A stretch of 64,000 bases of DNA, taken from the NCBI RefSeq assembly GCF_003790525.1, contig NZ_CP033635.1; one strand, written 5' to 3'. The stretch comes from Escherichia coli. Its GTDB lineage: Bacteria; Pseudomonadota; Gammaproteobacteria; Enterobacterales; Enterobacteriaceae. This document shows, one piece after another, positions 1-64,000 of the stretch (within the stretch, counting starts at the first letter, position 1; the number at the start of each line of letters is the position of its first letter). The notes beneath the pieces were generated by a model. It was not told the origin of the DNA. It ran no database searches and saw only the letters and a list, made by a program, of their open reading frames with translations. A program made the position numbers and the translations under genes.

Positions 1-1443
1 CCGAACATCGCTAACCGCAACAAAGGCGGGCGGCGCAAACCGAAAAAGAATTTTTTCAGCGACGAAGCCATCGAAAAGCTGGAGCAGATTTTCTTTGAGC
101 AGTCTTTCGACTATCAGTTGCACTGGTATCGCGCCGGGCTTGAGCACCGCATCCGCGATATCCTGAAATCCCGCCAGATTGGCGCAACGTTTTATTTTTC
201 CCGCGAGGCGCTGCTGCGTGCCCTGAAAACCGGTCATAACCAGATTTTTCTGTCGGCCAGTAAAACGCAGGCGTATGTGTTCCGCGAATACATCATCGCC
301 TTTGCCCGGCTGGTTGACGTTGACCTGACCGGTGACCCGATTGTCCTGGGCAATAACGGCGCAAAACTGATTTTTCTCGGCACCAACTCCAACACCGCGC
401 AGAGCCATAACGGCGACCTGTACGTCGACGAGATTTTCTGGATCCCGAATTTTCAGGTACTGCGTAAGGTGGCATCAGGTATGGCCTCACAGAGTCACCT
501 GCGCTCGACCTATTTCTCCACCCCGTCCACGCTGGCGCACGACGCCTACCCGTTCTGGTCGGGTGAACTGTTTAACCGGGGACGCGCCAGCGCCGCCGAA
601 CGCGTGGAAATCGACGTCAGTCATAACGCCCTTGCCGGTGGGCTTCTCTGTGCGGACGGCCAGTGGCGGCAGATTGTCACCATTGAGGACGCCCTGAAAG
701 GCGGCTGCACGCTGTTCGACATTGAGCAGCTCAAACGCGAAAACAGCGCCGACGATTTTAAAAACCTGTTCATGTGTGAATTTGTTGACGACAAGGCGTC
801 GGTATTCCCGTTCGAGGAGCTGCAACGCTGCATGGTCGACACGCTGGAAGAATGGGAAGACTATGCGCCGTTTGCCGCCAATCCGTTCGGCTCCCGCCCG
901 GTATGGATTGGTTACGACCCGTCACACCGTGGCGACAGCGCCGGATGCGTGGTGCTGGCACCGCCGGTGGTGGCCGGAGGTAAATTCAGAATACTTGAGC
1001 GTCACCAGTGGAAAGGCATGGACTTTGCCACTCAGGCGGAATCCATCCGCAAACTCACCGAAAAATACAACGTCGAATACATCGGAATTGATGCCACCGG
1101 CCTCGGTGTCGGCGTGTTCCAGCTCGTGCGCTCGTTCTATCCCGCCGCGCGCGATATCCGCTACACGCCGGAAATGAAAACCGCAATGGTGCTCAAGGCA
1201 AAAGACGTCATCCGCCGTGGCTGTCTGGAATATGACGTCAGCGCCACCGACATCACCAGCTCGTTCATGGCTATCCGCAAGACCATGACCAGCAGCGGAC
1301 GCAGCGCCACCTATGAGGCCAGCCGTAGCGAGGAAGCCAGCCACGCCGACCTCGCCTGGGCGACCATGCACGCCCTGTTAAATGAGCCACTCACCGCCGG
1401 TATCAGCACCCCGCTGACATCCACCATTCTGGAGTTTTACTGA
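1..1443 (+). CDS. P: Terminase large (ATPase) subunit, P2 gpP-like, 5' end cut by the window edge
   Basis: Frame 1 is open from nt 1. The track start at 118 is a TTG codon inside the ORF. The stop overlaps the portal start (TGATG at 1441-1445), and the gene sits upstream of the portal gene and cos as in the P2 PQ operon. Confidence 0.85.
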   Translation, partial: PNIANRNKGGRRKPKKNFFSDEAIEKLEQIFFEQSFDYQLHWYRAGLEHRIRDILKSRQIGATFYFSREALLRALKTGHNQIFLSASKTQAYVFREYIIAFARLVDVDLTGDPIVLGNNGAKLIFLGTNSNTAQSHNGDLYVDEIFWIPNFQVLRKVASGMASQSHLRSTYFSTPSTLAHDAYPFWSGELFNRGRASAAERVEIDVSHNALAGGLLCADGQWRQIVTIEDALKGGCTLFDIEQLKRENSADDFKNLFMCEFVDDKASVFPFEELQRCMVDTLEEWEDYAPFAANPFGSRPVWIGYDPSHRGDSAGCVVLAPPVVAGGKFRILERHQWKGMDFATQAESIRKLTEKYNVEYIGIDATGLGVGVFQLVRSFYPAARDIRYTPEMKTAMVLKAKDVIRRGCLEYDVSATDITSSFMAIRKTMTSSGRSATYEASRSEEASHADLAWATMHALLNEPLTAGISTPLTSTILEFY

Positions 1444-2477
1444 TGAGCAAGAAAAAAGGGAAAACACCGCAACCTGCGGCAAAAAAAATGACCGCCAGCG
1501 CCCCGAAAATGGAGGCATTCACCTTTGGTGAGCCGGTGCCGGTACTCGACCGCCGTGACATTCTGGATTACGTCGAGTGCATCAGTAACGGCAGATGGTA
1601 TGAGCCACCAGTCAGCTTTACCGGTCTGGCAAAAAGCCTGCGTGCTGCCGTGCATCACAGCTCACCGATTTACGTCAAACGTAACATTCTGGCCTCAACG
1701 TTTATCCCACACCCGTGGCTTTCTCAGCAGGATTTCAGCCGCTTTGTGCTGGATTTTCTGGTATTCGGTAATGCGTTTCTGGAAAAGCGTTACAGCACCA
1801 CCGGTAAGGTCATCAGACTGGAAACCTCACCGGCAAAATATACCCGCCGTGGCGTGGAGGAGGATGTTTACTGGTGGGTGCCGTCCTTCAACGAGCCGAC
1901 ACCTTTCGCGCCCGGCTCCGTGTTTCACCTGCTGGAGCCGGATATTAATCAGGAGCTGTACGGTCTGCCGGAATATCTCAGCGCCCTTAACTCTGCCTGG
2001 CTGAATGAGTCGGCCACGCTGTTCCGCCGCAAGTATTACGAAAACGGCGCTCATGCCGGATATATCATGTACGTCACTGATGCCGTGCAGGATCGCAACG
2101 ATATCGAAATGCTTCGCGAAAACATGGTGAAGTCGAAAGGCCGCAACAACTTTAAAAACCTGTTTCTCTATGCCCCGCAGGGGAAAGCTGACGGCATTAA
2201 AATTATCCCGCTCAGTGAAGTGGCAACGAAGGACGATTTTTTTAATATCAAAAAAGCCAGCGCCGCTGACCTGCTGGACGCGCACCGCATCCCCTTTCAG
2301 TTGATGGGCGGCAAGCCGGAGAACGTCGGGTCGCTGGGTGATATTGAGAAAGTAGCAAAGGTCTTTGTCCGCAATGAGCTTATCCCGTTACAGGACAGGA
2401 TCCGCGAGATAAACGGCTGGCTCGGTCAGGAGGTCATCCGATTTAAAAACTACTCACTGGACACTGACAACGGCTGA
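1443..2477 (+). CDS. Q: Portal (capsid-packaging) protein, P2 gpQ-like, 344 aa
   Basis: Length and position match gpQ (last gene before cos). It is coupled to P and followed by a hairpin plus T-run. Confidence 0.85.
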   Translation: MSKKKGKTPQPAAKKMTASAPKMEAFTFGEPVPVLDRRDILDYVECISNGRWYEPPVSFTGLAKSLRAAVHHSSPIYVKRNILASTFIPHPWLSQQDFSRFVLDFLVFGNAFLEKRYSTTGKVIRLETSPAKYTRRGVEEDVYWWVPSFNEPTPFAPGSVFHLLEPDINQELYGLPEYLSALNSAWLNESATLFRRKYYENGAHAGYIMYVTDAVQDRNDIEMLRENMVKSKGRNNFKNLFLYAPQGKADGIKIIPLSEVATKDDFFNIKKASAADLLDAHRIPFQLMGGKPENVGSLGDIEKVAKVFVRNELIPLQDRIREINGWLGQEVIRFKNYSLDTDNG

Positions 2478-2482
2478 ACATC

Positions 2483-2504
2483 GCCGCCTGCGGGCGGCTT
2501 TTTT
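2483..2504 (+). terminator. Rho-independent terminator of the P-Q operon
   Basis: GCCGCC (2483-2488) pairs with GGCGGC (2493-2498) around loop TGCG, followed by TTTTTT (2499-2504), 6 nt after the Q stop. Confidence 0.8.
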
Positions 2505-2646
2505 ACACCCCGTCATCACGCCCTCACACGTTCGCCACTGTACAAAACACCCCGCAGACACACCAACGCCCCGGCAGGCCGACTAAACGCCATCACGACG
2601 CGCTCAGACGCTGAAAAAATAAAATCAGCACCACCGCCAGCGCGCA

Positions 2647-2665
2647 GTGCTTTCCCCGCCTCGCC
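2647..2665 (-). other. cos: cos cohesive-end sequence (P2 type)
   Basis: GTGCTTTCCCCGCCTCGCC is the reverse complement of GGCGAGGCGGGGAAAGCAC, the 19-nt P2 cohesive end as I recall it. It lies just downstream of Q as in P2. Confidence 0.8.
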
Positions 2666-2892
2666 CGCCCGCTTCATGGGTCGGTTTTGATGCAATTCCA
2701 AAAGCCGTCCAAACTCTCTTAGGCTAAATGTCCAACGAGAAAATAGTTCTTTGAATGTGAATGCATTTTAATGCAGAGTTATGCCCAGCATTTTTGTACA
2801 CTTCGATGTATCAAATGCGCTGCAAACGATCAAATATGGATGTTTTATCAAGCATCCCCCAAAAGATATTTACATCATCCCATGAGGTTAAG

Positions 2893-3966
2893 ATGGATAA
2901 CAAAATCGTAGAAATTGAGACAAATAAGCTTGATTTTGACCCTAAAAACCCACGTTTCTTTCGTCTCAATGATGCCAGTAACGCTGCAACAGTCATTGAG
3001 GAAATGTTAGATGACGAAAGTGTCCACGATCTAATGCTATCAATCGGTCAGCAAGGTTACTTTCCTGGAGAACCTTTATTGGCAGTAAAAAGCAATGGAA
3101 ACTACATCGTGGTTGAGGGAAACAGACGCTTAGCTGCTGTAAAGTTGCTCAATGGAGATCTGCTTCCTCCAAAAAGAAAACTTAAAGGTGTGCAAGAAAT
3201 CATTGATGATACTACCAATAAACCTAAGAAGCTTCCCTGCATCATTTATGAAAACCGAGAGGATGTACTGAGATATATCGGTTATCGTCATATAACTGGG
3301 GTCAAAGAATGGGACTCATTATCTAAAGCCAAATACCTTAAAGAGTTATGTGATACTTTTTATTCACATGAGCCTAAAGAGATAGTATTAAAAAATCTGG
3401 CTCGTGAGATTGGGAGTAAACCACATTATGTTGCAACACTTCTCACTGCACTGAACTTATATGAAGTCGCGCATGACCATGAGTTTTTTAATTTACCCAT
3501 GAAGGCTTCTGACGTGGAATTTTCATATATAACCACAGCTTTGGGATATTCAAAAATCACAAACTGGTTAGGTCTACAGGATAAAAAGGATTTTTTAGAC
3601 CCAAATTTAAATGAAGAAAACCTTAAGCGTTTATTCTCTTGGTTTTTTGTGCCTGACCAACAAGGTAGAACCATCATCGGTGAGTCTCGAAGAATAAAAG
3701 ATATTGCAGCAGTGGTTGAGAAACCCGAAGCAATTGAAATTCTCATGAAAAGTTCAAACTTGGATGAAGCATATCTATATACCAGCGGAGAAAGAGAAGC
3801 ATTAGATAAAGCACTAAACGCAGCTAGTGTTAAATTAAGAGTAGTTTGGGATATGCTACTTAAAGCTAAAGAATTAACATTAGAGCATGAAGAGGCTGCA
3901 TCTGAAATTTTTGAGATGTCAAAAAATATTAGAAATCAGATCAGAAGCAAAAGGGAGGATGATTGA
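2893..3966 (+). CDS. ParB/Srx N-terminal-domain protein (357 aa), cargo gene 1
   Basis: Start chosen at ATG 2893 with GAGG at 2885-2888. Motifs KLDFDPKNPRF and YIVVEGNRRLAAVKLL resemble ParB box I/II (GxxR arginine patch), with a helical C-terminal half. Codon usage is AT-rich, unlike the flanking phage genes. Confidence 0.7.
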   Translation: MDNKIVEIETNKLDFDPKNPRFFRLNDASNAATVIEEMLDDESVHDLMLSIGQQGYFPGEPLLAVKSNGNYIVVEGNRRLAAVKLLNGDLLPPKRKLKGVQEIIDDTTNKPKKLPCIIYENREDVLRYIGYRHITGVKEWDSLSKAKYLKELCDTFYSHEPKEIVLKNLAREIGSKPHYVATLLTALNLYEVAHDHEFFNLPMKASDVEFSYITTALGYSKITNWLGLQDKKDFLDPNLNEENLKRLFSWFFVPDQQGRTIIGESRRIKDIAAVVEKPEAIEILMKSSNLDEAYLYTSGEREALDKALNAASVKLRVVWDMLLKAKELTLEHEEAASEIFEMSKNIRNQIRSKREDD

Positions 3967-3970
3967 GATT

Positions 3971-4996
3971 ATGATTACAAATCTTGATTCAATGCCTTCT
4001 AATGAGCCTTATTTATGGGCTGATTATATTGAGATATTGGCCTTAACTAATATCGACAGGTCATTCAGTCGAGGAGACCTATATAGCACACTGCAAGCTC
4101 AACCCGAAGCAGTACTAGCTGAAACAGATGAAGCAGAAGAAGAGGGCGTTTATGATGTTGATGATGAAAATGATACGCCTGTACGCAAGAGAACAAAACG
4201 AAGTGTTAGTCGAGCATATACTGACAGAAAGTGGAGCTATGCGATAGGCTTCATACGACAACGCATTGATTTATTTGGGGATAGTTACCCTTTTACTTTA
4301 TCAGAAGACAACGATACTGTAGAGTTACGTGATATATCAGAAAAGCCACTGGAACATTTAGAAAGACTATATTTAGCTTTACTAATCTGTGCTAACATAA
4401 AATATGTCAACATAATGAGCAGAAGAGAGATAACGCGCAGTTTTGAACTAATTAGTTTACCTATTTTTGAAAGCCTAATGCCTAGCGGTAGCATAATAAA
4501 AGCATGCTGGGCTTCTGGTGGTCAAGCGGCCCCTTACACTGGAACTCTATATAATAAATTTAAGAGTATTGCTTCCGATATCCGTTGCACAGCGAACTTC
4601 AAAGAACGAGATTTCAGTCGAGGAAATAGTGGTGACGGAGGCCTTGACATAATTGCCTGGCATCCAATGGGAGATCAACGAGATGCCATCCCTATTTCTT
4701 TTGTTCAGTGTGGCTGTTCTCAAGAAGAGTGGGAAGCGAAGCAGCTTGAGGCCTCACCTGCGATGCTCTACAGTAAATTCCCCGTAGCTCACCGATGGGC
4801 AACTTATTATTTCTTACCTCAAGATCTACGATGGATAGATGGTGAGTGGGCGCATAAAAATAAGTTAGGCGATGCTATTTTTGTTGATCGCCTAAGATTA
4901 ATCAATTTAACCAGAGCATCTGATAATATTGATCACAGTCAAAATATTAGCTATCTAGATATCATCCTTGATCCTTCCAGCGCGATCGCTGCTTAA
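3971..4996 (+). CDS. PD-(D/E)xK-like (Mrr-type) putative nuclease with an acidic N-terminal region (341 aa; alternative start 3959), cargo gene 2
   Basis: AAGGGAGG at 3951-3958 lies inside the end of gene 1. ATG 3959 overlaps the gene 1 TGA (3964-3966) and ATG 3971 follows it. FELISLPIFESL ... GNSGDGGLDIIAW ... ISFVQCGCS resembles the Mrr catalytic core E..D..QxK, but with Gly in place of Lys. Confidence 0.55.
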   Translation: MITNLDSMPSNEPYLWADYIEILALTNIDRSFSRGDLYSTLQAQPEAVLAETDEAEEEGVYDVDDENDTPVRKRTKRSVSRAYTDRKWSYAIGFIRQRIDLFGDSYPFTLSEDNDTVELRDISEKPLEHLERLYLALLICANIKYVNIMSRREITRSFELISLPIFESLMPSGSIIKACWASGGQAAPYTGTLYNKFKSIASDIRCTANFKERDFSRGNSGDGGLDIIAWHPMGDQRDAIPISFVQCGCSQEEWEAKQLEASPAMLYSKFPVAHRWATYYFLPQDLRWIDGEWAHKNKLGDAIFVDRLRLINLTRASDNIDHSQNISYLDIILDPSSAIAA

Positions 4997-5931
4997 TCCC
5001 ATAAATCTGGAAGGTTTCTAGCAACCGCCTCAAACAATGGAGGCGGTACTGCATTACCTACCACAGTATATTTCATATTAATAGAAGCCCGTTCAGTTTC
5101 TGGGAAAATTAAATCCCCAAAACCTTGTAAAATAGCAGCCTCTCGATAGCTAAACCTACGAGCTGGTGCATCCGAAGTAAATTGCCACTTATCAGGTCCC
5201 AATTTTTCTAATGTTGGACTTATTGGATGTAGAGGCATATGTCTAGGATTTGCAACAATTGTTTTAGATATCTGATCCCAATCTTGCCTACGGTTTCGCG
5301 ATAGATAATACCAATGAAAATCGGCGTCATAAAACTCGCCAACAGGCCAAACAGGCATATGCCCAATAGCATCACGAATTGTGGAATATGGTGTCAAACC
5401 ATCACCATGTGTTGGTTTTGGAAATTTGTATGTAATACCGTAGTCCTTTCGTATTCCTACGATAAAGATTCGCTTCCTATCTTGGGATACCCCATAATGG
5501 GACGCATTCAGAATTTGCGAGCTTACTGTATAACCTGCTTCTTCGAAAACTTTGAATTGATCCTTTAATAAATGCTCAAAGTTACGCCTTACCATACCAG
5601 AGACATTCTCTACAATGAATGCTTTTGGCTTAATTTTACTCAAAGCACGGGCAAACTCTAAATATAGTGTATTAATCTTTCTATCTGCCTTCCTTGCCCC
5701 ACCTTGACTAAATCCTTGGCAAGGATAGCATCCGATGAGCAACTCAGCAGAAGGGAACGACTGGAGCCCTGAGATATCGCCCAAAATGTAGTCAGTTTCA
5801 GGATGGTTTTCTAAGTAAACGTCCCTTGCGTAAGGCAAAATATCATTTGCCATAAGCACATTGAAACCTGCGTTCAAAACTCCCGCATCAGAACCACCAC
5901 ATCCAGAAAAAAGTGAAACTACAGTTGGCAT
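4993..5931 (-). CDS. DNA (cytosine-5) methyltransferase, 312 aa, cargo gene 3
   Basis: All canonical C5-MTase motifs are readable: FSGCGG (I), PCQGFS (IV), ENV (VI), QDRKRIFIVG (VIII), RRFSYREAAILQGF (IX-like) and GNAVPPPL (X). AGGAGG at 5937-5942 lies 5 nt upstream of the ATG. Confidence 0.92.
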   Translation of the reverse strand: MPTVVSLFSGCGGSDAGVLNAGFNVLMANDILPYARDVYLENHPETDYILGDISGLQSFPSAELLIGCYPCQGFSQGGARKADRKINTLYLEFARALSKIKPKAFIVENVSGMVRRNFEHLLKDQFKVFEEAGYTVSSQILNASHYGVSQDRKRIFIVGIRKDYGITYKFPKPTHGDGLTPYSTIRDAIGHMPVWPVGEFYDADFHWYYLSRNRRQDWDQISKTIVANPRHMPLHPISPTLEKLGPDKWQFTSDAPARRFSYREAAILQGFGDLIFPETERASINMKYTVVGNAVPPPLFEAVARNLPDLWD

Positions 5932-5957
5932 TGACCCCTCCTAAAAACCGACCGCGT

Positions 5958-5963
5958 ATTATA
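5958..5963 (-). promoter_or_regulatory. Candidate -10 hexamer (TATAAT) for the methyltransferase gene
   Basis: A perfect TATAAT on the minus strand lies ~27 nt upstream of the ATG. The -35 region is poor (CTTTTC). Confidence 0.35.
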
Positions 5964-6173
5964 GCGAAACACCCCGTTGGGAAAAGCTAGATTTTGCCAA
6001 GTCTTGATATTCTCACGTTTTAGTAGTTGTGGCCATCTTTAACGAGAAAAAGATAAAATTGACTTCTCATTAATTTTCAATAGGTTTAATTGTAAGCTCA
6101 AACTAACGCCTCGCGACACTCGTTATTCAACCCCGCCAGCCCTGAAAACAAGTTTCACGACTGGCGGCGTTCT

Positions 6174-6380
6174 CTATCGTCTGCGTTGTGGTGGCGCAAC
6201 TCTGGACTGACCGATATGGTTAAACCGCCCGTAATTATCCCGGACTATTTCGGCACACCCGACCAGCTCATCGGGCGTCAGATTTTCGTTGACCATAATC
6301 CGCTGTAAACGCTGAACAATAGCCATCAGCTTGATATTTTTAGTTTTATGGTGCGGTATCTCGCCTGGTATTCTGTGCAT
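6174..6380 (-). CDS. Small hypothetical protein (68 aa), last gene of the early/replication operon
   Basis: Its ATG overlaps the upstream stop as TAATG at 6378-6382. No recognisable motif. Confidence 0.45.
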   Translation of the reverse strand: MHRIPGEIPHHKTKNIKLMAIVQRLQRIMVNENLTPDELVGCAEIVRDNYGRFNHIGQSRVAPPQRRR

Positions 6381-6832
6381 TATCCAAGCCACCCGTTTTG
6401 CTGTGCACGCTCCATCTGTTCATCTGAATAGTTCCATGCTCCATCCGTGGCAACCATTGCCCCGCCAGACATCCCCGTCTCTGGTTCATACATAACAGCA
6501 AGGCCGAGCTGATGCATAATTTCATGATTAATTCTGAATACCAGGCCACGCTCACTAAGTTCTTTCCAGTTCACAATCTCATATGCGCCTGTATTAAGCA
6601 GCTCAATACTTAGCAAGACATAATCTTCCAGCCAGTCTGACAGGTCAGTAACATCTGTTATCCGGGCTTCAACATTTCGCCCCGTATACACACCCTGCAC
6701 CCATTCATACAAAATCAACGTGTCCCCGCGCTCATAATTACGGTCATTTTTCCGGAACTCTGCACGTTTCTTTCCTTCCAGCACAAGGTCGAAATATTTT
6801 GCGTGCAGCTTTACCTCGTGAATTTTTGCCAT
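6380..6832 (-). CDS. ASCH/DUF3850-like domain protein with a C-terminal extension carrying an HExxH motif (150 aa)
   Basis: The N-terminus IHEVKLHAKYFDLVLEGKKRAEFRKNDRNYERGDTLILYEW fits the DUF3850 pattern as I recall it. HEIMH lies in the C-terminal part. The ATG overlaps the gpA stop (TAATG at 6830-6834). Confidence 0.6.
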   Translation of the reverse strand: MAKIHEVKLHAKYFDLVLEGKKRAEFRKNDRNYERGDTLILYEWVQGVYTGRNVEARITDVTDLSDWLEDYVLLSIELLNTGAYEIVNWKELSERGLVFRINHEIMHQLGLAVMYEPETGMSGGAMVATDGAWNYSDEQMERAQQNGWLG

Positions 6833-9117
6833 TATGTCCACTCCATTACTGTTGAGAATCCCGGCCACTCATCAGCGACCGGATACGTGAATTTTTTCCC
6901 GTCATAATTTACGGTCGCGCCACGCGCCAGCGCCTCAAGCTCCCATCGCTGCGGCCTGATACCGTTCTGAGCAAGGTCAACGCGGATACGGGTAATTTGC
7001 GTTCGTTCCGACCGGGTCAGTCTGGCCGATGGCGCTATTTCATGTGGTTTTAACGGGCTTCCGTTTCTCTGCTGACGATTTGGTGTTCTCAGTTCGTGTT
7101 TTAATGCACCTCTGAGCGCCCTCACGACCTCTGGCTCATTCCATTCGATAACACCGTCATCAACCAGATTAAGCACGGCTGCGGCATGTTCATAAGGTGT
7201 GGGAGCCGGTAACGAAGTATCACTGCCGGTGAGCTTTCCACAGTTATTGACAGGACTCCGAGGCGCGGCGATGCCGCTTTTTAAAGTCAAAGGCTCAACG
7301 ACCGGAACTTTCGGCACAATGCGCCAGTCCGTCGTTCTGGTGATATGAATATGACGCGCGCCGAGATGCGGCGCGTAAATACCGACCACTCTCTCGACTT
7401 CTTCCTCGTACTCGTTAACGTCACTCGACGGGCTACGGGCAACCCTGACAGTCTGACAATCGCGCGGGACATTTGCCCCACCCTGCGCGCTGATATACAA
7501 CGCAAAATCACCACTGTCTGCGGCAGCGCGAGCAGCCTCGACGCGTTCGTCAAACTCATCAGCAATACTGACGCCGCGAGGTAATTTGCGTAGTTCACGG
7601 TAAGCCCCCATTGTCGGTAGGCCAACCGTTTTAAATTGCGGAATGCGCCACGTTGACGCCCATGCGGTAACAGCCGCGGCAGTGTCTTTCAGCGGCCTGC
7701 CGGTATCGTTATCGAGCTGACCATCCAGTGCATAGCCGTCGATGTTTTTTGAAATGTATTTCGCGATATACCCCGCAGCACCGCCCCGATTAAGGTGTTT
7801 TGCCTGAAAACGGTTTCGCGCGGCTCCTCTTTCGTCGCCATCCTCTTTGAGCGCATAGCGACGCATGATTTCGATAATCTGGTTACGCTGGCGCGAATTA
7901 CAAAAAAGCATCATATGCCAGTGCGGCGTTCCGTCGTGGTGTGGCTCGACGACACGCAAACCGTAGACCTGTAAATCATTATCCTTGAATGCCGTGCGCA
8001 TCAGGCTCCAGATACGGCAGAGATAACGCTGCGCATCCTTTGGATTAAATGCCTCATCGTTCCAGCCGTGATTAAGCTGCACGGTTTTACTTTCGCCTTT
8101 TCCTACCTGACGTGTCGGGTGATACTTTGACGGCGCGGTCAGCGTGATAAACATCCCCACATCACCCTCTGCAGCGGCGTAACGCTCAATACCGGCAATG
8201 GTGTTCATCAGCTCCATCCGGCGAATTTCAGGATTAGAAATACTGCCCATCACCTTACTGATAAGGTCGATGCGCTCGCCGGTTTCCCTGTTTTCAAGGT
8301 CACACGATTTAAGAAATTCCAGATTTGCCTGGCGGCGCGCACGCACATCACGAATGGCATGTTTACTGGCATAAGGTGAACGGTCTTTATTGACCTCCCC
8401 GACAGCAATCAGTAACGCCTCATGCCAGCGCATACGCTGGCCTTTAAGCTGTCTAATCCACCACTCATCGTTAAACAGGCGGGCAATGGCAGAATATGCC
8501 TGCCTCGTGGTCATCTGCCCTTTACGGTATTTTCTCCAGTACAGCGGGGAAATATTGAAAGCACGTGCAGCGCCAGCAACATGACCATACAGGTGAGCCT
8601 GCGCCTCATCCGTAAACAGCGATTCTTTTTCGCCATGGGCATCCACCCAGGCATCGCAGAGTTCCTCATACATCATGAAAAGCTGCGATGAGATACGGGC
8701 GGCAAACTTTTTCAGCTCCTTGTCATTCATTCCCGGCAGGCGCGCATAGTGGTCACGCTCTGCCAGAAACAGCAACGACGCGTCGGTGTTCATTTCATGG
8801 CGCTGATTCACACGCTCAATGCGCGGCCATAAACGACGCTGAAAAGTGGATGTGAGGAAATAAAACCCGTGCACCGGGCTTTTATTGCGCCGGATGTAGT
8901 CATAGCGTGAAGTAAACAGCGAGCGCAAAAAGTAAGGCAGGCGGTTAATCGTGGATAAAACACCTTGCACCTGACGCATCTCATCACGTGTAAGGGGTCT
9001 TTCGCGCCCGACGGCCTCGCGTGGCGCGTTCCATGCATAAGCACCGGTAAACATCTTACCGGTGCCTGCGGCAAATGCTGACGGAGGGACAAAACGCCCG
9101 GAGGCTTTAACGGCCAT
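6832..9117 (-). CDS. A: Replication initiation endonuclease, P2 gpA-like (761 aa from ATG 9117; the ORF is open to 9159)
   Basis: HUH-type motif EPHHDGTPHWHMMLF and tyrosine motif AGYIAKYISKN are present. The N-terminus MAVKASGRFVPPSAF and the length match my memory of P2 A. Confidence 0.9.
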   Translation of the reverse strand: MAVKASGRFVPPSAFAAGTGKMFTGAYAWNAPREAVGRERPLTRDEMRQVQGVLSTINRLPYFLRSLFTSRYDYIRRNKSPVHGFYFLTSTFQRRLWPRIERVNQRHEMNTDASLLFLAERDHYARLPGMNDKELKKFAARISSQLFMMYEELCDAWVDAHGEKESLFTDEAQAHLYGHVAGAARAFNISPLYWRKYRKGQMTTRQAYSAIARLFNDEWWIRQLKGQRMRWHEALLIAVGEVNKDRSPYASKHAIRDVRARRQANLEFLKSCDLENRETGERIDLISKVMGSISNPEIRRMELMNTIAGIERYAAAEGDVGMFITLTAPSKYHPTRQVGKGESKTVQLNHGWNDEAFNPKDAQRYLCRIWSLMRTAFKDNDLQVYGLRVVEPHHDGTPHWHMMLFCNSRQRNQIIEIMRRYALKEDGDERGAARNRFQAKHLNRGGAAGYIAKYISKNIDGYALDGQLDNDTGRPLKDTAAAVTAWASTWRIPQFKTVGLPTMGAYRELRKLPRGVSIADEFDERVEAARAAADSGDFALYISAQGGANVPRDCQTVRVARSPSSDVNEYEEEVERVVGIYAPHLGARHIHITRTTDWRIVPKVPVVEPLTLKSGIAAPRSPVNNCGKLTGSDTSLPAPTPYEHAAAVLNLVDDGVIEWNEPEVVRALRGALKHELRTPNRQQRNGSPLKPHEIAPSARLTRSERTQITRIRVDLAQNGIRPQRWELEALARGATVNYDGKKFTYPVADEWPGFSTVMEWT

Positions 9118-9382
9118 ATGAGCCAAAAGCCTCTGAACAACGCCTGCTGAGTTGCTCAACCTGCGCGTTTAAATCAGCAAAAGACTTTGCGCTTCCGGTC
9201 AGAATATCGTGATGCATCAGGCCGGAAACGAGCTGGCTTAATTTCGGGTAATAACCAACCACCGCCAGCCATTCCTGACCGGCGTTTTTACCGCTTTCAG
9301 CTCTCTTTTTCTCGTGGAGAATAAACTGAAAGCTGTCACTGGTAACGACATAACGTTCGCCAATTTCAATACGAATACTCAT
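9107..9382 (-). CDS. Small P2-type early-operon protein, unknown function (91 aa)
   Basis: ATGA overlap with the upstream gene at 9379-9382. Position is equivalent to the P2 orf80-83 group. Confidence 0.6.
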   Translation of the reverse strand: MSIRIEIGERYVVTSDSFQFILHEKKRAESGKNAGQEWLAVVGYYPKLSQLVSGLMHHDILTGSAKSFADLNAQVEQLSRRCSEAFGSYGR

Positions 9383-9603
9383 GCCGTTCTCCGGTAATGT
9401 TTGTTTTTTGCTTCAAAGACTGACTGACAGGAAACACAACGCGTGGCTGACGGATAAGCCGCACGACGGGCAGCAGGTATTGGCGCGTCACACTCTTCGC
9501 AAACCAGCGCAGAAGCACCGCAATGTTTTACCCTTGCCGCGTTAATCTGGCGCTCCAGTAATTCAGCCTGTTGTTCCTGAATAAAATCTACGTTGTCCGG
9601 CAT
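9379..9603 (-). CDS. TraR/DksA-type C4 zinc-finger protein (74 aa)
   Basis: CEECDAPIP...RCVSCQ forms a CxxC-N17-CxxC motif. TAATG coupling at 9601-9605. Confidence 0.75.
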   Translation of the reverse strand: MPDNVDFIQEQQAELLERQINAARVKHCGASALVCEECDAPIPAARRAAYPSATRCVSCQSVFEAKNKHYRRTA

Positions 9604-9905
9604 TACCAGTTCCTTTTGTCGTTAAGGTTTTTAAATTCATCAGCGCAATAGCTGGCGATTTCTGTCGTTAATTTCGTCAGTTCATCCACGGAGGAGATTT
9701 GCTTGTGAAACACAGCGCGTTTAACAAGTAAATTGACCACATCAGACAGGAGGTTTAATTCGTTCTGATAAATCGCGATAACAGACTCAGTTATTTCGCG
9801 TTTTTCTTTATCAAGACCAAGTTGAATAAGAGACAAATCGCCATTTTTCATAACGGCGATTTTTAGGGCGTTATTCAGTAATACAACTGAACGAGAACAG
9901 GACAT
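9603..9905 (-). CDS. Hypothetical early-operon protein (100 aa)
   Basis: ATG 9905 overlaps the upstream TGA (TGATG). No recognisable motif. Confidence 0.5.
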   Translation of the reverse strand: MSCSRSVVLLNNALKIAVMKNGDLSLIQLGLDKEKREITESVIAIYQNELNLLSDVVNLLVKRAVFHKQISSVDELTKLTTEIASYCADEFKNLNDKRNW

Positions 9906-10129
9906 CAAAGCACCTCCCCGCGAGACAATCCGATATTGTGAAATTTTTCCGACTCCTGACTGAGCAGCTCGACTATCTCCACGCGGGATAACTCCGCCTT
10001 TGTGATGTGGCGAATCATGGCGTCAAGATGAGAAGAAAAGCGCGTCGCTGCGTCGGCCTGTGCTTCGGTTCTGGCCTGTTGCAGCAGTAATGCGTATTTA
10101 CCGCACTGATTTTCAGAAACTGTATGCAT
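9905..10129 (-). CDS. Hypothetical early-operon protein (74 aa)
   Basis: Compact ORF in the operon between B and A. No recognisable motif. Confidence 0.5.
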
Positions 10130-10192
10130 GACTTTCTCCAGGCAAAAAGAAGCCCCGCACGATTAAGTGCGTTAAAAACTCTGGTTAATTAC

Positions 10193-10693
10193 TTAATGCA
10201 GATATTGCTCTGGTTTTACCGACGTCAGAATTGTCGGTGCATACTCAAACAGGCTGAATAATTCACGTAATGCACGGAATAAAGCATCACGCCAGTAACA
10301 TGATTCTTCATTAATTCGCCAGTATGGCTGGTTGAATTCTTTTTCAGTCAGTCGTGCGTGCATAAATAAAGTGCGACGCTGACTGACTGTTAAAAAACTA
10401 ATATATGCATACTCACTTGCGCCAACCTGACGGCGTTTTGAGAATGCGCCACGCAATTCATCAATTGCACAAACCAGTCGTTCACGTTCGACGTCGTTCA
10501 TTTCTTCAAAACGCATCGTTGCGTGACGCTGTTTTAACTGTGCATGAAAGCAAACCGTTAGCCGTTCGCGCTCCATCATCTGATTATAATAATCACATGT
10601 ATCCTGCCAGCGAGGGACGGCAAGATGCTTGCCAATTATCCGGCGCATAGCTGCTGGCTGTTTTTCAACGAGATTAAGCGTCATCACTGTCAT
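10193..10693 (-). CDS. B: Replication protein B (helicase-loader-like), P2 gpB-like, 166 aa
   Basis: Same length and position as P2 B. The sequence MTVMTLNLVEKQPAAMRRIIGKHLAVPRWQD matches my memory of gpB. Confidence 0.8.
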   Translation of the reverse strand: MTVMTLNLVEKQPAAMRRIIGKHLAVPRWQDTCDYYNQMMERERLTVCFHAQLKQRHATMRFEEMNDVERERLVCAIDELRGAFSKRRQVGASEYAYISFLTVSQRRTLFMHARLTEKEFNQPYWRINEESCYWRDALFRALRELFSLFEYAPTILTSVKPEQYLH

Positions 10694-10860
10694 TTCCAGC
10701 CCCTCCGGCTTTTCAGAAAGGTCAGAGCCTTTTTTAACGGACTCTGTTTTTTGGTGCGGATAATGATTCCCTTACGCCCCTTACCGTGGGTGATGGTGAA
10801 GTCAATCGCCCTGGGGCTTTCGTTACGCAGTAACTGAGCAATACAACGCGGTTCACTCAT
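10690..10860 (-). CDS. Small protein between cox and B (56 aa from ATG 10860)
   Basis: The ATG lies 2 nt after the cox stop. The stop overlaps the B start. Confidence 0.5.
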   Translation of the reverse strand: MSEPRCIAQLLRNESPRAIDFTITHGKGRKGIIIRTKKQSPLKKALTFLKSRRGWK

Positions 10861-10862
10861 AA

Positions 10863-11135
10863 TCACAACCCCATCCACAAAAGCCATGCATCACGCTGTT
10901 CAACTGGTCGGTTATAAAACGCCTCTCGTACAGCGCGATTAAACTCTGGAATGAAAACCCACTTCTCACCGACACGAGCGTTCGGCTTACTTGGATCACG
11001 AAGCTCAATAACTGGCAACTTATTCTCTTTTACCATCTTGACTACAGCCGTTTCTGGCTTACCAAGTAACTCTGCAAACTTAACCGTATGTACCGCATCA
11101 ATCGGGTACTGAATCACATAGTCATTGACTTCCAT
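10863..11135 (-). CDS. cox: Cox-like excisionase / early repressor (90 aa)
   Basis: First gene of the early operon, divergent from C. The C-terminal ...WVFIPEFN...RDAWLLWMGL resembles the P2 Cox tail (...DGWLMWLGL). Confidence 0.75.
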   Translation of the reverse strand: MEVNDYVIQYPIDAVHTVKFAELLGKPETAVVKMVKENKLPVIELRDPSKPNARVGEKWVFIPEFNRAVREAFYNRPVEQRDAWLLWMGL

Positions 11136-11258
11136 TGATTAGCCCTTTTTGCTTTCGTGTTACCCTTATTAGATCCAGTCCCTTCTAGGTCGCACCTGTC
11201 CTTTCTAGGGACTGGCTAACACACTCAAAAGGTCACCAATACACAACCTTTTGACGGG

Positions 11259-11287
11259 AATATAAGTCACCAATAGGTTACTGTCAA
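11259..11287 (-). promoter_or_regulatory. Early promoter (Pe-like) reading toward cox
   Basis: On the minus strand: TTGACA (11287-11282), a 17-nt spacer, then TATATT (11264-11259). GTCACCAATA direct repeats at 11232-11241 and 11266-11275 flank the -10. Confidence 0.65.
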
Positions 11288-11581
11288 ATGCAGACATTCG
11301 AAAAACTGAAAGCGATTAGGAAAGCAGAAGGCTTAACACAGGCGAAATTCAGCGAAATTAGCGGGATAGCTCTAGGAACAGTCAAAAATTACGAAAGTGG
11401 GCATAAAGACCCTGGTCTCAGCATCGTTATGCGAGTCACAAATACGCCTTTATTTAAAAAATATACGCTCTGGTTAATGACTGGTGATACGTCACCACAA
11501 GCTGGTCAGATCGCGCCGGCTCTCGCACACATTGGGCAAAAACCAACAGAATCAGACCACTCCGAAAAACAGACTGGTTAA
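11288..11581 (+). CDS. C: Immunity repressor, P2 C-like HTH protein (97 aa)
   Basis: An XRE-type HTH is present (LTQAKFSEISGIALGTVKNYESG). The C-terminal KYTLWLMTG...GQIAPALAHIGQ matches the conserved P2 C tail as I recall it. Confidence 0.8.
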   Translation: MQTFEKLKAIRKAEGLTQAKFSEISGIALGTVKNYESGHKDPGLSIVMRVTNTPLFKKYTLWLMTGDTSPQAGQIAPALAHIGQKPTESDHSEKQTG

Positions 11582-11650
11582 CACTCTATAAACATTACAT
11601 TTTCACCATTTGTTACCAAGATGGTGAATACAGCGTCAGAGGGCTTTCTT

Positions 11651-12631
11651 ATGTCAATTAAGAAGCTCGATGATGGACGCTATGAAGTGGACATTAGACC
11701 TCGCGGTCGCGACGGAAAACGCATCCGCAGGAAATTTGAAAGAAAAGCTGAGGCTGTAGCATTTGAGCGATACACAATCGCCTACGCCAGCCAGAAAGAA
11801 TGGGCAGGTCAGCGAGCAGATCGCAGAACTTTGAGTGAGTTGCTGAACATCTGGTGGAAATATCACGGGCAAAACCACGAGCATGGAACAAAAGAGTTTA
11901 ATCATCTGCTCAAAACCATCAGCGGCATAGGTGATATACCAGTGAGCCGGATGAGCAAAAGAGCTTTGATGGATTATCGTTCCATGCGACTACGTGATGG
12001 TATCAGTGCCGCAACGATAAACCGTGACATGTACCGATTATCCGGCATGTTCACAAAATTAATTCAATTGGATGAATTTTCCGGGCAACACCCAATTCAC
12101 GGACTGCCGCCACTGGCGGAGGCCAACCCTGAAATGACGTTCCTGGAAAAAGCAGAAATCGAAAAACTGTTAAATGTTTTGGATGGTGATGACTTACTTG
12201 TCGCACTTTTATGTCTGAGCACTGGAGGAAGATGGACGGAAGTTGCCACGCTAAAACCAGCACAGATTACAAATTGCAGGGTTACCTTCCTGAAAACCAA
12301 AAACGGTAAAAAGCGAACCGTGCCGATTTCTGAGGAACTGGAGAAAAAAGTTAAAGAGGAGGCCAGCGCTAAATTATTCAAAGTTGATTATGAGAAGTTT
12401 TGCGGGATTTTACGCAGAGTGAAGCCAGATATACCACCCAATCAGGCAACCCACATCCTGCGGCATACATTCGCAAGCCATTTCATGATGAATGGGGGCA
12501 ATATAATCGCACTGCAACAGATTCTGGGACATGCGAGCATTCAGCAGACGATGGCCTATGCGCACCTTGCGCCTGACTACCTGCAAAATGCCGTCGCGCT
12601 GAATCCTCTAAAAGGCGGAGTGACGTTATAA
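11651..12631 (+). CDS. int: Tyrosine integrase, P2 Int-like (326 aa from ATG 11651)
   Basis: The N-terminus MSIKKLDDGRYEVDIRPRGRDGKRIRRKF parallels P2 Int. The catalytic HILRHTFASHF ... LGHASIQQTMAYAHL (R-H-R-Y) is present. Confidence 0.9.
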   Translation: MSIKKLDDGRYEVDIRPRGRDGKRIRRKFERKAEAVAFERYTIAYASQKEWAGQRADRRTLSELLNIWWKYHGQNHEHGTKEFNHLLKTISGIGDIPVSRMSKRALMDYRSMRLRDGISAATINRDMYRLSGMFTKLIQLDEFSGQHPIHGLPPLAEANPEMTFLEKAEIEKLLNVLDGDDLLVALLCLSTGGRWTEVATLKPAQITNCRVTFLKTKNGKKRTVPISEELEKKVKEEASAKLFKVDYEKFCGILRRVKPDIPPNQATHILRHTFASHFMMNGGNIIALQQILGHASIQQTMAYAHLAPDYLQNAVALNPLKGGVTL

Positions 12632-12644
12632 ATTTCCCTTCTGA

Positions 12645-12664
12645 GTGTCCACATAGTGTCCACA
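12645..12664 (-). repeat. Two direct copies of the Int arm-type site (TGTGGACAC on the minus strand), 11 bp apart
   Basis: GTGTCCACA occurs at 12645-12653 and 12656-12664, immediately after the int stop. The P2 Int arm consensus is TGTGGACA as I recall it. Confidence 0.65.
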
Positions 12665-12749
12665 CTCTCAGAACTTTGTAGCCCTTCCAGTCCCTTATAG
12701 GTTTTCTTAAGTTACTGTTTTCTTACGGAAACCGATGTAAGTGATTGAT

Positions 12750-12776
12750 AAAAAAAACCCCCACATCATGTGGGGG
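12750..12776 (-). terminator. cpxP / CpxQ Rho-independent terminator
   Basis: On the minus strand, CCCCCACAT pairs with ATGTGGGGG (12776-12758), followed by T8 (12757-12750). Confidence 0.85.
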
Positions 12777-12812
12777 AAGACAGGGATGGTGTCTATGGCA
12801 AGGAAAACAGGG
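12750..12812 (-). ncRNA. cpxQ: CpxQ, the 3'UTR-derived sRNA of cpxP (5' end approximate)
   Basis: This is the segment between the cpxP stop (12817-12819) and its terminator. CpxQ is known to be processed from exactly this 3'UTR. Confidence 0.55.
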
Positions 12813-12816
12813 TTTA

Positions 12817-13317
12817 CTACTGGGAACGTGAGTTGCTACTACTCAATAGCTTCAACGATGAACTTTTTTGCCATTGCGTCACGTCGCGCAACTGCTCCAT
12901 TCGTTGTTGATGTTTCTCGTTTAAAACCGCTTGCTGCTCCGGCGTTAACAGGCGATACATTTGGTTGCGGACTTTTGCCATCTCAACCTGACGAGCAATT
13001 TGCTCATTCGCCATTTTTTCTGCCTGTGCGCGCACAGCGTTTTCATCAAAATTTTCTGCGGTGACAAGGCGATGCATTGTCTCCAGTTCGCTAACATTAA
13101 CAGGAGGCTGTTCGTGCCGGGCCTGTTGCATAAGATCTCGCATCTGCTGACGCTGATGTTCGGTTAAACTTATGCCGTCGAACATATGGCTCTGCGTACT
13201 GCGCTGCGTAAGTTCTTCACCCGGATGCCAGTTATCGCCTGAACCGACTTCAGCAGCGTGGCTTAATGAACTGACTGCCAGCGTTGAGGCCATGACGGCA
13301 GCGGTAACTATGCGCAT
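12817..13317 (-). CDS. cpxP: Periplasmic Cpx pathway inhibitor/adaptor CpxP
   Basis: [21 protein letters not shown] signal peptide and LTEHQRQQM motifs. Divergent from cpxRA. Confidence 0.95.
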
Positions 13318-13396
13318 CATTTGCTCCCAAAATCTTTCTGTCGCGATTCAACGATAGAGAGTTTACGATTCAGGCTGCAAACATGCGTCAGGGGGT

Positions 13397-13411
13397 GTAA
13401 AACAACGTAAA
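13397..13411. promoter_or_regulatory. CpxR box in the cpxP-cpxR divergent control region
   Basis: GTAAA-ACAAC-GTAAA is an exact match to the GTAAA(N5)GTAAA consensus. Confidence 0.8.
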
Positions 13412-13466
13412 GTCATGGATTAGCGACGTCTGATGACGTAATTTCTGCCTCGGAGGTATTTAAACA

Positions 13467-14165
13467 ATGAATAAAATCCTGTTAGTTGATGATGACCGAG
13501 AGCTGACTTCCCTATTAAAGGAGCTGCTCGAGATGGAAGGCTTCAACGTGATTGTTGCCCACGATGGGGAACAGGCGCTTGATCTTCTGGACGACAGCAT
13601 TGATTTACTTTTGCTTGATGTAATGATGCCGAAGAAAAATGGTATCGACACATTAAAAGCACTTCGCCAGACACACCAGACGCCTGTCATTATGTTGACG
13701 GCGCGCGGCAGTGAACTTGATCGCGTTCTCGGCCTTGAGCTGGGCGCAGATGACTATCTCCCGAAACCGTTTAATGATCGTGAGCTGGTGGCACGTATTC
13801 GCGCGATCCTGCGCCGTTCGCACTGGAGCGAGCAACAGCAAAACAACGACAACGGTTCACCGACACTGGAAGTTGATGCCTTAGTGCTGAATCCAGGCCG
13901 TCAGGAAGCCAGCTTCGACGGGCAAACGCTGGAGTTAACCGGCACTGAGTTTACCCTGCTCTATTTGCTGGCACAGCATCTGGGTCAGGTGGTTTCCCGT
14001 GAGCATTTAAGCCAGGAAGTGCTGGGCAAACGCCTGACGCCTTTCGACCGCGCTATTGATATGCACATTTCCAACCTGCGTCGTAAACTGCCGGATCGTA
14101 AAGATGGTCATCCGTGGTTTAAAACCTTGCGTGGTCGCGGCTATCTGATGGTTTCTGCTTCATGA
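13467..14165 (+). CDS. cpxR: Envelope-stress response regulator CpxR (OmpR family)
   Basis: Receiver domain (LLVDDD...LLLDVMMP) plus winged-helix domain. ATGA overlap with cpxA. Confidence 0.97.
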   Translation: MNKILLVDDDRELTSLLKELLEMEGFNVIVAHDGEQALDLLDDSIDLLLLDVMMPKKNGIDTLKALRQTHQTPVIMLTARGSELDRVLGLELGADDYLPKPFNDRELVARIRAILRRSHWSEQQQNNDNGSPTLEVDALVLNPGRQEASFDGQTLELTGTEFTLLYLLAQHLGQVVSREHLSQEVLGKRLTPFDRAIDMHISNLRRKLPDRKDGHPWFKTLRGRGYLMVSAS

Positions 14166-15535
14166 TAGGCAGCTTAACCGCGCGCATCTTCGCCATCTTC
14201 TGGCTGACGCTGGCGCTGGTGTTGATGTTGGTTTTGATGTTACCCAAGCTCGATTCACGCCAGATGACCGAGCTTCTGGATAGCGAACAGCGTCAGGGTC
14301 TGATGATTGAGCAGCATGTCGAAGCGGAGCTGGCGAACGATCCGCCCAACGATTTAATGTGGTGGCGGCGTCTGTTCCGGGCGATTGATAAGTGGGCACC
14401 GCCAGGACAGCGTTTGTTATTGGTGACCACCGAAGGCCGCGTGATCGGCGCTGAACGCAGCGAAATGCAGATCATTCGTAACTTTATTGGTCAGGCCGAT
14501 AACGCCGATCATCCGCAGAAGAAAAAGTATGGCCGCGTGGAACTGGTCGGTCCGTTCTCCGTGCGTGATGGCGAAGATAATTACCAACTTTATCTGATTC
14601 GTCCGGCCAGCAGTTCTCAATCCGATTTCATTAACTTACTGTTTGACCGCCCGCTATTACTGCTGATTGTCACCATGTTGGTCAGTACGCCGCTGCTGTT
14701 GTGGTTGGCCTGGAGTCTGGCAAAACCGGCGCGTAAGCTGAAAAACGCTGCCGATGAAGTTGCCCAGGGAAACTTACGCCAGCACCCGGAACTTGAAGCG
14801 GGGCCACAGGAATTCCTTGCCGCTGGTGCCAGTTTTAACCAGATGGTCACCGCGCTGGAGCGCATGATGACCTCTCAGCAGCGTCTGCTTTCTGATATCT
14901 CTCACGAGCTGCGCACCCCGCTGACGCGTCTGCAACTGGGTACGGCGTTACTGCGCCGTCGTAGCGGTGAAAGCAAAGAACTGGAGCGTATTGAAACCGA
15001 AGCGCAACGTCTGGACAGCATGATTAACGACCTGTTGGTGATGTCACGTAATCAGCAGAAAAACGCACTGGTTAGCGAGACCATCAAAGCCAATCAGTTG
15101 TGGAGTGAAGTGCTGGATAACGCGGCGTTCGAAGCCGAGCAAATGGGCAAGTCGTTGACAGTTAACTTCCCGCCTGGGCCGTGGCCGCTGTACGGCAATC
15201 CGAACGCCCTGGAAAGTGCGCTGGAAAACATTGTTCGTAATGCCCTGCGTTATTCCCATACGAAGATTGAAGTGGGCTTTGCGGTAGATAAAGACGGTAT
15301 CACCATTACGGTGGACGACGATGGTCCTGGTGTTAGCCCGGAAGATCGCGAACAGATTTTCCGTCCGTTCTATCGTACCGATGAAGCACGCGATCGTGAA
15401 TCTGGCGGTACAGGTTTGGGGCTGGCGATTGTTGAAACCGCCATCCAGCAGCACCGTGGCTGGGTTAAAGCGGAAGACAGTCCGCTTGGCGGTTTACGGC
15501 TGGTGATTTGGTTGCCGCTGTATAAGCGGAGTTAA
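14162..15535 (+). CDS. cpxA: Envelope-stress sensor histidine kinase CpxA
   Basis: H-box SHELRTPLT, N/G boxes and two TM segments. Confidence 0.97.
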   Translation: MIGSLTARIFAIFWLTLALVLMLVLMLPKLDSRQMTELLDSEQRQGLMIEQHVEAELANDPPNDLMWWRRLFRAIDKWAPPGQRLLLVTTEGRVIGAERSEMQIIRNFIGQADNADHPQKKKYGRVELVGPFSVRDGEDNYQLYLIRPASSSQSDFINLLFDRPLLLLIVTMLVSTPLLLWLAWSLAKPARKLKNAADEVAQGNLRQHPELEAGPQEFLAAGASFNQMVTALERMMTSQQRLLSDISHELRTPLTRLQLGTALLRRRSGESKELERIETEAQRLDSMINDLLVMSRNQQKNALVSETIKANQLWSEVLDNAAFEAEQMGKSLTVNFPPGPWPLYGNPNALESALENIVRNALRYSHTKIEVGFAVDKDGITITVDDDGPGVSPEDREQIFRPFYRTDEARDRESGGTGLGLAIVETAIQQHRGWVKAEDSPLGGLRLVIWLPLYKRS

Positions 15536-15544
15536 ACTCCGCAT

Positions 15545-15630
15545 TGTAGGCAGGATAAGGCGTTTACGCCGCATCCGGCATTTGAGCAGGATGCCTGATG
15601 CGACGCTGATAGCGTCTTATCAGGCCTACA
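15545..15630. repeat. REP/BIME element (two inverted REPs)
   Basis: GCAGGATAAGGCGTTTACGCCGCATCCGGCA and GCCTGATGCGACGCT...CTTATCAGGCCTACA. Confidence 0.85.
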
Positions 15631-15639
15631 CTCCGGGGG

Positions 15640-16314
15640 TTATTTTCCCCACAACCGGCGGGAAAAATCTTCGATCTTGCCGCTCAGTCGGCGCTTTTGC
15701 ATCGTCCGCGTCCAGCTTTTCGATAACCCGGCGGCGGAGAGTAAACGGTGATACTGATCGTCATCAAACGGCATATGCCATGCGATGGCGGCAGCCTCCT
15801 GCACGGTCACATCACTGACACGGGAAACCAACTCCAGTGGCGCATCAGCAGATACCAACCCTGGTGCAATTACGCTATACAACCACCCCACTTTACCCGT
15901 GTTTTGCATCAACTGCGCTATGTCGCTGATATCAAAATGGTAATTGAGTTTATAGCAAGGCGAGCGCGGCTGGCTGACCTGAATTAATGCCTCTCCCCAG
16001 CGGAAAATATCGCCCATATAAACATTACTTTCCGTCAGACCGTCGGTTGAGAGATTTTCACCAAACGCAGGCGCAACAAACAACTCCGCCTGTTCCGGAA
16101 ATTCCCGCGCCCAGTAGAGATAGTGCTCACGAGGATAATGACAAAGCGCTCTGTCTGGCCCGCCGTGAACCATTTTCTCCGCCTGCTCGTCACCTTCCAG
16201 CCCCAGCTCCGTCAGCATCAACTCACCATCAACCTGGATTTTGGCAATTGCGCTGGGTTTGCCTTCGGGATAAGCCTGAATCTTGCCTGTGTATACATCA
16301 ACCGGATATCGCAT
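15640..16314 (-). CDS. yiiM: MOSC-domain protein YiiM (224 aa)
   Basis: MRYPVDVYTGKIQAYPEGKPSAIAK... with host synteny. Confidence 0.9.
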   Translation of the reverse strand: MRYPVDVYTGKIQAYPEGKPSAIAKIQVDGELMLTELGLEGDEQAEKMVHGGPDRALCHYPREHYLYWAREFPEQAELFVAPAFGENLSTDGLTESNVYMGDIFRWGEALIQVSQPRSPCYKLNYHFDISDIAQLMQNTGKVGWLYSVIAPGLVSADAPLELVSRVSDVTVQEAAAIAWHMPFDDDQYHRLLSAAGLSKSWTRTMQKRRLSGKIEDFSRRLWGK

Positions 16315-16462
16315 CTGTTCCCTCTCCACGAGAAATTTCCCCATTAGACCATATTTATTTTATGTCAGGCGTGCTGTTTTCGCGGTATGTATCCAGGCAG
16401 GAGCTCAATAGCAAACCGGACGAACGTTAGTTCATCCGGCTGTGGGGATTAAGGAAGCAGGT

Positions 16463-17446
16463 TTATTTCACCGTACCTAAAATTTCGATTTTCGCCGCTC
16501 TGGCTTTGACTTTACGTGACCAGATAGAGGTAAGAATTGGCACCAGAATCGAAGTCACAATGACCGCCGTCGCTACCAGCGAAGTTGCTGCCGGAGCCAT
16601 CGGTTTAAACGCAGGCACCATTTCTGCAATCAGCACAGGTGTCGCTACCGCGGCCCCTGCGGAACTGGAAGCGGCAATTCCGGCAGTGCCATCGCCACCG
16701 CCAATCAATTTATCAGCGATAATCAACGGAATACCGGTCACGATAATTACTGCCACACCCAACAGGATCCCCAGCAAACCTGTCTGGGCAATTACAGTCA
16801 AATCAATGGTATTGCCCAGCGCGAAGGCAAAGAATGGAATCAGCGTCTGCACCGCTTTGCTGAAAAATTCTCGTAATTCAGGGTCAAGGTTCCCAAGGGC
16901 AAAGCCCACCAGGAACGGTAATACTGCGCCGACGAAAACATGCGGTTCAAACGAGGCAATCCCGGCAGTGCCCAGAATAATCATCGTCATGAGCGGCCCG
17001 GACTCCAATGACATCAACACAAATGCCCCAGCTTCTTCTTTTGTGCCGTACTGCTGCATGATGGAAGCGTAAAGTCCGCCGTTGGTCATATCCATCGCCG
17101 CCACCAGCGCCAGCGTTGAAAGTCCGGCAAAGAATCCAACTTCAACACCATGTTCCGGAATAATGCGCGAGGCAATCGCCGCAACCACCCACGCGACGGC
17201 AATTTTTGTTACCACCAGCGTGCCGGATTTACGCAATACCGTTCCCGTCGCGCTTAATTTTATTGACGCCCCCATGCAAAAAAACCACACCGCCAGAATG
17301 GGCACCGTACCGGTAATCATCCCGTTGGTGAATGATCCAAAATATTTCCCCGCCCCCGGCGAGAAGGTGTGGCACAGTGCGCCAAGGAATAGCGGGACGA
17401 GCATCATCCCCCCCGGGATTTTCTCAATCGAGCGTTTTATCTGCAT
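16463..17446 (-). CDS. kdgT: 2-keto-3-deoxygluconate permease KdgT (327 aa)
   Basis: [23 protein letters not shown]..., polytopic membrane protein, host synteny. Confidence 0.9.
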
Positions 17447-17660
17447 TTCCATCACCTGTCGGCATATTTTTAAGGGCTGATGCGTCATTCCTCAACGGAG
17501 CATCAGTGTTGATGGAAACGAAGATAGACATTCATTTGATCAATAAAAGTGATCAAAACCACACCATTTGAAATACTGTTTTATTTTTATCGGATCATTG
17601 TTTTTATTTTGAAATTGATCACAAAAAAACCACCGCCGTTGGCGATGGTTCATTTTTTAA

Positions 17661-17692
17661 GCTGCAATGCGGCGTAAACGCCTCATTGCAGC
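17661..17692. terminator. Long hairpin downstream of sodA, a possible terminator
   Basis: GCTGCAATG (17661-17669) pairs with CATTGCAGC (17684-17692), with an inner GGCG/CGCC pairing. No clean T-run on the sodA strand. Confidence 0.4.
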
Positions 17693-17705
17693 AGGCAGCA
17701 AATGA

Positions 17706-18326
17706 TTATTTTTTCGCCGCGAAACGTGCCGCTGCTTCGTCCCAGTTCACCACGTTCCAGAACTCTTTGATGTAGTCCGGACGGCGGTTCTGGAATTTCA
17801 GGTAGTAAGCATGTTCCCACACATCCAGGCCCACAATCGGGAAGCCGGAAGCGCCAGAAATAGCTTCACCCATCAGCGGGGAGTCCTGGTTAGCAGTAGA
17901 AACCACCGCCAGTTTATCGCCTTTCAGCACCAGCCATGCCCAGCCGGAACCAAAGCGGGAAGCTGCCGCTTTCTCAAATTCTGCTTTGAAGTTATCAACG
18001 GAGCCGAAGTCACGTTCGATAGCCGCTTTCAGGTCACCCTGTAAGGTGGTGCCTTTTTTCAGACCTTTCCAGAACAGGCTGTGGTTAGCGTGACCGCCAG
18101 CGTTGTTGCGCAGTACGGTTTTCTTGTCTGCTGGCAGCTGGTCCAGTTTGGTGATCAGCTCTTCAACCGGCAGGTTAGCGAATTCTGGCAGGCTTTCCAG
18201 CGCCGCGTTGGCGTTGTTGACGTAGGTCTGATGGTGTTTGGTGTGGTGGATTTCCATGGTCTGCTTATCGAAGTGCGGTTCCAGGGCATCGTAAGCATAC
18301 GGCAGGGATGGCAGGGTATAGCTCAT
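17706..18326 (-). CDS. sodA: Mn superoxide dismutase SodA (206 aa)
   Basis: [20 protein letters not shown]... GGAG lies 7 nt upstream of ATG 18326. Confidence 0.97.
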
Positions 18327-18610
18327 ATTCATCTCCAGTATTGTCGGGCGGCCGATTGTTAATGCCGCGTAAGCAGTTGGTTCATTATAGTTAATTAAAT
18401 GATATTGAAAATGATTATCAATGCCGTACTTTTCGTAAGGGTATGGTTTTGCAGGAAAATGCCCAAGATGTGAAGCAAATCACCCACTTAATGCCGTGAT
18501 TGCCAGTAAATCGGCAGCGGCGGCAACAGGCGAAAGGTTAATCGACAGCACGATTTTTACACTCATCTCGTCGGAGATGTGACGCGACGAAAAATGATGA
18601 GGATAAGAAG

Positions 18611-19645
18611 ATGAGTAACGCGATTACGATGGGGATATTTTGGCATTTGATCGGCGCGGCCAGTGCAGCCTGTTTTTACGCTCCGTTCAAAAAAGTAAAA
18701 AAATGGTCATGGGAAACCATGTGGTCAGTTGGTGGGATTGTTTCGTGGATTATTCTGCCGTGGGCCATCAGCGCCCTGTTACTGCCGAATTTCTGGGCGT
18801 ATTACAGCTCGTTTAGTCTCTCTACGCTGCTGCCTGTTTTTCTGTTCGGCGCTATGTGGGGGATCGGTAATATCAACTACGGCCTGACCATGCGTTATCT
18901 CGGCATGTCGATGGGAATTGGCATCGCCATTGGCATTACGTTGATTGTCGGTACGCTGATGACGCCAATTATCAACGGCAATTTCGATGTTCTGATTAAT
19001 ACCGAAGGCGGACGCATGACGTTGCTCGGCGTTCTGGTGGCGCTGATTGGCGTAGGGATTGTGACTCGCGCCGGGCAGTTGAAAGAGCGCAAGATGGGCA
19101 TTAAAGCCGAAGAGTTCAACCTGAAAAAAGGGCTGGTGCTGGCGGTGATGTGCGGCATTTTCTCTGCCGGGATGTCCTTTGCGATGAACGCCGCAAAACC
19201 GATGCATGAAGCCGCTGCTGCACTGGGCGTCGATCCACTGTATGTCGCTCTGCCAAGCTATGTTGTCATCATGGGAGGCGGCGCGATCATCAACCTCGGT
19301 TTCTGCTTCATTCGTCTGGCAAAAGTGAAGGATTTGTCGCTAAAAGCCGACTTTTCGCTGGCAAAACCGCTAATCATTCACAACGTGTTACTCTCGGCAC
19401 TGGGCGGTTTGATGTGGTATCTGCAATTCTTTTTCTATGCCTGGGGCCACGCCCGCATTCCGGCGCAGTATGACTACATCAGCTGGATGCTGCATATGAG
19501 CTTCTATGTATTGTGCGGCGGTATCGTCGGGCTGGTGCTGAAAGAGTGGAACAATGCAGGCCGCCGTCCGGTAACGGTGTTGAGCCTCGGTTGTGTGGTG
19601 ATTATTGTCGCCGCCAACATCGTCGGCATGGGCATGGCGAATTAA
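18611..19645 (+). CDS. rhaT: L-rhamnose:H+ symporter RhaT
   Basis: 344-aa polytopic protein with rha synteny. Confidence 0.95.
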
Positions 19646-20490
19646 TCTTTCTGCGAATTGAGATGACGCCACTGGCTGGGCGTCATCCCGGTTTCCCGGG
19701 TAAACACCACCGAAAAATAGTTACTATCTTCAAAGCCACATTCGGTTGAAATATCACTGATTAACAGGCGGCTATGCTGGAGAAGATATTGCGCATGACA
19801 CACTCTGACCTGCCGCAGATATTGATTGATGGTCATTCCAGTCTGCTGGCGAAATTGCTGACGCAAAACGCGCTCACTGCACGATGCCTCATCACAAAAC
19901 TCATCCAGCGCAAAGGGACTTTTCAGGCTGGCCGCCAGCCGGGTAATCAGCTTATCCAGCAACGTTTCGCTGGATGTTGGCGGCAACGAATCGCTGGTGT
20001 AACGATGGCGATTCAGCGACATCACCAACTGCCCGAACAGCAACTCTGCCATTTCGTTAGCAAACGGCACATGCTGACTACTTTCATGCTCAAGCTGACC
20101 GATAATCTGCCGCGCCTGTGCCATCCCCATGCTACCTAAGCGCCAGTGTGGTTGCCCTGCGCTGGCGCTAAATCCCGGAATCGCCCCCTGCCAGTCAAGA
20201 TTCAGCTTCAGCCGCTCCGGGCAATAAATAATATTCTGCAAAACCAGATCGTTAACGGAAGCGTAGGAGTGTTTATCGTCAGCATGAATGTAAAAGAGAT
20301 CGCCACGGGTAATGCGATAAGGGCGATCGTTGAGTACATGCAGACCATTACCGCGCCAGACAATTACCAGCTCACAAAAATCATGTGTATGTTCAGCAAA
20401 GACATCTTGCGGATAACGGTCAGCCACAGCGACTGCCTGCTGGTCGCTGGCAAAAAAATCATCTTTGAGAAGTTTTAACTGATGCGCCAC
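19642..20490 (-). CDS. rhaR: AraC-family activator RhaR (282 aa, GTG start)
   Basis: (V)[17 protein letters not shown]... corresponds to the known N-terminus. GTG at 20490-20488. The longer 351-aa ORF runs into rhaS. Confidence 0.85.
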
Positions 20491-20563
20491 CGTGGCTACC
20501 TCGGTCAGAGAACGAAGTTGATTATTCGCAATATGGCGTACAAATACGTTGAGAAGATTCGCG

Positions 20564-21400
20564 TTATTGCAGAAAGCCATCCCGTCCCTGACGAATATCA
20601 CGCGGTGACCAGTTAAACTCTCGGCGAAAAAGCGTCGAAAAGTGGTTACTGTCGCTAAATCCGCAGCGATAGGCGATGTCAGTAACGCTGGCCTCACTGT
20701 GGCGTAGCAGATGTCGGGCCTTCATCAGTCGCAGGCGGTTCAGGTAACGCTGAGGCGTCAGTCCCGTTTGCTGCTTAAGCTGCCGATGTAGCGTACGCAG
20801 CGAAAGAGAAAATTGATCCGCCACGGCATCCCAATTCACCTCATCGGCAAAATGGTCCTCCAGCCAGGCCAGAAGCAAGTTGAGACGTGACGCGCTGTTT
20901 TCCAGGTTCTCCTGCAAACTGCTTTTACGCAGCAAGAGCAGTAATTGCATAAATAAGATCTCGCGACTGGCGGTCGAGGGTAAATCATTTTCCTCTTCCT
21001 GCTGTTCCATCTGTGCAACCAGCTGTCGCACCTGCTGCAACACGCTGTGGTTAACGCGCCAGTGAGACGGATACTGCCCATCCTGCTCTTGTGGCAGCAA
21101 CTGATTCAGCCCGGCGAGAAACTGAAATCGATCCGGCGAGCGATACAGCACATTGGTCAGACACAGATTATCGGTATGTTCATACAGATGCCGATCATGA
21201 TCGCGTACGAAACAGACCGTCCCCCCGGTGATGGTATAGGGCTGCCCATTAAACACATGAATACCCGTGCCATGTTCGACAATCACAATTTCATGAAAAT
21301 CATGATGATGTTCAGGAAAATCCGCCTGCGGGAGCCGGGGTTCTATCGCCACGGACGCGTTACCAGACGGAAAAAAATCCACACTATGTAATACGGTCAT
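20564..21400 (-). CDS. rhaS: AraC-family activator RhaS
   Basis: [25 protein letters not shown]..., 278 aa. Confidence 0.95.
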
Positions 21401-24413
<3,013 letters not shown>

Positions 24414-24416
24414 ACA

Positions 24417-24453
24417 CTGCCGGATGCGGCGCGAGCGCCTTATCCGGCCTACG
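24417..24453. repeat. REP element between rhaA and rhaD
   Basis: CTGCCGGATGCGGCGCGAGCGCCTTATCCGGCCTAC. Confidence 0.85.
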
Positions 24454-24495
24454 GGTCGTGCATCCGACAACACCGAATTTACAGGAACACAGAAC

Positions 24496-25320
24496 ATGCA
24501 AAACATTACCCAGTCCTGGTTTGTCCAGGGAATGATCAAAGCCACCACCGACGCCTGGCTGAAAGGCTGGGACGAGCGCAATGGTGGTAACCTGACGCTG
24601 CGCCTGGATGACGCCGATATCGCACCGTATCACGACAACTTTCATGCACAACCGCGCTATATCCCGCTCAGCCAGCCCATGCCTTTACTGGCAAATACAC
24701 CGTTTATTGTCACCGGCTCCGGCAAATTCTTCCGTAACGTCCAGCTTGATCCTGCGGCTAACTTAGGCGTCGTAAAAGTCGACAGCGACGGCGCGGGCTA
24801 CCATATTCTCTGGGGGTTAACCAACGAAGCCGTCCCGACATCCGAACTTCCGGCGCACTTCCTCTCTCATTGCGAACGCATTAAAGCCACCAACGGTAAA
24901 GATCGGGTGATCATGCACTGCCATGCCACCAACCTGATCGCCCTTACCTACGTATTGGAAAACGACACCGCGGTCTTCACTCGCCAGCTTTGGGAAGGCA
25001 GCACCGAGTGTCTGGTAGTGTTCCCGGATGGCGTCGGCATTTTGCCGTGGATGGTGCCCGGCACCGACGAAATCGGCCAGGCGACCGCACAGGAAATGCA
25101 AAAACATTCGCTGGTGTTGTGGCCCTTCCACGGCGTCTTCGGCAGCGGTCCGACACTGGATGAAACATTCGGTTTAATCGACACCGCAGAAAAATCAGCA
25201 CAAGTATTAGTGAAGGTTTATTCGATGGGCGGCATGAAACAGACCATCAGTCGTGAAGAGCTGATAGCACTCGGCCAGCGTTTCGGCGTTACACCACTTG
25301 CCAGTGCGCTGGCGCTGTAA
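24496..25320 (+). CDS. rhaD: Rhamnulose-1-phosphate aldolase RhaD (274 aa)
   Basis: [25 protein letters not shown]... The upstream part of the ORF is REP sequence. Confidence 0.95.
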
Positions 25321-25329
25321 GGAGCAAAT

Positions 25330-25644
25330 ATGATCCGCAAAGCCTTTGTCATGCAGGTTAACCCCGACGCCCACGAAGAGTATCAGCGTCGGCATAATCC
25401 AATCTGGCCGGAACTGGAAGCAGTGTTGAAATCTCACGGTGCGCATAACTACGCCATTTACCTCGACAAAGCGCGTAATCTGCTGTTTGCCACGGTAGAG
25501 ATTGAATCTGAAGAACGGTGGAATGCGGTAGCCAGTACTGATGTTTGCCAACGTTGGTGGAAGTATATGACCGACGTTATGCCAGCTAACCCGGATAACA
25601 GCCCAGTCAGTAGCGAGCTGCAAGAAGTGTTTTACCTGCCTTAA
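25330..25644 (+). CDS. rhaM: L-rhamnose mutarotase RhaM
   Basis: 104 aa, [30 protein letters not shown]. Confidence 0.93.
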
Positions 25645-25684
25645 TGAGTTGCGGTGCCGGAAAATATCCAGCACCGCGCCTTCA

Positions 25685-27079
25685 TCAGAAGAAGTATTTA
25701 AAGCGAACGCGTGCGCCGTAACGGTCATCAGTATCATCACCGTGTTTTTTATCACCGTCGCTATCCAGAATGGAGTAATACGTCCCGAGGTAAATATTAA
25801 AGTTCTCCATATCCATCACATTAGCGAACTGATAAGACGCATGAATGGTGTGAATGGTGTACGTCCCTTCATCATCAATCCAGCAGTCGTTATCACAAAC
25901 TACACCGCTGAATTCATCAATCTTATTGTGCGCGTAGATATAACCCAGCTCGAAACGTTTCCACAGCGCGTTAATCCCGGCAGTGAAATCTTTCTCATTA
26001 TTAGCATCTAAATAGGCGGTATTAAGATTAACCACGACGCCATTTTCCGGATCCGTTTTCAGGCCATTCCAGGTCATGCTCATACCATAGCCGGTACGAT
26101 CGGACTGATCGACAAAATTACCCTTGCTATCGGTATAACCATAAGCATTATTTACTACGTTCGCTTCCATCGCTGCGGAAACGGTGAATTCTTCCGTCGG
26201 CGACCAGGCAATTACCGGACGCAGATAAGCAACATTTTTCTGCTGCTCCATATCGCGTCCATGATAATTACCGTCATTATATAAAGATGTTCCGTCTTCA
26301 AGTAACGTGTTTAACTCAAAATACCAGTTATCAAGTTGTTTGCTGACGAGGAAATTACCGCCAGCGTTAGAGCGCCCGCGGCCCTCTTTCATCATATAGA
26401 TATAACCGCTGCCATCGTCATAAAGATCGTTCGCAGTATTACCGGAATGTTCAACAAAGGTATCCTGATTCAGCGGGAACATATCGTAGGCTTCAAAACG
26501 GCCGACTTTGACCTTCCAGTCATTCTCTTTCCCAAAGAAGAATACCGCATCATCGATATTTACTGAACCGTGCATGTCCCCCAGCGGTTGTGCGGAGAAC
26601 CCGGCGAAATAGCCATTATCCAGTTTTCGCATACCATCAAAACCTAACAAAATACGACCATTGAGATTCCACTGTTCATTAGTGGGATCGCTATTCACAT
26701 CAGCGTTGGTCATTGCCAGCAGGCCATGATTACTTTCTGCATCCATATTAAATTCTACGTCGCCGTAGATTTTTAAATCGCCATAACCTGAGAGCAAAAG
26801 ATTAGGTGAGGTGGAGTTTTTCTTTGCAGATTCCGCCGTTGCCTGTCCATTTACCGGCGTATTGCCCTGGGCAGCCTTAATTTCGCGGATCTCAGCGGCT
26901 TGTTGTGTCTGCAGCTGTTTAACCTGGCTCTCTGCTTTTGCTGCCCGCATTTCTGCCGCTTCCAGGCGTTCTTCCAGCAATGCCATGCGTTGTTCCAGCG
27001 TTAAATGCTGTGTTTTTGCCATTCCGGTACTACATGCCAATAATAAACCGATGGCTAAAGATAATGTCGATTTTTTCAT
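25685..27079 (-). CDS. Outer-membrane sugar-porin-like protein with an N-terminal coiled coil (464 aa)
   Basis: Signal peptide MKKSTLSLAIGLLLACSTGMA, then a heptad-like region (LEQRMALLEERLEAAEMRAAKAESQVKQLQ). The body is aromatic/Gly-rich with beta-strand character and ends ...RVRFKYFF (terminal Phe). The architecture resembles ScrY/OprB-type carbohydrate porins. Confidence 0.6.
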   Translation of the reverse strand: MKKSTLSLAIGLLLACSTGMAKTQHLTLEQRMALLEERLEAAEMRAAKAESQVKQLQTQQAAEIREIKAAQGNTPVNGQATAESAKKNSTSPNLLLSGYGDLKIYGDVEFNMDAESNHGLLAMTNADVNSDPTNEQWNLNGRILLGFDGMRKLDNGYFAGFSAQPLGDMHGSVNIDDAVFFFGKENDWKVKVGRFEAYDMFPLNQDTFVEHSGNTANDLYDDGSGYIYMMKEGRGRSNAGGNFLVSKQLDNWYFELNTLLEDGTSLYNDGNYHGRDMEQQKNVAYLRPVIAWSPTEEFTVSAAMEANVVNNAYGYTDSKGNFVDQSDRTGYGMSMTWNGLKTDPENGVVVNLNTAYLDANNEKDFTAGINALWKRFELGYIYAHNKIDEFSGVVCDNDCWIDDEGTYTIHTIHASYQFANVMDMENFNIYLGTYYSILDSDGDKKHGDDTDDRYGARVRFKYFF

Positions 27080-27555
27080 TATTTACGTTCCCTGAAATAA
27101 AAGAGACCCTACGCTTTCCAAAAGGAATACGTATATAGAGAAATATAAGGTGTGCACTTTCGAATTTTTAATCCAACTTCAGCAGGCCGATGGATAGTAT
27201 CCCGCTGCATAATATGAGTAAATCCGCTGATTTCCTGGAACGTGAGGAATATAACAATAGTGCCTTTTTTAACCAAATATCGTAAAAAATATTAGATATA
27301 ATTCACGCTGACTCATAAGCCACAAATATAAATAACCTTGCTGCAAAACATGTGCGACAGTTAAACATTCACAACATCATTAAATAATGATTTTTTATTC
27401 ACTGAATTTATTTTTCCCATCAATATGTGCCTTACACCACAAAATTTATCCTTCACTCTGCCTTATATTGTCACGACTTCACGACATATCCGCGCTCATC
27501 ACAAAACCGCCCCGCCGTTACAATTAACTATAATATTTTTTCATGGAGTCCAATA

Positions 27556-28002
27556 ATGGCAGCACTTACTGCAAGCTGTATTGACCTGAATATTCAGGGC
27601 AATGGCGCTTATTCCGTTCTGAAGCAGTTGGCGACAATGGCGTTACAAAACGGTTTTATCACCGACTCACACCAGTTCCTGCAAACCCTGCTGCTGCGCG
27701 AAAAAATGCACTCCACGGGATTTGGTTCCGGCATCGCCGTGCCGCACGGTAAAAGCGCCTGCGTTAAACAACCGTTCGTGTTATTCGCCCGCAAAACGCA
27801 GGCCATTGACTGGCAGGCCAGCGATGGCGAAGACGTCAATTGCTGGATCTGCCTCGGCGTGCCACAAAGTGGCGAAGAGGAACAGGTCAAAATCATCGGC
27901 ACGCTGTGCCGCAAAATTATCCACCAGGATTTTATCAACCAACTGCGACAGGGCGACGCCGACCAGGTACTTGCTTTGTTAAATCAAACCCTCAGCTCAT
28001 AA
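27556..28002 (+). CDS. frvA: PTS EIIA component FrvA (148 aa)
   Basis: MAALTASCIDLNIQG...GIAVPHGKS (EIIA-Fru type). GGAG at 27545-27548. Confidence 0.9.
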   Translation: MAALTASCIDLNIQGNGAYSVLKQLATMALQNGFITDSHQFLQTLLLREKMHSTGFGSGIAVPHGKSACVKQPFVLFARKTQAIDWQASDGEDVNCWICLGVPQSGEEEQVKIIGTLCRKIIHQDFINQLRQGDADQVLALLNQTLSS

Positions 28003-28012
28003 GGAAGTGGCG

Positions 28013-29464
28013 ATGGAGTCATCCTTACGTATTGTCGCGATCACCAACTGCCCCGCCGGGATCGCTCACACCTACATGGTGGCGGAAGCCCTGGAACAGA
28101 AAGCCCGTTCTCTCGGTCATACCATTAAAGTTGAAACTCAAGGATCAAGCGGCATCGAAAACCGCTTATCCAGCGAAGAGATTGCCGCTGCCGATTACGT
28201 GATTCTCGCTACCGGGCGTGGCCTGAGCGGTGATGATCGCGCGCGATTTGCCGGGAAAAAGGTTTATGAGATTGCCATCTCCCAGGCGCTGAAAAATATC
28301 GACCAGATTTTCAGTGAATTACCGACAAACTCGCAGCTTTTTGCCGCAGATAGCGGCGTGAAGCTCGGCAAACAGGAAGTGCAAAGTGGCAGCGTAATGA
28401 GCCATCTGATGGCGGGTGTTTCTGCGGCGCTGCCGTTTGTCATCGGTGGCGGTATCCTGGTGGCGCTTGCCAACATGCTGGTGCAGTTCGGTTTGCCGTA
28501 TACCGATATGTCGAAAGGCGCGCCGTCGTTTACCTGGGTGGTGGAATCCATCGGTTATCTCGGCTTCACCTTTATGATCCCCATCATGGGCGCTTATATT
28601 GCCTCGTCGATTGCCGATAAACCGGCTTTCGCTCCGGCGTTTCTGGTTTGCTATCTGGCGAATGACAAAGCCCTGCTCGGCACCCAGTCTGGCGCGGGCT
28701 TCCTCGGTGCGGTGGTGCTGGGGCTGGCGATTGGCTATTTCGTCTTCTGGTTCCGTAAAGTGCGCCTTGGCAAAGCATTACAACCGCTGCTCGGTTCCAT
28801 GCTGATCCCGTTCGTTACTCTGCTGGTTTTTGGCGTACTGACTTACTACGTTATCGGACCGGTGATGTCCGACCTCATGGGCGGGTTGCTGCACTTCCTG
28901 AACACCATTCCTCCGTCAATGAAGTTTGCGGCGGCGTTTCTGGTTGGTGCGATGCTGGCATTCGATATGGGCGGCCCCATCAACAAAACCGCCTGGTTCT
29001 TCTGCTTCTCTCTGCTGGAAAAACACATTTACGACTGGTACGCCATCGTCGGCGTTGTCGCGCTGATGCCGCCTGTCGCGGCGGGTCTTGCGACGTTCAT
29101 TGCGCCCAAACTGTTTACTCAACAGGAAAAAGAAGCCGCCAGTAGCGCCATTGTGGTCGGTGCCACGGTCGCGACCGAACCGGCTATTCCTTACGCTCTG
29201 GCGGCACCACTGCCAATGATCACCGCCAATACGCTGGCGGGCGGCATTACCGGCGTGCTGGTGATCGCTTTCGGAATCAAACGACTGGCACCTGGTTTGG
29301 GTATCTTTGACCCGCTGATCGGCCTGATGTCGCCGGTAGGTTCGTTTTACCTGGTGCTGGCGATTGGCCTCGCGCTGAACATTTCATTCATTATCGTCCT
29401 GAAAGGATTATGGTTACGCCGCAAAGCCAAAGCTGCGCAACAGGAGCTTGTCCATGAACATTGA
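28013..29464 (+). CDS. frvB: PTS EIIBC component FrvB (483 aa)
   Basis: EIIB motif ITNCPAGIAHTYM plus a polytopic EIIC domain. Confidence 0.9.
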   Translation: MESSLRIVAITNCPAGIAHTYMVAEALEQKARSLGHTIKVETQGSSGIENRLSSEEIAAADYVILATGRGLSGDDRARFAGKKVYEIAISQALKNIDQIFSELPTNSQLFAADSGVKLGKQEVQSGSVMSHLMAGVSAALPFVIGGGILVALANMLVQFGLPYTDMSKGAPSFTWVVESIGYLGFTFMIPIMGAYIASSIADKPAFAPAFLVCYLANDKALLGTQSGAGFLGAVVLGLAIGYFVFWFRKVRLGKALQPLLGSMLIPFVTLLVFGVLTYYVIGPVMSDLMGGLLHFLNTIPPSMKFAAAFLVGAMLAFDMGGPINKTAWFFCFSLLEKHIYDWYAIVGVVALMPPVAAGLATFIAPKLFTQQEKEAASSAIVVGATVATEPAIPYALAAPLPMITANTLAGGITGVLVIAFGIKRLAPGLGIFDPLIGLMSPVGSFYLVLAIGLALNISFIIVLKGLWLRRKAKAAQQELVHEH

Positions 29465-30524
29465 GTTGCTGCAACAGTTGTGCGAAGCCAGCGCCGTCAG
29501 CGGCGATGAACAGGAAGTTCGCGACATTCTGATAAACACGCTGGAACCTTGCGTTAATGAGATCACCTTTGATGGTCTGGGCAGCTTTGTTGCCCGTAAG
29601 GGGAATAAAGGGCCAAAAGTTGCTGTTGTCGGGCATATGGATGAAGTCGGCTTTATGGTCACCCACATCGACAAGAGCGGTTTTCTGCGTTTTACCACCA
29701 TTGGCGGCTGGTGGAATCAGTCGATGCTCAACCACCGGGTAACCATACGGACACACAAGGGAGTGAAAATCCCTGGTGTAATTGGCTCCGTCGCCCCACA
29801 TGCGTTAACCGAAAAGCAAAAGCAACAACCGCTGTCATTTGATGAGATGTTCATTGATATTGGCGCGAACAGTCGCGAAGAGGTGGAAAAACGCGGCGTG
29901 GAAATTGGCAATTTTATTAGCCCGGAAGCCAATTTTGCCTGCTGGGGCGAAGATAAAGTGGTCGGCAAGGCGTTGGATAACCGCATCGGCTGCGCAATGA
30001 TGGCCGAGCTACTACAGACAGTAAATAACCCCGAAATTACGCTTTATGGCGTTGGCAGTGTGGAAGAAGAAGTTGGGCTACGCGGGGCACAAACCTCGGC
30101 TGAACACATTAAACCGGATGTGGTGATCGTGCTGGATACCGCCGTCGCGGGCGATGTTCCGGGCATTGATAACATTAAATACCCGCTGAAACTGGGCCAG
30201 GGGCCGGGGCTGATGCTGTTTGACAAGCGCTACTTCCCCAACCAGAAACTGGTGGCGGCGTTAAAAAACTGTGCCGCACATAACGATTTACCGCTGCAAT
30301 GTTCCACCATGAAAACCGGAGCGACGGATGGCGGGCGCTACAACGTGATGGGCGGCGGGCGTCCAGTTGTCGCGCTGTGTCTGCCAACGCGTTATCTGCA
30401 CGCCAATAGCGGTATGATTTCAAAAGCCGATTACGATGCTCTGCTCACGTTGATAAGGGATTTTCTGACCACCTTAACCGCGGAGAAAGTCAACGCGTTT
30501 AGCCAGTTCCGTCAGGTGGATTAA
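29454..30524 (+). CDS. frvX: M42-family peptidase/cellulase-like FrvX (356 aa)
   Basis: MNIELLQQLCEASAVSGDEQEVR... AGGAG lies 7 nt upstream. Confidence 0.9.
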   Translation: MNIELLQQLCEASAVSGDEQEVRDILINTLEPCVNEITFDGLGSFVARKGNKGPKVAVVGHMDEVGFMVTHIDKSGFLRFTTIGGWWNQSMLNHRVTIRTHKGVKIPGVIGSVAPHALTEKQKQQPLSFDEMFIDIGANSREEVEKRGVEIGNFISPEANFACWGEDKVVGKALDNRIGCAMMAELLQTVNNPEITLYGVGSVEEEVGLRGAQTSAEHIKPDVVIVLDTAVAGDVPGIDNIKYPLKLGQGPGLMLFDKRYFPNQKLVAALKNCAAHNDLPLQCSTMKTGATDGGRYNVMGGGRPVVALCLPTRYLHANSGMISKADYDALLTLIRDFLTTLTAEKVNAFSQFRQVD

Positions 30525-32272
30525 TGCTAAACGAACGCCAGTTAAAGATTGTCGATCTGCTGGAGCAACAGCCACGCACGCCTGGCGAGCTGGCGCAACA
30601 GACTGGCGTTTCCGGCAGGACCATCCTGCGTGATATTGACTATCTCAACTTTACCCTTAACGGCAAAGCCCGCATTTCCGCCAGTGGCAACGCGGGCTAT
30701 CAGCTGGAAATCTTCGAGCGCCGCAGCTTTTTTCAGTTGCTGCAAAAGCACGATAACGACGATCGGCTGCTGGCGCTGTTATTACTGAATACCTTCACTC
30801 CCCGTGCGCAACTCGCCTCGGCGCTTAATTTGCCAGAAACGTGGGTAGCAGAGCGCCTGCCCCGCCTGAAACAGCGCTATGAACGCGGTTTTTGTCTCGC
30901 TAGTCGCCCTGGTTTGGGCCATTTCATTGATGAGACAGAAGAGAAACGCATTATTTTGCTGGCGAATCTTTTACGCAAAGATCCGTTTTTAATTCCGCTG
31001 TCGGGCGTAACACGAGACAATTTTCAACAATTAACCACCGCCTGCGAAAAGCAACGTCGCTGGCCGCTGATGCAAGGCGACTATCTCTCAAGCCTGATTC
31101 TGGCGATTTACGCCCTGCGTAATCAACTGACCGATGAGTGGCCGCAATATCCCGGTGACGAGATAAAACAAATCGTTGAACAGAGCGGCCTGTTTCTTGG
31201 TGATAACGCTGTAAGAACCCTGACAGGTTTGATAGAGAAACAGCATCAGCAAGCGCAGGTAATTTCTGCCGATCATGTGCTGGGGTTGCTGCAAAGGGTG
31301 CCAGGCATCGCGTCATTGAATATTATTGATACGCAGTTGGTTGAGAATATTACCGGGCATTTATTACGTTGCCTTGCCGCACCGGTGTGGATTGCCGAGC
31401 ACCGCCAAAGCAGCATGAATAACCTGAAAGCCGCCTGGCCTGCGGCCTTTGATATGAGTCTGCACTTTATTACGCTACTGCGTGAACAGCTCGATATTCC
31501 CCTTTTCGACAGCGATCTGATCGGTTTGTATTTTGCCTGTGCGCTGGAACGGCATCAAAACGAACGCCAGCCGATCATTTTGCTCTCGGACCAGAACGCG
31601 ATTGCCACCATTAATCAGCTCGCCATTGAGCGCGATGTTTTACATTGTCGGGTGATTATTGCCCGTAGCTTAAGCGAACTTGTTGCCATTCGCGAAGAGA
31701 TTGAGCCGTTATTGATCATTAACAACAGCCATTATTTACTGGATGACGCGGTAAATAATTACATCACCGTAAAAAATATCATTACGGCTGCCGGTATCGA
31801 ACAAATAAAACATTTTCTGGCGACGGCATTTATTCGCCAGCAACCGGAGCGTTTTTTCTCTGCCCCCGGAAGTTTTCATTATTCGAATGTACGCGGTGAA
31901 AGCTGGCAACATATTACCCGGCAAATTTGTGCTCAATTAGTCGCACAACACCATATTACCGCCGATGAAGCGCAACGGATCATCGCCCGCGAAGGCGAAG
32001 GTGAAAACCTGATTGTTAATCGCCTCGCCATCCCACATTGCTGGAGCGAACAGGAGCGACGTTTTCGTGGATTTTTTATTACCCTCGCCCAACCGGTTGA
32101 GGTGAATAACGAAGTAGTTAACCATGTACTGATCGCCTGTGCCGCCGCCGATGCGCGTCATGAGCTAAAAATATTTAGCTATCTGGCAAGCGTATTGTGC
32201 CAGCATCCGGCAGAGGTTATTGCCGGGTTAACAGGATATGAGGCATTTATGGAGTTACTTCACAAGGGGTGA
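30524..32272 (+). CDS. frvR: PRD/HTH-type regulator FrvR
   Basis: 582 aa with an N-terminal HTH (LNERQLKIVDLLEQQPRTPGELAQQTGVSGRTILRDI). frv synteny. Confidence 0.88.
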   Translation: MLNERQLKIVDLLEQQPRTPGELAQQTGVSGRTILRDIDYLNFTLNGKARISASGNAGYQLEIFERRSFFQLLQKHDNDDRLLALLLLNTFTPRAQLASALNLPETWVAERLPRLKQRYERGFCLASRPGLGHFIDETEEKRIILLANLLRKDPFLIPLSGVTRDNFQQLTTACEKQRRWPLMQGDYLSSLILAIYALRNQLTDEWPQYPGDEIKQIVEQSGLFLGDNAVRTLTGLIEKQHQQAQVISADHVLGLLQRVPGIASLNIIDTQLVENITGHLLRCLAAPVWIAEHRQSSMNNLKAAWPAAFDMSLHFITLLREQLDIPLFDSDLIGLYFACALERHQNERQPIILLSDQNAIATINQLAIERDVLHCRVIIARSLSELVAIREEIEPLLIINNSHYLLDDAVNNYITVKNIITAAGIEQIKHFLATAFIRQQPERFFSAPGSFHYSNVRGESWQHITRQICAQLVAQHHITADEAQRIIAREGEGENLIVNRLAIPHCWSEQERRFRGFFITLAQPVEVNNEVVNHVLIACAAADARHELKIFSYLASVLCQHPAEVIAGLTGYEAFMELLHKG

Positions 32273-32275
32273 ACT

Positions 32276-32300
32276 GTGTCGGATGCGCCGCATCCGACAC
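32276..32300. terminator. Hairpin between convergent frvR and yiiG
   Basis: GTGTCGGATGCG / CGCATCCGACAC is a near-perfect palindrome. Confidence 0.5.
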
Positions 32301-32327
32301 TGCATTTATCACCAAAATCAAAAACGT

Positions 32328-33383
32328 TTAACGCAAGCTATTATAGTCATCGACCATTTCGTTGTACTCGCGTAACGCTCGTGGAAATGAGTCGTCGACC
32401 ATCCAGCTTGTGTTTGCATCCTGAAGTTGCTCTTTATCCCAGTCAGAATACGGAACTTTATCTCTGACGCGGCGAACATATTTTTTAGCCTCGAGTTGAT
32501 ACTGGTCTGCCGAATTAATGAACGAGAAATTCATACCGCCTTTATCCGCTTCTTTGGCCTGCGCCACCAGCGTTTCCAGTTCAGACACTTTCTTCATTGC
32601 CGCATCAACATCAAACTTCTCTTGCGATATCAGGTTATTAATTTGTTTCGCTGAAATCATGACTGCCAGAGAATAGTAGTGGAATGTTTTCCCTTCTCTT
32701 TCTTCAATATTTTTCAGTTCCGCAAGCTGACGCTTATCATTAATTTCCTGGATCGCCGCATGATAAGATTCGGCTACAGGTTCAAAGGCTTCCAGATTTT
32801 TTAAGAATGTCTGGTGCAGCGTTTTCCCTTTCGCAAACGCATCGTCTTTATAATTTTCCTGGGTGTAATATTTATCCATTTCGTTAATGGTATTACCCAA
32901 CGCCACGGCAGCATCGATATAACTCACCGCTACGCCATCAATAGGTTGCAGCGCAGGCGTTAACGCCACAGCACTTTTTACGCCTTTTTCACACTCAGCG
33001 AGGCTGGATTCACTAAAGCCGTAGATGCCATAAACAGTACTCTCTTTACCGGTAGGCCCCTGTTTAAAATCTTTCAGCCAGTCAGCATAACGCGCCAGAC
33101 TGCGCTGTACCGGGATCTGTAACTTGTTGTAGCACTTGATATAGACATCCATTTTTTCGTCGAAAACCGCTTGTTCATCGACCACCGGTTGGGCAGGAGT
33201 TTCAGGTTTAACTTCTGCTTTTGCAACGGGAGCTTCAGCAGGTTTCGCTTCAGGAGCTGGTGCGGCAGGTTGACTATTGGCAGGCGGGGGCGTTTCTGTT
33301 TCGGCTTTTTTATCATCACAACCCGTGAGACCGAGGGCCATGATGGCGACTATAATAGCGGAAGATAATAAATTCCTTTTCAT
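32328..33383 (-). CDS. yiiG: Lipoprotein YiiG (DUF3829-like)
   Basis: Lipobox LGLTGC, a Pro/Ala/Glu-rich linker, 351 aa. Confidence 0.85.
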   Translation of the reverse strand: MKRNLLSSAIIVAIMALGLTGCDDKKAETETPPPANSQPAAPAPEAKPAEAPVAKAEVKPETPAQPVVDEQAVFDEKMDVYIKCYNKLQIPVQRSLARYADWLKDFKQGPTGKESTVYGIYGFSESSLAECEKGVKSAVALTPALQPIDGVAVSYIDAAVALGNTINEMDKYYTQENYKDDAFAKGKTLHQTFLKNLEAFEPVAESYHAAIQEINDKRQLAELKNIEEREGKTFHYYSLAVMISAKQINNLISQEKFDVDAAMKKVSELETLVAQAKEADKGGMNFSFINSADQYQLEAKKYVRRVRDKVPYSDWDKEQLQDANTSWMVDDSFPRALREYNEMVDDYNSLR

Positions 33384-33577
33384 TTAATTGCCTTATAAAT
33401 ATTTAGATAAGAGAGATAATATTTTAAATGAAAAAATGATCCGTCACTATACACATTTTGCTTATAAACAAACCGAAATCATTCACACTCCGAATAATTC
33501 CTGCGACTTAAAATATAAATCGCAGGAAGCGATTTTAATTACCCGCTCTACCACTGGCGCAGGATATAAACTCTCAC

Positions 33578-35884
33578 CTACATTCCATAACGTTCAGAAA
33601 TAGCAGCATGCTTCTCTTCATTCGCCCCGGCTTCTTTGGCAAGACGCCACCAGCACAACGGATGTTCCCAGTCAGCGGTCAATTCGTGCAAGGTCTTATC
33701 GATATCACCTTTAGAAACTGAACGCGGCGCGCTGATAACAAAGTAGAACGCGGGCAGCGGCTGTGCATCTTCTCCCTGCTGGCTGTCCGTTAACGTATAG
33801 TCCTCGTTACTGTTGCTCCAGTAGTACCAGTTTCGTTCACGGAGCGCCTCACGGAAGGCATTAAACTGTTCTTCACCAGGCATGACACCTTCGCAGAACC
33901 AGGACTCGCCGTACTCAGTCGGGATAATGGTTTGCAGGCAGGCATAAAGTGGCGTGAAATTCTTCCGTTCTTCCTCATCCTCTGGTTGGGTGTTCAATAT
34001 TTCCGCATCGAATACCACAACTTCATCAACATGTTGCGGATAATCGGTCCGGTAAGTTGGCTCAATGATCCTTGCTGTTACCGGCCCAATACGTTGAGCA
34101 TAGTAATAGCGGTATTCATAATTTTCCCGGAAGCGAATGTTTAGCAGTCCCCATTTTTCGTCGATAAAACCTTCACCTTCCGTAAGTTCGATTTCCAGTT
34201 CAGCTGCAATAGCACGAACCAAATCCCATTGTTGCAGGATGCTGGCGGTCGCCATGATATCCCACTGGATATTACGAATATCTTCTTCACGGCTAATCAT
34301 CAGTTGCTGCAATTGTTGTAAATAATCCAGCTGTCGATCCCAGGCTTCCTGTTTTTGTGCTGCCCAGGAGCACATGCGATAAACGCCGATCCACTCACGC
34401 CCTTTTTCGTTTTGCAGCAACTGGTGCCCAATCGACTCGAGTTCACTCCAGTCTTCCTGTTGGTTGATCACTCGCGCACGGAACCACAAGGCCATATGTA
34501 GCAGCCCCGCCTGTTCATACTGCTTCGCCAGGTGCTCAATGGTTTGCAGATCGTCACGGTGGAGCAATAAATCCAACAGATCGAAGCAAAGACCATTATC
34601 TTCCTGGATGTGGCTTTCGACGTAGCGTTGCAGAAGTTCAATCGACTCATCAATCGCATTACAGGCGTTTAACGCATTGACCAGTTTGCCCAGCAATTCC
34701 GCATCATCTGGCGCGTTCAGGTAAGCGCGGCGGAATGTTTCGACGTCTTTTTCTGGATCTGGCTGCGTTTCTTCATCGCTATTTTCAGGTACTTCTACAA
34801 CCGGACGAGCAAGCAACTCTGCTTCTTTGGCGGCGATTTTTTCACTCAGTTCGAGAAACTCACGATCAACCCCCAGTAACACGCGTAATTTTGGCATGTG
34901 TCGCTGGGCCAGTTTCATCGCTATTTTGGCAACCCAGACGGATTCACGCTCCAGCGCCAGGGTAATTTGCAGTTTCGCCAGATCAACCACTTTGCGGTGC
35001 GCTCCGGCCTGCGAGCGGTGCTCCAGCATTTTTTGGATGATGCGCGCCAGTTGCCAGTTGTTTCTTTGTGGATGACGGGGAAGTAACACAGTAATGATTT
35101 TCAGCCATGACCCCCATGAATGGGGAGTCAGATCTGACCAACGCGGTAATTCCTCCCAGACTTCTTCGTCCTGCCCGCATAACGCCATGATGTACAGTTT
35201 TTTGAGGTGATTACTAATGCGGTCGCGGCCCCAGTAATCATTGGCTTCTGTCAGCTCATCAATCAGTATGCGTGCTTCATCATAACGCTGAAGTTCAATC
35301 AGAATATCGGCACGAGTATAAAGTAATGCATCAATATCATCTTCCCCGGCTGCTTTAACTGCGTCGATTTGTCGATCCAGATAAGCCAGTGCCTCCTCTA
35401 TTCTTTTGGAATCTATCAGTGCACTGGCATATTCAGTGGACAAACACTGAAAACAGCTCCAGGTCGGATCAATCCGCGCGATGGTTTCTTCACATACCGC
35501 CATACGTTCATTCGCCCAGCCAGGTGCATCAATATTTTCGTAGCAGGCGGATAAATCCTGGGTAACGCAGATAGATTGTGGGCAATCTTTTGTCTCTTCC
35601 CGGTGCGCTTTTTCAAACAGCGCTACCACGTCTGGCAGCACCTTTTCACCTTCTTCATAGTTAGTCAGGCGATGACGCATTTCCCAGTGACCAATAAATA
35701 TTTCCAGCCACGGATTTTTTGCCACCTGGGTAAGTGCTTTTACTTCAGGTAACAGCGAATCGCACTTTTCCATTTGCAGGTGCATAACGCCTTCCGAATA
35801 ATCATCGATAAGTTGCGGAATATACTCCTGCCCGGCATCGCGTAACTCCTTAGTATATTTGTGATACCACTCCCATATATCCAT
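33578..35884 (-). CDS. 768-aa helical-repeat protein of unknown function, partner of the Hsp90 paralog
   Basis: Long uninterrupted ORF whose ATG lies 1 nt after the upstream TAA (35882-35888). The sequence is Leu/Glu/Trp-rich and alpha-helical (TPR-like impression), with a Cys cluster CPQSIC...CYE...CEE...CFQC. Confidence 0.6.
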   Translation of the reverse strand: MDIWEWYHKYTKELRDAGQEYIPQLIDDYSEGVMHLQMEKCDSLLPEVKALTQVAKNPWLEIFIGHWEMRHRLTNYEEGEKVLPDVVALFEKAHREETKDCPQSICVTQDLSACYENIDAPGWANERMAVCEETIARIDPTWSCFQCLSTEYASALIDSKRIEEALAYLDRQIDAVKAAGEDDIDALLYTRADILIELQRYDEARILIDELTEANDYWGRDRISNHLKKLYIMALCGQDEEVWEELPRWSDLTPHSWGSWLKIITVLLPRHPQRNNWQLARIIQKMLEHRSQAGAHRKVVDLAKLQITLALERESVWVAKIAMKLAQRHMPKLRVLLGVDREFLELSEKIAAKEAELLARPVVEVPENSDEETQPDPEKDVETFRRAYLNAPDDAELLGKLVNALNACNAIDESIELLQRYVESHIQEDNGLCFDLLDLLLHRDDLQTIEHLAKQYEQAGLLHMALWFRARVINQQEDWSELESIGHQLLQNEKGREWIGVYRMCSWAAQKQEAWDRQLDYLQQLQQLMISREEDIRNIQWDIMATASILQQWDLVRAIAAELEIELTEGEGFIDEKWGLLNIRFRENYEYRYYYAQRIGPVTARIIEPTYRTDYPQHVDEVVVFDAEILNTQPEDEEERKNFTPLYACLQTIIPTEYGESWFCEGVMPGEEQFNAFREALRERNWYYWSNSNEDYTLTDSQQGEDAQPLPAFYFVISAPRSVSKGDIDKTLHELTADWEHPLCWWRLAKEAGANEEKHAAISERYGM

Positions 35885-35885
35885 T

Positions 35886-37721
35886 TTATTTTCCTTGATT
35901 AATTAAGACAGGAATAACCTGAGTAAAATCTTCCAGTGCCTGGTGTAAATCCCACTGCTGTTCTTTATTACCGCTGGAGCACAAAATCACTTTCAGCGAT
36001 TTTAATAAGCGTAATGCCGCTGCGGGCTGTTGCTGGTGTTGTAATGCCGTCACCAGTTGCATGATGCAAGGGTTATTAAGGTTGATGTATAAACTTGAGG
36101 TTTTCGTTTTTTGGATTTGTGAAGTAAATTGCCGCGCCAGCATTAACGCTGCGGTGCTGATGCGTTTATCTGCGTCATCCTGTTCGAGAATTTGTTTTAA
36201 TTCTGCTTCGCGGTCTGGCGTAACCACTAACGGTAAAACGGCGGGTTCGAAGCGGGAGATAATTAATTGCTCGCCATCGCAGAGATGCTCTTCCAGATAA
36301 GCTACCTGCTCTTCGGGTAATTCCGCCAGGCTGAACAACTGCTCATTACCTGTTTGCGTACCGACTTCGACAATCCGGCAGTGATATAACAGCGCCCAGC
36401 GACGTAAAAATGGCACGACGGCATAGCGATCGCCACGGGCAACGGGCCGTTGCAGAATGTGGAACAACATCTCTTCAAAACCGCCGTCGCGGCTTAACAG
36501 AATATGAATGCTGTTATTAACGCGTAAATCCTTCGCCAGCAACGCCCCTTTTGACGTTGGCACCTGCAAGCGATCTTTGAGCAAATCAAACAGACGGTCA
36601 TCACATAATGCCGCACCGAGCAACGCTTCGTTGTGGCGCATTAATACACGCCGCCAGATTTCTGGCTGATTTTGTGCGAGATCGGACAAACCAGAAATCA
36701 GCGCCTCTTTTAACGCCTCCTGCACCGCAACCCAGGTTTCGTCCCGCTGGAGATCTTCCCGGCTCGCCGTAGGCGTTAGTTTCGATGACTCAATCACGCC
36801 GCCAATAAATCCGGCCCAGGGAGGTAACAACTCACGCGCTTCATCATCCAGTAACATACCGCGCAAAAACAGCGACAGGTTGCGGTTATCGCTGGTGCCG
36901 TAGGTTGCGCCATCCTGAATCCATAAAATCCCAACCGCGTCGCTCATCCCCACGGGCACCACCGGAATGGTGCAAATCGGTTCGAAGGAGGATTCAAACT
37001 GGGCGGCAAAGGCGAGATTTTTACGCTGTACCAGCGCGCGGTGCATGGTTACGCCTTCGGGGGCAACTTCACGCCACGGTGGTTGAAGTTTATTTACCGG
37101 CTCGCTGGCATCGCCGACATAGACCGGTTCGTGCAGCAATATACAGTAGCGGGAAAGAACGCGGTTCAGCAAATTGTTACTCGCCAGATGGCTGTACTCT
37201 TCTTTGAGCGTCAGAATCACCTGCGTACCCGTTTCCGAGGACTGATGCGGCGTAACGGTATATTTTTGCCCGTCGGTAGAGTGGTATTTCCAGCTCTGAT
37301 CCGGCGTTTGCCAGGATGTGGTCAACACCGTGACCTCTTTCGCCAACACAAAGGCCGACAAAAAACCGAGGCCGAACATACCAATTAAACCGGTGTTGTC
37401 ATCCTGCTGGCGCAACATTCGGGTATAACCCACGCCTACTGTCGCCAGGAAGCCGTGAATTTCACTTTCTGTCAGTCCAGCGCCAGTATCGCTAATAGTG
37501 ATAGTGGACTTCGCCACGTCTGCCACCACACGAATCGCGTTATCCTTTGGTGCATCGGGCTGCTCAATCCTGCGGCGAACGATCGCATCATGGCCGTTCT
37601 GCACCAGCTCGCGCACGGCAACCACGGGAGTGGAGTAAAGATGCTTACTGAGCACCTCAATTAAGCCGTTTAAATTAACTTCTGTAGAATATGAACTACC
37701 AGGTAACTGTAATGTACTCAT
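35886..37721 (-). CDS. Hsp90/HtpG-family GHKL ATPase paralog (611 aa)
   Basis: Bergerat-fold boxes are present: RELVQNGHDAI (N box, cf. Hsp90 ELISNxSDAL), ISDTGAGLT (G1) and GMFGLGFLSAF (G2, cf. GQFGVGFYSAF). Confidence 0.75.
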   Translation of the reverse strand: MSTLQLPGSSYSTEVNLNGLIEVLSKHLYSTPVVAVRELVQNGHDAIVRRRIEQPDAPKDNAIRVVADVAKSTITISDTGAGLTESEIHGFLATVGVGYTRMLRQQDDNTGLIGMFGLGFLSAFVLAKEVTVLTTSWQTPDQSWKYHSTDGQKYTVTPHQSSETGTQVILTLKEEYSHLASNNLLNRVLSRYCILLHEPVYVGDASEPVNKLQPPWREVAPEGVTMHRALVQRKNLAFAAQFESSFEPICTIPVVPVGMSDAVGILWIQDGATYGTSDNRNLSLFLRGMLLDDEARELLPPWAGFIGGVIESSKLTPTASREDLQRDETWVAVQEALKEALISGLSDLAQNQPEIWRRVLMRHNEALLGAALCDDRLFDLLKDRLQVPTSKGALLAKDLRVNNSIHILLSRDGGFEEMLFHILQRPVARGDRYAVVPFLRRWALLYHCRIVEVGTQTGNEQLFSLAELPEEQVAYLEEHLCDGEQLIISRFEPAVLPLVVTPDREAELKQILEQDDADKRISTAALMLARQFTSQIQKTKTSSLYINLNNPCIMQLVTALQHQQQPAAALRLLKSLKVILCSSGNKEQQWDLHQALEDFTQVIPVLINQGK

Positions 37722-37988
37722 TTTTCAATACTCATAATCCATCACCTACTATTGAAAATACATCGCTGTTTTTACAACCGGTGCAAGGTTTGTTATTTCA
37801 TTCACTCATCGGAAACATTTATTTATTGACGCGATGATTAAAACAAAATGTCTTATATAAATAATGATTAATTCTTAAAGGATTAATGCGACTGGAGTAT
37901 ATCGATATAACCCGGAGTTAACGAGATAATTTCTTGTGGTGAAATTATTATTTGAATGCTGAATAATATATTGAGGATTATTTAATAG

Positions 37989-38024
37989 AAAAATAAAACC
38001 GCAATCCAGAATCAGAATTGCGGT
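37989..38024 (-). terminator. fdhD Rho-independent terminator
   Basis: On the minus strand, ACCGCAAT pairs with ATTGCGGT (38024-37998), followed by TTTATTTTT. Confidence 0.8.
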
Positions 38025-38030
38025 ATTTCT

Positions 38031-38867
38031 TTAATTATGAATCAAACGCTGCGGATGGGTATAAACCGTTGCCCGACCCGGTTTACAAAAACCTACCAGT
38101 GTCAGATTACAGCGCTCAGCCACTTCTACAGCAAGCGTGGTCGCGGCAGACACCGCAAACAAAATCTCTACGCCGCACATCGCTGACTTTTGCACCATTT
38201 CATAACTGGCACGGCTGGAAACCAGCACCGCACCTTGCTGCCAGCTTTCCCCTTCTTGTGACCGGCGGCCTAACAGTTTGTCCAGCGCCACATGGCGACC
38301 CACGTCTTCATGCCCGCCGACCAGTTCGCCAGATGGCAACATCCAGGCGGCGGCGTGAGTACAACCGGTCAGTTGCCCCACTGGCTGAAAATCATTGAGA
38401 TGACGTAATGCATCATCCAGTTTGTTGAGATCAAACGTCTGGGTGAACGGTAGCGGCTGCACCGGTTTTCCGATGTCATTAAGTTGCTCCACGCCGCACA
38501 CGCCACATCCCGTACGTCCCGCCAGTGCCCGGCGACGCTCCTTCAACCCCATAAAGCGGCGGCTGGAAAGCTCAATTTGCACTTCCAGACCATTACAGGA
38601 AGGAACGACATCCATACCGAAGATATCGCGCGGACTTTCGATAATCCCCTCGGAAAGCGAAAAACCGAGCGCAAAGTACTCAAGGTCTTTGGGTGACGCC
38701 ATCATCACTACATGCGAAATGCCGTTGTAGACCAGCGCAACGGGAACCTCTTCCGCCACCTCATCTAACCGTGGGTGTTGTAAATCATCACGCCGCCATA
38801 ACTCAATTTGACGAACACCTGTGACACTTGTCACATTTTCGATTTCTTTTTGCTGTGTTTTTTTCAC
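38031..38867 (-). CDS. fdhD: Formate dehydrogenase sulfurtransferase/accessory protein FdhD
   Basis: [13 protein letters not shown]...GRTGCGVCG motif. Divergent from fdoG. Confidence 0.95.
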
Positions 38868-39060
38868 TTTCTCTTAACCAGATAAGAACACACACACCAA
38901 CATTATGGTATTCTGTTACAAACCCTTCCTGGATGGAGGGAAATTGAGCCAATTCTGGACCTTTGCGGCCCCTTCCGCAAAGAAAAATAACTCCCACTCC
39001 CTGCACACGCAGCAAGCGAATGTAAATGGGACGTGACAATGTCGAAACAAGGAGCAATCC

Positions 39061-50810: not shown

Positions 50811-51403
50811 AACACCTTCGCGAAATAGTCCGGGATGGTGGTTTTATCTTTCACCAGAATACTGGTAATGCCTAGCTGATTCGCTCCTTCTATATTATCG
50901 GCGTTATCGTCGAAAAAGACCGTATCGCTGGGTGAAAAACCTTCTGCCTGCAAAACATGCTGATAAATTCGTGCTTCAGGTTTGCGCATCCCCAGATCTT
51001 GCGACAGATAGATATGGTCAGCAGCATCACGGATTTCCGGGTATTCCTCCGGCCAGAAGGTAGTATGCAGGCGGTTAGTATTGGAAAGCACCACCACGCG
51101 ATGCCCCTGCTCACGCAGTTTATGCATGATGGCGATCACTTCCGGGCGCAGCGCGACAAACACCGCCTGCCAGCCGTGAGAGAACTGCTCGTAGCTTAGC
51201 GGTAGAGCCATCTCATGACACAGCGCCTCTGCGAACGCTTCGTCGCTAATTTCCCCACGCTCATGCTGATGAAACGCCTCGCCCATGTGGAAACTCTTCT
51301 TAAGCGTAGCCAGTGGAACACGCGTTAAATCGCTCCAGGCTCCCAGCACACGGTTAAAGTCGATATCGACAATCACATTACCTAAATCAAAGATATAGAG
51401 CAT
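50804..51403 (-). CDS. yihX: HAD-family alpha-D-glucose-1-phosphate phosphatase YihX (199 aa)
   Basis: [15 protein letters not shown] (DxD HAD motif I). GGAGG lies upstream of ATG 51403. Confidence 0.9.
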
Positions 51404-51501
51404 TTTTGCCTCCTTTCGCGCCACAAGAAATTAACTGTAGCGGGAAAGGATGGGTTTGGCTATGTGGTCAGGTATGAAGCCAGGTCAACGGTCACAAAAT
51501 T

Positions 51502-52287
51502 CTACGCGTCTTCCTGGGGAAGGATGATTTCAATTTGGCTGTCTTGTAAGCGTGATTTTAGCGCAGCGGGCGGCAGCTCGTCGGTAAAGAGCGCAGTGAC
51601 CTGTGCCACATTACCAATTTCAACCGCCGCCGAAGCATGATACTTAGTGTGATCGGCGACCAGCAGAATATTTCTCGCGTGCGCCATCATCGTTTTCACC
51701 ACGTTAGCTTCGTTAACATCAAACTCCATCAACGCGCCATCGCTCTCAATTGCGCCTACACTTGTTACCAGATAATCGGCGCGAAAATCGGCCACAAAGG
51801 ACGCCGCTGAAGGGCCAATGATCCCACTGTTATGGGAACGCAGCGTTCCGCCAGGCACCATCACTTCAAAGCGCGGGTTGTGGTAAAGAATATGCGCCAC
51901 ACGCAGGCTGTTGGTGATTATCCGCAAATGGTTATGGTTAAGTAACGCCCGGGCAACATGCTCAACGGTCGTACCAATGGTGATAAATATTGTCGATCCA
52001 TCAGGAATATAGTCTGCCACCGCTTCGGCAATCGCTTTTTTCTCTTCAGTTTGCGAAACCTCACGCTGCTCGAACGCCGTATTAACGACGCTGGAAGCCC
52101 GACCCGCGCCACCGTGATGGCGCGTAATCAGTCCTTGCTCGCTTAATTTACGAATATCCCGGCGGACCGTCTGCGTGGAGACATCCAGCAGATTTGCCAG
52201 CTCATCAATATTCATATACCCACGCTCGGCGATCAGCATGAGGAGTTGGTCGTGCCGCGGGTTACCGGTTAGTTCGGTAAGGCTCAT
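51502..52287 (-). CDS. yihW: DeoR-family repressor of sulfoquinovose catabolism (YihW/CsqR, 261 aa)
   Basis: HTH region IDELANLLDVSTQTVRRDIRKL with a DeoR C-terminal domain. Confidence 0.9.
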   Translation of the reverse strand: MSLTELTGNPRHDQLLMLIAERGYMNIDELANLLDVSTQTVRRDIRKLSEQGLITRHHGGAGRASSVVNTAFEQREVSQTEEKKAIAEAVADYIPDGSTIFITIGTTVEHVARALLNHNHLRIITNSLRVAHILYHNPRFEVMVPGGTLRSHNSGIIGPSAASFVADFRADYLVTSVGAIESDGALMEFDVNEANVVKTMMAHARNILLVADHTKYHASAAVEIGNVAQVTALFTDELPPAALKSRLQDSQIEIILPQEDA

Positions 52288-52320
52288 GAAAATTCCTCGA
52301 AAAACCATCACCCTGGCATT

Positions 52321-53217
52321 TTATACAAAAAGTGACAAAAAAGATCGGGTTTGATCACAGTCAGGGATCCCAGCTCGTCCACCGGGACGTGTGCATTTTA
52401 ACGCCGCTACACCGCTGGCGAAGCGGACTGACTCCGCTAAATCCCCACCTGTGGCCAGCGCCACCGCCAAAGCGCCGTGAAAAACATCACCCGCTCCTGT
52501 GGTATCTACCACATCAACTTTGAAGGCCGGTTGATGTTGACGCCCGCCATTTTCCAGCCAGTCGCAGCCTGCGCTGCCCTGGGTCACATAGACATGACCA
52601 TTTGTGAGCGTTTGTGCCTGTTTTAGGGCACTCGCCATCTCTTTCACGCCCGTTAAGCGCGCCAGACCCGGTTCTGAAAAAGCTGCATGATCGCTTAACG
52701 CCACCAGTTCGCTGATATCCTGCGGCGTAATATCACCGTCCAGCACGGTCATTACGCCCGCCTGCCGCGCCAGAGTGAAGGCTTTTTTCGCGCCGTCGTG
52801 CCAGCGTACATCTGCCAGCACCACGTCCCACTGAGAGAAATCAATTTCCTCCAACCACTCTGCATCTGGCAGTAGGTCTGGGCTGGGATAGTTAATGATG
52901 ATTCGCTCACCTTTGGCATCCACCATGATGGCGGATTGCGAAGATTTCGCCTGGTTATACCGTTTGGTGTAACGGGTGTTAACGCCCCAGGATTCCAGCT
53001 CTGCCAGCAGGCTGTTACCCGTGTCGTCATCACCGACGCGACCAATAAAATCGACCTGCGCCCCCAGCCTTGCCGCCGCAACCGCTGCCGTCGCCGCTGG
53101 CCCGCCACCAACTTCCGTATAATTTCTCGCCACGTATTTACCGCTCTCCGTCGGTAATCCTTCCACGTAATAAATACGATCCATCACGGTAATACCTACA
53201 CAAGCAACACGAATCAT
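52321..53217 (-). CDS. yihV: 6-deoxy-6-sulfofructose kinase YihV (PfkB family, 298 aa)
   Basis: Ribokinase-family motifs (DTTGAGDVFHGA). Confidence 0.9.
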   Translation of the reverse strand: MIRVACVGITVMDRIYYVEGLPTESGKYVARNYTEVGGGPAATAAVAAARLGAQVDFIGRVGDDDTGNSLLAELESWGVNTRYTKRYNQAKSSQSAIMVDAKGERIIINYPSPDLLPDAEWLEEIDFSQWDVVLADVRWHDGAKKAFTLARQAGVMTVLDGDITPQDISELVALSDHAAFSEPGLARLTGVKEMASALKQAQTLTNGHVYVTQGSAGCDWLENGGRQHQPAFKVDVVDTTGAGDVFHGALAVALATGGDLAESVRFASGVAALKCTRPGGRAGIPDCDQTRSFLSLFV

Positions 53218-53384
53218 GGTCATTCCTTAAGCATTTTGGGATGCGTTCATTTTAATTTCACCAATTGTTTAAAAAGTGACGGCTGTCAATTTTTTGACGA
53301 TAAATTACAAATACGATCAAAAACAGACAAGCAAAGCATGTCATAAATGACAAAAAGTGACATCACTGTATTCAGGAGAGGGTT

Positions 53385-54281
53385 ATGGCAGCAATCGCGT
53401 TTATCGGTTTAGGACAAATGGGTTCGCCAATGGCGAGCAATTTATTGCAGCAAGGGCATCAACTTCGCGTCTTTGATGTGAACGCCGAAGCTGTGCGGCA
53501 TCTGGTAGACAAAGGTGCGACTCCCGCCGCCAACCCGGCGCAGGCCGCTAAAGATGCCGAATTTATCATTACCATGTTGCCGAATGGCGATCTGGTGCGC
53601 AGCGTGTTGTTCGGTGAAAACGGCGTTTGCGAAAGCTTATCTACCGATGCGCTGGTCATCGATATGTCGACCATCCATCCGCTGCAAACCGATAAATTGA
53701 TTGCCGATATGCAGGCCAGAGGCTTCAGCATGATGGATGTTCCGGTAGGCCGTACTTCTGCAAATGCCATTACCGGTACTCTGTTACTGCTGGCTGGCGG
53801 CACCGCTGAACAAGTTGAACGCGCCACACCGATCCTGATGGCGATGGGCAGCGAGTTGATCAACGCGGGCGGTCCGGGCATGGGGATCCGCGTTAAGCTT
53901 ATCAACAACTACATGAGCATCGCGCTCAATGCGTTGTCGGCAGAAGCCGCCGTTTTGTGCGAAGCCCTCAATCTTCCCTTCGATGTTGCCGTCAAGGTAA
54001 TGAGCGGTACTGCCGCCGGTAAAGGCCACTTCACCACTTCCTGGCCGAACAAAGTCCTCAGCGGGGATCTTTCTCCCGCCTTCATGATCGATCTTGCCCA
54101 TAAGGATCTTGGCATCGCCCTTGATGTCGCCAACCAGTTGCATGTGCCGATGCCACTGGGGGCCGCCTCACGGGAGGTTTATAGCCAGGCGCGCGCAGCG
54201 GGTCGCGGTCGCCAGGACTGGTCCGCCATTCTGGAGCAGGTCCGTGTCAGTGCCGGGATGACTGCCAAAGTAAAAATGTAA
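53385..54281 (+). CDS. yihU: 3-sulfolactaldehyde reductase YihU
   Basis: Rossmann motif [14 protein letters not shown], 298 aa. Confidence 0.9.
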
Positions 54282-54304
54282 CGACTGGATAAAGGAATAA
54301 ATGA

Positions 54305-55183
54305 ATGAATAAGTACACCATCAACGACATTACGCGTGCATCGGGCGGTTTTGCCATGCTGGCGGTCGATCAGCGCGAAGCCATGCGCATGATGTTTGCC
54401 GCGGCTGGCGCACCCGCTCCAGTAGCCGATAGCGTTTTAACTGATTTCAAAGTTAACGCCGCGAAGACTCTTTCACCTTATGCATCGGCGATTCTGGTAG
54501 ATCAACAATTCTGCTACCGCCAGGTGGTTGAGCAAAACGCAATTGCCAAAAGCTGCGCCATGATCGTCGCTGCCGATGAATTTATTCCAGGCAACGGTAT
54601 TCCGGTGGATAGCGTAGTCATTGACCGCAAAATCAACCCGCAACAAATCAAACAAGACGGTGGCAAAGCCTTAAAACTGCTGGTGCTGTGGCGTAGTGAT
54701 GAAGATGCGCAGCAACGCCTGGATATGGTGAAAGAGTTCAATGAACTGTGCCACTCACACGGTCTGGTGAGCATCATTGAGCCAGTCGTTCGTCCGCCGC
54801 GTCGTGGCGATAAATTCGATCGCGAACAAGCAATCATCGATGCAGCCAAAGAGCTGGGTGATAGCGGTGCAGACCTCTACAAAGTTGAAATGCCGCTTTA
54901 CGGCAAAGGTCCGCAACAAGAGCTTCTCAGTGCTTCACAACGTTTGAATGACCATATCAATATGCCGTGGGTGATCCTCTCTTCCGGTGTCGACGAAAAA
55001 CTGTTCCCGCGTGCCGTACGCGTGGCAATGACGGCGGGCGCATCGGGATTCCTTGCAGGCCGTGCAGTCTGGGCATCGGTCGTCGGTTTACCAGACAACG
55101 AGTTGATGCTGCGTGACGTTTGCGCACCGAAATTACAACAACTTGGCGATATCGTCGACGAAATGATGGCTAAACGCCGTTAA
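54305..55183 (+). CDS. yihT: Sulfofructose-phosphate aldolase YihT
   Basis: 292 aa, class I aldolase-like, cluster synteny. Confidence 0.9.
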
Positions 55184-55198
55184 GATGGGGATACAAAA

Positions 55199-56440
55199 AT
55201 GAAATGGTTTAACACCTTAAGTCACAACCGTTGGCTGGAACAGGAAACCGATCGCATCTTTGATTTTGGTAAAAATTCCGTGGTGCCGACTGGTTTTGGC
55301 TGGTTAGGCAATAAAGGGCAAATCAAAGAAGAGATGGGCACCCATCTGTGGATCACCGCCCGTATGTTACACGTTTATTCCGTTGCTGCGGCGATGGGTC
55401 GACCAGGCGCTTACTCGTTGGTTGATCACGGTATCAAAGCCATGAACGGCGCACTGCGCGATAAAAAATATGGCGGCTGGTATGCCTGTGTGAATGACGA
55501 GGGCGTGGTGGATGCCTCCAAACAGGGCTATCAACATTTCTTTGCCCTGCTGGGTGCCGCCAGTGCCGTCACAACGGGTCACCCGGAAGCGCGCAAGCTG
55601 CTCGATTACACCATTGAAATTATCGAGAAATACTTCTGGAGCGAAGAAGAGCAGATGTGCCTGGAATCCTGGGACGAAGCCTTCAGTAAAACCGAAGAGT
55701 ACCGCGGCGGCAACGCCAACATGCATGCGGTAGAAGCCTTCTTGATTGTTTATGACGTAACGCATGACAAAAAATGGCTGGATCGTGCGATTCGCGTAGC
55801 TTCCGTCATTATCCACGACGTCGCCAGAAATAATCATTATCGCGTTAACGAGCACTTCGATACCCAGTGGAATCCGCTGCCGGATTACAACAAAGATAAC
55901 CCGGCGCACCGCTTCCGCGCATTCGGAGGCACGCCGGGCCACTGGATCGAGTGGGGTCGTTTAATGCTGCACATCCATGCCGCCCTGGAAGCCCGCGGCG
56001 AACAGCCGCCAGCCTGGCTGTTAGAAGATGCCAAAGGTCTGTTCAACGCCACCGTGCGCGATGCCTGGGCGCCCGATGGTGCGGACGGGATTGTTTATAC
56101 CGTTGACTGGGAAGGAAAACCGGTCGTTCGCGAACGTGTGCGTTGGCCTATCGTCGAGGCGATGGGTACGGCTTACGCGCTCTACACCGTCACCGGCGAT
56201 CGCCAGTACGAAACCTGGTATCAGACATGGTGGGAGTACTGCATTAAGTACCTGATGGACTATGAAAATGGTTCCTGGTGGCAGGAGCTGGATGCGGACA
56301 ATAAGGTCACCACCAAAGTCTGGGACGGCAAACAGGATATTTATCACCTGCTGCATTGCCTGGTGATCCCGCGTATCCCGTTAGCCCCTGGTCTGGCTCC
56401 GGCAGTTGCGGCGGGGCTGCTGGACGTGAATGCCAAATAA
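55199..56440 (+). CDS. yihS: Sulfoquinovose isomerase YihS
   Basis: 413 aa, AGE/epimerase-family (alpha/alpha)6 protein, cluster synteny. Confidence 0.9.
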
Positions 56441-56558
56441 CTGACTGAAAACCCTAACCCTCTCCCCAAAGGGGAGAGGGGACCGCCCGGCGCAGTTTTT
56501 TGGTTTGACATCAGCCTCATGGGAGGCTGTATACCGTTTTTTAATTAAGGTACCTCGT

Positions 56559-57458
56559 ATGCAAACCACCAATATGCATTGCAGTGGACAGACCGTTTCA
56601 CTCACCGCTGGGGATTATCACGCAACTATCGTGACGGTTGGCGCAGGTCTGGCTGAATTAACTTTTCAGGGCTGCCATTTAGTTATTCCGCATAAACCCG
56701 AAGAGATGCCGCTGGCACACCTGGGCAAAGTCCTTATTCCCTGGCCTAACCGGATTGCCAACGGCTGTTATCGCTATCAGGGGCAGGAATATCAGTTACC
56801 CATTAATGAACATGGTTCAAAAGCCGCTATTCACGGGCTGCTTGCCTGGCGTGACTGGCAAATAAGCGAACAAACCACCACCAGCGTCACATTAACGGCC
56901 TTTTTGCCGCCCAGTTACGGCTATCCGTTTATGCTGGCCTCGCAAGTTGTTTATTCGCTCAACGCACGCACGGGCCTTTCCGTTGAGATCGCAAGCCAGA
57001 ATATCGGCACTGTCGCAGCACCTTATGGTGTGGGTATTCATCCTTATTTAACCTGCAACTTAACGCCTGTTGATGACTATGTATTCCAGCTTCCAGCAGA
57101 ACAGGTTTATGCCGTCGAGCACGCGAATCCGACAACGCTTCACCACGTTGATGAGCTGGATTTAAATTTCACGCAGGCGAAAAAAATAGCCGCGACAAAA
57201 ATCGACCACACCTTTAAAACCGCTAATGATCTGTGGGAAATGACCATTACCCATCCACAACAGGTTCTTTCGGTAAGCCTTTGTTCCGATCAACCCTGGG
57301 TGCAGGTTTATAGCGGAGAAAAATTACAGCGCCAGGGCCTGGCAGTTGAACCTATGAGTTGCCCGCCTAACGCCTTTAATTCAGGTATCGACTTATTATT
57401 ACTGGAACCAGGAAAAACGCACCGCCTGTTTTTTAATATTTACGGACAGAGAAAATAA
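56559..57458 (+). CDS. yihR: Aldose-1-epimerase-like protein YihR (start uncertain; the ORF is open from 56505)
   Basis: Cluster synteny. AAGG lies upstream of ATG 56559. Confidence 0.8.
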   Translation: MQTTNMHCSGQTVSLTAGDYHATIVTVGAGLAELTFQGCHLVIPHKPEEMPLAHLGKVLIPWPNRIANGCYRYQGQEYQLPINEHGSKAAIHGLLAWRDWQISEQTTTSVTLTAFLPPSYGYPFMLASQVVYSLNARTGLSVEIASQNIGTVAAPYGVGIHPYLTCNLTPVDDYVFQLPAEQVYAVEHANPTTLHHVDELDLNFTQAKKIAATKIDHTFKTANDLWEMTITHPQQVLSVSLCSDQPWVQVYSGEKLQRQGLAVEPMSCPPNAFNSGIDLLLLEPGKTHRLFFNIYGQRK

Positions 57459-57655
57459 CTTGTATTGATTAGCAGTCAAAATCATTGAAGAACATTTCAC
57501 TCGTAAAGGCAACGTTATGTATCTTCAATTTATTAAGTTAAAAAAAGCTCAGCTTCTGTAAAGTTTATATATATCAGTTTTATGAGAATCATTTTACATA
57601 AGCCTGTAATAACGGGAAGGAAACAATCTCGTCCTCAACTCTATGGAGATTATTT

Positions 57656-59692
57656 ATGGATACGCCACGCCCACAGCTATTAGATTTTCAATTTCATCAG
57701 AATAACGACAGTTTTACTCTACGTTTTCAAGACCGCCTTATTTTAATCCATAGCAAAGATAATCCTTGCTTATCGATTGGCTCAGGTATAGCGGATATCG
57801 ATATGTTCCGCGGTAATTTCAGCATTAAAGATAAATTGCAGGAGAAAATTGCGCTTACCGACGCCATCGTCAGCCAGTCACCGGATGGTTGGTTAATCCA
57901 TTTCAGCCGTGGTTCTGACATTAGCGCCACGCTGCGTATCTCTGCCGACGATCAGGGCCGTTTATTGCTGGAACTACAAAACGACAACCATCACCACAAC
58001 CGCATCTGGCTGCGTCTTGCCGCACAACCAGAGGACCATATCTACGGCTGCGGCGAACAATTCTCCTACTTTGATCTGCGCGGCAAACCGTTCCCGCTAT
58101 GGACCAGTGAACAAGGCGTTGGTCGCAACAAACAAACCTATGTCACCTGGCAGGCCGACTGCAAAGAGAACGCGGGCGGCGACTATTACTGGACTTTCTT
58201 CCCGCAGCCTACGTTTGTCAGCACGCAGAAGTATTACTGCCATGTTGATAACAGTTGCTATATGAACTTCGACTTTAGTGCCCCGGAATACCATGAACTG
58301 GCGCTGTGGGAAGAGAAAGCAACACTGCGTTTTGAATGTGCTGACACATACATCTCCCTGTTAGAAAAATTAACCGCCCTGCTGGGACGCCAGCCAGAAC
58401 TGCCCGACTGGATTTATGACGGGGTAACGCTCGGCATTCAGGGCGGGACTGAAGTGTGCCAGAAGAAACTGGACACCATGCGTAACGCGGGCGTGAAGGT
58501 CAACGGCATCTGGGCGCAGGACTGGTCCGGGATCCGTATGACCTCGTTTGGTAAACGTGTGATGTGGAACTGGAAGTGGAACAGCGAAAACTATCCGCAA
58601 CTGGATTCGCGTATTAAACAGTGGAACAAAGAAGGCGTGCAGTTCCTCGCCTACATCAACCCGTATGTTGCCAGCGATAAGGACCTCTGCGCCGAGGCGG
58701 CTTCACACGGCTATCTGGCAAAAGATGCCTCTGGCGGCGACTATCTGGTGGAGTTTGGCGAGTTCTATGGCGGCGTTGTCGATCTCACCAATCCAGAAGC
58801 CTACGCCTGGTTCAAGGAAGTGATCAAAAAGAACATGATTGAACTTGGCTGCGGCGGCTGGATGGCTGACTTCGGCGAGTATCTGCCCACCGACACGTAC
58901 CTGCATAACGGCGTCAGCGCGGAAATTATGCATAACGCCTGGCCTGCGCTGTGGGCGAAATGTAACTACGAAGCCCTTGAAGAAACAGGCAAGCTCGGCG
59001 AGCTCCTCTTCTTTATGCGCGCCGGTTCTACCGGTAGCCAGAAATACTCCACCATGATGTGGGCGGGCGACCAGAACGTTGACTGGAGTCTGGACGATGG
59101 ACTGGCGTCAGTCGTCCCGGCGGCGCTGTCTCTGGCAATGACCGGACATGGCCTGCATCACAGTGATATTGGCGGTTACACCACCCTGTTTGAGATGAAG
59201 CGCAGCAAAGAGCTGCTGCTGCGCTGGTGCGATTTCAGCGCCTTCACGCCGATGATGCGCACCCACGAAGGTAACCGTCCTGGCGACAACTGGCAGTTTG
59301 ATAGCGACGCGGAAACTATCGCCCATTTTGCCCGTATGACCACCGTCTTCACCACCCTGAAACCTTACCTGAAAGAGGCCGTCGCGCTGAATGCGAAGTC
59401 CGGCCTGCCGGTTATGCGCCCGCTGTTCCTGCATTACGAAGACGACGCGCAGACCTACACCCTGAAATATCAGTACCTGTTAGGCCGCGACATTCTGGTC
59501 GCTCCGGTGCATGAAGAAGGCCGTAGCGACTGGACGCTCTATCTGCCGGAGGATAACTGGGTCCATGCCTGGACGGGTGAAGCGTTCCGGGGCGGGGAAG
59601 TTACCGTTAATGCGCCCATCGGTAAACCGCCGGTCTTTTATCGCGCCGGTAGCGAATGGGCGGCACTGTTCGCCACGTTAAAAAGTATCTAA
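57656..59692 (+). CDS. yihQ: GH31 sulfoquinovosidase YihQ
   Basis: 678 aa with GH31 signatures (WMADFGEY, WAGDQ). Confidence 0.92.
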   Translation: MDTPRPQLLDFQFHQNNDSFTLRFQDRLILIHSKDNPCLSIGSGIADIDMFRGNFSIKDKLQEKIALTDAIVSQSPDGWLIHFSRGSDISATLRISADDQGRLLLELQNDNHHHNRIWLRLAAQPEDHIYGCGEQFSYFDLRGKPFPLWTSEQGVGRNKQTYVTWQADCKENAGGDYYWTFFPQPTFVSTQKYYCHVDNSCYMNFDFSAPEYHELALWEEKATLRFECADTYISLLEKLTALLGRQPELPDWIYDGVTLGIQGGTEVCQKKLDTMRNAGVKVNGIWAQDWSGIRMTSFGKRVMWNWKWNSENYPQLDSRIKQWNKEGVQFLAYINPYVASDKDLCAEAASHGYLAKDASGGDYLVEFGEFYGGVVDLTNPEAYAWFKEVIKKNMIELGCGGWMADFGEYLPTDTYLHNGVSAEIMHNAWPALWAKCNYEALEETGKLGELLFFMRAGSTGSQKYSTMMWAGDQNVDWSLDDGLASVVPAALSLAMTGHGLHHSDIGGYTTLFEMKRSKELLLRWCDFSAFTPMMRTHEGNRPGDNWQFDSDAETIAHFARMTTVFTTLKPYLKEAVALNAKSGLPVMRPLFLHYEDDAQTYTLKYQYLLGRDILVAPVHEEGRSDWTLYLPEDNWVHAWTGEAFRGGEVTVNAPIGKPPVFYRAGSEWAALFATLKSI

Positions 59693-59737
59693 TCATGTCC
59701 GCCCGTGGGGAAACTCACGGGCAAAGGGAGAACAACG

Positions 59738-61123
59738 ATGAGTCACATCACAACGGAAGATCCAGCAACTTTACGCCTGCCCTTTAAAGAGAAACTCTCT
59801 TACGGTATTGGCGACCTGGCCTCTAACATCCTGCTGGATATTGGTACGCTTTATCTTTTGAAGTTTTATACCGACGTTCTGGGGCTGCCTGGCACCTATG
59901 GTGGCATTATCTTTTTGATTTCAAAATTCTTTACTGCGTTTACCGATATGGGAACAGGCATCATGCTGGATTCCCGACGCAAGATCGGCCCAAAAGGCAA
60001 GTTCCGTCCTTTTATTCTGTATGCGTCATTCCCGGTCACCCTGCTGGCGATCGCCAACTTTATCGGTACGCCGTTCGATGTCACCGGTAAAACGGTGATG
60101 GCCACCATCCTGTTTATGCTTTACGGACTGTTTTTCAGCATGATGAACTGCTCGTATGGCGCGATGGTCCCCGCTATTACTAAAAACCCCAACGAACGTG
60201 CATCGCTGGCAGCATGGCGTCAGGGTGGCGCTACATTAGGCCTGCTGCTGTGTACGGTGGGATTCGTGCCGGTTATGAATCTTATCGAAGGTAATCAGCA
60301 ACTTGGCTATATCTTCGCCGCCACGCTGTTTTCACTGTTCGGCCTGCTGTTTATGTGGATCTGCTACTCGGGCGTGAAAGAGCGTTATGTCGAAACCCAA
60401 CCTACCAATCCGGCGCAAAAGCCTGGCTTGTTGCAGTCTTTCCGCGCGATTGCTGGTAACCGCCCACTGTTCATTCTGTGTATTGCCAACCTCTGCACTT
60501 TAGGGGCGTTTAACGTCAAGCTCGCCATTCAGGTCTATTACACCCAGTACGTGCTCAACGATCCCATCCTGTTGTCATATATGGGATTTTTCAGCATGGG
60601 CTGTATTTTCATCGGCGTGTTCCTGATGCCCGGCGCAGTCAGACGTTTTGGTAAGAAGAAGGTCTATATCGGCGGCCTGCTGATTTGGGTGCTTGGCGAT
60701 CTGCTCAACTATTTCTTTGGCGGCGGTTCGGTCAGCTTCGTGGCGTTCTCCTGCCTGGCATTCTTCGGCTCAGCGTTTGTTAACAGCCTGAACTGGGCGC
60801 TGGTTTCCGACACCGTCGAGTACGGCGAGTGGCGCACCGGTGTGCGTTCGGAAGGTACGGTCTACACCGGTTTCACCTTCTTTCGCAAAGTATCTCAGGC
60901 GCTGGCAGGTTTCTTCCCAGGCTGGATGCTGACGCAAATCGGCTATGTGCCAAACGTCGCCCAGGCTGACCACACTATCGAAGGGTTGCGCCAACTGATC
61001 TTCATCTACCCAAGCGCACTGGCAGTAGTCACCATCGTGGCAATGGGTTGCTTCTACAGTCTGAACGAGAAGATGTACGTCCGCATTGTTGAAGAGATAG
61101 AAGCCCGTAAACGCACGGCGTAA
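59738..61123 (+). CDS. yihP: GPH-family sugar:cation symporter YihP (461 aa)
   Basis: AGGGAG lies upstream of ATG 59738. Paralogous to yihO. Confidence 0.9.
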   Translation: MSHITTEDPATLRLPFKEKLSYGIGDLASNILLDIGTLYLLKFYTDVLGLPGTYGGIIFLISKFFTAFTDMGTGIMLDSRRKIGPKGKFRPFILYASFPVTLLAIANFIGTPFDVTGKTVMATILFMLYGLFFSMMNCSYGAMVPAITKNPNERASLAAWRQGGATLGLLLCTVGFVPVMNLIEGNQQLGYIFAATLFSLFGLLFMWICYSGVKERYVETQPTNPAQKPGLLQSFRAIAGNRPLFILCIANLCTLGAFNVKLAIQVYYTQYVLNDPILLSYMGFFSMGCIFIGVFLMPGAVRRFGKKKVYIGGLLIWVLGDLLNYFFGGGSVSFVAFSCLAFFGSAFVNSLNWALVSDTVEYGEWRTGVRSEGTVYTGFTFFRKVSQALAGFFPGWMLTQIGYVPNVAQADHTIEGLRQLIFIYPSALAVVTIVAMGCFYSLNEKMYVRIVEEIEARKRTA

Positions 61124-61165
61124 TTATAATAAACAACGCCCTGCGGGGCGTTATAAGGAGTGATT

Positions 61166-62569
61166 ATGTCTGACCATAATCCACTGACATTAAGACTGAA
61201 TCTGCGGGAAAAAATCGCCTATGGTATGGGCGACGTCGGTTCGAATTTAATGCTCTGCATCGGTACTCTGTATCTCCTCAAATTTTATACCGATGAATTA
61301 GGGATGCCTGCTTACTATGGCGGGATTATCTTTCTGGTGGCGAAGTTTTTTACCGCATTTACCGATATGCTCACCGGATTTTTACTCGACTCGCGGAAAA
61401 ATATTGGGCCTAAAGGCAAATTTCGTCCCTTTATTTTATATGCAGCGGTTCCGGCGGCGTTAATTGCAACGCTCCAGTTTATCGCCACCACCTTTAGTTT
61501 GCCGGTTAAAACGACGATTGCCACCGCACTGTTTATGATGTTTGGACTTTCATACAGTCTGATGAACTGCTCGTATGGTGCGATGATCCCGGCCATTACC
61601 AAAAACCCCAATGAGCGCGCGCAGCTCGCGGCTTACCGCCAGGGTGGTGCAACCATAGGGCTATTGATTTGTACCGTGGCGTTTATTCCGTTGCAGTCGC
61701 TTTTTTCTGACTCAACCGTCGGTTATGCCTGTGCGGCACTGATGTTCTCCATTGGCGGCTTTATTTTTATGATGCTGTGCTACAGAGGCGTCAAAGAGCA
61801 TTATGTGGACACCACGCCAACCGGACATAAGGCCAGTATTCTCAAATCATTTTGCGCGATATTTCATAATCCACCTTTGCTGGTATTGTGCATTGCTAAC
61901 CTGTGTACTCTGGCGGCATTTAATATCAAACTGGCGATTCAGGTCTATTACACCCAGTATGTGCTGAATGATATTAATTTATTGTCGTGGATGGGATTTT
62001 TCAGTATGGGATGCATCCTCGTCGGCGTATTACTGGTGCCATTAACTGTAAAATGTTTTGGTAAAAAACAGGTTTATTTAGCTGGCATGGTGCTATGGGC
62101 GGTTGGTGATATCCTGAATTATTTCTGGGGAAGTAACTCTTTCACTTTCGTCATGTTCTCTTGTGTCGCCTTTTTTGGCACGGCCTTTGTAAACAGCCTG
62201 AACTGGGCACTGGTGCCAGATACCGTAGATTACGGTGAATGGAAAACCGGTATACGTGCCGAAGGTTCTGTTTATACCGGTTATACCTTCTTTCGTAAAA
62301 TTTCAGCCGCACTTGCTGGCTTCTTGCCAGGCATTATGCTGACGCAAATCGGTTATGTTCCCAACATCGCGCAAAGCGATGCGACATTACAGGGTTTGCG
62401 TCAGCTCATTTTTATCTGGCCTTGTGCGCTGGCAATGATTGCTGCATTGACGATGGGGTTCTTTTACACGCTCAATGAGAAACGGTTTGCACTGATTATT
62501 GAGGAAATTAACCAACGCAAAAATAAAGAAATTGAGACAGAAGAAAAAACGGCTTCCGTAACGTTATAA
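61166..62569 (+). CDS. yihO: GPH-family sulfoquinovose transporter YihO (467 aa)
   Basis: AAGGAG lies 5 nt upstream of ATG 61166. Confidence 0.9.
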   Translation: MSDHNPLTLRLNLREKIAYGMGDVGSNLMLCIGTLYLLKFYTDELGMPAYYGGIIFLVAKFFTAFTDMLTGFLLDSRKNIGPKGKFRPFILYAAVPAALIATLQFIATTFSLPVKTTIATALFMMFGLSYSLMNCSYGAMIPAITKNPNERAQLAAYRQGGATIGLLICTVAFIPLQSLFSDSTVGYACAALMFSIGGFIFMMLCYRGVKEHYVDTTPTGHKASILKSFCAIFHNPPLLVLCIANLCTLAAFNIKLAIQVYYTQYVLNDINLLSWMGFFSMGCILVGVLLVPLTVKCFGKKQVYLAGMVLWAVGDILNYFWGSNSFTFVMFSCVAFFGTAFVNSLNWALVPDTVDYGEWKTGIRAEGSVYTGYTFFRKISAALAGFLPGIMLTQIGYVPNIAQSDATLQGLRQLIFIWPCALAMIAALTMGFFYTLNEKRFALIIEEINQRKNKEIETEEKTASVTL

Positions 62570-62635
62570 ATGTCAATAGCCGCTATTTCCATCCTGGTGG
62601 GTGGCGGCCTCCCTACGCTTAAAAATGGACTTATT

Positions 62636-64000: not shown

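Follow-up and report, generated by a model that had tools for sequence, protein, structure and literature searches.

Several described defence systems combine a ParB-like domain with an effector and with DNA modification. PD-lambda-5, which consists of a ParB/HEPN protein and a methylase, protects against nearly all phages tested; it was described as a compacted prophage RM+Abi system, and its cloning needed a host without the mrr region (Vassallo et al. 2022). DndI joins a ParB-like NTPase to a nuclease and reads DNA modification to spare self, and the ParB-like domains of DndI and SspE release DNA in response to phosphorothioate. Here we analysed a 64,000-nt stretch of an Escherichia coli genome (contig NZ_CP033635.1; hereafter the window), in which three genes (A, B and M) occupy the interval 2666-6173. 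We consider it probable (roughly 0.62) that this interval is a self-contained, horizontally mobile three-gene defence module of the restriction-modification type. We favour this because of the linkage among the genes, the link to dnd clusters, the Vsr genes, the folds and invariant residues, the mobility of the unit, the precedents of PD-lambda-5 and DndI, the pattern of insertion sequences, and the rates at which the three proteins change.

The cassette is only 3.5 kb in size and has a G+C content of 0.397, compared with 0.559 at 1-2665 and 0.489 at 6174-12000 (composition count). A preliminary description of this DNA had reported the low G+C from single 60-nt lines, and our recomputed counts were identical (19/60 at 2881-2940, 22/60 at 5581-5640, and 38/60 at 841-900). 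Its view that the insert interrupts a P2 backbone also held, since both flanks carry P2 backbone genes: terminase and portal genes on the left, and on the right a small ORF (6174-6392), a DUF3850/ASCH orf91-like gene, and the gpA replication endonuclease. The left boundary, which had been assigned to cos, reads GTGCTTTCCCCGCCTCGCC; we take its reverse complement, GGCGAGGCGGGGAAAGCAC, to be the P2 cohesive end, which would make this position cos. Separate support comes from the linear Peduovirus record OU784549, whose first base is exactly window position 2666. As previously stated, the interval holds exactly three long ORFs (>300 aa), the remainder being short alternative-frame ORFs of at most 106 aa (Table 1). 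No promoter consensus above chance was found in the leader of the A-B operon, and none was called above chance in the spacer upstream of M (G+C of 0.426).

Table 1. Features of the cassette and its boundaries (window coordinates).
Feature	Position	Strand	Remarks
P2-type cos cohesive-end sequence	2647..2665	.	Marks the left edge of the hotspot
A-B operon leader, including the putative promoter	2666..2892	+	G+C begins falling here (composition profile)
Gene A (Wphi gp98, WP_000368931, 357 aa)	2893..3966	+	ATG to TGA
Gene B (Wphi gp96, WP_000570053, 341 aa)	3971..4996	+	ATG to TAA; presumed effector
Gene M (Wphi mth, WP_001143634, 312 aa)	4993..5931	-	ATG to TAA; C5 cytosine DNA methyltransferase
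Spacer 5' of M, presumed to hold the M promoter	5932..6173	-	Right boundary of the low-G+C insert

The Wphi annotation uses longer upstream starts for A (2761) and B (3887); alignments of homologues favour 2893, which is preceded by GAGG 8 nt 5' of the ATG, and 3971. From the latter, B starts 4 nt past the stop codon of A, and from an alternative ATG at 3959 (NCBI PGAP annotation) it overlaps A by 8 nt, in agreement with the earlier proposal that the two co-directional genes are translationally coupled.

With regard to A, the protein has a ParB domain at its N-terminus, followed by an HTH-like middle part and by long helices towards the C-terminus, and belongs to phrog_3694 (function unknown). 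In PADLOC, it matched PD-Lambda-5_A over residues 1-151 (E 2.5e-24) and the candidate PDC-M38A over residues 41-327 (profile positions 58-342, i.e., 285 of 715; E 6.5e-25); no mention of PDC-M38 was found in the literature searched. TIGR00180 was matched weakly, and DUF262/GmrSD_N was not matched in a Pfam scan. The motifs FDPxNPRF, EGNRRLAAxKLLN, and YRHITG..WD.LSKAxYL are invariant in the homologue alignment. Both the N-domain fold and the arginine-pair motif (GxRR) of ParB/Srx proteins are present, and in structure comparison the fold of A matches ParB-type CTP-binding proteins. By sequence alone, A has no significant match to solved ParB or Noc proteins (E 0.14-0.6), which counts against the restriction-modification reading. 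We propose that A is a DNA-binding protein of the ParB/Srx fold and is probably nucleotide-gated.

B had no match in Pfam, NCBIfam, or PADLOC-DB 2.0, and is classified as phrog_3984 (function unknown), with 1481 family representatives at 50% identity (E<=1e-3). Its model shows a winged helix and a PD-(D/E)xK restriction-endonuclease fold, for which the best structural matches were N.BspD6I, SdaI, NgoMIV, Cfr10I, and Bse634I. Residues G221, D222, G223, D226, Q246, C247, G248, C249, and K257 are invariant, and E260 is kept in at least 90% of sequences. The label "Mrr-like" used in the preliminary description holds for the GDGG(I/L)D motif and the fold, but not for family membership: Mrr_cat (PF04471) was not matched in Pfam, and hhalign against an Mrr_cat protein aligned only 21 columns (the GDGGID stretch; 22% probability). 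B also lacks the lysine expected in the D...(E/Q)xK motif of Mrr-type enzymes and carries QCG there, a point against the restriction-modification reading. B is therefore ruled out as an Mrr/Mrr_cat Type IV enzyme. Given that glycine replaces the motif lysine, catalysis would depend on the invariant K257 in the next helix, and B is presumed to be the effector, a predicted nuclease built of winged-helix and PD-(D/E)xK parts.

M is a complete C5-methyltransferase convergent with B, as had been noted, with stop codons that overlap by 4 nt and no terminator between the two genes. It matched PF00145 (E 9.9e-62) and TIGR00675 dcm (E 1.8e-54), and its translation shows the motifs FSGCGG, PCQ, ENV, QDRKR, and GNAVP. 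The closest solved relative is M.HaeIII (full length, E 1.6e-48), and the best PADLOC match was DruM2|DruM (E 1e-110). Counts of 4-mer palindromes indicated a weak depletion of GGCC (O/E of 0.73 in cassettes vs. 0.86 in flanks).

The possibility that the three genes occur independently of each other was evaluated in 72 species-level loci from several phyla. In 68 of them A immediately precedes B, typically with a gap of 4 nt or a short overlap; of the other four, three are at a contig edge and one has a degraded B. A C5-methylase gene is found within 300 bp of A-B in 54 loci, in three gene orders: it converges on the pair in Proteobacteria, follows it on the same strand in Bacteroidota, Chloroflexota, and Acidobacteriota, and lies upstream of it in L043, L049, and L077. 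In five more loci the C5-methylase lies at a distance of 3.2 kb, and the DNA between contains a gene for a 1044-aa N6_Mtase-like protein and often Vsr. Vsr genes were found in several A-B loci; very-short-patch repair by Vsr is a companion of 5mC methylases. In eight divergent loci without a C5-methylase, A-B lies inside dnd phosphorothioation clusters that carry varying combinations of DndB, DndC, DndD, or DndH, and in L074 and L080 its neighbours are a gene for a DndI-like GmrSD protein and HEPN or Mrr genes. The A-B pair is thus obligatorily linked, both to each other and to a DNA-modification system, and linkage that survives changes of gene order across phyla argues for a functional unit. 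This supports the earlier reading of the interval as a self-contained immunity cassette. Counting against the restriction-modification reading, no modification gene was found within the DNA retrieved for L038, L047, and L065.

These results also bear on a rather unlikely alternative, namely that B alone is a sequence-specific Type II endonuclease, recognising DNA through its winged-helix domain and cleaving it with its PD-(D/E)xK domain, with M as its cognate methylase. A would then be a DNA-binding controller of the KorB/ParB type, setting the timing or level of B expression or keeping the operon silent in the lysogen. A may in that case be a regulator, separate from the enzyme. This would be consistent with the structural matches of B, which are autonomous Type II enzymes with a recognition and a catalytic domain, and with the established fact that a third, regulatory gene is common in restriction-modification systems. 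However, the size of A (357 aa), its higher conservation than that of B, its invariant nucleotide-pocket-like motifs, and its translational coupling to B in nearly all loci fit a stoichiometric subunit better than a controller. Moreover, a regulator specific to a methylase would make little sense in the dnd clusters that also harbour the pair, and in GmrSD, SspE, DndI, and PD-lambda-5 the ParB-like domain serves as a catalytic or sensor part.

The cassette DNA is 99.9-100% identical to orf98/orf96/mth of phage Wphi (gp98, gp96, and mth), such that the preliminary term "undescribed" is correct only in that no named system matches end to end; the sequence itself was already known. Of 5426 complete E. 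coli genomes, 103 carry the cassette and a further 36 carry a second allele, whose DNA homology covers window positions 4994-6157 only (i.e., M and the spacer). Between the two alleles, M is 98% identical, A 32%, and B 25%. This counts against the restriction-modification reading; with a near-constant M and divergent A and B, A-B may recognise a sequence, the mark, or neither. Compared with Proteobacterial relatives, identities were 60-84% for M, 38-64% for A, and 30-53% for B. M is thus the slowest to evolve and B the fastest, in keeping with an arms race that acts on the restriction side.

Three of the 103 identical E. coli copies are disrupted by insertion sequences, twice in B (IS5) and once upstream of A (IS2, in strain E2, within the region matching the leader), and never in M. 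Such a pattern would fit a self-toxic A-B, and with it the distinctly unlikely possibility that the cassette acts as an abortive-infection or guard system (RM+Abi), in which A-B is a latent toxin that is checked by methylation, fires on host DNA, and kills the infected cell instead of selectively restricting phage DNA. We consider the corresponding trigger, in which a phage blocks or titrates M or a phage factor sets off A-B, no more probable. The arrangement of B and M, convergent without a terminator, could point to tightly balanced expression, and PD-lambda-5, which shares the ParB N-domain, was itself called RM+Abi by Vassallo et al. Nonetheless, three insertions are anecdotal, the effector fold here is that of a DNase and not the HEPN RNase region of PD-lambda-5, and the sequence gives nothing that separates abortive infection from direct restriction.

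The trio was found in the P2 cos hotspot of E. coli and Enterobacter, at a different site in Pseudomonas phage vB_PaeM-D14A, and in non-prophage chromosomal settings in Methylomonas and Ramlibacter. Judging from these occurrences, it travels as one unit and is horizontally mobile. The cassette accessions appear in Table S5A of Rousset et al. (P2 hotspot), and their table of tested systems has no ParB or DNA_methylase entry. Many E. coli copies examined adjoin a truncated portal gene, so that the cassette persists in degraded prophages. This persistence could be explained if the module were not primarily anti-phage, either as a selfish addiction or maintenance module acting through post-segregational killing to keep the prophage in place, or as a ParB-type module for partition or epigenetic control in the life cycle of the phage itself, but we regard this as quite improbable. 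Restriction-modification systems are known to act as addiction modules, a role that can coexist with defence. Putative partition systems do occupy about a quarter of P2 hotspots (Rousset et al.), but those in their table are StbA/Plasmid_stab_B, in a different arrangement. A has neither ParA nor a centromere-like repeat, and the trio is also found on chromosomes outside prophages and in defence or dnd islands. It is very improbable that two unrelated functions share one hotspot, with M an orphan anti-restriction methylase shielding the phage genome (orphan C5-methylases are common in phages) and A-B an unrelated, modification-dependent Type IV-like nuclease, as the neighbours in L074 and L080 could suggest, because an adjoining C5-methylase with few-base gaps and three gene orders in 54 of 72 loci goes far beyond a shared hotspot, and because a 5mC-dependent nuclease beside an active 5mC methylase would be self-destructive.

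The module is real, linked, and restriction-modification-like, and its mechanism we infer as follows. M would methylate cytosine at C5 within a short motif, possibly GGCC, on host and prophage DNA. A and B, made from one translationally coupled operon, would form the restriction side as a complex in which A binds DNA, probably in a nucleotide-gated (NTP-dependent) manner, and B cuts. Together they would attack unmarked incoming DNA, whereas methylated self DNA would escape, through a block on binding or through release by A in response to the mark. From the comparative genomics we infer a defence activity of the cassette, which would amount to protection against phages. More tentatively, A-B could be a portable chassis for reading modification, in which A, a nucleotide-gated ParB-type clamp, would scan DNA, and a covalent mark, by being present or absent, would license B as a separate PD-(D/E)xK nuclease. 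It is similarly conceivable, though doubtful, that the same pair has been joined to marking systems of different chemistry, 5-methylcytosine in most loci and phosphorothioate in dnd clusters, and we would likewise treat only as possible that A-B is exchangeable against an unchanged methylase. If true, this would represent a new mechanistic class of restriction-modification and not a Type II variant.

The claim that the trio corresponds to no named system was borne out, given that B is unmatched and A aligns only in part to PD-Lambda-5_A and PDC-M38A. With Druantia type II (DruM, DruF, DruG, and DruE), the cassette shares only the DruM match of M; DruE helicase, DruF, and DruG are all missing from the 3.5 kb and A and B match no Dru profile, such that this system is ruled out. 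A resembles the CTP-dependent clamps ParB, KorB, and Noc in FDPxNPRF and the GNRR arginine pair, which we take to be Box I-like and Box II-like, respectively. It differs from them in its C-terminal half, its context (nuclease and methylase), the lack of a ParA partner or parS-like repeats, and the marginal similarity noted above. A general look through the gene tables and neighbour scans of the related loci examined showed no ParA-like gene, and a ParABS partition system is ruled out, as none of the three genes in the interval encodes an ATPase. Closer to a Type II system with an M.HaeIII-like methylase are the adjacent, convergent methylase and endonuclease candidate with a PD-(D/E)xK fold (an adjacency kept in 54 of 72 loci), the Vsr genes in some loci, and the full-length alignment with M.HaeIII. 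Unlike in such systems, there is a conserved, obligatory third protein of ParB/Srx fold translationally coupled to the nuclease, and B lies outside annotated endonuclease families and lacks the usual motif lysine.

DndI, SspE, GmrSD, and BrxU likewise couple a ParB-superfamily NTPase-type domain to a nuclease, and in DndI and SspE DNA modification separates self from non-self, as proposed here; divergent A-B pairs even reside in dnd clusters, in L074 and L080 beside a DndI-like GmrSD protein. These four are, however, single-chain DUF262 and DUF1524 (His-Me/HNH) proteins, whereas B has a PD-(D/E)xK fold. A and B matched neither PF03235 nor PF07510, while the GmrSD-like neighbours in L074 and L080 match both, and membership in GmrSD, DndI, or SspE is ruled out by the absence of both domains. 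In addition, the modification that accompanies A-B in the window is 5mC and not phosphorothioate as for DndI and SspE, and GmrSD is modification-dependent without a cognate methylase.

PD-lambda-5 is also prophage-borne and compact, with a ParB N-domain protein, an effector, and a DNA methyltransferase. The first ~150 residues of A match 24 PD-Lambda-5_A profiles, and the split form in Vibrio phage ValB1MD-2 has separate ParB and HEPN genes followed by a methylase, i.e., a three-gene layout. In contrast to A, the PD-lambda-5 protein runs on into a HEPN region (440-500 aa in total): true PD-Lambda-5_A (phage AS1 and the split ValB1MD-2 pair) spans the whole profile, whereas all alignments of A end at profile position ~140-170 and the HEPN region is absent. 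The effector here is a separate protein of PD-(D/E)xK fold, and M is a C5-methylase (PF00145), unlike PD-Lambda-5_B, which is a D12-class N6-adenine methylase (PF02086; AS1 and ValB1MD-2) and was not among the best 25 of the 63 PADLOC matches of M. With the HEPN region and the D12 adenine methylase both missing, membership in PD-lambda-5 is ruled out. On the profile comparisons, PD-lambda-5 nevertheless appears as the closest named system, and the common ground consists solely of the ParB N-domain and the overall logic.

Three genes lie between cos and the gpA side of the P2-like prophage, in a hotspot of P2 (window 2666-6173). They encode a ParB/Srx-fold protein (A), a winged-helix plus PD-(D/E)xK-fold protein (B) and a C5-methyltransferase (M), and we consider it probable, at roughly 60%, that together they form a restriction-modification-type defence module. 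The sharp fall in G+C that first drew attention to the interval was reproduced exactly (19, 22 and 38 of 60 in the single 60-nt counts), and the insert as a whole has a G+C of 0.397 vs 0.559 to its left and 0.489 to its right. An ORF scan found three ORFs of >300 aa, which fill the interval as had been described. Window 2647-2665 matches the P2 cohesive end, read as its reverse complement, and the first base of a linear Peduovirus record corresponds exactly to window 2666. Both flanks belong to the P2 backbone. One carries the terminase and portal genes; in the other, a small ORF and a DUF3850/ASCH orf91-like gene accompany the gpA replication gene. G+C stays under the prophage average (0.46-0.50) up to about position 6900. 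A promoter scan of the cassette returned 8 promoter-like sites vs 9.2 expected, i.e. not above chance, and a terminator scan returned no terminator-like site between B and M.

Features of the cassette, its gpA-side flank and related loci (positions are those of the locus named)
Locus	Feature	Position	Strand	Remark
Window	A	2893-3966	+	ORF >300 aa
Window	B	3971-4996	+	4 nt past stop of A; alternative ATG at 3959 overlaps A
Window	M	4993-5931	-	stop codons of M and B overlap by 4 nt
Window	Small ORF	6174-6392	-	72 aa, between cassette and orf91-position gene; no family match
Window	orf91-position gene	6380-6868	-	DUF3850/ASCH plus DUF7415 protein; start overlaps gpA end
L006-L008 (Enterobacter P2-like prophages)	DinI-like gene and two small ORFs; early-operon genes beside gpA	3736-4503, 10494-11522		DinI-like gene and small ORFs between portal gene and A
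L009 (Pseudomonas phage vB_PaeM-D14A)	A-B-M trio	4998-7965
L010 (Yersinia phage L-413C)	A homologue	207-1199		330 aa, overlapping orf91
L084 (Vibrio phage ValB1MD-2)	PD-lambda-5 relative	2923-5362
L071, L072, L074, L075, L078, L080, L081, L082	A-B of dnd loci	~4700-7000		where flanks are full
L003, L029-L032, L039	Five-gene variant	~4700-11600

Over its 3.5 kb, the interval matches the end of phage Wphi (AY135739) at 99.9-100% identity, its genes being annotated there as gp98, gp96 and mth; it is likewise identical to a 'Peduovirus P2' record. At >=99% identity, the cassette was present in 103 of 5426 complete E. coli genomes, nearly always on the chromosome; both alleles combined (see below), the count rises to 139, or about 2.6%. 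PGAP names the products 'ParB N-terminal domain-containing protein' (A, WP_000368931), 'hypothetical protein' (B, WP_000570053) and 'DNA cytosine methyltransferase' (M, WP_001143634). The P2 hotspot inventory of Rousset et al. 2022 (Table S5A) includes WP_000368931 and WP_001143634 as well as a related arrangement, 'DNA_methylase + hypothetical + ParBc', and the table of tested systems in the same study has neither a ParB nor a DNA_methylase entry. Our full-text literature searches found no named system that combines ParB, a nuclease and a cytosine methylase, and nothing on PDC-M38 (a PADLOC candidate family matched by A) or on functional work with Wphi orf96/orf98.

To follow the three genes beyond E. 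coli, one genome per species was scanned, which gave 72 loci encoding a relative of B in Proteobacteria, Campylobacterota, Bacteroidota, Chloroflexota, Acidobacteriota, Armatimonadota and Verrucomicrobiota. Six-frame ORFs of these loci were searched for A and B by profile and for M by single-sequence query. A was located directly upstream of B in 68/72 loci; of the other four, three lay at a contig edge and one had a degraded B. A C5-methylase was found within 300 bp in 54 loci, in most of them with a gap of <20 bp to B. Its orientation was convergent in Proteobacteria and co-directional downstream in several other phyla, and in three loci it lay upstream. Because the association survives these changes of gene order, it argues for a functional A-B-methylase linkage rather than hitch-hiking. 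The proposal that the trio is a self-contained immunity cassette therefore survives, as its genes are not independent of each other and no named system in PADLOC or in the full texts searched matches it end to end.

The remaining loci departed from this layout in three ways. In five, the C5-methylase was 3.2 kb off, separated from B by a 1044-aa N6_Mtase-like protein and often by Vsr. A five-gene variant (L003, L029-L032 and L039) has A, B and usually Vsr followed by an opposite-strand pair, namely the 1044-aa protein, weakly similar to N6_Mtase/UPF0020, and a different C5-methylase with 41-44% identity to M; the 1044-aa protein may provide a second component for restriction or modification. 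Eight loci encoded dnd phosphorothioation genes instead of a C5-methylase, with A-B placed among DndB, DndC, DndD or DndH in varied combinations, and their A-B pairs were the most divergent (B 24-28% identical). In two of these (L074 and L080), A-B has a GmrSD/DndI-like gene on one side and, on the other, a HEPN_Swt1 or Mrr_cat gene. Neither a C5-methylase nor a dnd gene was detected in the last five (L038, L047, L060, L065 and L076), three of which are on short or edge-limited contigs.

The trio shifts between genomic contexts as one unit. P2-like prophages of E. coli and Enterobacter have it in the cos hotspot, and Methylomonas and Ramlibacter have it at ordinary chromosomal sites. In the phiCTX-like Pseudomonas phage vB_PaeM-D14A it occupies a site other than the cos hotspot, with a transcriptional regulator on one side and tail gene D on the other (39%, 30% and 63% identical for A, B and M). 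The three Enterobacter prophages also have a D12 adenine methylase beside gpA in the early operon, and therefore two distinct DNA methylases each; one of them (L006) additionally carries a PAPS_reduct-domain gene there. In Yersinia phage L-413C the hotspot holds just an A homologue (34% identical), with no B and no methylase, a gene content that suggests what is left of the cassette after a deletion. Searches also matched A alone in Yersinia phage HQ103.

The three proteins change at different rates. Among Proteobacterial relatives, identity to the window proteins was 60-84% for M, 38-64% for A and 30-53% for B. A second E. coli allele, found in 36 of the 5426 complete genomes and in vB_EcoM-12474 phages, has an M that is 98% identical at the protein level, but its A and B are only 32% and 25% identical. 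When phage vB_EcoM-12474II (L002) and E. coli O145 RM12367-C1 (L083) were compared with the window, nucleotide homology began exactly at the B/M stop-codon junction (window 4994); the alignments therefore indicate that the whole A-B segment, from cos to the 3' end of M, has been exchanged against a constant methylase. Three of the 103 identical copies were disrupted by insertion sequences, with IS5 within B twice, IS2 just upstream of A once and no insertion in M (E. coli JXZ9A32M, E2 and FXCREC123; L087, L088 and L089). This asymmetry is as expected if the restriction side is dispensable and the protective side is not, although three cases are anecdotal. The adjoining portal gene is truncated in all three strains, so the cassette persists in decayed prophage.

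With regard to A, a Pfam scan gave nothing above threshold; many of its homologues carry precomputed PF02195 matches. In PADLOC, its first ~150 residues matched 24 PD-Lambda-5_A profiles, and residues 41-327 matched the candidate PDC-M38A. Its sequence profile gave marginal matches to the solved structures of Noc, ParB and Spo0J (E 0.14-0.6), so a fold search was needed; the AlphaFold model, built on 34 homologues, has a pLDDT of 88. Three motifs are invariant (FDPxNPRF, EGNRRLAAxKLLN and YRHITG..WD.LSKAxYL). The first two correspond to the ParB Box I and Box II (GERR) regions, which hold CTP, and nucleotide binding by A is therefore plausible.

B had no match in Pfam, NCBIfam or PADLOC, and PHROGs puts it in a family of 'unknown function'. 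The family comprises 1481 representatives at 50% identity (E<=1e-3), nearly all of them standalone and 300-370 aa long. Among the residues that never vary are G221-D222-G223, D226, Q246-C-G-C249 and K257. The preliminary description had called B Mrr-like; the GDGG(I/L)D motif bears this out, but the lysine of (E/Q)xK is replaced by glycine and the Pfam Mrr_cat profile is not matched, on which ground Mrr was rejected for B. Profile comparison with a true Mrr_cat protein aligned just 21 columns around GDGGID (probability 22%), and the PD-(D/E)xK link therefore comes from the fold search, not from sequence. Some restriction enzymes have the motif lysine replaced by one on the following helix, and it may be that the invariant K257, so placed, substitutes for the missing Mrr lysine. 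In its model, B combines a winged-helix module with a PD-(D/E)xK module, a predicted layout like that of SdaI or of a Type IIS enzyme. In the main rival to a joint restriction activity of A and B, B would work on its own as a Type II enzyme, with A as a KorB-like regulator.

The C5-methyltransferase call was confirmed, M being complete (PF00145, E 1e-61; TIGR00675, E 2e-54) with the motifs FSGCGG, PCQ, ENV, QDRKR and GNAVP all present in the translation. In PADLOC it scores best against DruM, the methylase of Druantia II (E 1e-110). The closest solved relative is M.HaeIII, over the full length including the variable region (E 1.6e-48), and automatic annotation in one phage record labels M as M.BspRI. 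Since both are GGCC enzymes, GGCC is a lead for the putative target, not a result. Among 4-mer palindromes in 51 cassettes, GGCC was the lowest (O/E 0.73), with GATC nearly equal (0.74) and GGCC also low in the flanks (0.86). CCGG was absent from the window cassette (0 vs 5.4 expected from base composition) and over-represented in flanking prophage DNA (24 vs 16.2 expected; 151 vs 118.3). The 51 related cassettes showed no CCGG depletion (O/E 0.91), and its absence from the window cassette may thus be chance.

In the restriction-modification reading, M would mark self DNA by methylating its motif, and A and B, supplied in fixed ratio by the coupled operon and probably acting as a complex, would provide restriction activity against unmarked DNA. 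By analogy with two validated systems, PD-lambda-5 and DndI, A would bind DNA under nucleotide control and read the mark, and B would be the nuclease that cleaves, with protection as the presumed outcome. What the comparisons show directly is the genomic linkage, together with the conserved residues and the modelled folds. In DndI, nuclease and ParB-like NTPase form one protein, which cuts unmodified DNA and is freed from self DNA by phosphorothioate-stimulated ATP hydrolysis. A functional selection yielded PD-lambda-5, which had an effect on nine of the ten phages in the test and could be cloned only in a host without the mrr region; its authors list it as 'ParB/HEPN, methyltransferase' and regard it as a compacted prophage RM+Abi system. 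Less likely explanations of the cassette are abortive-infection logic, an addiction role and two unrelated functions.

The cassette is a widespread, unannotated and compact system, found in the classical coliphage Wphi, in E. coli and, through its relatives, in several bacterial phyla. If it restricts phages, it would add a widespread family to the group that combines a ParB/Srx-type domain, a nuclease and a DNA mark (PD-lambda-5, SspE, DndI and GmrSD). It may also account for exclusion phenotypes and transformation barriers in carriers of Wphi-type prophages. At 3.5 kb, it is a compact system for asking how a ParB/Srx-type domain reads DNA modification. The most interesting leads are the dual association of A-B (5mC in certain genomes, phosphorothioate clusters elsewhere) and the exchange of the A-B block against a constant methylase; the duality and the two A-B alleles on near-identical M bear on whether sequence or mark is recognized.

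Several named systems were compared and rejected. PD-lambda-5 has only the ParB N-domain in common with the cassette: its genuine members (Marinobacter phage AS1 and ValB1MD-2) cover the full PD-Lambda-5_A profile including HEPN, and their partner is a D12 N6-adenine methylase, whereas M is a C5 enzyme. In ValB1MD-2, A is split into a ParB part (252 aa) and a HEPN part (265 aa) followed by the D12 methylase, a three-gene layout parallel to that of the window. GmrSD, DndI and SspE were set aside because the cassette has no DUF262 or DUF1524, Druantia II because only M resembles it and no other Druantia gene is present, and a partition system because there is no ParA. The likely reading is that the cassette works like a restriction-modification system. 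Given such logic, and a sequence on record ever since the Wphi genome, the 'undescribed defence module' of the preliminary description makes it sound more exotic than it is. It fits a wider theme in which a ParB-type domain is brought together with a nuclease and a DNA mark.

Follow-up and report, generated by a model that had tools for sequence, protein, structure and literature searches.

What is encoded by two adjacent genes of a P2-like prophage of Escherichia coli, one for a ParB-like protein and one for a nuclease-like protein, that lie convergent to a DNA methylase gene? The window is the whole stretch of DNA that was analysed, 64,000 nucleotides of E. coli (NCBI RefSeq assembly GCF_003790525.1, contig NZ_CP033635.1), and the genes, referred to as gene 1 and gene 2, lie in a cargo island within it (Table 1). 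The GC content of the island is 35-44% versus 52-60% for the flanks, and the region shares 99.8% identity with Wphi, a P2-like phage that occurs as an E. coli prophage. The P2 hotspot has been described as a validated defence hotspot (PMC9519451; PMC9122126). In Rousset 2022, the locus was entered as "hypothetical" cargo and was neither cloned nor assayed there, and no description of the gene 1/gene 2/methylase module was found in the literature. The reading judged rather probable is a defence module of the restriction-modification type, carried by the prophage and made up of the gene pair and the convergent C5 methylase.

Among 5426 complete E. coli genomes, gene 1 was found in 103, gene 2 in 103, and a methylase allele of at least 99% identity also in 103; the full set of three genes is likewise carried by 103. 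The module is present in about 2-2.6% of complete E. coli genomes. The gene 2 family comprises ~1,560 clusters at 50% identity, and its hosts include Proteobacteria, Bacteroidota, Campylobacterota, Acidobacteriota, and Chloroflexota, among others. Three strains carry insertion elements at the locus, in the form of IS5 inside gene 2 and an IS2 ahead of gene 1. Such insertions would fit a toxic gene being inactivated now and then, the cases being too few to argue from.

Table 1. Features of the cargo island, in positions of the window
Feature	Position	Strand	Description
Low-GC cargo island, P2 "hotspot 1"	2700..6100	.	Between portal gene Q (1443-2477) and the orf91/A replication genes (6380-9159)
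Gene 1 (Wphi gp98, WP_000368931)	2893..3966	+	357 aa; PGAP call identical
Gene 1 layout			ParB/Srx-fold N-domain, HTH-like region, helical C-terminal domain ending in a long helical hairpin (aa 300-356)
FDPKNPRF motif	2935..2958	+	Gene 1 aa 15-22; equivalent of the ParB N-terminal (Q/N)PR motif
E75-G76-N77-R78-R79	3115..3129	+	Gene 1; equivalent of ParB Box II (P-motif); invariant in the alignment
Shine-Dalgarno-like AAGGGAGG for gene 2	3951..3958	+	Within the 3' end of gene 1; read from the sequence
Gene 2 (Wphi gp96, WP_000570053)	3971..4996	+	341 aa from ATG 3971, 345 aa from ATG 3959
Gene 2 domains			N-terminal winged-helix-like domain, about aa 1-145; C-terminal divergent PD-(D/E)xK nuclease domain, about aa 146-320
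Acidic tract ETDEAEEEGVYDVDDEND, E51-D68	4121..4174	+	Gene 2 N-terminal domain; followed by basic stretch RKRTKR
Putative active-site residues of gene 2	4445..4741	+	E159 4445-4447, D222 4634-4636, D226 4646-4648, Q246 4706-4708
Canonical Lys position of gene 2		+	G248 (4712-4714); proposed relocated Lys, K257 (4739-4741)
C5 cytosine DNA methyltransferase (Wphi mth, WP_001143634)	4993..5931	-	312 aa; convergent with gene 2

The ParB-like protein and its pairing with gene 2

Gene 1 has a ParB/Srx fold with the N-terminal (Q/N)PR motif, here NPR, and Box II GxRR, and it stands nearer to canonical ParB, KorB, and Srx than to DUF262 of the GmrS/SspE/BrxU type. The ParB N-domain boxes with an arginine patch had been read in the first-pass annotation from KLDFDPKNPRF (aa 12-22) and VVEGNRRLAAVKLL (aa 73-86), and this was borne out in an alignment of 46 homologues, where F15, D16, N19, P20, R21, and F22 showed no variation and G76, R78, and R79 were invariant together with N19-P20-R21. 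The FDPKNPRF motif is retained in the distant, Dnd-linked homologues. EGNRR aligns with GERRLRA of the solved ParB proteins H. pylori ParB and B. subtilis Spo0J, and the HTH-like region aligns with Spo0J. The predicted structures of the two gene products had pLDDT values of 87 and 93. Motif sets that are invariant or nearly so over several phyla, combined with confident models, argue that the assignments reflect more than chance. At the sequence-profile level, Pfam PF02195 (ParB_N) scored 15.3 bits against gene 1, below the gathering score of 26.3, and a precomputed PF02195 match is present in many of its homologues. TIGR00180 (canonical partition ParB) scored 30.5, below the cut-off of 58.45, no parA was seen in the neighbourhoods examined, and a partition function was rejected on genomic context.

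Box II of gene 1 has an invariant Asn in place of the Glu of canonical GERR. This Glu is linked to CTP hydrolysis in ParB mutants. With the substitution, gene 1 may bind NTP without hydrolysing it, or may bind none; NTP specificity is predicted neither by sequence nor by AlphaFold3 (PMC12704722). A cryptic HEPN domain in the C-terminus of gene 1 was also considered since R127-x5-H133 resembles Rx4-6H. It was ruled out on the grounds that this motif falls in the segment aligning with Box III/HTH of Spo0J, that no Pfam HEPN match was found, and that matches to the PADLOC PD-Lambda-5_A profiles end near profile position 158.

The two genes always go together, co-evolve tightly, and behave as one unit, in line with the joint production read from the junction in the first-pass annotation. 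Gene 1 immediately precedes gene 2 in 69/73 genome loci, the remaining four being contig ends or truncations, and in 57/59 viral loci from IMG/VR, with junctions of 1-3 nt or an overlap. In the window, GAGG is found 5 nt upstream of the gene 1 ATG, the gene 1 TGA is at 3964-3966, and in-frame candidate ATGs for gene 2 are at 3959, the PGAP start, and 3971, to which the start Met of most homologues is equivalent. The motifs, Shine-Dalgarno-like sequence, and candidate starts quoted in the first-pass annotation were all found where it had placed them. Pairwise identities for the two genes are correlated with r=0.93 (only about 0.41 for either one with the methylase), and gene 1 is the more conserved of the two. 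A look through the 150 best representatives found no fusion of the two genes; most of these proteins have about 300-380 aa, and a few are fragments of 171-271 aa.

These data bear on the best-surviving alternative, in which gene 2 alone would be an ordinary Type II restriction endonuclease acting with the methylase and gene 1 a DndB-like or C-protein-like regulator working through its HTH. The Spo0J-aligned HTH-like region would fit such a role, as would the putative DNA-binding winged-helix domain that gene 2 itself has, and DndB, a member of the ParB superfamily, is a reported transcriptional regulator of dnd genes (PMC10853773). The alternative is nevertheless considered unlikely: across the genome and viral loci gene 1 is never dispensable, it exceeds gene 2 in conservation, co-evolves with gene 2 and not with the methylase, and keeps its NTP-pocket boxes without variation, and Dnd-linked loci L082 (from Salinibius), L085, and L086 carry DndB besides gene 1. 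Known controller proteins are also small and often absent.

The nuclease-like protein and its putative active site

The nuclease domain of gene 2 is a remote PD-(D/E)xK domain with a Mrr/MspJI-type D...Q core. It has the alpha-beta-beta-beta-alpha-beta core fold of the superfamily, in agreement with the earlier reading of a Mrr-type core with Gly at the Lys position, made from FELISLPIFESL (F158, E159), GNSGDGGLDIIAW (aa 218-230), and ISFVQCGCS (aa 242-250). In the predicted structure, the putative catalytic residues follow a helix, strand, strand, strand, helix order, on elements that include H148-169, E227-230, E242-247, and H254-257. The proposed check of the folds thus came out positive for both proteins, ParB/Srx for gene 1 and PD-(D/E)xK for gene 2, but a Foldseek search against the PDB gave no significant match for gene 2. 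Gene 2 had no match at E<=1 in Pfam, NCBIfam, or PADLOC, and no similarity to Mrr_cat or another Pfam family could be seen in its sequence. A profile search against PDB sequences returned only OmpH (E=0.39), judged spurious.

E159, GDGGxD (D222 and D226), and Q246 are invariant across phyla. The canonical Lys position is Gly, Ala, or Ser in about 98% of the family, with an invariant Lys 9 residues further on. In a set of 343 relatives, K257 is present without K248 in 336 and K248 without K257 in 6, the latter being natural QCKCS variants; no sequence has the two together, and the sole relative without either also lacks E159 and D222. The catalytic Lys has therefore probably shifted and not disappeared: from QxK it would have gone to K257, in the helix that follows strand 3. 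A relocated catalytic residue, one of two explanations offered earlier for the missing Lys, is backed by this exclusion.

The mutual exclusion of K248 and K257 argues for a live nuclease and bears directly on the possibility that gene 2 is a catalytically dead DNA-binding restriction fold, with the system acting otherwise, for example by nicking through gene 1, nucleotide depletion, or an abortive-infection trigger. Menshen NsnA (PMC12065111) is one example of an inactive restriction fold that binds DNA in a ParB-DUF262 system, nicking or NTPase activity has been reported for ParB/Srx proteins (PMC12839542), and Gly or Ala at the canonical Lys in about 98% of the family would be in keeping with a dead enzyme. 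Against this, the acidic residues and Gln of the core do not vary across phyla, the exclusion is the pattern expected of a conserved catalytic Lys, and the one sequence that has lost both Lys has lost E159 and D222 as well, so a dead gene 2 is held to be improbable.

The acidic tract pointed out earlier is present in gene 2 but does not characterise the family. It is missing in most homologues, other lineages have loops at this site that are acidic too with a different sequence, and it has the lowest pLDDT of the model (68-80). The idea that it serves the whole family, for instance as a DNA mimic, was rejected for what is a lineage-variable insertion, and the tract is probably incidental.

The modification partner and the proposed mechanism

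The methylase matches Pfam PF00145 (E=1e-61) and TIGR00675 (E=1.8e-54), its best solved relative is M.HaeIII (full length, E=1.6e-48), and its stop codon overlaps that of gene 2 in TTAA at 4993-4996. A modification module adjoins the gene pair in almost every informative locus, and a genetically linked cognate methylase, as in Type II restriction-modification, is present. A C5 methylase adjoins the pair in 60/73 genome loci and 54/59 viral loci. Its place is taken by dndB/C/D in seven distant loci (E down to 1e-236) and by a convergent D12 (Dam-type) N6A methylase in two loci, and no modification gene was found within about 6 kb at L047 and L069, which have adequate flanks. Vsr is found beside the methylase position in 9 genome loci, of which 8 have a methylase call and 1 has none, and also in the Ramlibacter locus L003. 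A 98%-identical methylase was found beside a gene 1/gene 2 pair only 32%/25% identical, so that either a shared specificity or a specificity-independent mechanism is needed.

A link to the neighbouring methylase had been suggested in the form of a sensor reading the methylation it writes. The link stood, with strongly conserved adjacency, but the logic appears restriction-modification-like, with the system's own modification protecting, unlike that of the modification-dependent GmrSD and BrxU. For the pair to be instead a modification-dependent, Type IV-like (GmrSD/MspJI-style) nuclease against foreign modified DNA, with a separate methylase that, for example, protects from other restriction systems or serves prophage epigenetics, is very unlikely, given that a modification module adjoins nearly every informative locus, usually convergent and with overlapping or abutting stops, that the modification type changes with the clade of the gene pair, that 103/5426 complete E. 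coli genomes is the count for gene 1, for gene 2, and for the methylase allele alike, and that a 5mC-dependent nuclease next to a 5mC writer would be toxic to its own cell if both acted in the same sequence context.

In the preferred restriction-modification-type module, the methylase would mark resident DNA, and genes 1 and 2 would be co-produced and form a two-subunit restriction component. Gene 1 would be the DNA-binding, NTP-switch, or sensor subunit, with a helical, dimerisation-like tail. Gene 2 would be the effector, in which a winged-helix-like N-domain precedes a PD-(D/E)xK nuclease domain whose Lys has probably migrated. DNA without the cognate modification would be cut or nicked, and modified self DNA would be spared, either by blocked recognition or by the ParB-like switch letting go as for DndI. 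Several points count against this module: the canonical catalytic Lys is absent, with K257 as its presumed substitute, Box II of gene 1 has Asn for Glu, L047 and L069 have no modification gene nearby, a nearly identical methylase accompanies a very different gene pair, and one cassette must handle 5mC, 6mA, and phosphorothioate marks by a mechanism that is unexplained.

A broader reading is put forward more tentatively, as a possibility on the doubtful side. The modules may represent a new and widespread NTP-dependent restriction class, in which a canonical-type ParB switch, not DUF262, would load on or scan DNA, read its modification state, and license a PD-(D/E)xK nuclease with a migrated Lys, the cassette being portable across 5mC, 6mA, and phosphorothioate.

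Relation to known systems and significance

The closest profile matches are to PD-lambda-5, described as "ParB/HEPN, methyltransferase", a validated E. coli defence system with broad protection (PMC9519451, Vassallo et al. 2022), which its authors view as a compacted prophage form of an RM+Abi system (PMC9519451) and for which they needed a host deleted for the mrr region. PD-Lambda-5_A models made up 24 of the best 25 PADLOC matches, the ParB N-domain of gene 1 matching PD-Lambda-5_A with E=2.5e-24 over gene 1 residues 1-151, and both systems come from E. coli and combine a ParB protein with a DNA methylase. The gene 1 match is, however, confined to profile positions 1-158 of about 440-500, leaving the HEPN part unmatched. 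PD-lambda-5 has two genes, whereas the module has three, with a separate PD-(D/E)xK-like effector that has no PADLOC match. The module methylase was not matched to PD-Lambda-5_B among the best 25 PADLOC matches, any such match being weaker than E=1.6e-24.

A second resemblance is to DndI, a ParB-like ATPase and nuclease that is the partner of IscS-DndBCDE (PMC11662687), and to SspE, which acts with SspABCD. In both, a ParB-superfamily NTPase domain and a nuclease form the restriction arm of a modification-based system, and a distant gene 1/gene 2 branch lies convergent to dndBCD, where the restriction arm is expected. DndI and SspE each join DUF262 (DGQQR) to DUF1524/HNH in one polypeptide, in contrast to the canonical-type ParB (EGNRR) and PD-(D/E)xK nuclease on two polypeptides here, and most members of the present family occur with base methylases and not with phosphorothioation. 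Family scans gave no signal for DUF262 (DGQQR) in gene 1 or for HNH/DUF1524 in gene 2, the two marks of membership. Of the GmrSD/SspE-type logic proposed in the first-pass annotation, the two-polypeptide arrangement of a ParB-like protein and a nuclease was upheld, but gene 1 is not DUF262 (EGNRR, not DGQQR) and the effector is not HNH/DUF1524.

GmrSD and BrxU also combine a ParB-like domain with a nuclease, and GmrS and GmrD can be separate proteins (PMC4619093). They differ in having DUF262 and HNH, in attacking modified DNA, and in needing no cognate methylase, and the strict linkage of the gene pair to a modification module indicates a polarity opposite to theirs. Gene 2 differs from Mrr, MspJI, and AspBHI (D-x(~20)-QxK) in mostly lacking Lys at QxK and in having another N-terminal domain. 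Gene 1 shares with the CTP-dependent clamps ParB, KorB, and Noc the N-domain fold, the NPR and GxRR boxes, and an HTH-like region after them, but has no parA or partition context, has Asn for Glu in Box II, and has a different C-terminal domain. The best reading of these comparisons is that the module would work like DndI, SspE, and PD-lambda-5 yet be a member of none of them.

If the module acts as proposed, it would be a restriction component missed by current defence-finder libraries, and it would bring the canonical ParB-type NTP switch, familiar from chromosome segregation, into self/non-self discrimination as a split and modular system. The matching of one cassette to 5mC, 6mA, or phosphorothioate marks is a natural experiment, and a portable cassette, if confirmed, would mean that modification reading is not tied to one base chemistry. 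The migration of the catalytic Lys in a PD-(D/E)xK nuclease would be a clear evolutionary case. Prophage W is reported in the older literature to exclude T-even phages and lambda, and an NTP-dependent class of this kind, if real, may account for that exclusion. The module occurs in the classical phage Wphi and would represent a variant of restriction-modification immunity found across many bacterial phyla.

The triad in the P2-like prophage

Bases 1-12,600 of the window are a P2-like prophage, and gene 1, gene 2 and the methylase lie between its portal gene and replication gene A. This interval is P2 'hotspot 1', the site occupied by old/tin in P2 itself and by numerous defence systems in relatives (PMC9519451; PMC9122126). 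The cargo forms a low-GC island (35-44% GC vs 52-60% in the flanks). At 99.8-100% identity, window bases 2500-6400 match phage Wphi, where the three genes are named gp98, gp96 and mth, as well as an entry under the name 'Peduovirus P2'. The strings and coordinates quoted in the first-pass annotation were read against the window sequence, and all were correct. In gene 2 homologues, the start is the Met that corresponds to 3971.

Features of the prophage and its cargo in the window
Feature	Position	Strand	Remark
Terminase	118-1443		Prophage annotation
Portal	1443-2477		Prophage annotation
Gene 1 (WP_000368931)	2893-3966	+	PGAP call identical; TGA at 3964-3966
AAGGGAGG	3951-3958		Within gene 1
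Gene 2 (WP_000570053)	3959 (PGAP) or 3971 to 4996	+
Methylase (WP_001143634)	4993-5931	-	Convergent with gene 2; stop codons of both overlap in TTAA
Small ORF, Wphi gp92	6174-6392	-
P2 orf91 homologue	6380-6868	-	DUF3850/ASCH + DUF7415 protein (Pfam E=1e-17 and 2e-14)
Replication gene A	6832-9159		Prophage annotation
Immunity region and integrase	up to 12631		Prophage annotation

The small ORF and the orf91 homologue fill the interval from the methylase to replication gene A. DUF3850 is frequently fused to ParB-CTPase folds in phages (PMC12704722); in the window, the DUF3850 protein is encoded by a separate phage-backbone gene adjoining the ParB-like cargo gene. In several of the genomes inspected (L002 and L011-L013, clinical E. 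coli including WCHEC020031), the triad persists in a decayed prophage, with portal and replication genes annotated as truncated pseudogenes and genes 1, 2 and the methylase 100% conserved. IS5 lies within gene 2 in L011 (E. coli JXZ9A32M) and L013 (FXCREC123), and IS2 directly upstream of gene 1 in L012 (E. coli E2), with gene 1 and the methylase remaining intact. The insertions would fit a costly nuclease that is inactivated now and then, though three strains are too few for a conclusion.

The ParB-like protein and its partner

Gene 1 gave weak ParB signals with Pfam ParB_N (E=0.021, under the gathering score) and TIGR00180 (E=2.8e-7, under its cut-off). Its N-terminal 150 aa had 24 PADLOC PD-Lambda-5_A models among the matches listed (best E=2.5e-24), and residues 41-327 matched the PADLOC candidate PDC-M38A. 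FDPxNPRF and EGNRR are invariant across the aligned homologues; EGNRR was aligned to GERRLRA of solved ParBs, the Glu of GERR being Asn in every family member. The DUF262 (GmrSD/SspE-type) logic first proposed for gene 1 was not borne out, as profile scans found no DUF262 signal; gene 1 is therefore not of the GmrS/SspE/DndI subtype. A shortened homologue of 330 aa, apparently a deletion remnant, occupies the hotspot in Yersinia phage L-413C, which is diagnostic for Y. pestis (207-1199 of locus L088), where gene 2 and the methylase are both missing.

Gene 2 had zero matches in Pfam, NCBIfam, PADLOC or PDB sequences and founds an unannotated family, with 292 clusters at 90% identity in a word-indexed search and 1559 clusters at 50% identity (446 at <1e-30) in an exhaustive profile search. 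The best 150 of the 1559 clusters are stand-alone proteins, most of them ~300-380 aa long and a few of them shorter fragments. In the confident predicted structure (pLDDT 92.7), E159 is on the helix preceding the sheet, GDGGxD226 opens strand 2 and strand 3 carries Q246, the positions expected for the conserved residues of a PD-(D/E)xK core.

As noted earlier, Gly occupies the Lys position of QxK. Lysines were surveyed in an alignment of 343 family members from database matches and genome loci: 336 have Lys257, on a short helix after strand 3, with a small residue at 248; six have Lys248 without Lys257 (QCKCS), the four from genome loci all being Bacteroidota MAGs; none has both; and in the one sequence without either lysine, E159 and D222 are missing too. 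This mutual exclusion is the pattern expected if the catalytic lysine moved within the active site, which favours the relocated residue offered as one option in the first-pass annotation and argues, from sequence, that gene 2 is a putative active nuclease. The cysteines of QCGCS (aa 247 and 249; nt 4709-4711 and 4715-4717) are invariant in the methylase-linked branch, while the Dnd-linked branch has replacements (GQSAA, GQCATG); metal binding or a redox role are possibilities.

Pairing and linkage to DNA modification

Through gene 2, 73 genome loci were collected from Proteobacteria, Campylobacterota, Bacteroidota, Acidobacteriota, Chloroflexota, Armatimonadota and Verrucomicrobiota. Gene 1 is directly upstream in 69, the remaining loci being contig ends or truncations, and gene 2 is downstream of gene 1 at 57/59 IMG/VR loci collected via gene 1. 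Junctions have a 1-3 nt gap or overlap. Among 54 complete triads, pairwise identities of gene 1 and gene 2 correlated at r=0.93, vs about 0.41 for either with the methylase; shared ancestry inflates such correlations, but the contrast still stands.

A C5 methylase adjoins the pair at 60/73 genome and 54/59 IMG/VR loci, usually convergent and immediately past gene 2, with Vsr alongside in several. At seven loci among the most distant, dndB/C/D stands in its place (PADLOC E=2e-164 to 1e-236), two of them also with a DndI/SspE-like DUF262 protein upstream. A convergent N6-adenine methylase of the D12 class, over the Pfam cut-off, occurs at two distant viral loci. Among loci with adequate flanks, only L047 and L069 had no modification gene in view.

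In loci from Helicobacteraceae and Thiovulum, a DUF262/DUF1524-type protein (PADLOC 'Orf5' 3e-102; HEC-06 and SspE-like models also match) is encoded directly upstream of the pair, beside dndC/D (L078, 3141-4895; L084, 3212-4930); one modification module thus carries a stack of two different restriction candidates of the ParB superfamily. In L078, gene 2 is followed by a 473-aa gene with weak HEPN/PDC-M34B matches. In Yersinia phage HQ103 (L090), an intact 314-aa C5 methylase ORF missing from the RefSeq annotation (2335-3279, minus strand) comes straight after the pair. In the IMG/VR locus L123, a 273-aa ORF without known family (7026-7868) lies between gene 2 and a remoter C5 methylase, followed by an HNH_2 protein (9043-10098; Pfam E=5e-10); the extra genes may be a second effector or unrelated neighbours.

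Gene 1, gene 2 and the methylase allele at >=99% identity were each found in 103/5426 complete E. coli genomes, and a 93% (DNA) methylase allele in 36 further genomes. At this hotspot, both in phage vB_EcoM-12474III and in the only genome that was checked, the latter adjoins a second allele of the gene 1/gene 2 pair, with 32% (gene 1), 25% (gene 2) and 98% (methylase) identity to the window proteins. The methylase is thus a module distinct from the restriction-like cassette, and the two can be exchanged.

Proposed mode of action and known systems

The triad is best read as a module of the restriction-modification type, with a two-subunit enzyme as its proposed restriction arm: gene 1 would be a ParB-type DNA-binding NTP switch and gene 2 the PD-(D/E)xK nuclease, and self DNA would be protected by the neighbouring modification. 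The two proteins may form a complex and may use an NTP, with modification either blocking recognition or triggering release. The best solved relative of the methylase is M.HaeIII, at a level of similarity that does not fix specificity. Readings in which gene 1 is only a regulator, the pair has Type IV polarity or gene 2 is catalytically dead are less consistent with the evidence of obligate pairing, residue conservation and linkage to modification genes.

PD-lambda-5 ('ParB/HEPN, methyltransferase'), cloned in a host deleted for the mrr region, conferred broad protection (PMC9519451). DndI combines a ParB-like ATPase with an HNH nickase, and phosphorothioate stimulates its ATPase and frees it from self DNA (PMC11662687). 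These two systems, both studied by experiment, supply the working analogy for the triad. The likeness to DndI, SspE and PD-lambda-5 would lie in the proposed way of working; in contrast to DndI/SspE the window genes have neither DUF262 nor HNH, and in contrast to PD-lambda-5 there is no HEPN and there are three genes.

Rousset et al. 2022 list WP_000368931 + WP_000570053 + WP_001143634 among P2-hotspot cargo as 'hypothetical + DNA_methylase', and a variant 'DNA_methylase + hypothetical + ParBc', both entries being absent from their table of cloned systems (PMC9122126). Their Table S5 holds another ParB-superfamily protein + methylase + nuclease combination, so the theme recurs at this hotspot (PMC9122126). 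Since the gene 2 family is unannotated, the listing reads 'hypothetical' and a literature search found no published description of the triad, the module was rated a new form of a known immunity type, one that is based on modification and has a ParB-superfamily protein as sensor and a nuclease as effector. In work from the 1960s, prophage W reportedly aborts T2/T4 infection and E. coli W is said to restrict lambda; the triad is a candidate for the locus behind both phenotypes.

Follow-up and report, generated by a model that had tools for sequence, protein, structure and literature searches.

The window analysed here, a stretch of 64,000 nucleotides from the Escherichia coli contig NZ_CP033635.1, contains a P2-like prophage region in which three genes lie side by side as a compact cassette. 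A ParB-like gene (gene 1; 2893..3966, plus strand, 357 aa from the RefSeq start) is followed by gene 2 (3971..4996, plus strand), coding for a putative effector with a winged helix and a predicted PD-(D/E)xK-type fold, and the pair converges on the gene of a C5 cytosine DNA methyltransferase (4993..5931, minus strand; 312 aa, M.HaeIII-like, WP_001143634). Their counterparts in phage Wphi are gp98, gp96 and Mth, respectively. The cos cohesive-end sequence of a P2-like phage, at 2647..2665, marks the left edge of the cargo hotspot; it reads GTGCTTTCCCCGCCTCGCC, which we take to be the reverse complement of the P2 cos overhang, and position 2666 coincides with a terminus (start or end) of the linear phage records OU784549 and Wphi. 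The neighbours of the cassette are cos, the portal gene, a 72-aa ORF and a gene for a DUF3850 protein. The three genes occupy the cargo hotspot next to cos (tin/old locus) in an E. coli prophage of P2-like (Wphi) type. Defence systems are known to be stored at this locus of P2-like phages (PMC9122126), which is documented as a defence hotspot (PMC9122126, PMC9519451). Rousset et al. list the cassette among the P2 hotspot cargos, and we saw no sign of it among the systems that they tested. Literature on defence by ParB together with a C5 methylase, on the proteins themselves and on PDC-M38 gave us no description of the cassette, and we found no experiment on it in the literature; as far as we could find, it is catalogued already but has apparently never been tested.

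The first-pass annotation of this DNA had described the two convergent units as ending within one TTAA with no terminator between them, and this is what we observed. The TAA of the plus-strand ORF occupies 4994-4996, that of the minus-strand ORF is the complement of 4993-4995, the common TTAA spans 4993..4996, and we observed no terminator-like site in or around the junction. Such a layout recurs among related loci: of 60 distinct junctions on viral contigs, 24 show a 4-nt overlap of the two stops and 57 have stops that overlap or lie at most 9 nt apart, while the 4-nt overlap is found in 11/20 genome loci with an adjacent methylase. The strong Shine-Dalgarno sequence and the perfect TATAAT claimed for the methylase are also in place, as CCTCCT at 5937..5942 reads AGGAGG on the minus strand, with 5 nt between it and the ATG (5931-5929), and ATTATA at 5958..5963 gives the -10 box TATAAT on the same strand, 26 nt before this ATG. 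Among 55 distinct methylase upstream regions, 51 contain an SD-like sequence, and TATAAT stands 24-28 nt before the ATG in 46 (21-28 nt in 48); the box is kept although the sequence further upstream diverges. A consensus promoter scan did not call this promoter because it has no good -35, and we accept it because its TATAAT is conserved, not on the strength of the scan. Judged from these sequence comparisons, the junction layout and the TATAAT box are more than chance. Since the absence of an intergenic terminator is conserved, it is plausible that convergent transcription tunes the ratio of restriction to modification (R:M). A conserved hairpin upstream of the methylase -10, suspected in several loci, was rejected, as the window sequence folds no better than shuffles (z -0.16).

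The methylase ORF matches Pfam PF00145 end to end (residues 3-307 of 312, E 1e-61). It carries all the C5 methyltransferase motifs that had been attributed to it, namely FSGCGG (I), PCQ (IV), ENV (VI), QDRKR (VIII), RE..QGF (IX) and GNAVPP (X), and the region between motifs VIII and IX, which had been called short, measures about 100 aa, slightly below that of M.HaeIII and unremarkable among small C5 methylases. The protein aligns over its full length with M.HaeIII, whose site is GGCC, target-recognition domain included, and the SRNR and R..LHP of this domain are conserved; the target of the methylase is probably GGCC or close to it. The frequencies of GGCC and of other 4-mer palindromes were uninformative, GGCC being depleted across the whole window (0.58) and not in the cassette. 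Across 83 family members the target-recognition domain is conserved as strongly as the catalytic core, and a dN/dS of 0.04, calculated against the allele of the second cassette version described below, shows that the methylase is under purifying selection. Its best PADLOC profile is DruM2 (E 1e-110, nearly full length).

The plus-strand ORF ending at 4996 has alternative starts at 3887, 3959 and 3971, and we place the start of gene 2 at 3971 (or 3959), coupled to the stop of gene 1. The structural model of the gene 2 protein combines a winged helix with a restriction-endonuclease fold, and the structures that it matches best are those of active restriction enzymes and nickases. A set of acidic, Gln and Lys residues is invariant in 38 diverse sequences of gene 2; a Lys at the canonical catalytic position is missing, and QCG is read there. 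At the sequence level gene 2 matches no known restriction-enzyme family and no PADLOC model at E up to 10, PD-Lambda-5_B included, and its own family comprises about 1,500 clusters at 50% identity. No protein fusing ParB to gene 2 was found among the top 150 representatives, and there is therefore no Rosetta-stone support for a physical complex of the two.

Gene 1, whose RefSeq start at 2893 is preceded by GAGG, encodes an N-terminal ParB/Srx NTP-binding fold, a helix-turn-helix (HTH) and a C-terminal helical region (AF2 model, pLDDT 88). A Foldseek search with this model retrieved CTP- or CDP-bound ParB, Noc and KorB at E values of about 1e-5. The protein possesses what characterises a canonical ParB, an NTP-binding fold with a GxxR P-motif followed by an HTH, and its sequence scores fall under the Pfam (ParB_N) and TIGR cut-offs. 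Its P-motif GNRR aligns with the GERR of ParB, Asn replacing the Glu that is needed for CTP hydrolysis, so the protein may bind NTP without hydrolysing it, or may be no switch at all. Among PADLOC profiles, PD-Lambda-5_A matches the N-terminal domain only (E 1e-24, residues 45-195 of the 401-aa ORF starting at 2761), and PDC-M38A matches as well. As for a ParABS context, we observed no ParA-like ORF in 1-12000 and no convincing palindrome (parS) within the cassette.

Two roles had been left open for the methylase, that of the self-marking half of a restriction-modification (RM)-like system and that of an independent anti-restriction methylase captured together with its neighbours; the former was to fall if homologues of genes 1 and 2 usually came without an adjacent methylase. 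The opposite was found. All 24 genome loci retrieved through gene 2, from Gamma- and Betaproteobacteria and one Alphaproteobacterium, contain ParB, then gene 2, plus a C5 methylase. This methylase is directly adjacent and convergent in 20 of them; in four loci its place is taken by a Type IIG enzyme together with another C5 methylase (41% identity). Conversely, gene 2 adjoins the methylase in 79/79 assessable viral loci found via the methylase, with ParB present where the flank allows. The methylase is carried by 139 of 5,426 complete E. coli genomes (about 2.6%), is matched at full length in every one of these, and is accompanied in all 139 by the ParB/gene-2 pair, in version 1 (103 genomes) or version 2 (36). 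The methylase clade in these viral and E. coli counts covers 68-100% identity. A ParB gene and a C5 methylase also lie beside three of four assessable remote relatives of gene 2 (P0300, P0388 and P0330), in a different, co-directional gene order, and the fourth, P0274, stands alone without either partner. Some cassettes are located outside prophages, such as a Methylomonas locus between two IS21-type copies. The linkage of a methylase to an endonuclease gene, by which RM systems are recognised, is found here in these counts and in the predicted fold of gene 2. Because the linkage test came out reversed and gene 2 is modelled with a restriction-endonuclease fold, the self-marking reading gains support, from comparative genomics and structure prediction, and co-capture (against 24/24, 79/79 and 139/139) is disfavoured.

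The two E. coli versions of the cassette share 98% identity in the methylase, 32% in ParB and 25% in gene 2. In blastn, the homology of the window to phage vB_EcoM-12474III extends to 2703 and resumes at 4994, the interval 2704..4993 being wholly different. This exchangeable segment (read on the plus strand) comprises genes 1 and 2 with the promoter region; homology between the versions is retained in cos and in the methylase, and the right breakpoint of the swap falls exactly at the shared TTAA. That a near-identical methylase accompanies ParB and gene-2 versions only 25-32% identical is unusual if recognition of one and the same DNA sequence is required of the nuclease half. Natural disruptions were also observed: IS5-family insertions break gene 2 in three strains, at two sites, a fourth strain has an IS2 upstream of gene 1, and the methylase is intact in all four. 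In about 70 of the 103 version 1 carriers, the intact cassette resides inside a truncated prophage remnant.

We propose, with a probability of about 0.65, that the three genes form one RM-like defence or addiction module carried as cargo of a P2-like prophage. The methylase, as the conserved third gene of a ParB/nuclease/methylase cassette, is most likely its self-marking half. In its favour we count the linkage, the predicted folds, the motifs and selection of the methylase, the conserved layout, the insertions that spare the methylase, the retention in prophage remnants, the precedent of PD-lambda-5 and the hotspot setting. The lone P0274, the four loci with a Type IIG enzyme and another methylase, the Asn in the ParB motif, and the sharing of a near-identical methylase by two divergent ParB/gene-2 versions count against such a module. 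It is unlikely, though conceivable, that the cassette is instead mainly a selfish addiction module, that is, an RM unit that stabilises itself and its prophage by post-segregational killing rather than by acting in phage defence, its nuclease attacking the under-methylated chromosome once the methylase is lost. The retention of the cassette in the prophage remnants agrees with this, as do the position of the IS insertions, in gene 2 or upstream of gene 1 and never in the methylase, and the movement of the compact block into many contexts, the IS21-flanked copy included. However, the carriers with remnants may all belong to a single clone, in which case their retention of the cassette may count only once. 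The locus is also documented in the literature as a hotspot for defence (PMC9122126, PMC9519451), and addiction is compatible with defence, since classical RM systems do both.

We consider two further readings improbable. A ParB-like clamp and a winged-helix protein with a degenerate nuclease fold could read methylation and thereby silence, partition or regulate DNA, for instance by excluding or repressing incoming DNA uncut. The QCG at the canonical Lys position of gene 2 and the Asn replacing the Glu of GERR would fit such a system, and the closest structures to gene 1 (ParB, Noc and KorB) are DNA clamps or repressors, not nucleases. This is nevertheless highly unlikely given the invariant acidic, Gln and Lys constellation of gene 2 and its resemblance to active restriction enzymes and nickases. 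In RM logic, an obligate methylase partner marks a toxic activity that needs an antidote, and the obligate pairing seen here carries this hallmark. The methylase could also be an orphan anti-restriction or epigenetic enzyme that shields the phage genome from host GGCC-type restriction, next to an unrelated ParB/nuclease system. Orphan methylases are common on phages, and this one has its own promoter and SD on the opposite strand and occurs as one allele type with two very different ParB/gene-2 versions, the breakpoint falling exactly at its stop codon. Yet no member of its clade lacks gene 2 in the 79 assessable viral loci or the 139 E. coli genomes, no gene-2 locus of the genome scan lacks a C5 methylase, and the linkage persists outside prophages and in other gene orders, which leaves very little room for this explanation.

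If the cassette is a single RM-like module, the methylase would be expressed from its own conserved promoter and would place a cytosine-5 mark on a short fixed site, probably GGCC or near it, so that host chromosome and prophage alike are recognised as self. Genes 1 and 2, translationally coupled, would jointly constitute the restriction half. The ParB-like protein would bind DNA through its HTH, its ParB-type NTP-binding domain acting as a switch or clamp, and the gene 2 protein would use its winged helix as a DNA reader and its restriction-fold nuclease to cut incoming DNA without the mark, which might protect the host against phages. Because the stops abut or overlap and no terminator separates them, transcription of each unit would run antisense into the other, and this may balance nuclease against methylase.

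One of the closest systems known is PD-lambda-5, an E. coli prophage-borne pair of a ParB/HEPN protein and a methyltransferase with broad experimentally established phage protection (Vassallo et al. 2022, PMC9519451), which its authors see as an RM+Abi system in compacted prophage form (PMC9519451). Our cassette is likewise prophage-borne and couples a ParB N-terminal domain to a DNA methyltransferase partner. In PD-lambda-5, however, ParB is fused to HEPN in one protein of about 450 aa, whereas the ParB protein of the cassette bears an HTH plus a tail of helices and leaves the effector role to a second protein, which has the predicted restriction fold. Only positions ~1-160 of the ~450 in the PD-Lambda-5_A profile match gene 1, no HEPN match was found in Pfam for the cassette proteins, and PD-Lambda-5_B is not among the best 25 of the 63 PADLOC matches of the methylase, so that the two methylases may be weakly related. 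As regards Druantia type II, defined by DruM with DruF, DruG and the large helicase DruE, the similarity is confined to the methylase clade, with DruM2 as the best profile; the methylase alone matches, and neither the cassette nor its annotated flanks contain a large DruE-like or other Druantia-sized gene. With classical Type II RM systems such as HaeIII the cassette shares an all-motif C5 methylase with its own promoter, a target-recognition domain homologous to that of M.HaeIII, and a tail-to-tail restriction-fold protein. It differs in a restriction half of two proteins, one with a ParB-type NTP-binding fold that no classical Type II enzyme needs, in a gene 2 outside the known restriction-enzyme sequence families, and in a nuclease half whose divergence greatly outpaces that of the methylase and which is exchanged from one version to the other.

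In GmrSD, SspE, Menshen NsnA and DndB, a ParB/Srx-fold domain and a nuclease effector judge the modification state of DNA (PMC12065111). The cassette resembles these systems in its ParB/Srx-fold NTP-binding domain with a predicted nuclease effector. They belong to the DUF262 or DndB branches, and several act against modified DNA or detect phosphorothioate, whereas gene 1 has canonical ParB, Noc and KorB as its nearest matches and is accompanied by a C5 methylase of its own. In Type I and Type III enzymes and in McrBC, an NTP-binding subunit controls a PD-(D/E)xK nuclease within a multi-subunit restriction half. A comparable organisation is predicted for the cassette, with the difference that its module is of ParB-type fold, not a helicase or AAA+ motor, and that its use of NTP is predicted. 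We put forward, only tentatively and as a possibility that may well prove wrong, that the cassette is the first-described member of a widespread RM class. In this class a ParB-type CTP/NTP clamp, not a helicase or AAA+ motor, would license a restriction-fold nuclease wherever DNA is without a fixed m5C mark, and the highly conserved methylase gene would in addition serve as a homology arm for phages to swap fast-evolving ParB/nuclease modules at the cos-proximal hotspot.

If the cassette does work as proposed, the ParB/CTPase fold, at work in chromosome segregation, nucleoid occlusion and plasmid repression, would also act as a nucleotide-controlled restriction subunit, and the cassette would stand for a mechanistically new kind of RM, for which E. 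coli offers a simple model of three genes. It would explain PHROG 3984 and 3694, large phage families of "hypothetical" proteins (the ~1,500 gene-2 clusters), as well as a locus of about 2.6% of complete E. coli genomes (139/5,426). Cloning of the cassette in mcrBC+/mrr+ K-12 hosts would probably fail. Finally, in strains that carry it, among them E. coli W, SMS-3-5 and the O145:H28 outbreak strains, one would expect an additional m5C methylome together with a barrier to transformation and phages.

The C5 cytosine methyltransferase is encoded on the minus strand by a complete ORF of 312 amino acids (4993-5931), in which PF00145 matches residues 3-307 (E 1e-61) and motifs I, IV, VI, VIII, IX and X are readable, as expected from the first-pass annotation, which had described an enzyme with all C5 methyltransferase motifs. 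Its variable region, also described as short, is indeed slightly below that of M.HaeIII at about 100 amino acids and is not exceptional. The proposed expression signals are present: the Shine-Dalgarno sequence AGGAGG (complement of 5937-5942) and the TATAAT box (complement of 5958-5963) stand 5 and 26 nt upstream of the ATG, respectively. Of 55 distinct upstream regions compared, 46 carry such a box 24-28 nt before the methylase ATG (48 carry it within 21-28 nt), while the stretch preceding the box is freely variable. At the 3' end, the stop shared with gene 2 was confirmed, TTAA (4993-4996) supplying TAA to the plus-strand ORF (4994-4996) and, as the complement of 4993-4995, to the minus-strand ORF. 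The absence of room for a terminator at this junction is a family trait rather than an accident of the window: of 60 distinct viral junctions, 24 have stops overlapping by 4 nt and 57 have stops that overlap or lie at most 9 nt apart, and the 4-nt overlap also occurs in 11 of the 20 genome loci with an adjacent convergent methylase. Gene 1 starts at 2893 in RefSeq, and gene 2 most likely at 3971 because its homologues point to that position; the two genes abut or overlap in nearly all genome loci compared. Gene 2 carries the cyanobacterial HIP1 octamer GCGATCGC near its stop, in its 3' end (4982-4989), probably by chance since four copies are found in the 64-kb window.

The first reading had left two possibilities for the methylase, the self-marking half of a restriction-modification (RM)-like system or an independent enzyme, and had noted that the former would be refuted if homologues of genes 1 and 2 usually lacked an adjacent methylase. 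The opposite was found. Among 5,426 complete E. coli genomes, 139 carry the methylase, and all 139 carry a partner pair: the 103 with at least 99% nucleotide identity to the methylase have the ParB/gene-2 pair of the window (version 1), and the 36 with 93% identity carry another version of it (version 2), found also in phages vB_EcoM-12474II-V. Scanning species-representative genomes with a gene-2 alignment gave 24 loci, from Enterobacterales, Methylomonas, Gallionella, Sulfuricella, Burkholderiales, Porticoccus and one Rhizobium MAG, and every one of them has a ParB gene, gene 2 after it, and a C5 methylase. The methylase is directly convergent with gene 2 in 20 loci, where it is 60-85% identical to that of the window; in the other four its place is taken by a Type IIG enzyme together with another C5 methylase. 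In these four loci (Variovorax, Hydrogenophaga, Pelomonas and the Rhizobium MAG; stretch at about 7915-12300), gene 2 is followed by a convergent Type IIG restriction-methylase of 1,048 amino acids and then by a 395-amino-acid C5 methylase that may serve either system and is only 41% identical to that of the window; in the Variovorax locus the stops overlap by 4 nt. Scanning viral contigs with the methylase gave 80 loci (68-100% identity), and in all 79 with enough flank gene 2 lies beside the methylase, convergently in all but one; ParB is present in all of these except two, whose contigs end first. In the non-convergent one (IMGVR_UViG_3300011875_000001), ParB and gene 2 lie downstream of the methylase (70% identity) on the same strand, a layout seen in no other close relative. 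The gene-2 family comprises 1,479 representatives at 50% identity, and of four assessable remote members three have as neighbours a gene of ParB size and a methylase matching PF00145, all co-directional, and one is solitary. The latter, P0274 (E 1e-56 to the gene-2 family profile), sits between TamB-like and SBF-type transporter genes with no ParB or methylase within 5 kb and is the sole exception to the triad that we saw. Such strict co-occurrence counts against an independent orphan methylase, which we consequently disfavour.

Although the methylase proteins accompanying versions 1 and 2 are 98% identical (dS 0.33, dN/dS 0.04), the ParB and gene-2 proteins are only 32% and 25% identical, respectively. 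DNA homology ends at 2703, just past cos, and returns at 4994, at the shared stop junction, with window 2704-4993 corresponding to 1804-4051 of the phage vB_EcoM-12474III locus. This has the appearance of a clean exchange of modules anchored by cos and the methylase gene. Methylase identity does not follow the partner subtype among the viral contigs. The methylase therefore behaves as the conserved anchor, whereas the ParB/nuclease pair is a module that evolves fast and is exchangeable.

The methylase can be aligned with M.HaeIII from end to end, including the target-recognition domain (SRNR and R..LHP are common to both), and across 83 family members this domain shows the same degree of conservation as the catalytic core; the whole family probably writes a single mark, which is predicted to be most likely GGm5CC. 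The predicted gene 1 structure (pLDDT 88) matches ParB, Noc and KorB in their CTP/CDP-bound forms across the NTP-binding domain and HTH. Its P-motif reads GNRR for the GERR of ParB, with R78 and R79 invariant; within EGNRR (residues 75-79) an invariant Asn occupies the Glu position of GERR, and an invariant Glu lies two residues earlier. The Glu of GERR is needed for CTP hydrolysis in ParB.

The window is E. coli chromosome with a P2-like prophage. The cassette occupies the cos-proximal cargo locus, the site of tin and old in P2 itself, since the terminase (plus strand, to 1443), the portal gene (plus strand, 1443-2477), a terminator and cos (2647-2665) flank it on one side, and a 72-amino-acid ORF, a P2 orf91-like DUF3850/ASCH gene (minus strand, 6380-6868) and the replication gene gpA (6832-9159) on the other. 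Earlier work has documented this site as a hotspot for anti-phage systems (PMC9122126; PMC9519451). GC content is 35-44% in the cassette and 52-60% in its flanks, and the DNA is 99.5-100% identical to phage Wphi (gp98, gp96 and mth), E. coli SMS-3-5, W and about 100 further genomes. The DUF3850/ASCH gene stands two genes away from the ParB-like gene, and ParB-fold-DUF3850 fusions are frequent in phages according to a 2025 survey (PMC12704722); it is probably phage backbone, because P2-like phages with other cargo carry it too. Outside the prophage, Rfam gathering-score matches to naRNA4, a REP-type element (15549-15626), SECIS_3 (39643-39701) and the ES036 sRNA (44787-44829) are ordinary chromosomal features.

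Three E. coli strains carry IS5-family insertions at two sites in gene 2 (equivalent to about 3990-4400) and a fourth carries IS2 upstream of gene 1 (about 2750); all four retain an intact methylase, as would be expected were gene 2 the harmful partner, and the methylase matches at full length in 139/139 genomes. Terminase and portal are kept in only 33 of the 103 version-1 carriers. In sampled carriers among the roughly 70 without terminase, homology begins at window 1617, inside the portal gene, which suggests that the intact cassette persists in a small decayed prophage remnant, although carriers may be clonal; the three examined have a truncated gpA as well. In Methylomonas defluvii, the triad lies between two same-orientation copies of an IS21-type element (2038-4396 and 9174-11532; 516-amino-acid transposase and 271-amino-acid partner), the block itself being located between MFS-like transporter and TonB-dependent receptor genes; the arrangement resembles a composite transposon rather than a prophage.

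The comparative and structural evidence thus best supports a three-gene RM-like module, the first of the two options in the first-pass annotation, with the methylase as the self-marking half. The methylase would provide the self mark, while the restriction half would consist of the ParB-like protein, as an NTP-binding DNA clamp, together with the protein that combines a winged helix and a restriction fold. Because the two halves are transcribed towards each other with no terminator between them, transcription may keep them in balance. A role chiefly as a selfish addiction unit is compatible with this RM-like reading. A non-cutting, methylation-guided DNA-binding system is a less likely alternative, for which the atypical active site of gene 2 and the kinship of gene 1 to ParB leave room.

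Among known systems, the validated PD-lambda-5 pairs a ParB/HEPN protein with a methyltransferase and was called a "compacted" RM+Abi system by its authors (PMC9519451). The cassette is related to it in design only and is not a member, because gene 1 shares just the ParB domain and gene 2 is unrelated. The best PADLOC profile for the methylase is DruM of Druantia type II, none of whose other genes is present at the locus. Both cassette versions appear among the P2 hotspot cargos listed by Rousset et al., who assign them no function, and our literature search found no paper testing either. GenBank has contained the three genes since the Wphi record was deposited; the novelty lies in recognising them as a widespread, conserved triad of ParB, nuclease and C5 methylase, the nuclease being assigned by predicted fold, with an unusual predicted NTP-binding component and a swap-prone architecture.

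Follow-up and report, generated by a model that had tools for sequence, protein, structure and literature searches.

What do the two genes wedged between yiiG and fdhD in Escherichia coli SMS-3-5 encode, and are they a conflict system, a dedicated chaperone pair or something else? We analysed them within the window, the whole stretch of 64,000 nucleotides of E. coli DNA presented here. The open reading frames form an operon on the minus strand, consisting of an Hsp90-family ORF of 611 aa (35886-37721) and, downstream of it, an ORF of 768 aa (33578-35884) whose product we call the partner. The stop codon of the first (35888-35886) and the ATG of the second (35884-35882) are separated by a single nucleotide; these coordinates agree with the preliminary description, which had also noted the contrast in G+C between the gene bodies (45–56%) and their flanks (31–35%).

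The operon is absent from K-12-type genomes, which have the gene order frvR-yiiG-fdhD that the preliminary description had given; in the one empty-site genome compared, the gap between yiiG and fdhD is only 152 bp. Positions 33384-33541 of the window, downstream of the 768-aa gene, are homologous to this K-12 spacer, including its terminator hairpin, and the extra segment therefore spans approximately 33542-38029. An 8-bp direct repeat, TTTAATTA, flanks this segment of 4.5 kb, with copies at 33534 and 38030, and the empty site (L002) retains one copy of it at the junction. The features that mark the two boundaries are:

33517..33535, minus strand, terminator-like hairpin, 42 nt past the partner gene, homolog of the K-12 fdhD terminator
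33534..33541, no strand, left copy of the direct repeat TTTAATTA, yiiG-side boundary
37998..38024, minus strand, terminator-like hairpin found by scanning, with a 10-bp stem and a T-run, just downstream of fdhD
38030..38037, no strand, right copy of the direct repeat TTTAATTA, fdhD-side boundary, overlapping the fdhD stop codon

The hairpin beside fdhD had been read as the intact fdhD terminator; it is terminator-like, but it is not the fdhD terminator of K-12. It belongs to the extra segment, and the empty site has no counterpart of it. We found no transposon-like repeats at the locus, no mobile-element scars beyond the 8-bp microhomology and no tRNA-type or integrase neighbours in the annotated flanks.

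Within E. coli, 254 of 5,426 complete genomes (4.7%) contain the pair, with both genes at the same site every time and both ORFs intact, at a coverage of at least 96%, in all 254. The same site is also occupied in E. ruysiae, E. whittamii, other Escherichia and Superficieibacter. Across alleles with dS values of 0.2–0.5, both genes are under purifying selection, with dN/dS of 0.02–0.05 for the ATPase and 0.06–0.12 for the partner, and their dS is similar to that of the flanking fdhD. The low dN/dS, together with the fdhD-like dS, points to an old vertical inheritance of the pair, which most E. coli would then have lost. From the initial alternative of an accessory or a differentially lost module, differential loss is thus the better description, in view of the occupancy of the same site elsewhere and the fdhD-like dS.

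Members of the partner family are encoded in 365 GTDB species genomes, and carriers span Gamma- and Betaproteobacteria. The two genes are strictly coupled: the co-inheritance on which the preliminary description depended holds without exception in the 254 E. coli carriers and at the 80 loci examined from other species, where the Hsp90 paralog lies directly upstream of the partner and on the same strand; no third conserved gene was found at the loci examined. Likewise, the partner homologs P0101 and P0104, with approximately 30% identity, are paired with an ATPase gene. Two fringe homologs, L089 and L084 from Nonomuraea, have no neighbouring Hsp90 gene, and L084 is also devoid of the Cys cluster described below; therefore, the partner apparently can exist without an ATPase encoded in cis. 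The pair is found at a single syntenic position in 21 species genomes of Xanthomonas and 23 of Stenotrophomonas; in P. aeruginosa its neighbours are core genes. Universal conservation as core genes, against which the preliminary description had set its accessory module, is accordingly found in part, being limited to Xanthomonas, Stenotrophomonas and P. aeruginosa. From the neighbourhood and the PAO1 numbering, we take PA1068-PA1069 to be the orthologous pair of P. aeruginosa. The PA1069 protein has been detected in proteomes (PMC4053335, PMC5541441, PMC13411936). Major pathogens among the carriers include P. aeruginosa, Stenotrophomonas maltophilia, Xanthomonas and the subset of E. coli, with an ST131 strain.

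The first gene can be divided into three segments:

37107..37685, minus strand, N-terminal GHKL ATPase domain, approximately residues 13-205
36648..37106, minus strand, middle-domain segment, approximately residues 206-358, with the catalytic-loop R321 in PTASREDLQ
35886..36647, minus strand, C-terminal ~250 residues and stop codon, strongly kept in the family, with RYAVVPFLRR and GTxxGNxxLF

The three ATP-binding motifs noted at the outset, RELVQNGHDAIVRR, ISDTGAGLTESE and GLIGMFGLGFLSAFVLA, are present and invariant across the family. Key residues of the N-domain are the catalytic E38, the Mg-ligand N42, the adenine-contact D78 and the lid GMFGLGF (114-120), and an alignment of 22 orthologs shows E38, N42, D78-T-G-A-G, G114-M-F-G-L-G-F and R321 to be invariant. 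The paralog can be aligned to TRAP1 and HtpG, whose NLSRELLQ pairs with PTASREDLQ, and R321 is the counterpart of yeast R380. Two hallmarks of the Hsp90 family, the Bergerat-fold motifs of the N-domain and the middle-domain arginine in an S-R-E-x-L-Q motif, are thus found. Scores exceed the Pfam cutoffs for HATPase_c_3 (38.4 bits vs 25) and for HSP90 (33.5 bits vs 24.4, residues 274-353), and the profile built from the family finds E. coli HtpG with an E value of 5e-43 over residues 17-358, that is, the N and middle domains.

The remainder of the protein is different. Residues 359-611 gave no PDB or Pfam match, either singly or as a profile, and we detected no sequence similarity between the C-terminal 250 aa and canonical Hsp90 C-terminal/dimerisation domains. 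The sole profile that extends over the C-terminal half is PRK14083 ('HSP90 family protein'), which reaches residue 571; this is also the best NCBIfam match (residues 13-571), although its 288.5 bits are below the curated cutoff of 455 (NF010683). The score with the HtpG equivalog NF003555 is 197.5 bits, below its curated cutoff of 371. There is no MEEVD-type tail: among 20 orthologs the C-termini vary, and none resembles EEVD. Judged from these sequence comparisons, the product of the first gene is a catalytically competent, very divergent Hsp90-family ATPase and not HtpG. Divergent HtpG paralogs have been described as 'group B/C' (Chen, Zhong & Monteiro 2006, PMC1525184), and one source gives the ATPase the name 'Hsp90xo'.

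The partner has an N-terminal helical region with an invariant His/Cys cluster, a TPR superhelix and a C-terminal domain; its annotated features, the second of them lying within the first, are:

34199..35884, minus strand, helical TPR-type superhelix, residues 1-562
35411..35710, minus strand, most conserved block, residues 59-158, a putative metal or redox site
33578..34150, minus strand, C-terminal α/β domain and stop codon, residues 579-768

In its AlphaFold2 model (mean pLDDT 92.8), residues 1-562 are helical and an α/β domain stands apart at approximately 579-768; the model and the conservation among 100 homologs agree with the anatomy first noted, of some 600 helical residues, an N-terminal Cys cluster and a distinct C-domain. 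A TPR-profile test recognises the tandem helix-turn-helix repeats, and the best fold matches of the superhelix are receptors that bind peptides or ligands, such as MalT domain III, AimR and NprR. In the most conserved block, for which there was no Pfam match, W59, H66, C101-P-Q-S-x-C106, D110, D119, E133, C144-x-x-C147 and E151 are invariant, the four cysteines C101, C106, C144 and C147 being so in 100 homologs. The motif CPQS[IV]C[VA]TQ is nearly family-specific, because 365 of the 381 genome matches encode a relative. From the secondary structure of the model, C101/C106 lie at the N-terminus of one helix and C144/C147 at that of another, and there may be two sites rather than one. The C-domain combines a small β-barrel with a second, ferredoxin/ACT-like half and contains an acidic loop, PEDEEER, that is conserved. 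It is exclusive to the partner family, whose length is constant, and occurs in no other context; it retrieved no PDB sequence match and no viral match. DNA-binding, enzymatic or membrane output domains were not found in the partner.

Two features precede the first gene or overlap its start:

37722..37997, minus strand, AT-rich non-coding upstream region with approximately 31% G+C, where the promoter is presumed to lie
37718..37745, minus strand, strong Shine-Dalgarno sequence AGGTGA and a mini-ORF of 5 codons, ATG AGT ATT GAA AAA TGA

The upstream region is kept within Escherichia and cannot be aligned with that of Salmonella. It contains neither a sigma-70 consensus on the coding strand nor a sigma-32 motif, and a search for an RNA leader or riboswitch gave no Rfam match at E ≤ 1. 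The stop codon of the mini-ORF and the annotated start codon of the Hsp90 paralog share nucleotides in ATGA. This start codon is not preceded by a Shine-Dalgarno sequence of its own, and translation of the paralog is probably coupled to that of the mini-ORF. This arrangement is kept in Escherichia and Salmonella, and in Superficieibacter a difference of 1 nt brings the ATG of the mini-ORF in frame with the ORF of the paralog. In P. aeruginosa, PA1069 drops approximately 4-fold on heat shock at 46 °C (PMC4957987). This decrease and the lack of a sigma-32-like motif both argue against heat-shock regulation, and the operon is probably outside the heat-shock response.

Like HtpG (624 aa), the paralog (611 aa) has a GHKL N-domain with all the residues for ATP binding and hydrolysis, as well as the catalytic arginine loop. 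Unlike HtpG, it scores under the curated cutoffs of both PRK14083 and HtpG, its C-terminal 250 aa cannot be aligned, its gene is not induced by heat in P. aeruginosa and a specific partner is always encoded beside it, an arrangement not known for HtpG. Eukaryotic pairs of Hsp90 and TPR proteins (Hop/Sti1, PP5, CHIP, Cyp40, Tah1) also tie an Hsp90-family ATPase to a TPR protein with extra non-TPR domains. However, the ATPase studied here lacks MEEVD or any other conserved C-terminal docking peptide, the TPR region of its partner forms a long, MalT/AimR-like superhelix instead of a clamp of 3 repeats, and the other domains of the partner are unrelated to those of co-chaperones, so that any likeness would be convergent. 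A bacterial precedent is CnoX (YbbN) of E. coli, a TPR holdase of 284 aa that hands clients to GroEL and DnaK. Its architecture is Trx-TPR (PMC10490939), and 'Chaperedoxin' appeared as a weak match in a PDB search. Both are bacterial TPR proteins with a cysteine motif, which in CnoX is redox-active, and CnoX cooperates with ATP-dependent chaperones. Nevertheless, CnoX works with GroEL/DnaK without being operonic with them, whereas the partner is tied to the Hsp90 paralog, is 768 aa long and has no thioredoxin fold. The resemblance of the partner to STAND/MalT domain III and to RRNPP/AimR proteins is only at the level of the fold, with 8–10% identity; an NB-ARC/NACHT P-loop STAND NTPase is absent from both proteins, and no HTH output was found.

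We favour the interpretation that the locus is a self-contained operon for a dedicated Hsp90-like ATPase and its TPR adaptor or client, to which we would give an even chance. The preliminary description had mentioned a dedicated chaperone-client pair as an alternative; strict pairing and core-like inheritance now favour it as a working hypothesis. The two proteins would interact physically as a specialised chaperone machine, in which the TPR protein would act as a co-chaperone, an adaptor recognising substrates or signals, and the Hsp90-like ATPase would supply ATP-driven clamping or remodelling. Superhelices of the MalT/AimR-like kind bind peptides or ligands in the groove, and the Cys cluster might be a metal or redox switch. 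Docking as in eukaryotic Hsp90-TPR pairs is not applicable, because an MEEVD-type tail is missing from the ATPase and the C-termini vary. More tentatively, and with the balance against it, we propose that the partner would be an obligate, genetically hard-wired co-chaperone for a bacterial Hsp90. Recruitment of clients, or the sensing of metal or redox state through the invariant Cys/His cluster, would fall to this TPR adaptor, and it would bind the paralog at its lineage-specific C-terminal half, in a manner unrelated to MEEVD-TPR binding. The system would be the first of its kind, an independent invention convergent with a partnership of Hsp90 and TPR proteins that had been regarded as eukaryotic.

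The roles could also be reversed, a somewhat unlikely reading, with the partner as the real functional unit, a metal/ligand sensor or a scaffold, and the Hsp90 paralog as its private maturation or switching factor. The partner would then sense through the Cys cluster and the ACT-like C-domain and hold targets in the TPR groove, and the operon would encode not a general adaptor-chaperone machine but a pair of the client-chaperone or signalling-switch type. Several observations are consistent with this: a cofactor site, perhaps in need of assisted assembly, is suggested by the invariant cluster of Cys and His residues; half of the C-domain resembles ACT/ferredoxin-like modules that bind small molecules; the best TPR matches, such as MalT domain III, AimR and NprR, are ligand sensors; the fringe homologs stand without a neighbouring Hsp90 gene; the Xanthomonas pair adjoins a stressosome-like RsbR/S/T cluster and regulators; and the P. 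aeruginosa locus has an AmrZ ChIP peak, with PA1069 up with Ca2+ and in biofilm. Yet a DNA-binding, enzymatic or membrane output is missing from the partner, and the ATPase is better conserved (55–60% identity) than the partner (37–42%), which is unusual for the server of a single client. That the pair is instead a decaying, functionless remnant being lost from E. coli, as its absence from 95% of complete genomes and the lack of a recognisable promoter might suggest, is scarcely credible given intact ORFs in all 254 carriers (≥96% coverage), dN/dS of 0.03 and 0.1 between alleles whose dS is 0.2–0.5, and a conserved Shine-Dalgarno and coupling arrangement.

A link to conflict systems had been raised by analogy with MORC-like systems, with the GHKL ATPase acting alongside a TPR sensor against phages. 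The patchy occurrence among complete E. coli genomes (4.7%), the AT-rich flanks and the resemblance of the partner TPR fold to STAND/MalT sensors and to the phage protein AimR would suit this idea, as would the weak matches of the ATPase to BbrUII-type restriction enzymes in NCBIfam and, in PADLOC, to TmtA (Tiamat) and the type II restriction enzyme model REase_II (best E value, 5.7e-06). The paralog does share the Bergerat ATPase fold with TmtA and bacterial MORC-like ATPases, but it is Hsp90-type, with an Hsp90 middle domain, and the TmtA matches span only about 100 residues of this common ATPase core. The partner has no match in PADLOC-DB v2, and nuclease, TIR, SIR2, protease or pore-type effector domains were not found in either protein. 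No defence context is apparent either: 142 flanking ORFs from 14 genera, examined with PADLOC and Pfam, are housekeeping, with only scattered generic ATPase/IscS cross-matches, and the position is syntenic, fixed genus-wide, with core-gene surroundings in P. aeruginosa. Moreover, purifying selection is strong, with no sign of diversification, and scars of mobile elements are limited to the 8-bp microhomology. We found no genuine phage or plasmid copies: the sole match in a phage collection is a Salmonella chromosomal contig, and the 'plasmid' records look chromosomal in content, carrying chromosomal genes or belonging to a replicon of 11.8 Mb. The operon is thus probably not a phage-defence system, and we consider that reading very improbable.

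In textbook accounts, HtpG, the Hsp90 of bacteria, is not known to need dedicated co-chaperones, and its divergent paralogs have no known function. The searchable literature yielded no counter-example to a co-chaperone-free HtpG and no functional study under Hsp90xo, PA1068/PA1069, HtpG paralog with TPR, or GHKL with defence. Here, one divergent Hsp90 paralog and a single large TPR partner stay together throughout the Gamma- and Betaproteobacteria that carry them. If the two proteins do form one machine, the pair would offer a compact and genetically tractable model for the coupling of an Hsp90-type ATPase to its adaptor, and would provide a function for two or three domains currently without family assignment. 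Even if the proposed mechanism is wrong, the locus drops off the list of defence candidates and becomes a cleanly defined, conserved orphan operon.

The window, 100% identical to E. coli SMS-3-5 (NC_010498.1), carries the two genes between yiiG and fdhD, as the preliminary description had placed them, in the following layout.

32328..33383, minus strand: yiiG, neighbour of the pair
33517-33535: homolog of the K-12 fdhD terminator, now at the end of the two-gene operon
33534 and 38030: 8-bp direct repeat TTTAATTA, one copy on each side of the extra DNA
33578..35884, minus strand: partner, 768-aa ORF (ORF listing of the window)
35886..37721, minus strand: Hsp90 paralog, 611-aa ORF (ORF listing of the window)
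37718-37745, minus strand: strong Shine-Dalgarno AGGTGA and 5-codon mini-ORF, MSIEK-stop (sequence comparison)
37998-38024: hairpin after fdhD, differing from the K-12 fdhD terminator (hairpin scan and empty-site alignment)
38031..38867, minus strand: fdhD, neighbour of the pair

A single nucleotide separates the stop of the Hsp90 paralog from the ATG of the partner, and the non-coding flanks are indeed AT-rich (31–35% G+C) whereas the gene bodies are host-like (45–56%). The hairpin at the fdhD edge, which had been taken for the intact fdhD terminator, is not the one of K-12: the 152-bp spacer between yiiG and fdhD in K-12-type genomes (L002, an empty-site genome), including its terminator hairpin, aligns instead to 33384-33541, 3' of the 768-aa gene. 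The extra DNA thus spans about 33542-38029 relative to the empty site, whose junction keeps a single copy of TTTAATTA; the loss of this DNA in E. coli probably came about by deletion between the two copies of the repeat. The locus showed no mobile-element signature. Among the neighbours, fdhD ends here in ...RLIHN (38031-38040) and is longer by one codon than the K-12-type gene, which ends in ...RLSN, and yiiG is 1,056 nt long (32328-33383) versus 1,044 nt in an ST131 strain. At megablast level, yiiG is matched over at least 80% in only 3,875 of 5,386 E. coli genomes, and is thus itself a variable gene. Two plus-strand ORFs (39061..39648 and 39697..42111) cover the formate dehydrogenase-O alpha subunit, a single 3,051-nt CDS (39061-42111) in RefSeq; this is consistent with the in-frame UGA selenocysteine codon that fdoG carries.

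The segment is present in 254 of 5,426 complete E. coli genomes, always as one chromosomal copy at the yiiG-fdhD site with both genes covered, and its expected absence from the K-12-type order frvR-yiiG-fdhD was borne out by the empty site. Carriers include two allele groups, one with at least 99% identity (77 genomes) and one with about 92% (163 genomes). The pair occupies the same fdhD/yiiG site in E. ruysiae, E. whittamii, other Escherichia and Superficieibacter, and lies near fdhD in a Salmonella Infantis contig. Its dS values (0.18–0.68) are comparable to those of the flanking fdhD (0.14–0.24) which, together with the site shared across the genus, indicates that the locus is old and vertically inherited and was lost by most E. 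coli lineages. Between an accessory and a differentially lost module, both suggested initially, these data favour differential loss. When E. coli alleles are compared with those of other Escherichia species, dN/dS is 0.02–0.05 for the ATPase and 0.06–0.12 for the partner, and a pair of pseudogenes is unlikely.

Judged by its sequence, the 611-aa protein is a catalytically intact yet non-canonical Hsp90-family ATPase. It contains the three motifs first read in it (ELVQNGHDAI, DTGAGLT and GMFGLGFLSAF), and scores above the Pfam thresholds for both HATPase_c_3 and HSP90. In the PDB, its N and large middle domains align to TRAP1 and to HtpG of E. coli (E-values of 5e-30 with the single sequence and 5e-43 with a 22-ortholog profile). 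Invariant among orthologs are E38 (catalytic Glu), N42 (Mg-binding Asn), D78 (adenine Asp), the Gly-rich lid and the arginine loop of the middle domain (PTASREDLQ, with R321). Among NCBIfam models, PRK14083 ('HSP90 family protein') scores highest (288 bits, residues 13-571), though under the equivalog cutoff (288 vs 455); the score for HtpG is likewise under its cutoff (197 vs 371). The final ca. 250 residues, highly conserved inside the family, had no Pfam or PDB match even when searched as a separate profile, and no MEEVD-like tail was found at the C-terminus. One source labels the protein 'Hsp90xo'; Chen et al. 2006 (PMC1525184) had set apart divergent groups B and C of HtpG and noted two-copy genomes, assigning no function.

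The partner matches only TPR families in Pfam, and its length is nearly constant, about 760–775 aa. An AlphaFold2 model built on a 100-homolog alignment is confident (mean pLDDT 92.8) and predicts a helical superhelix (residues 1-562) followed by an α/β domain (ca. 579-768). Invariant residues in these homologs include W59, H66, C101-P-Q-S-x-C106, D110, D119, E133, C144-x-x-C147 and E151, as well as several in the C-terminal domain; the Cys/His block may bind a metal or act in redox chemistry. The C-terminal domain had no match in PDB sequences, Pfam or viral sequences, and a search of 1.84 billion representatives with its profile retrieved 416 clusters. In essentially all of them, the domain is C-terminal in a protein of ca. 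760 aa; the architecture is fixed and the domain exclusive to the family.

Counting a single genome for each GTDB species, 365 encode a partner relative. Each of the 80 loci retrieved has the Hsp90 paralog immediately 5' of the partner gene in the same orientation, and the paralog is better conserved (54–99% identity vs 37–91% for the partner). Both genes are thus co-inherited in 254/254 E. coli genomes and 80/80 loci, and no further conserved gene accompanies them across genera. Even the distant partner homologs P0101 and P0104 retain the upstream Hsp90. Two others have no neighbouring Hsp90: L089, a metagenomic contig, and L084 (7208-10271), from Nonomuraea gerenzanensis. The latter has 26% identity, no Hsp90 gene within 8 kb and an HTH_67-family gene ending 20 nt before its start; its Cys cluster is lost, with CPAVPAAVEA and AFAG replacing CPQSxCxTQD and CFxC. 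L079, titled Nocardiopsis yanglingensis strain A18, is indistinguishable in coordinates and identities from Stenotrophomonas maltophilia loci, which suggests contamination of that actinomycete assembly. The 29-kb Xanthomonas vasicola 'plasmid' pXVH29 includes radA, and its gene content looks chromosomal; an HTH regulator precedes its pair (L091, 11989-17408), and after the pair comes a cluster resembling a stressosome, with two STAS proteins, an anti-sigma regulatory factor, ATP-binding proteins and a response regulator. The P. aeruginosa 'plasmid' p2014S05-249-1 (L086; 847 kb, typed conjugative) includes the chromosomal braC-braG and flgBCD neighbourhood; either the replicon is misassigned or a very large piece of chromosome was captured.

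The P. aeruginosa pair, which we take to be PA1068/PA1069 in the PAO1 numbering, is flanked by a LysR regulator on one side and by braG-braC and flgB genes on the other. PA1069 has been described as apparently operonic with an Hsp90 gene and as induced under high Ca2+ and/or in biofilms (PMC4053335), was detected in several proteomes (PMC4053335, PMC13411936, PMC5541441), and was about 4-fold lower at 46 °C (PMC4957987). For PA1069, the P. aeruginosa literature also reports a ChIP peak of AmrZ and 3.2-fold activation. Neither a sigma-32 motif nor an Rfam element was found at the E. coli locus. The stop codon of the mini-ORF, TGA, overlaps the ATG annotated as the start of the Hsp90 paralog, and no Shine-Dalgarno was found for this ATG itself. 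This layout is kept in Escherichia and Salmonella, the remaining spacer not being conserved; in Superficieibacter, a 1-nt difference joins the mini-ORF ATG in frame with the Hsp90 paralog ORF.

The conflict or defence role raised in the preliminary description is unlikely, with consistent evidence against it. A PADLOC search with the partner gave zero matches, no PADLOC defence model matched the pair beyond weak hits in the ATPase core, no effector domain was found in either protein, and we found no genuine phage or plasmid copies. The PADLOC cross-matches in the flanks are mostly generic ATPases and IscS (matching DndA/SspA), and the flanks in 14 genera are housekeeping (ABC transporters, two-component systems, BamB, IscS, Der, LapB, CstA and Mqo). 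Purifying selection is strong and synteny is core-like, both flanks being syntenic among 21 species genomes of Xanthomonas and among 23 of Stenotrophomonas.

The Hsp90 fold was already known, and the gene pair is mentioned in passing in annotations; in the literature, we found no account of the partner family, its domains or an obligate bacterial Hsp90-TPR pairing. Our results show an ATPase firmly tied to one TPR protein of rigid architecture, with both genes uncharacterised, under purifying selection and core-like in several genera. The two proteins would work as one machine, in which the ATPase may be the remodelling motor and the TPR protein the recognition or regulatory subunit; in the main rival reading, the partner would itself be a client, or a sensor, that the ATPase matures or switches.
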